Source: a virus
Lineage: Duplodnaviria; Caudoviricetes
DNA length: 25,793 bases
IMG/VR virus record: IMGVR_UViG_3300020045_010257
Coordinates: 1-25,793 of that record
Reading direction: 5' to 3' (one strand)
Position 1 is the stretch's first letter, and each line of letters starts with the position of its first letter. Below, piece after piece: positions 1 through 25,793 of the stretch. A model generated the notes under the pieces. It was not told the DNA's origin and ran no database searches. It saw only the letters and a list, made by a program, of their open reading frames with translations. The position numbers and the translations under genes are program-made.

Positions 1-6
1 GTTTAA

Positions 7-291
7 TCATTTACATCTTTCATTTGCGATATTGATAACGGCCTGAACCCAGGCCTCGGATTTCTTATAGTCGTCAGCGCTCAAGCACTGCGCGGCTTCC
101 ATTGGCGGGTAATCGCGACTGAGCTTTATTTTCTCGCCCGTCTTGGTGTTCACGCATTGGAACTTGTCGAACTGAATAGAGTAACCGCATTGCCAAACTT
201 CCGGCGGCGGCGGAACCCACTTAGCGCCAGCGCAGCTACTTAGGCTTATGCTTAGTAAGCTCATCTTGAAGGCGATCAAACTCTTCTTCAC
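7..291 (-). CDS. Putative lipoprotein, o-spanin (Rz1)-like
   Basis: Signal-like N-terminus ending LSS-C (lipobox-like), Pro-rich WVPPPP stretch, several Cys. Overlaps the 3' end of the 236..448 gene in another frame. Its TGA overlaps an ATG at 10 that starts a gene running off the window. Confidence 0.55.
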   Translation of the reverse strand: MKKSLIAFKMSLLSISLSSCAGAKWVPPPPEVWQCGYSIQFDKFQCVNTKTGEKIKLSRDYPPMEAAQCLSADDYKKSEAWVQAVINIANERCK

Positions 292-448
292 TCATAGCCC
301 CTTTTTGTTGATCTACAGCCTTCTCACGCGCTTGCGTATTCTCAGCCGCTTGCGCTAAGCGAACCTTGTCCGAATACTCAAGGAACTGGTCCCAAAGCTT
401 AAAGAGCCTTAGGACCAATTGAATCGCTGCGAATATTCCGGAAATCAT
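236..448 (-). CDS. Putative i-spanin (Rz)-like membrane-anchored coiled-coil protein
   Basis: Hydrophobic N-terminus followed by a charged helical region. ATGA-coupled to the upstream gene and overlaps the lipoprotein gene. Confidence 0.45.
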   Translation of the reverse strand: MISGIFAAIQLVLRLFKLWDQFLEYSDKVRLAQAAENTQAREKAVDQQKGAMSEEEFDRLQDELTKHKPK

Positions 449-630
449 TCTTTAGGCTTAGCTGAAAATTTACTTAAGAACGCGACCACGCCCTGGAGCG
501 CCTTCTCGGGTTGCTCGCCAGGAATTAGCAAACAAAGCGCAATAACCGCGCCTAAGACCGCAACGACTGCAGTGATAAATTGCGGGCCGTTCTCTACTGC
601 CCACTTCACTAACTCTAAAACTTTATCCAT
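445..630 (-). CDS. Small membrane protein, putative holin
   Basis: 61 aa with a transmembrane-like segment FITAVVAVLGAVIALCLLI and a basic C-terminus; lysis-cassette position. Confidence 0.5.
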   Translation of the reverse strand: MDKVLELVKWAVENGPQFITAVVAVLGAVIALCLLIPGEQPEKALQGVVAFLSKFSAKPKE

Positions 631-837
631 TTACCGCTCCTTGGTTTCTAGAATTGTTAAACGCTCTTCAATTTTCTTAAACTTTTTGTCGTGGTCTACC
701 AGCTTAAAACCCATAGCCTTGATGTCTTTTCTGACTCCGAGGGATGTCAGCCAAATAAGAAGTAAAAGCCCGCTTTGCAAAAGCCCACTCCCTGGCTCTA
801 TCTGCAAAAGCTGTAATACGTGTGATAATTCGACCAT
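631..837 (-). CDS. Small TM + coiled-coil protein (holin/antiholin-like)
   Basis: Hydrophobic segment GLLLLIWLTSLGV followed by a heptad tail (FKKIEERLTILE); SD GAGGTAGG upstream. Confidence 0.5.
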   Translation of the reverse strand: MVELSHVLQLLQIEPGSGLLQSGLLLLIWLTSLGVRKDIKAMGFKLVDHDKKFKKIEERLTILETKER

Positions 838-844
838 GATTTAC

Positions 845-982
845 CTACCTCGTTTTGAGTGCGTCCCGTTTCTTTCGGATGGCGGCTAGCATTGGCGAGC
901 TATTGTTAAGCTGAGAAACAGGGCCCTTCGCGTAAAAGTTCTTTAAAGCGCCAGAGTTTCCCGTGTTAGAATAGTCGTTCAT
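845..982 (-). CDS. 45-aa microprotein resembling the major capsid N-terminal arm (not in ORF track)
   Basis: Hand translation: MNDYSNTGNSGALKNFYAKGPVSQLNNSSPMLAAIRKKRDALKTR*. ATG overlaps the upstream TGA (ATGA), with GGAGGT upstream. Fills the gap between neighbours. LKNFY-x(1,2)-GP is shared with the MCP. Confidence 0.75.
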   Translation of the reverse strand: MNDYSNTGNSGALKNFYAKGPVSQLNNSSPMLAAIRKKRDALKTR

Positions 983-1365
983 GCCACTACCTCCAATAAT
1001 CCCCGTTTCTTGCCCTCTAAAGACCCAGAAACCGAAATCATTAAATTTAAATAGTTTACTTTGTCTTTACCTAGGTGCCGCAAAAGCACCTTTCTATTTT
1101 GCTTTAGCTCGCTCTCAAGCTTTTTAAAGTTAATGCCGTCGCGCGATTGAAACTGGTTAAAATAAACGACCAACATTTTCTCAAAGCCCGATTTACCAAG
1201 CACCTTCTTAGCCTTGTCCGCCTGGCGCTGAGTCTTAAAAACGTCCGCAACTGCGCAACCAAGCTCTTTCGCGAGCTCGTCCTGCTTTACGCTCGCCGGA
1301 TCGCCAAAGTCGAAAATGAACATGAGATAGTGGTTAGTGAGATTTGATTTTATTTTATCGATCAT
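979..1365 (-). CDS. Hypothetical protein (128 aa, start MIDKIK)
   Basis: Start re-called at ATG 1365 (AGGTG upstream, 11-nt overlap with the previous gene). The longer 1533 start lies inside the 571-aa gene. Confidence 0.65.
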   Translation of the reverse strand: MIDKIKSNLTNHYLMFIFDFGDPASVKQDELAKELGCAVADVFKTQRQADKAKKVLGKSGFEKMLVVYFNQFQSRDGINFKKLESELKQNRKVLLRHLGKDKVNYLNLMISVSGSLEGKKRGLLEVVA

Positions 1366-3070
1366 TCGGCACCTGTATGTGCGTTTCGGGCGCGCTATCG
1401 TGTTTCTTTTTGCCCTTTTTCTTCTCAAGCGAGGATGTCGCCACGCGAGACAAAAGCGAGCTCGGCGGAATAGCGTTTGCCGCAAGTCCAACCGGCGCAA
1501 TCGCTTGTGCAAGTGGCGTTGCTCTATTCGCACCTGCTGCGATTAAACCTGGACCGTACTTGCGCCCAAAGTGATTTGCCGCTCCCAGTAAGAGGCCCCC
1601 GGCAAGCGCGCCTCCGCCCTGGTCTAAGGGGTTAGATCCGCCCGTGGCCGATGCCGCTCCGGCGCCAATAGCCCCGCCAGCGCCCCCTGCGATTGTGTCA
1701 GTCAGGCTCACCATGCGATTGGCGCCTTCTCGTGCCACGCGGTCGCTTGCGATGTTGTAAACTTGCTTGCTCATCCCGTAGCGCGCGTTTTCTTGTTTAA
1801 GCGCGTTGACTAGCTCGGGGGAACCTATTTTTTCGCCAAGGTACTTGATTGAGTCGTCTATTTTTTTAGAAACCAATTTTCTCGCCGACGAAAAACCTTG
1901 CTCTGTGCCAGGCTTTTTAGAAAGAGGATTGCGAGAGTAGTTTATGGTCTCATCCATAAACCCCTTAATGTCGTTTGTCGTCTTTGGGTCTAGTGTTGTG
2001 TCGCCGTATTTCTTGGAAAGTTGGTCTATGTAGCTCCCCACTTTTTTCAAAGCCGTTTTGGCGTGTGTCGAATCGCCAAGGTCGTCAGCAACGGCCTTAA
2101 GAATTTCGGCTTTATCGCGAGTAGGGTTTAGTCCGGGCATATTCTGAAAAATTGCAGGATCCTTCGCGGCAGCTACGGCTTTTTTGTATATCCCTTCAAG
2201 CGCCTGGCCAGATTTTTCAACTATTGCACGGGAGTTCTCTGCAACCTCGTCAACGCCCTTGCCCGCTCCCGCTAAGCCCTCATCGAGCATAAATCGACCA
2301 AGCTTGTTAACGTTGGTTTCGCCCGCTTGCTTTCCGCCCCTTGCGCCAGCCGCTCTGAAATCTTTGAGCATTGCGCCGGATGACCTGAACGCTTGGTTTT
2401 CGGCCGTGTTCTTGAGTGCTGCAGGAATTTTAGAAATCGCGCCAATGCCCTTTCGCACCGTCTCGGCAGAGCCTCCAACGAGGCCGCCAAGGGCTGCGCC
2501 TTTTCCGGCGTTGGCCACGCGATCGCCAAGCTGTAGGGGGCTAATTTCGCCATCAACGTCGCCAGGGTTCTGAACTAACCCCATAAGCCCGCCATAGGCC
2601 GCGCCCCTTGCTGCGGCACCAAGAATTCCCTTCGCTGCGCCAAGTGCGGGAACCGGCGTTGCGAGCCCCCCAACAACGGCCCCGCCAATAGTTCCGGCTA
2701 GCGCGGTTTTGGGGTTTGCTTCGGCTCCGGCCGCAAGGCGCTTCGCGTTTCGGTCTCGCTCTTCGACATAAGAATCAGGCTGTACATTGTTGCCCGTTAC
2801 AGCATTCATTAGTCCATAAATCGGCTTTGCGGCCGCGGCCTGTAGCTGCGGCAAATACCCGAGCGTCGTCGCGTTGGCCCCGTGCTCGAGCGCAGTTTGA
2901 GCTACGCCGGGCGCCTGCGCTTGCTGTCCGACCTCTCGCTCTAGAGCCTGCATTTCTGCGCGCTCTTCAGGCGTGAGGCCAGTCGGCACGGTAGGCGTTC
3001 TCATCGCCTGGGTTCCGACTTCTTTTTCTAGCTGAGCCAGCTCGGCTTTCTCTGCCGCGGTTAAACTCAT
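1355..3070 (-). CDS. Putative internal virion / DNA ejection protein (571 aa)
   Basis: Gly/Ala-rich glycine-zipper hydrophobic segments flanking a helical core; duplicated N-terminal motif; position downstream of the nozzle gene as in podoviruses. Confidence 0.65.
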   Translation of the reverse strand: MSLTAAEKAELAQLEKEVGTQAMRTPTVPTGLTPEERAEMQALEREVGQQAQAPGVAQTALEHGANATTLGYLPQLQAAAAKPIYGLMNAVTGNNVQPDSYVEERDRNAKRLAAGAEANPKTALAGTIGGAVVGGLATPVPALGAAKGILGAAARGAAYGGLMGLVQNPGDVDGEISPLQLGDRVANAGKGAALGGLVGGSAETVRKGIGAISKIPAALKNTAENQAFRSSGAMLKDFRAAGARGGKQAGETNVNKLGRFMLDEGLAGAGKGVDEVAENSRAIVEKSGQALEGIYKKAVAAAKDPAIFQNMPGLNPTRDKAEILKAVADDLGDSTHAKTALKKVGSYIDQLSKKYGDTTLDPKTTNDIKGFMDETINYSRNPLSKKPGTEQGFSSARKLVSKKIDDSIKYLGEKIGSPELVNALKQENARYGMSKQVYNIASDRVAREGANRMVSLTDTIAGGAGGAIGAGAASATGGSNPLDQGGGALAGGLLLGAANHFGRKYGPGLIAAGANRATPLAQAIAPVGLAANAIPPSSLLSRVATSSLEKKKGKKKHDSAPETHIQVPNDR

Positions 3071-4068
3071 GGTTTGCCGCCAGCCGCTTTGGCGCGAAGC
3101 TCTTCAAGGCGTTTCTTTTTCGCATCCATGTCTGGCGCCGGGGCCGCAGGTGGTGGGCCATCAACAAGCCCCTCTTTTTTTACCAGTCCTGCAGGGACTA
3201 ACCCATAAGCCTCGGCCTTTGCGTTGAAGTTCTGGCCAACGCGGTCCTTTACACTTTTGTAGCGACTAAGCACACCGCTTTTGCCGCTTAGCAAATTACT
3301 AACCGTACCGGGATTTTCGATTACCTCTTCTAGCAGTTTAAGATCAGGCCCAGTCAGGACGCCAAGTTTCGCAAACGCATCGCTCTTATAGGTAAGCTGC
3401 AAATCTCTGAGCTTGTTCTTGATGTCTTTAGACACATCGCTGAGCGGGTTCGCAAGGTCGCTTGTGCTGGCAGACTTTACCGACGCTTCAAGTGCGCTCA
3501 TTTGATTGTTGAATTTCGTGAGCTCAGCGCTGGCCTCTTTAAGCTGCCGCGCGGAAGTCACGTCAATTTCTGAATCGTCAATTTTGTTATAGCCGACAAC
3601 TGGAGATTTAGAAGAGCGCTCTAAAACCTTTTTCTCTTTCGCTATATCGAGCTTTTTCTTGTCTTGCTCAAGACCTGCGTTTTCAGCGTTGGTTTTCTTA
3701 AGTCCAAACGGATCCGCCGACGCTTTTTTGTCCAGAATATCCATATAGCCGGGCTTATACTGCGTTCCCGTGAGCTCGCCGCCCTCGCCATAAATCGGCT
3801 CTTGATTGCTCGCCGCGAGCTTTAGCATTTCCTCTCGGCGCTGCACCTGCGGATCGAGTTGGCGTTTTTTAATCGCAAGCTCTTGAGCCTCGCGCTCTTG
3901 TTGCGAACGCATGGCTGACATTTTCGCCTCAAACTCTTGGGCTTTGTATTTCTGGTCTTGCGCGCCCTGAAGGCCCTTAACAAAGCCCTCAAAGCCAGCG
4001 CCAGCCGCCGCAATCCCTGAGTAGTCATCTAAAAATCCGCCGCTTGGTCTGCCGTAAGGATTAGCCAC
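3067..4068 (-). CDS. Putative internal virion / ejection protein (333 aa)
   Basis: Helical/coiled-coil, Gly-rich N-terminus, GTG start directly after the previous stop; ejection-module synteny. Confidence 0.6.
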   Translation of the reverse strand: MANPYGRPSGGFLDDYSGIAAAGAGFEGFVKGLQGAQDQKYKAQEFEAKMSAMRSQQEREAQELAIKKRQLDPQVQRREEMLKLAASNQEPIYGEGGELTGTQYKPGYMDILDKKASADPFGLKKTNAENAGLEQDKKKLDIAKEKKVLERSSKSPVVGYNKIDDSEIDVTSARQLKEASAELTKFNNQMSALEASVKSASTSDLANPLSDVSKDIKNKLRDLQLTYKSDAFAKLGVLTGPDLKLLEEVIENPGTVSNLLSGKSGVLSRYKSVKDRVGQNFNAKAEAYGLVPAGLVKKEGLVDGPPPAAPAPDMDAKKKRLEELRAKAAGGKP

Positions 4069-4578
4069 TTAAGAACCTCCCACCATGTTGCCAACGCCCT
4101 GGCCGGCGGAATAACCAGCCATGGCACCTGCTGGCCCGCCAGCGTAGGCGCCTGCGATTCCGCCAGTGATGCCGAGCACTGTTCCAAGAACTTGCCCGCG
4201 AGCGCGCTTATTCGCCTGGTCGATTTGGTTTTTTAACATTTCCTTTTGTCTATTCATTTGGACCTCTTCGTTAGCCATTTGAGAGGCAGACGCTAAGTTT
4301 CTAATGTGGTCCTCAGACGCGGCCCTAAGGGCTCGGTTGCTGATTTCCTTGTACTGGGTATTGTAATCATTCATCGCGCGTTGCTTTATCGCGTGAGACA
4401 TCGGGTTGCCGTAAGCGAGGCCAGAGTTATACGTGTCCTCTTGAGTGAGTAAGCCTCGGCCCGCGCCAGTGCCTCGCATGTAGTCTTGAGCAACGCCTGC
4501 ATTTGTGCGGTTATCTGAGACCAAGTCGCCAATCTCTTTTGTCGACGTGGCGTCTAGACTCATTCCGTTGACGTCCAT
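4069..4578 (-). CDS. Putative ejection protein with C-terminal glycine zipper (169 aa)
   Basis: C-terminal GQVLGTVLGITGGIAGAYAGGPAGAMAG glycine zipper; TAATG coupling. Confidence 0.6.
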   Translation of the reverse strand: MDVNGMSLDATSTKEIGDLVSDNRTNAGVAQDYMRGTGAGRGLLTQEDTYNSGLAYGNPMSHAIKQRAMNDYNTQYKEISNRALRAASEDHIRNLASASQMANEEVQMNRQKEMLKNQIDQANKRARGQVLGTVLGITGGIAGAYAGGPAGAMAGYSAGQGVGNMVGGS

Positions 4579-5402
4579 TACGCGGTCCTTTCAGATAACA
4601 AGCCAGAGCGAGGTGAATCGTAATAGTTATTTGTAAATGAAGTATCGTAGTACGAAGGACCGCTAGGTCCAGCCGGCTGCTCCGCCTGTCCAGGTTTCTG
4701 AGATCCATACGCATAGCCAGCCGCCTGGCCAAGACCGCCCGCGAATTGTTGGAACGCCTGCATTCTGGCGATATTATTTTGGTTTACCGTGTGGAAGGCC
4801 TGATTCGCCAATTCCATATTCTCTTTGGCGCTAGCAAATCCTACTGAGGCGTAAGCCTGCTTGGACTTTTCTAAACTATTCGCGTATTCGCGGTTGGTGT
4901 CTGCAATACTGCCAGACATTTGGGCGCCAACGCCCCCGCGCACCTTAGATTCGCCGCTCTCTCTCAAGCCAGAGTAAAGAAGGCCGCGGCGGTTAAAATT
5001 CTCTCTCGTGTTTTTTAGCCCCTGTCCAAGCGCCTGCTTGGCCGTGCCATAAATGCTTGAGATTGAGTTTCGCTTTTGCTCATCGTTGCCGTGGATTTGC
5101 TCAGCTAGCGCGTTCTTTTGCTTAATGCGCCCCTGGTACATATTGAATAGGGCTAATTGCTCTTGGCTGTTCGTTCCCTCATTTGCGTGGGTCAGTTGAT
5201 AGTGCGCGTCCGCGGCACCTCTTACGTCGCGGTCGCGGCCAGACGTCATGGCGTTCCACTGACGAGCCTGCTGGTTCATGTCTCCACGAATGGACCCGAT
5301 ATTGCTAAAATCAGTTTGCAGGTTGCCCTGATACGGGCCCGCCTGACCTTGGCTTGTCGGCCTGTTCTTACTTTTATATGGATCAATTAACCCACTGGCC
5401 AT
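4578..5402 (-). CDS. Putative ejection protein (274 aa)
   Basis: Q/N/A/G-rich helical protein with an RRGLLYSG motif of the kind seen in podovirus internal proteins; SD AGGGGA. Confidence 0.6.
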   Translation of the reverse strand: MASGLIDPYKSKNRPTSQGQAGPYQGNLQTDFSNIGSIRGDMNQQARQWNAMTSGRDRDVRGAADAHYQLTHANEGTNSQEQLALFNMYQGRIKQKNALAEQIHGNDEQKRNSISSIYGTAKQALGQGLKNTRENFNRRGLLYSGLRESGESKVRGGVGAQMSGSIADTNREYANSLEKSKQAYASVGFASAKENMELANQAFHTVNQNNIARMQAFQQFAGGLGQAAGYAYGSQKPGQAEQPAGPSGPSYYDTSFTNNYYDSPRSGLLSERTA

Positions 5403-5410
5403 AAATCCCC

Positions 5411-5752
5411 CTAGTAAACGAGTATTCTCGCATTCCCAATCGCCGAACTCTTGAGCACAATTGCGCTCGTAGTACCGGCGACGCTACCGTCGTAAATAAT
5501 CATGTTTGTGCTTAAGCCCACGACCAGATAGCCGGCTGGCACGCGACCAAGCCCGTGGATTACCGTCGTATTTTCGTTCGCTACAGTAAACGGAACGGTG
5601 ACTGTCTTAGCGTTAAAGTTAGTCGCAAAATCCAAGCCCCCATTAACGACGCGCACCACATCCTGAAAAAACAAATCAACAAACTTAGGAACGCTTTTTG
5701 GATCCTTATTGTTTTCGGTCTCAATGTTAGTGCTCGCCTGGATTTTACTCAT
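5411..5752 (-). CDS. Small tail-associated protein (113 aa)
   Basis: HGLGRVP motif and beta-rich C-terminus typical of small tail/fibre domains; ATGA-coupled to the nozzle gene. Confidence 0.5.
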   Translation of the reverse strand: MSKIQASTNIETENNKDPKSVPKFVDLFFQDVVRVVNGGLDFATNFNAKTVTVPFTVANENTTVIHGLGRVPAGYLVVGLSTNMIIYDGSVAGTTSAIVLKSSAIGNARILVY

Positions 5753-7848
5753 AAGTTCCTCAGTCCACGCTTGGTCCAGGAATAGCCATTAATAAGTAAA
5801 GGCAAAGAAGCAGAGTGATGGCCAACCTCACAAGCCACGGCTTTACCAACCACTCCCATTTCGGCTCTAGATTGAAAAGCATCCTGAAACACCCGGAACG
5901 TAGCCTGAACCGTCGATTGATCATAGTTGGCAAAAACCTTTCCATTAATAACCCCGGTCAGGCCGCTAGAGGTTGCGACATCTAAGAAAAATCTGCGCCA
6001 AATAAAGGTGTTATTCTCGCCCGCGGCTTCAAAGCGAGTTAGCGCCACGCAAGAAATCCCTTGGCCAGAATCGTTGTAAAAGCTCTCGCCCGTGAAGTGA
6101 ACGAAGCCCGTATAATCTCCGCGCCAAGCGGTAGGCCTCGTAAGCTGCCCTTTGATGAATGAGAACGCTGACGGGTTAAATCCGTCGAAAAATGTCCAAG
6201 CCCCAACGAGATAATCGTAAACCACGGTCAGATTGTTAACGCTTGAGCCATCAACTGGGATGCCCCACCAAATTTGATTGCGATATTTGTGGTGAACGCC
6301 GACCGCGTACTCAAGGGCAGCGCTTACGTTCATGCGCTTAAAGATGCCCTCGACTGGCGTTGAGAGAATCCTGGGGCTTGCGCCCGTGTACTCAAGAATT
6401 CCCTTTTTATCGAGCCACAGACAAATGTCATTGTACTGAACCACAGACTTGTTGCTCAAACACCCGTACTCGTCTGAAATTTGAACTAATTGAAAGTTGT
6501 CAGTGCTATCGCCAATCAACTTATGAAAGCTGTTCTCTTTCATAAAGAGCATTTGATTATTAAACGACGTTTGCGCGAGTATTTTGTCGCCATCGTTTGT
6601 TCTGGCCTCAGCAAACGCGTCCTCTGAATAGGTCTCAGGCGCTCCGACTTCGCTCCACGCGAAGCCTGACGGTAGCGACGAAAATCCAGATATAAACATT
6701 CTGTTTAAGTTTAGGTCTTGATACTTCGGTATAAAGCTACCGAAAAAGTTAAAAGAAATGGCTGAAAACGCAAAGCCCGGCTGCGGGAGGCCATCGTAAA
6801 ATATGAAGCTCTGGGCCGGAATAAACGTAATCGCTTGGACATACTCAGAGGTCGTAATTGTCGTATATCCGAAAAAACTAGAAACGGGCACAGTTGTAAA
6901 GAGCCAGAACCGATCAAGGCTTGCGTCCGGCTTGAGAGTTAAGCTTCCCTTGATAAACGCTCCGGTTTCGTCAAGCCAGCCCAAGTCACCAGTCGGCCTA
7001 TCGCCCACTCCTGGTATATTCTCGAAGTTCTCTTTAGAGCCACCGCTGTAAATCGTATCCTCAGCAAGCCAAAGTGAAATCGAGGTAATTCCAAGCCCTG
7101 GCGGGGTGGTAAATCCACCAATCCTAGTAAAGTTAGATTGTTGAAAAAACTCGTTACCATTTCCAGGCGATGACGTAATGATATTGCGAGCTGTAGCCTG
7201 AAAGTCCACCGGCCCGCCATACCCGTCTGTGCGGTTATATGTGTAGGCAAGATACATCGAGCGAATGATCATGGTCGCGCCAGTGACCTTAAAGAACATA
7301 GTGGCGCCGTTAACCAGGCAGTAGCTTCCCGAGGAACTGGCAAACTGACCGGCGTTAAAAATGTAATTCCCTAGCGAAAGGCCCGTGCTGGCCACCGCCA
7401 TAGGCAAACCTGCTGCGGAAAGAGTCGCGCCCGTCCACGACTCCCACTTGGTTCCATTCGCCATCCAAAGCTTGTTAGCAAAGGTAAGAAAGTCGACCGG
7501 CTGAGTGGCGCCGTAGTTTTGAGACAAAAGCGTAAACGTGGTCGGATAGCTCGCGCCGCTTGGAGTGTTAAAGAAAACGTTCCCATTCGCGTTGGCCAGG
7601 ATAAAGTTACTCGCTGTCTGGCCAGAGGTTAGCAGCTTTTGATATTCATATAGGCCGAGCACCGGACCAGATAGGCTTTGCGAACTAAACAGCGATGAGC
7701 CCGGACGCTTTTGGAGCGCGTTAGGCACGTCAAAATCAACGTTTCTAAGGTTCAAGAATTGAGCGACAGAGAGCTCATAAAGCGAAGCCTTATTATTAAT
7801 ACCGCCAAGGTTCTGATAATAATTAGTGCTAGGCTTGTTATCGGCCAT
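5749..7848 (-). CDS. Tail nozzle / head-closure protein (tail tubular protein B or P22 gp10-like beta-propeller)
   Basis: 699 aa; N-terminal GGIN...NVDF...LQKRPG and internal GCLS...WL...G motifs typical of podovirus nozzle proteins; follows the adaptor gene. Confidence 0.7.
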   Translation of the reverse strand: MADNKPSTNYYQNLGGINNKASLYELSVAQFLNLRNVDFDVPNALQKRPGSSLFSSQSLSGPVLGLYEYQKLLTSGQTASNFILANANGNVFFNTPSGASYPTTFTLLSQNYGATQPVDFLTFANKLWMANGTKWESWTGATLSAAGLPMAVASTGLSLGNYIFNAGQFASSSGSYCLVNGATMFFKVTGATMIIRSMYLAYTYNRTDGYGGPVDFQATARNIITSSPGNGNEFFQQSNFTRIGGFTTPPGLGITSISLWLAEDTIYSGGSKENFENIPGVGDRPTGDLGWLDETGAFIKGSLTLKPDASLDRFWLFTTVPVSSFFGYTTITTSEYVQAITFIPAQSFIFYDGLPQPGFAFSAISFNFFGSFIPKYQDLNLNRMFISGFSSLPSGFAWSEVGAPETYSEDAFAEARTNDGDKILAQTSFNNQMLFMKENSFHKLIGDSTDNFQLVQISDEYGCLSNKSVVQYNDICLWLDKKGILEYTGASPRILSTPVEGIFKRMNVSAALEYAVGVHHKYRNQIWWGIPVDGSSVNNLTVVYDYLVGAWTFFDGFNPSAFSFIKGQLTRPTAWRGDYTGFVHFTGESFYNDSGQGISCVALTRFEAAGENNTFIWRRFFLDVATSSGLTGVINGKVFANYDQSTVQATFRVFQDAFQSRAEMGVVGKAVACEVGHHSASLPLLINGYSWTKRGLRNL

Positions 7849-8495
7849 TAGTAATCGTCCATATATCCGGTGCGAGTAACCATGCGAGCGCCGTCAGCCT
7901 CGCGCTGGACCGCGACCTCTTTTAACAACTTCTCGTACTCTAAAAGCTTTTGCTCGATCGGCTGAATGCTCCGGCCGTCCTTAATGTAGCAATCTCTTGC
8001 CGCTAGAATCGGGATGTACTCTTGAAACATAGTTGGCACGTCTGGTGTCTCTGATCCGCTAACCAAATCAGCAACCGCGTAAGAATAGTAAAGATGCAAA
8101 GTCAAAACTCGCTGAGGCGTAGGCACGAGCCTAACGCTATCTTTTTGCAATATATAAAACTGCGGGTCTCCCTGAACATCGGTTACAAGGTCCGCTTGGT
8201 TCGGCGTAATCTCTTGAAGCTTTTGCGTTTCGGCCGTCGTGCCGCTTCCTTGGGTGATATAATCAAGGCGCAAAACCTGAATAAAGTCGTCAGGGAGCGC
8301 GTAAATATTTTGATTAGCGACCGTGCTCGCCGTCGAGCAAGTCATGTACCATTGTTGATTGGCCGAAATTAGCCGCTTTTGGGCCTCCTTTTGCGCAAGG
8401 TTTAGCCTGAGCGTAAGGTTTGAGTCGGTAAAATAGCTGCCGTTTGGGTCATCGAGCAAATCGCGACAGTATGTAATCATTTGAGTAAGCGTCAT
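7848..8495 (-). CDS. Head-to-tail adaptor (tail tubular protein A / gp4-like), 215 aa
   Basis: Start re-called at MTLTQ (ATG 8495, ATGA-coupled to the hidden upstream ORF). MTL...LN.AQ, YALPDDF and L.PTP motifs typical of phage adaptors. Confidence 0.7.
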   Translation of the reverse strand: MTLTQMITYCRDLLDDPNGSYFTDSNLTLRLNLAQKEAQKRLISANQQWYMTCSTASTVANQNIYALPDDFIQVLRLDYITQGSGTTAETQKLQEITPNQADLVTDVQGDPQFYILQKDSVRLVPTPQRVLTLHLYYSYAVADLVSGSETPDVPTMFQEYIPILAARDCYIKDGRSIQPIEQKLLEYEKLLKEVAVQREADGARMVTRTGYMDDY

Positions 8496-8749
8496 GGTTG
8501 CGTCCACCTGGTCCATGTAGTTGCGGGTACTGATTCCGGCGTCCAAGAGGTAGCAGTCGCTCCCTGACAAGCGGTCCAGCTGGTCGTGATCGTGTCAAGA
8601 CAAGCGTTCCACGGATCGCCAGAGAGCCAGCCCGTCACGAGTGCCACGCCGTTTGGAGTAATGATCAATGGCGAGTTTAGAGCGACGGCTAGGCCGCCCC
8701 CTGAGAACTGCGAATACCGGTCAAACTTAACGTTCTTAGGCGTTGCTAT
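8492..8749 (-). CDS. 85-aa Trp/Thr-repeat protein with probable ATA start (not in ORF track)
   Basis: Open frame (M)ATPKNVKFDRYSQFSGGGLAVALNSPLIITPNGVALVTGWLSGDPWNACLDTITTSWTACQGATATSWTPESVPATTWTRWTQP*. GAGGAG lies 8 nt before the ATA; the ATA overlaps the glycosyltransferase TAG and the TGA overlaps the adaptor ATG. Confidence 0.65.
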   Translation of the reverse strand: MATPKNVKFDRYSQFSGGGLAVALNSPLIITPNGVALVTGWLSGDPWNACLDTITTSWTACQGATATSWTPESVPATTWTRWTQP

Positions 8750-10956
8750 ATTCCAAACTCCTCTAAGAATTTATCTGCGACTTTCTCCCACGTTGCGGTC
8801 ATCGGAATGTCGACGCGCTCCCATTTGCGATCAATAATTGCGCTAACCAAACGATTAGCCCAAAGCCCCGTCGTTGCGTCGCCTGAAGGGACGTCGGTTT
8901 GCATCATGTCGCACATATCGCGATCGAGTGCGGGCTTCATTGTGTACTTAAGCGCAGCCGTATCTCTAAAGATCGACCAGCAACCGCTGTACATCGCTTC
9001 AAGAGCCGTAATGCAGTAAGTTTCAATAAAATCGTTACAATAGAGCCAAACGCCCGACTCTTTGAAGTGGCGCATGAGTTCTCGCTTAGGCACTTGTCCA
9101 TAATGAGTTACAAAATCATGAGCCTTAATGTGCGATTCGATCTGATCAGCCCAAGCGGCCTGACCACATTTGCGCATGTTCTCAAGGCCATAAAAGCAAT
9201 GGAGCTTTATGTCGAGGCCTGAGACTTCTCTCGCCTTCTTTACGACATTGATCGCCTCAACAAGTCCTCGATCAGGGCTTGACGAGAAAATAACTTTAAG
9301 CGGATCTTTTTTTATCTCACCCTCTGGAAAGTCGTCCGGATTAATGCCATTGAACCCGAGAATAATTTTGTCCTCAGGAATGCCTTGAGTTTCCATAAGG
9401 TAGTTCTTATGAAACTCTGAGAGCGCCATAATTTTAGAATAGTTCTCAGACTTTTCTGCGCCCGGACACTGAAGGTCGTGGCACCAAATAAAGCTTTTAG
9501 CCAGCGTCAGCTTGTGAGCGTGGCGCCAGGCTATGTGCGCCGCAGGCTCAACGTTTTGCACGTAAGGGAGCAAGTCTTGAACCGGCACGTACTCAACGCC
9601 AGAGGGCATCACATCGCGCTTTTGGCGAGTGTTAAAGACCATAACTCTGCGGTCTGGATGCTTTTGCTTTATCCATCGGGCCACCTCAACGGCCGCAGTT
9701 TCCGAGCCGCCGTGGCCCTTCTCCTTAAGCGTATGCTCGTCCCAGTCGGTCACGGCACCACCTGGCGGGCACGTAATCACGATGTCGGTCGTTTTGGGCA
9801 GGCCCTCTCTAACTTTGTTCAAGTCTTGGAGGCGGTTGCACTCATTTAGCAGGTCTTGATATTTGTGGCCCTTACTTTTGAGTAGCTCGATAGTGTCGAG
9901 CGCCTTCGCTGAATCACATTGCGCCAAATAAACTTTCGCCATTTGCGTAAGCGGGTACTCTTCATACGCGTGATCATACGCAACCAAAATCCCGCCCACT
10001 CGATCAGGCGTACAGCTAAGCGCAGTTTTAAGCGCAAAGAGTGCGTTGTTAAAATCGCCCATCGCAATGTAAGTGTCGCCAAGGATGCACCAGAGCTCTG
10101 CGCGAGTCGGAATAAGCCTCAGGCCGTTCATCGCAAGGTCGACCGCTTGCTCATAGGCTTTTGAATGAAACGCTGATTGCGCCGCGTACTGAATGGACAG
10201 CATTCTGTCGTGTACGTGTAAGTTCTTGTCCTTTAGCGCCTCCATGAGCGGGCGCCCAGCCTCGGTCTGCTTGCCGTTCTCGTAAAGCTCTTTCCCATAG
10301 TAGAACTTCATTCGAGACTCTAAATTCTCAAGGCCGTGCTTTTCAAAGAGGCGAATATTGCGCAAGTAGTCTTGCTTAATGTCCTCCTGGCTACGTCTAT
10401 GATTTACCGTCCAAGAGTTTACAGTTTGCGGCCACACTTTCTTAGTCGGGTCTGTTTGCAGCAAGCCCTCGTGAACAAAGTAGTGCCATTTAAAGCCAAA
10501 GTTGTTCTTGATCACGCGCTCTCTAATAAACTCGCAAACGACGTCGCCTTTTTCGTTATAGGCGTAGTTATATTTAGCCGTCCAATAGTGGGCAGCGTGC
10601 ATAACCGTATCGCGCCAATGGATAAACGCTTTCGGGTCAGACAAAACGTCGTCGCCATCTAGCCAGCAAACGTAATCGCTCTTTGCGTGAGAGAATGAGA
10701 AGTTTCGAGCGGCCGAAAAGTCGTCAACCCAATCGAAATTATGAATATTTATGTGAGGTAGCCCGGCCCAATTCGGCTGGCCCTCTTCAATATGTTTATT
10801 AATTATATCTAAAAACTCTAAGGTGTTATCGGTAGAGCCTGTGTCTGTAATATGAATTTCGTCAAAACAGCCCTTAACCGATTGCAGTAGTCCGCCAAGG
10901 TTATGGGCTTCATTTTTCACTATCATGCAGAGTGAAATTGAAGGCCGTGATTGCAC
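8746..10956 (-). CDS. Multidomain glycosyltransferase: N-terminal GT2 (GT-A) + TPR-like repeats + C-terminal GT-B (GT4-like)
   Basis: ISLCMIVKNE, DTGSTD, DFSAARN, WLDGDD, VHE (SunS/flagellin-GT-like GT2); helical TPR-like middle; GGSE, NGI, SSPDRGL, ETYCITALEAM (GT-B). Confidence 0.9.
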   Translation of the reverse strand: MQSRPSISLCMIVKNEAHNLGGLLQSVKGCFDEIHITDTGSTDNTLEFLDIINKHIEEGQPNWAGLPHINIHNFDWVDDFSAARNFSFSHAKSDYVCWLDGDDVLSDPKAFIHWRDTVMHAAHYWTAKYNYAYNEKGDVVCEFIRERVIKNNFGFKWHYFVHEGLLQTDPTKKVWPQTVNSWTVNHRRSQEDIKQDYLRNIRLFEKHGLENLESRMKFYYGKELYENGKQTEAGRPLMEALKDKNLHVHDRMLSIQYAAQSAFHSKAYEQAVDLAMNGLRLIPTRAELWCILGDTYIAMGDFNNALFALKTALSCTPDRVGGILVAYDHAYEEYPLTQMAKVYLAQCDSAKALDTIELLKSKGHKYQDLLNECNRLQDLNKVREGLPKTTDIVITCPPGGAVTDWDEHTLKEKGHGGSETAAVEVARWIKQKHPDRRVMVFNTRQKRDVMPSGVEYVPVQDLLPYVQNVEPAAHIAWRHAHKLTLAKSFIWCHDLQCPGAEKSENYSKIMALSEFHKNYLMETQGIPEDKIILGFNGINPDDFPEGEIKKDPLKVIFSSSPDRGLVEAINVVKKAREVSGLDIKLHCFYGLENMRKCGQAAWADQIESHIKAHDFVTHYGQVPKRELMRHFKESGVWLYCNDFIETYCITALEAMYSGCWSIFRDTAALKYTMKPALDRDMCDMMQTDVPSGDATTGLWANRLVSAIIDRKWERVDIPMTATWEKVADKFLEEFGI

Positions 10957-10968
10957 TTGTTATCCCCC

Positions 10969-11655
10969 TTAGGTCTTTGTTGTTTGCGTTGATGTATCCG
11001 AAATCGTTTTTTCTCTAAGCAAAGTCGATGAGCCGCGGGAGTATACGTCGTAAATCCCGGTGGACTTCGCATAAACCTGATCGCCCTCTTGCACCTCTTG
11101 GACGCGCTTTAAGAACCCAAACACCGTCGTTGGATCAATTGAGGTAGATCCGAAACTAGACGTTGTATCTCCGACAAGTGCGCCAAGAGCACTTGTGGTT
11201 GCGCCGATGGCACCAAGAGTATTTCCAACGCCCGTAAGTGTTGTTCCAATTCCAACAAGAGTGGTTCCTTGAAATCCAAGGCCCGCGAATACTGAAAATC
11301 CATATCCAAGCGATGTACTCCCTTGAGCAAATAGCGAAACGCCCTGAGCCATAAGGCTTGTGCCAATCGCGATCATTGTTGTTCCATATTCATCGGACCT
11401 GTCGACTGGGTCGAGCGCGCCAGAGACATAGCGGCCGTTTGTTCCGGGGCTTGTCGTCGCGGCGTCAGCTAAAAAAACAATCGGCGTCGTCGTTCCCCAC
11501 GAGAAAGAGTAAAAGCCCGTTGCGCCGACCACGTTTGAAATGCCCGGCGGAGTTACCGCGGTCCCGTTGTTGTTGAACGTCAGAAACGTTGGCGCCAACC
11601 CAAAGAACTGTCTCGGGTCGCCTGAGCCGAATTGTAAGTAATAGGTTTTAGCCAT
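10969..11655 (-). CDS. Virion fibre/whisker-like protein with Gly-heptad repeat
   Basis: Beta-rich N-domain, then Gly every 7 residues over an uncharged ~70-aa stretch; Thr/Ser-rich. Confidence 0.5.
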   Translation of the reverse strand: MAKTYYLQFGSGDPRQFFGLAPTFLTFNNNGTAVTPPGISNVVGATGFYSFSWGTTTPIVFLADAATTSPGTNGRYVSGALDPVDRSDEYGTTMIAIGTSLMAQGVSLFAQGSTSLGYGFSVFAGLGFQGTTLVGIGTTLTGVGNTLGAIGATTSALGALVGDTTSSFGSTSIDPTTVFGFLKRVQEVQEGDQVYAKSTGIYDVYSRGSSTLLREKTISDTSTQTTKT

Positions 11656-12468
11656 TTATAAATCCCACCCGGTTATTGGCACAGAGGCGTGAAAAGCACA
11701 GCCAACGGTCGTGCTCAAGAGACCGGGAGTTGTCCCACCCCAAAGCGCGCCATTTCCGTTAGAAGTTGAAACTCCGAAAAACTTTAGATGGGTCGTATCG
11801 TAAACCATTGGCGTAAAGGCCAGTGCTGTGCCGGCCGGGCCCTGAAGGTAACCGCCGCCGCAGCCGCCAACCATGCCAGCGCCAACGCCAATCGTAACCC
11901 CGGTCGAAGCAGAGATGTAGGCGGTGTCAATTGTTAGCGAATTCGGTAAAAGCAGAATATACGCGCCCGTTCCTGCCGTGCCCGCTCCGGACTGAATATA
12001 CTCGCCACGCATTTCTAGCTGCTTGCCATTTCTTCTAGCCCATAAAATGTCGGTTGTTATGGCTCCCTTAACAAGAGACGTCCCCGTGGCCGAAAGAGAA
12101 AGGGCGCCAGTGTTAACCCACGGGGTCACCGCCTGGCTAAGGAGGCATTTCCAAACAACCCCATTACTCTGATAAAGGCCACGTTGACCATTCGAGTGAT
12201 AAACCAACGCGCCACTAGCAAATCCACCAACGGTCTGTCCGCTAGTCGTGTTAATCGTGTAGGCCTGCGTAAAGCTTGTGCCGTCGTGGATGATTTCCAT
12301 GACCTGCCCGTCGTTTCCGACAGCAGTATGAAGCGTAAGCGTGAACGAGGCCCCGCTAAGAACCACAGTAAAATCGGCCGCAGTCGTGCTGTCCGTGCTC
12401 GAAACCGAGCGATACGGGAACACATTACTACTCGCCGCAGATGTGGCGGCGCCTGGTCTAAATAACAT
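11656..12468 (-). CDS. Putative tail/head fibre protein (270 aa)
   Basis: Very Gly/Thr/Ser-rich; FTLTL...G....I...TINTT.GQT.G...SNG..W and WARRNG...M....Y.L.LP motifs resemble phage fibre domains; SD GAGGTG. Confidence 0.55.
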   Translation of the reverse strand: MLFRPGAATSAASSNVFPYRSVSSTDSTTAADFTVVLSGASFTLTLHTAVGNDGQVMEIIHDGTSFTQAYTINTTSGQTVGGFASGALVYHSNGQRGLYQSNGVVWKCLLSQAVTPWVNTGALSLSATGTSLVKGAITTDILWARRNGKQLEMRGEYIQSGAGTAGTGAYILLLPNSLTIDTAYISASTGVTIGVGAGMVGGCGGGYLQGPAGTALAFTPMVYDTTHLKFFGVSTSNGNGALWGGTTPGLLSTTVGCAFHASVPITGWDL

Positions 12469-12477
12469 TTACACCTC

Positions 12478-12510
12478 AAAAAGCCCCGAGGTCTTAAAAA
12501 CCTCAGGGCT
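12478..12510 (-). terminator. Rho-independent terminator after the capsid cluster
   Basis: Minus strand AGCCCUGAGGU-UUUUAAG-ACCUCGGGGCU (11-bp stem with one G:U pair) running into a short U tract. Confidence 0.8.
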
Positions 12511-12522
12511 GAATTTACTGAT

Positions 12523-12948
12523 CTAGTACCAAGTCTTAATGTCTTGGATGTTCTGCACGACCACGTCGATAATGGTCGAAGTCGACGCCGCGCCAGTTCC
12601 GCCGCCTTGGGTTGCAACGAGCAAATCGCCCTTTTGCAAAGCCAATTGCGAAGAGCCAACCGTCAACAAGCTGTAGCTCATGTAGCCAGAGGTTCCGAAT
12701 GCCGAAATGGCAAACGTAGTCCCCAGCGCAAAGCTAGAGCCGCCAGTGCCCGCGATAAAGCGGCACGCTTTCAAAACAACCGTGGGCGCGCCAGAGAGGC
12801 CAAGCATACTTACTTTGGCGTCTGTTACCGTGCACGCACGCTCAATGATCGCAATCGGAATGTCTTGGTTGTTTACCGGGTTTGCGGCATACGCCAACAA
12901 ACTTTCCTTTTGCTCTGAAACGTCTTTCGTTCGATTAATAATTCCCAT
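12523..12948 (-). CDS. Putative capsid decoration/cement protein (141 aa)
   Basis: Beta-sandwich-like, S/T/G-rich, L.KGD.L motif; last gene before the terminator following the MCP. Confidence 0.5.
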   Translation of the reverse strand: MGIINRTKDVSEQKESLLAYAANPVNNQDIPIAIIERACTVTDAKVSMLGLSGAPTVVLKACRFIAGTGGSSFALGTTFAISAFGTSGYMSYSLLTVGSSQLALQKGDLLVATQGGGTGAASTSTIIDVVVQNIQDIKTWY

Positions 12949-13417
12949 TTTTAATACTCCTGTCTTTTAAACGTCTTTTTGGTTCATCTTTAGAGAGCGA
13001 GTGAGTGAGAATGCCGTCGGTCGCTTTCGCAAACCGCCTGCGCTCATCAATCCAAAAGCTCTCAATCTGGTTTCTCGTATCCTTCTTTTTGATTTGATCA
13101 ACGCGCTCGTTAGCCTCGTCCATTTCGTCAAAAAGCTTTTCGTTGGCCAAGGCGTCAATCGAGCGAATGTGGCCGACGACATCGTCGATTCCCCAATCTC
13201 TCGGGACGCCAGAGGCCATCCAATTGTCGGTTATTGCGCAGACGTACTGCTTGTCGACGCGGAGATTTAAAAGCGGCACTCCCTCAAGTTCACATACTTG
13301 CTCAAAGCGCTTAGAGCGCCTGAAAACGCAAGCGAGTCCGTCCTTGGACAAACCTGCGAAAAGCTCTCGGTCGTAAGACTTAAGCGCTTTTGTATATGCA
13401 GAAAGAAACACGCTCAT
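12935..13417 (-). CDS. Hypothetical protein downstream of the MCP (160 aa)
   Basis: SD AAGGGA; collinear with the operon; function not recognised. Confidence 0.6.
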   Translation of the reverse strand: MSVFLSAYTKALKSYDRELFAGLSKDGLACVFRRSKRFEQVCELEGVPLLNLRVDKQYVCAITDNWMASGVPRDWGIDDVVGHIRSIDALANEKLFDEMDEANERVDQIKKKDTRNQIESFWIDERRRFAKATDGILTHSLSKDEPKRRLKDRSIKNGNY

Positions 13418-13425
13418 AAATCCCT

Positions 13426-14670
13426 TTACGGCGAAATGTAGCCCTGAACGACAGAGCTGCCAGACGCCTTTGCGTTAAACAAGTTCGCGAAGAAACGAAT
13501 ACGTACTTCGAGCTGATCATTCTCAGCGGCCGCGATGTACATGGATCCGGTTTCGTCAGCGAATTGCATTTCGGTGAGCACATATTTTTCAATGTACTTA
13601 TCCGGCAGCAAGAAAGTGCGTTGCGGGCAATCTTTGTCAGCTACCCACGGCTTTCCGTTCCACTCGAGATAGTTCTTGCTCTCGGAGCTAAACCCGCCGT
13701 CACCCTTAACCACGTTCACGTAACGCTTGTCTGCGGTCAGGAGCTTTTGGTACATCCGGCGCGAGCCGAAATCAGAGTAAAGACAGTTGATACCGCGTCC
13801 ACCGCGACGCTCGGCCTCGTCCTCTGCTTGCTGAAGCATGCTGAGAGACAAAGGAATTGCTGAACCAGTCGACGTGCCGTCAGAGGTTCCGTAAACCACG
13901 TTGCCCAAAGAGGCGACATAGCTAGAGCGAGCGATGTTGAACACCGTGCCGGTTCCGCCATCAAGCTGAGTCAAGAGTCCAGAGAGCTCTTGGCCAAAAG
14001 AGTTAGCTCTCACCAATACGTCAGTCGCAGATGCGGTAACGGCCTGGTCAAACACTACGGTTGCAGTCAAGCTTGACGCGGTTCCCGTGGTAATTGAGCT
14101 AATGGTGAGGCCAGCTTGGCGCAAAACGCCAGCAGAGCTATAGATGTCGACATAAGAGCCACCGTCTAAGAACTTCAAAGCAGGCTCAGTCGATTCGCGA
14201 CCAGCCAAGACTACGCTAGTGGATGCAGCGGCGGCGGTCGAAACCGTTGCCAAGTCGCCGGTACCGTCCCAGCTCAACTGACGATTACAATCAGACTTTA
14301 AGTCGTTGTAACCCTCTTCAAGCTCGAAACTTGCCGCGCGAACGAAGCTACCGACGTCGGACTTACTGGCTTCGATCATGGGGCCAGTAACTCCAAAGCG
14401 GAGATAGTTGTAAGCGGCAGGAATAAGCGCCTGCACTGTGGTTTGACGCCCGATTTGCGGCAAAATGCCGCCGTCAGAGGTCGCGCCGATACCAGGATTG
14501 CGGCGAACTTTCATCGGACGCACTACCTGATAACCGGACCACGGGTACTTACCCTTTTCAGCACCACGCCAAATCGCACAGTCCTCGCTGAATTGATCCA
14601 CGATAGGACCTTGATAAAAATTCTTTAATTCGGCCAACCCGGAGGTTACGCCTTGATACAAATTACCCAT
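13426..14670 (-). CDS. Major capsid protein (HK97 fold, inferred)
   Basis: 414 aa directly after the scaffold; GATSDGG.LP, CNRQL.WDG.G, L.GL, W.ADKDCP motifs; S/T-rich insertion. Confidence 0.85.
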   Translation of the reverse strand: MGNLYQGVTSGLAELKNFYQGPIVDQFSEDCAIWRGAEKGKYPWSGYQVVRPMKVRRNPGIGATSDGGILPQIGRQTTVQALIPAAYNYLRFGVTGPMIEASKSDVGSFVRAASFELEEGYNDLKSDCNRQLSWDGTGDLATVSTAAAASTSVVLAGRESTEPALKFLDGGSYVDIYSSAGVLRQAGLTISSITTGTASSLTATVVFDQAVTASATDVLVRANSFGQELSGLLTQLDGGTGTVFNIARSSYVASLGNVVYGTSDGTSTGSAIPLSLSMLQQAEDEAERRGGRGINCLYSDFGSRRMYQKLLTADKRYVNVVKGDGGFSSESKNYLEWNGKPWVADKDCPQRTFLLPDKYIEKYVLTEMQFADETGSMYIAAAENDQLEVRIRFFANLFNAKASGSSVVQGYISP

Positions 14671-14689
14671 TTAATTCCCTTCCATGGGG

Positions 14690-15478
14690 CTAACGAGTTT
14701 GAACGCTCTTAAGCATTTCCTGATAAGCCTCTTCAAAATTCTTGGCTTTCCTTGGCGCCTGACCTGGCGTCACTCCGCCGGGGCCCACGTCCCTACCCTG
14801 TTTCCCTTTTTCCAATTGTGATTTAAGTTTCTGATTATAAAATTCGTCAGCCTTCTTAGTGATTCCCTCGTGGCTCTCTCTAATCAGTCGCTCCCAGGCC
14901 GCATCGCTCAAGGATTGTCCCTTCGCTAGCGCCGCTTCGGCCCTGGCGTAGACTTGCTCTTCGTTTGCCAACGGATACTTTTTAAATATCGGAGGCAAAA
15001 GAGCGTCCAGCTTTGCGTTTGCTGTTTCGACTTGAGCTTTAAAGACGTGCTCTTTAAGGAATTTCACGTCGTCTACAACCGGGAGGAGCTCTTTAGGAAT
15101 TCCACCAGATTGCTGCTGACTATTTTGGCTTTGTCCTTGAGCCGGCGCTTGGCCTGTCTTAAGAAACCGATCAATAATACCGTGGTATTTTTTCGGATAT
15201 ACTTCCTTAAAACGTTGGGCAAGGTGCGGGTTATGTAAAACGTTATCAATATCAGTTTCAAGATTTTCCTCGAACTTCTTATTTTCGGAGGCCTCTTTAA
15301 CTTGAGACTCATACGTTTTGTACTGACTAAGGATTTCCTGGAAACGGTCAGGAGTGTACTTTTCACCACCAAATGAGAATTCGGAAACGCCATCAAGCTC
15401 AAAAGCTTTTGCTGGGGCATCCTGATTGTCGCCTGCGGGTTGTACGTCCTGCTGAACGCCTTCTGTGTTTTCTGTCAT
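14690..15478 (-). CDS. Capsid scaffolding protein
   Basis: Acidic N-terminus, helical body, Pro/Gly linker and terminal helix (KNFEEAYQEML); immediately upstream of the MCP. Confidence 0.7.
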   Translation of the reverse strand: MTENTEGVQQDVQPAGDNQDAPAKAFELDGVSEFSFGGEKYTPDRFQEILSQYKTYESQVKEASENKKFEENLETDIDNVLHNPHLAQRFKEVYPKKYHGIIDRFLKTGQAPAQGQSQNSQQQSGGIPKELLPVVDDVKFLKEHVFKAQVETANAKLDALLPPIFKKYPLANEEQVYARAEAALAKGQSLSDAAWERLIRESHEGITKKADEFYNQKLKSQLEKGKQGRDVGPGGVTPGQAPRKAKNFEEAYQEMLKSVQTR

Positions 15479-15894
15479 TAAATCTTACCTTTCGCTTTTA
15501 AATTCTTGGCCATATTCGTTTGAACACGCTCATGGAGATTTCTCGGCTTTTCCGGAGCGCTGTTTTTAAATCTAGAGTCGAGCATTCCCATTGCGATCTC
15601 ATCGCTATCGACCCCGGGCCCTTGCTCGTCTTCGGCCTCCATGTCGTGCTCGCTGTTCTCTTGAGCCGAGGCTTGCGCAATCTTTGCGTGCTCCTCTCTT
15701 GAAGGCTCACCCTTTGACACGGCCTCAGCGCCCGCGGCCTCGCCGTCGAGCATTTGCTGGAGTTGTTCTTTTTGCTCTGGGCTTAGTTGCTTTACGAATT
15801 GCTCCAAACCTCCCGCACCAGCTGGCGCCTGAGCCTTTGGCTCGTCCACTTGGGCGGATCGTCTCGACTTAATGGCGTTTAACATCGGGTTCAT
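15478..15894 (-). CDS. Acidic, likely disordered head-assembly protein (138 aa)
   Basis: Lies between portal and scaffold; TAATG coupling; basic termini with an acidic middle. Confidence 0.6.
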   Translation of the reverse strand: MNPMLNAIKSRRSAQVDEPKAQAPAGAGGLEQFVKQLSPEQKEQLQQMLDGEAAGAEAVSKGEPSREEHAKIAQASAQENSEHDMEAEDEQGPGVDSDEIAMGMLDSRFKNSAPEKPRNLHERVQTNMAKNLKAKGKI

Positions 15895-15898
15895 ATCT

Positions 15899-18055
15899 TT
15901 ATCCTTGTGGCGGTATGCCCGCTTGCTCAGGCGGGGCTAGTTGTAGTTCGGGCAACTGTGGTTGATCCTCAGGGAGCGCGTGCATCGGCGCCTGTCCGCT
16001 CGCGAGATTTCCCTCGCCAGATTGGAGGGCCATTTGTTTGGCTTCGTCCTCAGCTTTTTGAGCGGCGTCCGTACCCTTAAGGTTTGGATCGAGATTCGGA
16101 TCGCCGTCAGCTGAGCCAGTTAGCTCGCTAATCCATTGCGCGTGCTCGTTGATTAGCTCAAGCAACGCTCTTTGTTGGTCTGGCGTTAGCTTTTCGTACT
16201 TTTCAGATATGCGGTAATCGTCGAGCTCTTGCATCCAAAGCGCGTGGTCATCAAACTCCGAAACCGGCGGCTTAATGCCTTGCTCGAGCATTCTAATGCC
16301 GCGGTTGATTTGCGATTTTCTAAGGCTAATTTTTTTCCAGCCTTGATATTCGTCGCCATACTCGAGCATGGACAAGACGTTTTGCAGTACTAGCGGGTCT
16401 TGCGGATTACCGAAATACCCCTGCTGGTTCAGGTTCATAATCTCTTGGCGCTTTAGCACTTTAGAGCCAGGCAGTGTCGAGCCTCTGATTACGTGAACGT
16501 CAAAGTTTTGGCGAATATCGGTCCCGCTAAACTTCCTAACGGTGTATTCCATGTTTTCGCCCACGGTTTTTAGCAGGCGTTCGGTTTCATAAAATTTGTC
16601 TACGAATTTAAGAAGTATTCGACCAAGATCAGCGTAAGAATACTCGTGACCTTCAGTTTCGATTCCAATGCGCGTATCGTCTTGCTCGACGAGTAACTGC
16701 ATACCAATTGCAGGAATGCTAGAGCTAGGCAGCTGTCCACGAGAGGCCTGATTAATTCCAGCCGTATCATTCATGTCCTCTTTGAGTGTGTTTTCCTCTT
16801 CATAGGCGTATTGCGGAATATTAGGCATTTGCAGCGCGTGAGGCTCTGGCACGTTTGGCAAGTGGTCGTACTTGATCATTTCGCCCGACTGATCGTTAAA
16901 CGCTTCGGCCGCGATATTGTGCCCACGAGCCGCAAGGATTTTGCCGGTGAGCATTCGGTTTGACCAAGCTGCGCGCATTTGTTTGCCGCGGTTAATCTGG
17001 TCTTGCAGCGGGCGGAGGTGCGTAATTATCGCCTCGCTTGAGAACTTTCCGCCAACCACGATGTCGTCAAACTTCACGAAAGGAATCTCGTCAATCGGCA
17101 AGATATCGTCTTTAAGCTTTACGCCGTTTGCGGTGATTAGATGGCGCCCGTACGGGTGTTTATTGCTCGGCCGCTCGTAGTAGCTAATCTCAATTGCTGA
17201 GTCTTTTAGCTGAGTGGCGGGACTTCCAGCTGTACCGGTTGTCGTATTGATTGAGTTAATGCGCGACTCATACGCCAGAGAATTTAGCCAGCAGTCCTCT
17301 TCTTTAACCAAGTGACCGTTATCGGGAAAGTGGTCACGAAAATAATCGAGCTTTTTAATTTTCGCTTGGATCAGCGTTTGGTTATCGTCCCAGCCTTTGG
17401 CGTAAGGGTCTGGGAAAATCTCAAAGAACGAGCAAACGTCAACGCGTATATCGCCCTCTGCCACAATCTTGTATTCGCCCTTGCCGGTCTCCTCGTTCAT
17501 GACCGGCATAACTCGTTTCTCGCCGGCCGTCTCATCCCAAGAAACTTTAAAATAAGAAATTCCGCACTGCTGTAGCCACATCGTTAGCGAAATACGCTTG
17601 CGGTTGATGTGCAGTTGGTCCCAAAGCTGAATGATCACTTGCTCGGCCAAGCGGGCAGCGTCTTTGTCTTTTTCGTCACCACTGCGCGGCCGAACGTCCC
17701 ACCTAGGCGGGTTTTTTAAGAGTCGTGCCAGTCTATTTTGGACTGTAGGTAGAATGCGATTAACATGGACGCGGTTACGCTTGAGGAACTGAGAAGGGCT
17801 AGGAACAGAGCGGAACTGTCGACTAGTGCCATCAAAATAAACTGAATCAAAGCCGCACAGGTAAGCAATATTAGTGAGATTGATTCCCTCTTGAGCGGTC
17901 CTGGCACTGGTCTGCCTTCTTTCGTCAAGTTTTTGCCGAACGTAAGCAACGATTGCCTTATCCTCAGCCGATTGCTCGTCGGCAGAGTTTGGCGCGAGAG
18001 GGTTTCCACTCGCCTTCGCAAACAATCTTTCTCTAGCTCTGTCTAAAAGACTCAA
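15899..18055 (-). CDS. Portal protein (P22-like)
   Basis: 718 aa; N.I.P.V, D..AA, PLQD.IN, D.AGIN.ASRG motifs; Q/P-rich tail; position between terminase and scaffold; TTG start. Confidence 0.85.
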   Translation of the reverse strand: MSLLDRARERLFAKASGNPLAPNSADEQSAEDKAIVAYVRQKLDERRQTSARTAQEGINLTNIAYLCGFDSVYFDGTSRQFRSVPSPSQFLKRNRVHVNRILPTVQNRLARLLKNPPRWDVRPRSGDEKDKDAARLAEQVIIQLWDQLHINRKRISLTMWLQQCGISYFKVSWDETAGEKRVMPVMNEETGKGEYKIVAEGDIRVDVCSFFEIFPDPYAKGWDDNQTLIQAKIKKLDYFRDHFPDNGHLVKEEDCWLNSLAYESRINSINTTTGTAGSPATQLKDSAIEISYYERPSNKHPYGRHLITANGVKLKDDILPIDEIPFVKFDDIVVGGKFSSEAIITHLRPLQDQINRGKQMRAAWSNRMLTGKILAARGHNIAAEAFNDQSGEMIKYDHLPNVPEPHALQMPNIPQYAYEEENTLKEDMNDTAGINQASRGQLPSSSIPAIGMQLLVEQDDTRIGIETEGHEYSYADLGRILLKFVDKFYETERLLKTVGENMEYTVRKFSGTDIRQNFDVHVIRGSTLPGSKVLKRQEIMNLNQQGYFGNPQDPLVLQNVLSMLEYGDEYQGWKKISLRKSQINRGIRMLEQGIKPPVSEFDDHALWMQELDDYRISEKYEKLTPDQQRALLELINEHAQWISELTGSADGDPNLDPNLKGTDAAQKAEDEAKQMALQSGEGNLASGQAPMHALPEDQPQLPELQLAPPEQAGIPPQG

Positions 18056-18067
18056 AATTGCTCACCC

Positions 18068-18319
18068 TTAAGCCATGTTAAAAATAGAATTAAGCTCGTG
18101 CGCCTGCCGCTCAGCTTCCGGGTCGGAAACCTCGCCAGCTACGTCTTGAACCTTGTCCTGTTCGTTCTTTGCTTTGGAAATCCTTTTGCCATAAGCGAAG
18201 TCTTGAAAGTCCCTACTCATCAAGCGATTCGCCAGGCTAAGGCTCACCCTCGCCCAGAAAATGTTCTGAGCAATTATGAGAACCACCAAAAGGCCAATAA
18301 CAAACCACTCTTGACTCAT
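18068..18319 (-). CDS. Small single-TM protein upstream of the portal
   Basis: N-terminal hydrophobic WFVIGLLVVLIIAQNIFW; ATGA coupling. Confidence 0.65.
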   Translation of the reverse strand: MSQEWFVIGLLVVLIIAQNIFWARVSLSLANRLMSRDFQDFAYGKRISKAKNEQDKVQDVAGEVSDPEAERQAHELNSIFNMA

Positions 18320-18837
18320 TTTACTTTCGACTCCCCAAACAACTTTTGCTCGACCGTCATCTTTGAGCGGAGTTTTGCCGCCTCGTATGTCTGCGGGAAA
18401 TGAACCTTAATGTCCTTGTACATAAAAAAGCCGTGCGACTCTGCGTAGTCCTTGCCGCAGTAGTAGCAAATGATTTCAGGCTGAGCGTCGATCGAGTCGC
18501 AACCAAGGCGCTTGGCTACAGACACTTGCTGATCAAGTTCGTTTAGCGTTTTGGCGGCTCGGTATTCGCCGTCCACATGCTCGCGCAAGTGCTCTAGGTT
18601 CACTTTTTCTTTAGTGAGGGGCTTTGCAATGTCGGGATCGATGTCAGGAATGGGCGACTCTAAGGCCATGCGCTCAAGCTCGCGCTCAAGCGCTAGGTCC
18701 TCTTCAGTGATGGCGGTTGGCGCTACGTCCTCGCGCCAGCTGGGGTCGACTGGTTTAGCGTCGGCTAAGTTAAACATGGGGTTAGCGTCGTCAACCGGAG
18801 GCTTAACCTTGTTCTTGGCACCTTTAGTTCTCGCCAT
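18316..18837 (-). CDS. Hypothetical protein with N-terminal RTKGAKNK basic motif (173 aa)
   Basis: SD AAGGA; 14-nt overlap with the TerL-nuclease gene. Confidence 0.65.
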   Translation of the reverse strand: MARTKGAKNKVKPPVDDANPMFNLADAKPVDPSWREDVAPTAITEEDLALERELERMALESPIPDIDPDIAKPLTKEKVNLEHLREHVDGEYRAAKTLNELDQQVSVAKRLGCDSIDAQPEIICYYCGKDYAESHGFFMYKDIKVHFPQTYEAAKLRSKMTVEQKLFGESKVK

Positions 18838-19639
18838 CTTGATTTCCTTTCATCAATTGGTTTTTGATAAACCATTTCTCGTAATCTTTATGATTAGGAG
18901 ACGGGGGCTTTAAATTTTGCTTTTCTGGTTCTGGTGGAAACGAAAACTCTTCAATACTTGAGAGCGCATCGAGAATGTCGACATATGTTCCGCGCGGGAA
19001 CTTGTTGTACTCATCCTCAAAGTCAGTGAGCCCGCGCTTTATCTGAATGCCCGCCCACTCAAAACGTGGAACGAGCGAGCGAATGCGCATGTTTTTAGAC
19101 TTATCCGGCCCGCGATTTACAGCGTGAACAGGAACGGTTTTCTTGCGCTTTCTCATTTCGTCTTGAATGAAGTGCATGAGCGCTTGCTGATAAGCGACCG
19201 TCTCAATGCCAATAACGCTACAGCCGTAAATGTCTTGAACGTCAAATATGAGCTTTACGGTTTGCGTGGCGGTTATTTTTAGGCGTCTTGCGACCTTGAG
19301 ATACCACATATTGTTTACGTCAACGTCGACAATGGCTAGCGCTGTGTAGCACGCGGCTTGGTCGAGGCTGATCGCTGGATCAATCATCGCGAACGTGTGT
19401 TTTATTCTCGGGAGCTCATCGTAATAAACGAGCCACTCGCGCTTAAAGTCCTGGTCGTCGCCTGGAATAATTTCGTTTTGATATTGGTGCGCGAAAATGT
19501 ACGAGCCTTGAATTTTGCGCTGGCGAGTTAAATACTCGCGAGAGAGCTTTTTAGGAAACAAAAGCGAGCCGTCGTCGCGGATTGCTTTATCATACGCGCA
19601 CGCCCATTTTTCGCCGTCCACTACCTTCTCGAAGTACAT
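18824..19639 (-). CDS. terL: Terminase large subunit, C-terminal linker + RNase H-like nuclease domain (stand-alone gene, 271 aa)
   Basis: LFP...G.YIF..QYQN, IDPAIS, IGIETVAYQ, K..RI..L.P, FP.G..DILDAL. Start re-called at ATG 19639 (TAATG overlap with the upstream stop). Confidence 0.88.
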   Translation of the reverse strand: MYFEKVVDGEKWACAYDKAIRDDGSLLFPKKLSREYLTRQRKIQGSYIFAHQYQNEIIPGDDQDFKREWLVYYDELPRIKHTFAMIDPAISLDQAACYTALAIVDVDVNNMWYLKVARRLKITATQTVKLIFDVQDIYGCSVIGIETVAYQQALMHFIQDEMRKRKKTVPVHAVNRGPDKSKNMRIRSLVPRFEWAGIQIKRGLTDFEDEYNKFPRGTYVDILDALSSIEEFSFPPEPEKQNLKPPSPNHKDYEKWFIKNQLMKGNQDGEN

Positions 19640-19881
19640 TAGAACCACCGCCAAAACTGCCACCACTTTTTGGCGACTGGTCGAACGATAACTAGGCTTG
19701 GCTTTTTGCCATAGTTCTCAGCTATTCGCTGATAGAGCTTGAAGTAGTTCGCGGCGTCGAAACACGGCCCGTCAGGCTTAAGCAAATACTCTTGTACCTC
19801 GACAAACACGAACTCGTTATGCTCAACGGGATAGCGGTTACAAAACTTGGTCTCAGCTTTTACGATTGCGTAATAGCTCAT
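19639..19881 (-). CDS. Hypothetical protein (80 aa) with KKWWQFW amphipathic C-terminus
   Basis: ATGA coupling upstream and TAATG coupling downstream. Confidence 0.65.
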   Translation of the reverse strand: MSYYAIVKAETKFCNRYPVEHNEFVFVEVQEYLLKPDGPCFDAANYFKLYQRIAENYGKKPSLVIVRPVAKKWWQFWRWF

Positions 19882-20669
19882 GAGCCCATCCTTTTAACGC
19901 CAAGGAATGGTCTCGGCCCGTCGCCAGTGGCCGCAGCGCCCTCTATATAAAGCCCGCTCGCTGCGAATTTGCCGCTTGCGCCAGAGGTTGTGATTGTCAT
20001 ATTAGAGCCAGAGCCGTTTTTGGTGTCGGCGAGAGTAGGTGCGGTGTCTGAGTGATCCATGCGCCACCAGTTGGTACAGTTCGCATAAGCAGAGTGCGCG
20101 GCCAAGTTTCCTGGAATGCCGCCGTTGTAGAGTTCGGCCCGCTCTCCGCTAGAGAGCACCTTGTTCCACAGACTATAGTTGTTCCAGGCGCCCGCTGCCG
20201 TTTTGTCCGCGGTTGGGGTTGCGGGGTTATTGCTGCCGACCAACAACACCTGATCAGCGGTGTGCAAAGGCACCGCGCCGCCAGACCACGGCAAAACCTC
20301 TGTCAGCGTTTGGAGTACGTTGTTCACGTAGCAGGCGAAAACGCCAGACGCGAACGTGACCATGACGTGCTTCCATGTGTCTGTAAATATCGCGGTTGCC
20401 GTCGTATGAAGTGAAAAGTTGGTGCCATTCCAAGAGAATATTAGTCTAAACGTTCCGCTGGTCTGAATGGAGAACAGCCAACAGCGGTCGTTTCCGGTCT
20501 CCTCCCACATTCCCCATACGTCTTTGTTTGTTCCGGGAATGCAGCAAAGCCACATGCTCCATGTGATGTTGTCGTAGTATTTGTACGAAGCATTGTCAGC
20601 GGTCACGGCGTAACCTCTTGACGTATCATTCGTATCGCGGCCATAAAAGCTGCCCGTACTAAAAGCCAA
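19878..20669 (-). CDS. LamG / concanavalin A-like lectin-fold protein, likely virion-associated
   Basis: T.SMW, WKHV.VTF, YVN.V, WNKVLS..E...LYN.G, WWRMD motifs of LamG-like jellyrolls; TTG start. Confidence 0.8.
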   Translation of the reverse strand: MAFSTGSFYGRDTNDTSRGYAVTADNASYKYYDNITWSMWLCCIPGTNKDVWGMWEETGNDRCWLFSIQTSGTFRLIFSWNGTNFSLHTTATAIFTDTWKHVMVTFASGVFACYVNNVLQTLTEVLPWSGGAVPLHTADQVLLVGSNNPATPTADKTAAGAWNNYSLWNKVLSSGERAELYNGGIPGNLAAHSAYANCTNWWRMDHSDTAPTLADTKNGSGSNMTITTSGASGKFAASGLYIEGAAATGDGPRPFLGVKRMGS

Positions 20670-20684
20670 ATACCACCCTAACGC

Positions 20685-20990
20685 CTAACCAGGCGAGCTT
20701 GAGTATCCGTAGCTATAGCCAAATTCGATTGCGGCGATTGACGTGGATCCTGCCGCAGCCAAAAAGAAAACTGACGGGCCGTTAAAGCTTTGAACTTCAG
20801 ACGTGCCAAGTATCCAGCCCTGGGCCGCGGTAAAGCCTCTGCGATCAACGACGGCTAACGTGCCACCAGACGAGTACTTAAAGGAAACGGCCTTAGCAAA
20901 AGGGGGTGGGATAATAGGAGTGGCGGTCGCGCCCGTCGCCACTGCCACTAAAGTTACGCCAACGCCGTAGATTAATTCGTTTGCGGACAT
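20685..20990 (-). CDS. Small beta-rich S/T/G/A protein (101 aa, start MSANEL), possible virion accessory protein
   Basis: Start re-called at ATG 20990 behind AAGGCGG; composition resembles the other accessory structural proteins. Confidence 0.6.
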   Translation of the reverse strand: MSANELIYGVGVTLVAVATGATATPIIPPPFAKAVSFKYSSGGTLAVVDRRGFTAAQGWILGTSEVQSFNGPSVFFLAAAGSTSIAAIEFGYSYGYSSSPG

Positions 20991-21037
20991 CAATAACCGC
21001 CTTATTAAATTTTTGAATTTTCGCGCACGCAACTTAG

Positions 21038-21083
21038 AGGGTATGAGCGCCAGACAGTTACTAAAACGGTAACTTGAAGTTAC
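21038..21083 (-). promoter_or_regulatory. Putative activator-dependent late promoter, copy 1
   Basis: Inverted repeat GTAACTT-C-AAGTTAC (21069-21083, minus-strand reading), third GTAAC box (21057-21061), and TACCCT (-10-like) 25 nt after the palindrome. Confidence 0.6.
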
Positions 21084-21086
21084 TTA

Positions 21087-21803
21087 TTAAAGGCCTAGGC
21101 TGTCCTCTGTGCTAACGAGTCCAGGCGTGGTCATTTCTAGCTTTCCCTCAGCCAGTTTCTTCTCAGCTAAGATGTCGTTTAAGAAAAACCCGATCACGTC
21201 GCGCTCGGCGTATCTGGTGCCGATTAATAAATATTCGCCGCCAGGGTTTAGAATGTTGAGGTTGTATCTGACGTGATCGATAACCTTTTGGCACTTCTCA
21301 GGCGTTTCAGAGTTTTGCGGACTATTATAGTCATCGCCAATAATTAGGTCGTAATGCTGACCAACCCGCGTGGTGCCGAGCCCTCCGGCCGTAATGCTAG
21401 CCTCTTTGCGGTTAGCCGTTCGCGATTTAATAATAACCTCGCCCTCGTCCCACTTGCCGCCGACCTGACTGCCAAAGAGTTCGGCTATTCGCTCGCCCTG
21501 TAAGTGCCCTTTGATTTCGCGAATAAAGTTTTTAGAGTTCGAATAAAGCTCCGAATCAAGCAAAATAGTAAGGTTCGGATCACGTAAAAGACGCCAAATA
21601 GGATAAGAGACAGAACCAAGAGTGCTCTTAAAAGTACCTCGCGGCATAACAACGATTTTTCGAGGAGCTTCGCTTTCAAAGACATTGATAAATTGCCCAT
21701 GCACATCCTTATCTAAGTCCTTATAGCCAAGAAACTCTTTACTAAAATAAAAGAAATCATCAAGGCACCGGCACTGTTCTTTATATAAATCTTGCGGGCT
21801 CAT
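21087..21803 (-). CDS. terL: Terminase large subunit, N-terminal ATPase domain (stand-alone gene, 238 aa)
   Basis: Walker A PRGTFKST, Walker B YDLIIGDD, coupling motif IGTRY; ends with tandem TAA TAA; ATGA-coupled to terS. Confidence 0.9.
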   Translation of the reverse strand: MSPQDLYKEQCRCLDDFFYFSKEFLGYKDLDKDVHGQFINVFESEAPRKIVVMPRGTFKSTLGSVSYPIWRLLRDPNLTILLDSELYSNSKNFIREIKGHLQGERIAELFGSQVGGKWDEGEVIIKSRTANRKEASITAGGLGTTRVGQHYDLIIGDDYNSPQNSETPEKCQKVIDHVRYNLNILNPGGEYLLIGTRYAERDVIGFFLNDILAEKKLAEGKLEMTTPGLVSTEDSLGL

Positions 21804-22120
21804 TTCTTTGCGCGCTTTGCTCTGTCCTCGACAACCATTTGATGAATCGTAGCGCGGTCCTCAGCCGACAGCAGTGCTGTGGATCCAGCGCCATCTGCGA
21901 GGCCCTCGATTGCTTTGCGCTTTGGGAACACGTACTGCGCTATTCGCTCAAACTTGTCGAATTGCTTATCCTGATCGGTTTCGCGCATTGCGATCATGAC
22001 CATGCCCTCGAAGGGGTTACAGCCGTGCTTTTCGCAAATCGCCATCAAGTCTTGCGTTGGCTTATTCGGCGTGCCCTTTTTGCGTCCGCCATAGCGAGGA
22101 TGTCCCTTCGGTGCGCCCAC
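21800..22120 (-). CDS. terS: Terminase small subunit (putative)
   Basis: GGRKKGTPNK N-terminal motif and A.Y.FPKRKAIE motif; directly upstream of the TerL ATPase gene. Confidence 0.7.
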   Translation of the reverse strand: MGAPKGHPRYGGRKKGTPNKPTQDLMAICEKHGCNPFEGMVMIAMRETDQDKQFDKFERIAQYVFPKRKAIEGLADGAGSTALLSAEDRATIHQMVVEDRAKRAKK

Positions 22121-22290
22121 TAATCTTTAATCCTGACGCCAAGGCTCTCTAGATCGCTAATCACCTGCTCGGCGCGCGCTCTGAGGCCTGGAAGTCTTGA
22201 GGGGAGCGCATAGTCTAGGGTTTGCGAAAGCTCAAGCACGATGGCCCAAACTTCGTCTGTGATTTTTTGTATCTTTATTGGCTTTTCCAT
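22120..22290 (-). CDS. 56-aa hypothetical protein (not in ORF track)
   Basis: MEKPIKIQKITDEVWAIVLELSQTLDYALPSRLPGLRARAEQVISDLESLGVRIKD*; its TAG overlaps the GTG of terS. Confidence 0.6.
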   Translation of the reverse strand: MEKPIKIQKITDEVWAIVLELSQTLDYALPSRLPGLRARAEQVISDLESLGVRIKD

Positions 22291-22310
22291 TTGCTCACTT
22301 TTAAAAAGGC

Positions 22311-22376
22311 GCGGGAGCTCGGGATTACCCGTGCTTTAGCGGCCAGCCCACCAAACATCCAATCAAGGTGCCCCGC
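22311..22376 (-). other. Structured 5' leader / candidate small RNA
   Basis: Closing stem GCGGG/CCCGC enclosing hairpins CACC..GGUG, GC-UAAA-GC and CGGG-UAAU-CCCG; followed by GCC-UUUUU. Confidence 0.4.
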
Positions 22377-22384
22377 ATGAATAA

Positions 22385-22430
22385 AGGCTAAGCGGCGGTA
22401 TGCGGTAACAAAAGAGTAACTTTAAGTTAC
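22385..22430 (-). promoter_or_regulatory. Putative activator-dependent late promoter, copy 2
   Basis: GTAACTT-A-AAGTTAC (22416-22430, minus-strand reading), third GTTAC box (22405-22409), and TAGCCT 25 nt after the palindrome, matching copy 1. Confidence 0.6.
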
Positions 22431-22432
22431 TT

Positions 22433-22460
22433 TTGACGGGCTTAAGTAATTAGCTAGAAT
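22433..22460 (+). promoter_or_regulatory. Sigma70-type promoter for the RHH gene (probably leaderless transcript)
   Basis: TTGACG-16 nt-TAGAAT; the ATG begins at the 7th nt after the -10 hexamer; no SD. Confidence 0.65.
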
Positions 22461-22466
22461 GAATAC

Positions 22467-22673
22467 ATGAAAATTGAATTCGACATAGATTTAAGCGAAC
22501 TCGATCAGCCAGAACTTAACGACGGGCAAGTGACCGTAAAACTCCCAAAGGCAATTGGGGAGCAATTTAAGATATTGAACATCAAACACAACAAGCAGCT
22601 GAGCAAGTACATGCGCAAGTTTGCACTCACGCTGATCACTAAAATCGAGTCGCGCGACAAGAGCGCGTCCTAG
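22467..22673 (+). CDS. Putative ribbon-helix-helix (Arc/CopG-like) DNA-binding protein
   Basis: QVTVKLP strand followed by two helices (KAIGEQFKIL..., LSKYMRKFALTLI); flanked by GTWAC boxes. Confidence 0.55.
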   Translation: MKIEFDIDLSELDQPELNDGQVTVKLPKAIGEQFKILNIKHNKQLSKYMRKFALTLITKIESRDKSAS

Positions 22674-22738
22674 TTACTTTTAAGTTAACCGAGAACTAGC
22701 CTATATTTTAAGCTTAAGACTCTTTAGCGTTTGAGTTA

Positions 22739-23485
22739 GTGAGCCTTAAGCGATCGCTAATCATACCTGACACGCATCGCCCTTTTCACAATCGAAAAGC
22801 TTACGCGCTAATGATCGAGGCCGCGCTTTATTTTGGCGTGCATGAAATCGTTATTCTTGGCGATTACGCGGACTTTTACTCGGTCTCCCGGCACCAAAAG
22901 CATCCCATGGTCGATACTCTGTTAACGACAGAGGTGGAGTCGGTAAGGGAGGGGCTGGACGAGTTAGACCGCCTTTTTCCTCAAGCCAAGAAAGTGTTCC
23001 TTGAAGGGAATCATGAGAAACGGCTAGAGACATATCTTGTTGAGAAGGCACCTGAGTTGTTTGGTGTAACTGAGGTTCAGTTTCTTTTTGGGTTGAATCA
23101 GAGACCGCTTTGGTCGTTTCAGGAGTTCGGTCGCAACCAGGCTTACTCGGTACTAGGTACGAACCTATACGCCTTTCATCGTCCAAAGGCGTCAGCGCCA
23201 AAGACCCACCTCCAGCGGGTAATGGTGAACTCCGTGTACGGCGACATTCACAAGATTGAGCGGGCCCACGCGGTTGGGCTTGACGGAAAACACTACTTGG
23301 CCCTTTGTCCCGGTTGGCTTGGAGATGTAGGGTCTCGGGTGTTTGACTATATGGCGAGCGTTCCACAATGGCAGCTAGGTTTCGCAATAGCTTCGCTAGA
23401 AACGTCATCGAATGAATATTTCATAGACACGTTTGAAATCAAGAACAATCGCGCACTCGTATATGGAAAGCTGTTTAGCGCATGA
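22739..23485 (+). CDS. Calcineurin-like metallophosphoesterase
   Basis: PDTH, LGDYAD, EGNHE, FH and GDIH (GHxH-like) metal-binding motifs; W..GF C-terminal motif of phage members. Confidence 0.85.
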   Translation: MSLKRSLIIPDTHRPFHNRKAYALMIEAALYFGVHEIVILGDYADFYSVSRHQKHPMVDTLLTTEVESVREGLDELDRLFPQAKKVFLEGNHEKRLETYLVEKAPELFGVTEVQFLFGLNQRPLWSFQEFGRNQAYSVLGTNLYAFHRPKASAPKTHLQRVMVNSVYGDIHKIERAHAVGLDGKHYLALCPGWLGDVGSRVFDYMASVPQWQLGFAIASLETSSNEYFIDTFEIKNNRALVYGKLFSA

Positions 23486-23702
23486 CGAAGAAAGACCTGC
23501 GCAAAGTTTGCGACGCCACGCTGTTCGACGCGGGCGACGTGACGTGGGAAGTAGAAGAGACCAAACGCAATACTCAAATTAAGATACTACTCAAGTCTGA
23601 ATCGCGCTTTAACTTGGTCAAATTTACCTAAGCCTTCAAATGATAGTCGAAAAGCTAGAAGGCCACCTGGGCGTTATGAGTGAGACCGAGGGCGAGCACT
23701 AG
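23482..23702 (+). pseudogene. Small gene with an apparent 1-nt frameshift (about 73 aa if restored)
   Basis: ATGA-coupled start; frame 1 gives 49 aa ending at 23631; the -1 frame continues QIYLSLQMIVEKLEGHLGVMSETEGEH* to a TAG overlapping the convergent GT2 stop. Confidence 0.45.
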
Positions 23703-24418
23703 CCCCACTTAGCGTCAAACCTACGCTTGCTCTCTTCCCGGTTAGCCGCGCTAAACGTTTGCTCTGAGCTCACGCCGCCAAAGTGATAAACGATTGCGTT
23801 ATAGGCTATGGCGTTTAAGTAGCCCTTTTGCCCGATACGAAGCGTGTAGTCGATATCGTCTTGGCCAATGAGCGACTCGTCAAACGGGCCTACCTCGTTA
23901 TACATTTTGCGCGAGATTAAAAACGCGTAAATGCAAAGTGTGCTGTGATAACTCAAAGCAAGCGGGTACGGGCTTTCCATATTCATTAAGCGCTCGGGCT
24001 CGTCTACCTCATCGAGTCGCATGGGTCCCGGCCTGGTACCCACCAGCGCCGCGTACCTGTTCTGCTGGTCGTTTGAGATTGGCATGAGAAGGCCAATGCG
24101 TGGCACGTGAGCGTAGGTCTCAACAAGAGCTTTAAGCGAATTGCGGGTCAGTACCGTGTCGTCGTTGATCACGAACAGATATTCGCCCGTTGATTTCGCG
24201 ATGCCATAGTTTAAGCCCACTGGCGGCCAGAACTTTACCTCGTTTGGCGTGACTGTTCTTACGCCCTCATACCTGGGTAAGTAATCTTTGCGGCCCACGA
24301 TGATAATTTCTAGGTCGCTCGCCGGGTAATCGAGGTTCTTTACCGACTGGACGCATAGGTCGAGGTATGGTTTAGACTTCTCGAAATAGCTCGTAATGAT
24401 AACGCTTACTTTTGGCAT
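23699..24418 (-). CDS. Glycosyltransferase family 2 (GT-A)
   Basis: KVSVIITSY, GLNYG, GEYLFVINDD, VGPFDE, DDIDYTLR, VYHFGG motifs. Confidence 0.9.
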   Translation of the reverse strand: MPKVSVIITSYFEKSKPYLDLCVQSVKNLDYPASDLEIIIVGRKDYLPRYEGVRTVTPNEVKFWPPVGLNYGIAKSTGEYLFVINDDTVLTRNSLKALVETYAHVPRIGLLMPISNDQQNRYAALVGTRPGPMRLDEVDEPERLMNMESPYPLALSYHSTLCIYAFLISRKMYNEVGPFDESLIGQDDIDYTLRIGQKGYLNAIAYNAIVYHFGGVSSEQTFSAANREESKRRFDAKWG

Positions 24419-25137
24419 CGCTTCCCCTCAAATACGATTGTGTCGTCCGTGTGGCAAACCCAGTCATAACCCTTAAACATTTTAACCAAGATCAAGTGAA
24501 GCTCATTTGGTGTATATGTGCGCAAATGCCCAAGCGGGTTATCGCGCCAAAATCTCATTCCGCCACCGTAAGTGTAAAGCGGTGTTGAGATTAGAATAAC
24601 GTCAGCCGTGCGCTTGAACTTGAGATAGTTTTGATAAATCTCCCACTCGTTAGCCAGGTGCTCGATCAATTCAAACGCTACAAAGATATTAAACTCTGGC
24701 TTATCTGGCTTAGCGAAACAGTGCTCACCCTCGTCAAGCGACAGACACTCGTAAGTGAATTGGCGATGCTTATGCACTAGCCCTTGCGGTAGCCAAAGCG
24801 AGCCGCCGGCCAACTCCATAACGTTTGGCGTGACGCCCTTCGCGTTTAGCTCTTTAACGATACTTTCTGTCACCTTAGCTCTAAGCGGCCAATGGTTCTC
24901 GGTGTCCTGAGGCGTAATCTCTAGGCCCTCGTAGATGCCCTTATACTGAACCGGCGTAAAGAGCTGGCGATGAAGGCTTGCGCGTATTTCCGCGGCCCGC
25001 TCCGGCACGTGCTCTCTGTAAAACGCTGGCATGTTATCGAGCATGAGAAACGCGCGCTCGACTTCGTCAGATTGGATGAGCATTTCGCAGGCGCTTAAGT
25101 AAACGTCAACGTCAAAGAATAGCGGCTTGCCGATCAC
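24406..25137 (-). CDS. Class I SAM-methyltransferase-fold protein, paralog B (degenerate motif I)
   Basis: VMELAGGS, FELIEHL, LISTP, GHLRTYT. Start re-called at GTG 25137 (GTGA overlap, SD GGGGGAG). Confidence 0.7.
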   Translation of the reverse strand: MIGKPLFFDVDVYLSACEMLIQSDEVERAFLMLDNMPAFYREHVPERAAEIRASLHRQLFTPVQYKGIYEGLEITPQDTENHWPLRAKVTESIVKELNAKGVTPNVMELAGGSLWLPQGLVHKHRQFTYECLSLDEGEHCFAKPDKPEFNIFVAFELIEHLANEWEIYQNYLKFKRTADVILISTPLYTYGGGMRFWRDNPLGHLRTYTPNELHLILVKMFKGYDWVCHTDDTIVFEGKRCQK

Positions 25138-25793
25138 TTCTCCCCCACAATCACCATTGAGTGCGCATCGTAGAGCGTCCACTTGTAGCCAGGAAAGCTC
25201 TCGTCAGCGAACCGCGTGAATTCTCTGGGCGTCCATGTTCTCACGTGGCCAAGCCTTCTCGTATCCCAATTCTCTAAGCCTCCGCCAAGCGTGTATTTCG
25301 GCACCGATAAGAGAATGTGGTCAAAGTTAACGCCAACCTTTTTCGCTGAGTGGACAATATCGTGAGGGTTAAAACAGTGCTCAATTACTTCGGTGCAGTA
25401 AAGGATTGTTGATTGGCCGCTTACAGGCTTATCGGCCCAGCGGTGGCCAACCCACTCTTTAACTTTAGATTGAATGCGGTAGTTCATTCCAACGCCCTTA
25501 TACTTAAACGGAATCGCTTCCTTGATAAGCCCAAGCGGTAAATTCCCGTGCGAGCAACCGAGGTCAAATATCCACGGCGTTAACAGCTTACTCACGAGCT
25601 CTTTCACAATTGCGGCCCGCGGATACATATAGCCATTATCCCACTGCGCCTCGCCAAACTCACGCGAGCATTCCGCTTCCTCATCGTCGGTCGCGTACTC
25701 AATCTGGTCGTACGTTTGCTGGTAGAGTTTATTCTTTATAGCTTGAAGCTCCGGCGGGTAGTTATCGCGGTAATATCCGGGCACCTCGTCGCA
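25134..25793 (-). CDS. Class I SAM-dependent methyltransferase, paralog A (5'-truncated by the window)
   Basis: IFDLGCSHG, TEVIEH, LLSVP, GHVRTWT; the frame stays open to the window edge. Confidence 0.78.
   Translation of the reverse strand, partial: CDEVPGYYRDNYPPELQAIKNKLYQQTYDQIEYATDDEEAECSREFGEAQWDNGYMYPRAAIVKELVSKLLTPWIFDLGCSHGNLPLGLIKEAIPFKYKGVGMNYRIQSKVKEWVGHRWADKPVSGQSTILYCTEVIEHCFNPHDIVHSAKKVGVNFDHILLSVPKYTLGGGLENWDTRRLGHVRTWTPREFTRFADESFPGYKWTLYDAHSMVIVGEK

Follow-up and report, generated by a model that had tools for sequence, protein, structure and literature searches.

The window, that is, the whole stretch of 25,793 nucleotides analysed here, is a single linear metagenomic contig, about 67% complete. 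The large terminase subunit (TerL) is encoded on its minus strand by two separate genes, TerL-N and TerL-C, with three other genes between them. The features of this region are listed below.

22467..22673, plus strand: 68-aa ORF, possible ribbon-helix-helix regulator (a lead)
22416..22430, no strand: palindrome copy 2, identical arms, 2 bases before a sigma-70-like -35 box
21800..22120, minus strand: TerS-like gene, 106 aa, directly upstream of TerL-N and overlapping its start by 4 bases
21087..21803, minus strand: TerL-N, 238 aa, 26.9 kDa; ATPase core lacking its last strand and the lid; variable C-terminal tail
21069..21083, no strand: palindrome copy 1, 15 bp, perfect and operator-like, 3 bases past the TAA TAA of TerL-N
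20685..20990, minus strand: 101-aa jelly-roll gene (predicted fold), between TerL-N and TerL-C
19878..20669, minus strand: LamG/concanavalin-like gene, 263 aa (PF13385, E 1.3e-9)
19639..19881, minus strand: 80-aa gene, its stop overlapping the TerL-C start (TAATG)
18824..19639, minus strand: TerL-C, 271 aa, 31.8 kDa; predicted last ATPase strand, lid, linker and RNase H-fold nuclease
15899..18055, minus strand: portal protein (PF16510, E 4.8e-22)

The product of the TerS-like gene is likely the terminase small subunit, a label that we infer; its sole PHROG match is phrog_15261, of unknown function, and the related locus L002 has a homologue about 0.7 kb upstream of TerL-N. Portal, major capsid and adaptor genes come after TerL-C, a packaging-module setting, and in all 34 loci with enough sequence the portal gene is at most 2.5 kb downstream of TerL-C. 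The ATPase motifs announced by the original prediction were located in TerL-N (PRGTFKS at residues 54-60, LIIGDD at 153-158, GTR at 195-197), and the tandem TAA TAA, which it had placed about 40 residues after GTR, is found 41 residues past it. The second half does begin downstream with its own ATG, after a gap of 1447 bp, this codon sitting within a TAATG overlap with the TAA of the 80-aa gene.

TerL-N corresponds to positions 269-464 of phrog_38 (E 2.5e-30) and TerL-C to positions 461-715, while on a profile built from one-chain relatives (489 positions) they cover 5-222 and 226-468, respectively. In their sequences, the two halves are complementary and rejoin with almost no loss, as had been proposed. 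An intact TerL elsewhere had been named as an observation that would speak against the split; no third match to the one-chain profile was found in the contig, which is about 67% complete. Seventeen columns are invariant in 45 TerL-N sequences, including P54, R55, G56, K59, D157, D158, T196 and R197, and Walker A, Walker B and the coupling motif are invariant or nearly so across these genes. In 43 TerL-C sequences the invariant residues include Q52, Y53 and N55 as well as the predicted acidic residues of the nuclease, D87, E146 and D221/D224. The model of a one-chain relative matches solved nuclease domains. Neither half is recognised by Pfam, and the TerL-C profile had no match among PDB sequences. 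With the T7-type profile NF033889 (cut-off 150 bits), the halves score 70.2 and 20.3 and the one-chain relative P0021 scores 108, all below the cut-off. The closest solved relatives by sequence are T7 gp19 (PDB 4BIJ) and PhiV-1 TerL (PDB 8DGC), solved T7-type TerL being matched by the N profile with E 1e-8 and by the one-chain profile with E 1e-14. The fold match to PhiV-1 TerL (Z 25.8, rmsd 8.3, 423 aligned) keeps the same motif order; the T7-type enzyme (NF033889) is however one polypeptide, whereas two are encoded here. There is no close cultured phage, the best identities being 36% and 33%. Members of the clade occur in MAG contigs only as L125 and L126, both of which look misbinned.

Related contigs were searched for the same split, as suggested with the original prediction, and the identical break was found in 45 other distinct loci from other contigs (46 with this one), which makes misassembly implausible. 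Near-copies of L022 and L027 (L023, L028 and L085) were removed, and L123 (MW202554.1) was kept out of the clade counts because its split is different. L197, a candidate for a gap-less split, was rejected as a one-base frameshift copy of the one-chain P0028. Over the 46 loci the gap measures from 224 to 8689 bp and occurs in all three phases; it is 96% coding on the same strand, with a gene content that changes between loci. The TerL-C start codon lies at most 14 codons from a conserved Trp in 46/46 loci, versus 12.4 expected, and within 10 nt of the stop of the preceding gene in 35/46. This start is TTG or GTG in 17/46 loci, and a Shine-Dalgarno-like word precedes it in only 7/46. At the other junction, the first gap ORF begins at most 22 nt after the TerL-N stop, or overlaps it, in 37/46 loci. 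Neither junction has conserved bases beyond codon constraint across the 46 loci. At the sequence level, TerL is encoded in all 46 distinct loci by two ORFs that are separate and under selection, each having a start and a stop codon of its own. One-chain relatives also exist: MW202426.1 encodes one chain, and the unannotated KY888885.1 matches P0021 in one piece.

Relaxed selection had likewise been considered as a sign against functional halves; codon comparisons indicate instead that both are under purifying selection. The dN/dS ratio is 0.05-0.17 for TerL-N (7 unsaturated pairs) and 0-0.11 for TerL-C (6 pairs; 0.096 between this genome and L009), compared with 0.04-0.10 in 16/17 pairs of one-chain terminases; the TerL-N values, slightly above the one-chain ones, come from few pairs and from stop-to-stop ORFs. 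In-cis inteins are present in 19 proteins of standalone N genes and in 6 of standalone C genes, which suggests that both halves have been translated and essential for a long time. Trees were quick searches under LG+G4 with SH-aLRT support only; L063, which has an intein in N, is absent from the N tree and L122 from the later trees. The split rows form one side of a branch in both the N and C trees (SH-aLRT 99 and 100), and N and C distances correlate (Spearman 0.48, a value reached in 0/2000 permutations), the nearest neighbour being common to both trees in only 24/45 rows. P0127, a close relative of 508 aa represented by one sequence from a 2.1-kb contig, is encoded as one chain with a short linker. 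It was placed inside the split group in free trees, and a position as sister to this group is acceptable in the AU test (p 0.73 and 0.77). Since P0127 fits either inside the split group or as its sister, a single fission that was never reversed goes beyond what the trees support.

The position of the break was mapped on the model of a one-chain relative. Solved ATPase domains cover residues 1-268 of this model (2O0H: Z 20.0, rmsd 2.9, 231 aligned; 4ZNI: Z 19.5, rmsd 2.9, 217 aligned), solved nuclease domains begin at 268-272, and the break maps to about 218-221. Consistent with this position, TerL-N aligns to the one-chain P0021 up to residue 210 and TerL-C to its residues 228-452. The cut is thus predicted to fall not at the ATPase/nuclease linker but within the ATPase domain, some 50 residues from its end, where a short loop precedes the last strand of the core. 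In TerL-C, this last strand would span residues 11-17 and the lid about 28-57, followed by the linker and the nuclease. The original description of an ATPase gene and a nuclease gene therefore stands as to the two genes, but not as to a clean division between domains, the last ATPase strand and the lid being predicted to lie on TerL-C. Given this distribution, TerL-N would probably not be a complete ATPase by itself, and both chains are likely required in a 1:1 ratio.

Modelling of the two halves together, also envisaged at the outset, gave a complex score of 0.92, against 0.00 for the best of 3 controls; the mark used is reached by 116/157 solved pairs and 2/215 mismatched pairs. At least 89% of the contacts agree between runs, with a partner pLDDT of at least 79. 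In this model, residues 11-17 of TerL-C pair with residues 46-52 of TerL-N (the Walker A strand), and the interface on the C side is confined to residues 1-60. Halves of split genes tend to pass such a test through their likeness to solved one-chain terminases, so that the score indicates fit rather than binding. The preferred reading, held with good confidence and resting in part on these models, is that TerL is split at one fixed position and likely forms a 1:1 two-chain enzyme, in which the second chain is predicted to complete the ATPase fold.

The three genes of the gap were initially regarded as unrelated to the split, which does not hold for the 101-aa gene: its family, of about 100 aa, is present in 42/46 gaps and in 0/24 and 0/12 one-chain loci. 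The gene was not detected in the other 4/46 gaps; it is thus dispensable there, and its role as founder of the split is a guess. The 101-aa protein is modelled as a single jelly roll of 8 strands (pLDDT 89). Its best VIA match, PM2 spike P1 (Z 8.5, rmsd 3.2, 88 aligned), is on a par with Clp1 and cupin domains (Z 8.1-8.2), and the nearest named Atlas clusters (0.86 and 0.83, with PRD1_P5_spike_N in 32% of members) are leads. The family had no match among PDB sequences, matched PHROG for only 2/55 members (E about 0.009), and no Hint fold appeared among the listed structure matches. The protein may be a virion spike or fibre-base component. The LamG protein, a singleton among gap proteins, is variable cargo, likely a sugar-binding fibre domain. 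The 80-aa protein has no Pfam, PHROG or NCBIfam family match, and a homologue with 59% identity occupies the same place in L009. No homing endonuclease gene was found by Pfam and PHROG between the halves in this genome, and a scan of 130 gap proteins from the clade returned 1 HNH protein, no reverse transcriptase and no recombinase. The initial impression that homing endonuclease and intein motifs are lacking at the break was borne out with Pfam, PHROG and the junction residues, and no Rfam intron was detected in the window.

A putative promoter had been placed directly after the ATPase stop. The sigma-70 scan called no promoter in the gap; the 96-bp non-coding stretch following TerL-N holds the first copy of the operator-like palindrome instead. 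No other site in the window combines perfect arms of at least 7 with a spacer of up to 3, and such a 15-bp pair was reached by 0/100 shuffles. The second copy adjoins a sigma-70-like TTGACG-16-TAGAAT at 22433-22460 (10/12 matches). The 68-aa ORF has Atlas feature matches of 0.92-0.93, including RHH_1 clusters, with structure scores under the bar, and no NCBIfam, Pfam or PHROG match; it is possibly an RHH regulator that would bind both palindromes. The pair was found in 1/39 loci, namely this genome itself, its relatives being without it. Local regulation of the genes downstream of the palindrome, through a putative operator, is possible in this genome. A promoter after the TerL-N stop is not a clade feature, since the first gap ORF follows within 22 nt or overlaps in 37/46 loci. 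Neither junction has an unusual RNA fold (z -0.47 and -1.70).

The two-chain enzyme has to be weighed against other explanations. From the motor first proposed, with a nuclease expressed separately, the two chains are retained, but not the separate level or timing, the chains being likely needed 1:1. That ATPase and nuclease are each autonomous, with amounts or timing set separately by a gap promoter, would accord with the palindrome in the 96-bp stretch, shared with the promoter region of the possible RHH gene, and with the TTG or GTG starts of 17/46 TerL-C genes. This reading is nevertheless quite improbable, as the last core strand and the lid are predicted to reside on TerL-C, and the terminase lid is described as capping the active site and as important for hydrolysis and ring contacts (PMC5389665, PMC5727402); moreover no sigma-70 promoter was called in the gap, 37/46 loci leave at most 22 nt after the TerL-N stop, and the palindrome pair was not seen in relatives. 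That the gap is an intron (group I, group II or of a new kind) carrying cargo genes, with splicing restoring a one-chain TerL, has a documented parallel in the spliced split terL of Jug phages (PMC12880540), and the near-lossless rejoining of the halves and the Shine-Dalgarno-like words at just 7/46 TerL-C starts would suit it. It appears highly improbable: among the window and 15 loci covered, out of 46, no Rfam intron was detected at gathering level (the window and 8 loci), at E<=1 (7 short-gap loci) or at E<=5 (positions 18500-22800). In addition, 28/46 gaps are without any 50-nt non-coding stretch and 9/46 without any non-coding sequence, the junctions share no conserved bases, the start codon is kept in 46/46 loci, and the 130 gap proteins include 1 HNH and no reverse transcriptase.

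Excision of the gap from the DNA, or ribosomal hopping over it, would also yield a one-chain product, such as the short-linker relative P0127; with gene-filled gaps of up to 8.7 kb in all three phases, no recombinase among the 130 gap proteins and no shared junction bases, this is extremely improbable. Trans-splicing of the protein halves by a split intein (a "fractured gene") has virtually no chance, even though a terminase with an atypically split intein has been described (PMC2677866) and this terminase family hosts inteins. Only 1-11 residues precede the conserved Trp of TerL-C, which leaves no room for a C-intein; the N tails (4-37 residues) are unconserved, with Cys in 4/46; the conserved gap protein is a modelled jelly roll with no Hint fold among the listed matches; and the existing inteins are in cis, at other sites. 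A decaying pseudogene or a misassembly might be feared from a single metagenomic contig, but its probability is close to nil in view of the same break in 45 loci from other contigs, the purifying selection and the invariant catalytic residues.

A TerL encoded by two genes is already known. In the cultured, plaque-forming Arthrobacter cluster AT phage KellEzio (KU647626), TerL is annotated as gp4 and gp10 (PMC5513430). There too, two same-strand TerL genes, both matching phrog_38, are separated by ordinary genes (5 genes, 1.8 kb), and the lid is on the nuclease gene. The similarity is however remote (31 and 15.5 bits on the one-chain profile), which makes an independent fission likely on sequence grounds; the last strand also seems to be retained on its N gene (phrog_38 to 470), whereas the present cut precedes this strand. 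The podovirus MW202554.1 (Manatee Spring) shares the phrog_38 family, a TerL in two genes and a small ordinary gene between them, but its cut follows the lid and coincides with the true start of the nuclease (phrog_38 254-513 and 547-719), and its N gene holds an intein-like insert. In Aeh1, nrdA is split by mobE and NrdA is reported to assemble from two unligated chains (PMC2677866). This case and the split-intein terminase resemble ours as essential phage enzymes encoded by two pieces of the same orientation, separated by a third gene; the fractured genes of that paper have a homing endonuclease gene in the middle and mostly involve split inteins, neither of which is seen here. Jug phages have terL as two or three ORFs, with introns detected and splicing seen in RNA reads (PMC12880540), in contrast to the present locus, where no intron was detected and the second ORF has its own start. 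A literature search, mostly of sources outside subscription journals and supplements, did not find this arrangement described and retrieved only the Jug split TerL and a three-CDS terminase of Twort.

In the proposed two-chain enzyme, TerL-N and TerL-C would be translated from one late operon, translation of TerL-C often being coupled to that of the preceding gene. TerL-C would supply the last strand, paired with the Walker A strand, together with the ATP-site lid, the linker and the nuclease. The chains would lock through strand complementation into one protomer, which would go on to form the usual ring on the portal. Such an arrangement may go back to a single ancient fission, in which the ~100-aa jelly-roll gene probably entered this length-tolerant loop; fibre-like and glycosylation genes would later have inserted into the gap.

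Published accounts treat the large terminase as a single polypeptide in which lid and linker tie ATP hydrolysis to the movement and cutting of DNA (PMC5727402, PMC5389665). A large natural clade cut inside the ATPase domain implies that covalent continuity between core and lid is apparently not needed. Three natural cut points are now available, before the last strand (here), after it (KellEzio) and after the lid (MW202554.1), and the split enzyme is a ready-made two-part reagent for asking whether the lid acts in cis or in trans and in what way the nuclease is coupled to the ATPase. Phages of this kind will be mis-handled by trees and completeness checks that rely on TerL. Terminase has also been described as the trigger of Avs1-3 and Upx, and Upx, according to a model, extracts strands of the ATPase core (PMC13601566). 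The fission might be adaptive, with no complete terminase ATPase until the chains meet, which would provide both a switch for motor assembly and an evasion of the sensors Avs2 and Upx (ATPase) and Avs3 (both domains); we consider this unlikely, and its boldest form would make the gap jelly-roll protein a third partner of the packaging machine. The split terminase makes this question of defence sensing testable.

The large terminase (TerL) of this phage is encoded by two separate genes, TerL-N and TerL-C, with other genes in the gap between them. Recomputation on the window reproduced the coordinates, motifs and product sizes of the original prediction. The features concerned are as follows:

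21800-22120, minus strand: TerS-like gene
21087-21803, minus strand: TerL-N, 238 aa, 26.9 kDa
Gap, minus strand: three genes, of 101 aa (20685-20990), 263 aa (LamG, PF13385) and 80 aa
18824-19639, minus strand: TerL-C, 271 aa, 31.8 kDa, with a TAATG overlap
Downstream of TerL-C, minus strand: two small genes, then portal, major capsid and adaptor genes

On phrog_38, TerL-N covers positions 269-464 and TerL-C positions 461-715. On a 489-position profile of relatives with TerL in a single polypeptide (one-chain), the two products match 5-222 and 226-468, with no further match in the record, which is linear, 25.8 kb long and about 67% complete.

The split is widely shared. Four viral-contig scans and one prokaryote-genome scan, phage records included, gave 130 pooled loci. 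After merging of duplicates, both halves were separate ORFs in 50 entries (window included), one chain was found in 24 and a single part in 26. Removal of three near-copies and of the Manatee Spring podovirus MW202554.1, which has another break point, left 46 loci with the identical split, window counted. Their gaps, which occur in all three phases, measure 224-8689 bp, and same-strand ORFs cover 96% of them. The sole gap in which opposite-strand ORFs fill 1 kb right behind TerL-N (about 10608-11553) is that of locus L047. Among the best 80 of 164 metagenome matches, many of which overlap viral contigs already counted, 64 are N genes ending soon after the GTR motif, 12 are one-chain, with N scores no higher than 241 bits, and contig ends truncate the remaining 4; one of the 64 short genes copies a one-chain gene but carries a frameshift. 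Among 120 long N-half relatives, the 19 highest-ranked consist of N with an in-cis intein and no C part, and the other 101, at 238 bits or less, are one-chain. The 46 long C-half relatives comprise 40 that are one-chain and 6 in which C is joined by an intein only. These complete inteins lie at two sites in standalone N genes (P0001-P0019, L063) and near the last catalytic Asp in standalone C genes (P0121-P0126). The two-chain terminase of this clade is real and ancient, and likely functional.

Both halves are genes under selection, each with its own start. Of 49 TerL-N pairs, 7 were unsaturated and gave pairwise dN/dS of 0.05-0.17; for TerL-C, 6 of 85 were unsaturated, with values of 0-0.11. 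One-chain genes had 17 unsaturated pairs among 29, of which 16 gave 0.04-0.10 and the last, nearly identical, 0.52. Catalytic residues are invariant in both. TerL-C starts within 14 codons of a conserved Trp at all 46 loci, against 12.4 expected from background, using ATG (29), TTG (11) or GTG (6). The start lies within 10 nt of the preceding gene's stop at 35 loci, and overlaps it at 22.

That splicing rejoins the halves is, on this evidence, barely credible. Neither junction carries conserved bases beyond codon constraint, an Rfam search of the window and 15 loci found no intron, and 28 of the 46 gaps lack any 50-nt non-coding stretch. Among 130 scanned gap proteins (from 244 tiled ORFs, leaving aside the jelly-roll family, those of the window and most that were shorter than 80 aa), no reverse transcriptase, recombinase or intein was found, and one HNH nuclease. 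The latter, an HNH-AP2 endonuclease directly upstream of TerL-C (L069:7396-7890), is probably a late arrival. By these tests the clade's split differs from the split-intein and endonuclease-fractured genes in the available text of PMC2677866, and from the intron-split terL in that of PMC12880540. The original prediction had instead favoured separately tuned ATPase and nuclease domains, with a putative promoter directly after the ATPase stop. A sigma-70 scan of the window gap calls no promoter, and the first gap ORF, measured from its earliest possible start codon, begins within 22 nt of the TerL-N stop at 37 of 46 loci. A perfect 15-bp palindrome (21069-21083) does immediately follow the TerL-N stops. 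A second copy with the same arm sequences (22416-22430) adjoins a sigma-70-like -35/-10 pair upstream of a 68-aa ORF (22467-22673) with weak ribbon-helix-helix likeness. The two are the sole long perfect palindromes in the window and flank the TerS-TerL-N block; additional half-sites occur at 21056 and 22672. They may function in packaging or recombination or as an operator, which could be a real one in the window genome. Only 1 of 39 loci, the window itself, has the palindrome. Separate tuning of autonomous domains is judged very unlikely, and all further rivals taken jointly deserve hardly any weight.

The position of the cut also bears on the division into an ATPase gene and a nuclease gene. 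In one-chain relatives, the helix after GTR and the next strand are only a few residues apart. In the AlphaFold model of one of them, P0021 (pLDDT 88.7), helix 210-217 and strand 222-226 flank the break, followed by helices 244-254 and 256-264 and by the first nuclease strand at 299-305. TerL-N aligns to P0021 up to residue 210 and TerL-C from 228, with Trp12 on 222. The solved T4 and P74-26 ATPase domains match model residues 1-268, and the solved nuclease domains start at 268-272. The halves meet near 210-228 and the solved ATPase domains reach 268, which places the cut some 50 residues within the ATPase domain. By this mapping the putative nuclease gene, TerL-C, also encodes the lid and the final core strand of the ATPase, contrary to the division first proposed. 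The terminase ATPase domain consists of the ASCE fold and a lid, which caps the active site and contributes to hydrolysis and ring contacts (available text of PMC5727402 and PMC5389665).

A modelled TerL-N/TerL-C complex scored 0.92, against 0.00 for the best control; the mark used is reached by 116 of 157 solved pairs and by 2 of 215 that were mismatched. Contacts agree between runs to 89% or more, and partner pLDDT is 79 or higher. The best-defined contacts join C 11-17 to the Walker A strand at N 46-52, and the interface includes no nuclease residues. This model shows fit and not binding, because split-gene halves tend to pass through likeness to solved terminases. In the window's five-member subclade, an N-tail motif co-occurs with a 10-residue C leader, and the two (N 217-224 and C 1-7) lie at the interface of the model. 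As this represents a single evolutionary event, it is only suggestive.

The proposed two-chain mechanism, which we consider highly probable overall, builds on what the sequences show: two ORFs under selection, each starting and stopping on its own, a single fixed break and cargo that varies. TerL-N and TerL-C would be co-transcribed in a late operon and assemble 1:1, and strand complementation between them is predicted to restore the ATPase. Terminases form a ring on the portal, and the assembled protomers would do likewise.

The gap genes are variable, but two families recur. A jelly-roll family of about 100 aa occupies 42 of the 46 gaps, often in two copies and often directly before a long fibre-like gene; it was found in 0 of 24 one-chain loci and 0 of 12 one-chain metagenome matches. 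Three gaps that are among the shortest (320-327 bp) contain no other gene. Its occurrence in the gaps points to this family as the founding insertion, but four gaps lack it. The model has eight strands, and its top structure match, the PM2 spike (Z 8.5), is tied with cupin-like domains; the protein may be a virion spike or fibre base. Two close relatives carry another gene of about 100 aa after TerL-N, undetected by the jelly-roll profile (L002:4910-5218, L003:1832-2134). A second recurrent family (105-204 aa) lies immediately upstream of TerL-C, as last gap gene, in 13 of 46 loci (L015, L022, L029, L035, L040, L043, L050, L057, L061, L082, L087, L088 and L089). Named proteins among the 130 scanned include glycosyltransferases, methyltransferases, a sugar epimerase and fibre-type domains. 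The window itself has several glycosyltransferase and methyltransferase-like genes (8746-10956, 23699-24418, 24406-25182, 25134-25784), one of them a large GT2-TPR-GT1 gene within its virion genes. As similar genes are also frequent inside the TerL gaps of relatives, a mobile virion-glycosylation module is suggested.

HSV-1 UL15 had been offered as a comparison. The cultured Arthrobacter phage KellEzio has an annotated two-gene TerL, mentioned in one sentence in the available part of PMC5513430; its cut lies one strand later than the clade's, to which it is only remotely related. In MW202554.1 the cut falls after the lid, at the true lid/nuclease boundary. In this independent two-gene TerL (L123:3902-6439), a 62-aa gene separates the parts and the lid contains an intein-like insert. 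A three-CDS terminase of Twort is mentioned in the accessible text of PMC13729910; that of PMC7824862 and PMC11476376 describes no such TerL split. Two half-length terminase families of PHROGs, phrog_4758 (243 positions) and phrog_5573 (250 positions), match the N and C halves, and phrog_5573 begins close to where TerL-C does, a hint of a further split lineage among the PHROGs. A literature search of partial coverage, without supplements, returned no study on the clade or on a cut within a terminase ATPase. The two-chain terminase belongs to a little-studied but already known kind.

One protein, P0127 (ENA, 508 aa, a lone sequence on a 2.1-kb contig), has a clade-like score yet is a single polypeptide in which about 13 linker residues occupy the break. 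It ranks fifth among the best ten of a full HMMER search; the other nine either have C-only length or join C to an intein. In quick LG+G4 trees (SH-aLRT support, no bootstrap) without P0127, the split rows lie on one side of a branch, 45 versus 47 rows (SH-aLRT 99) and 46 versus 47 (SH-aLRT 100). Free trees nest P0127 among the split rows, but under the AU test a single clade of split rows stays acceptable (p 0.73 and 0.77), so P0127 is either a re-fusion or a sister with the ancestral one-chain state.

One adaptive reading of why the split is kept concerns host defence. According to the available text of PMC13601566, Avs2 requires only the terminase ATPase part, SeAvs3 additionally binds the nuclease, and Upx is modelled threading out core ATPase strands. 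An adaptive split that evades such sensing is considered unlikely. P0127 suggests that the one-chain form is still possible, and neutral persistence of a tolerated cut is the simplest explanation.
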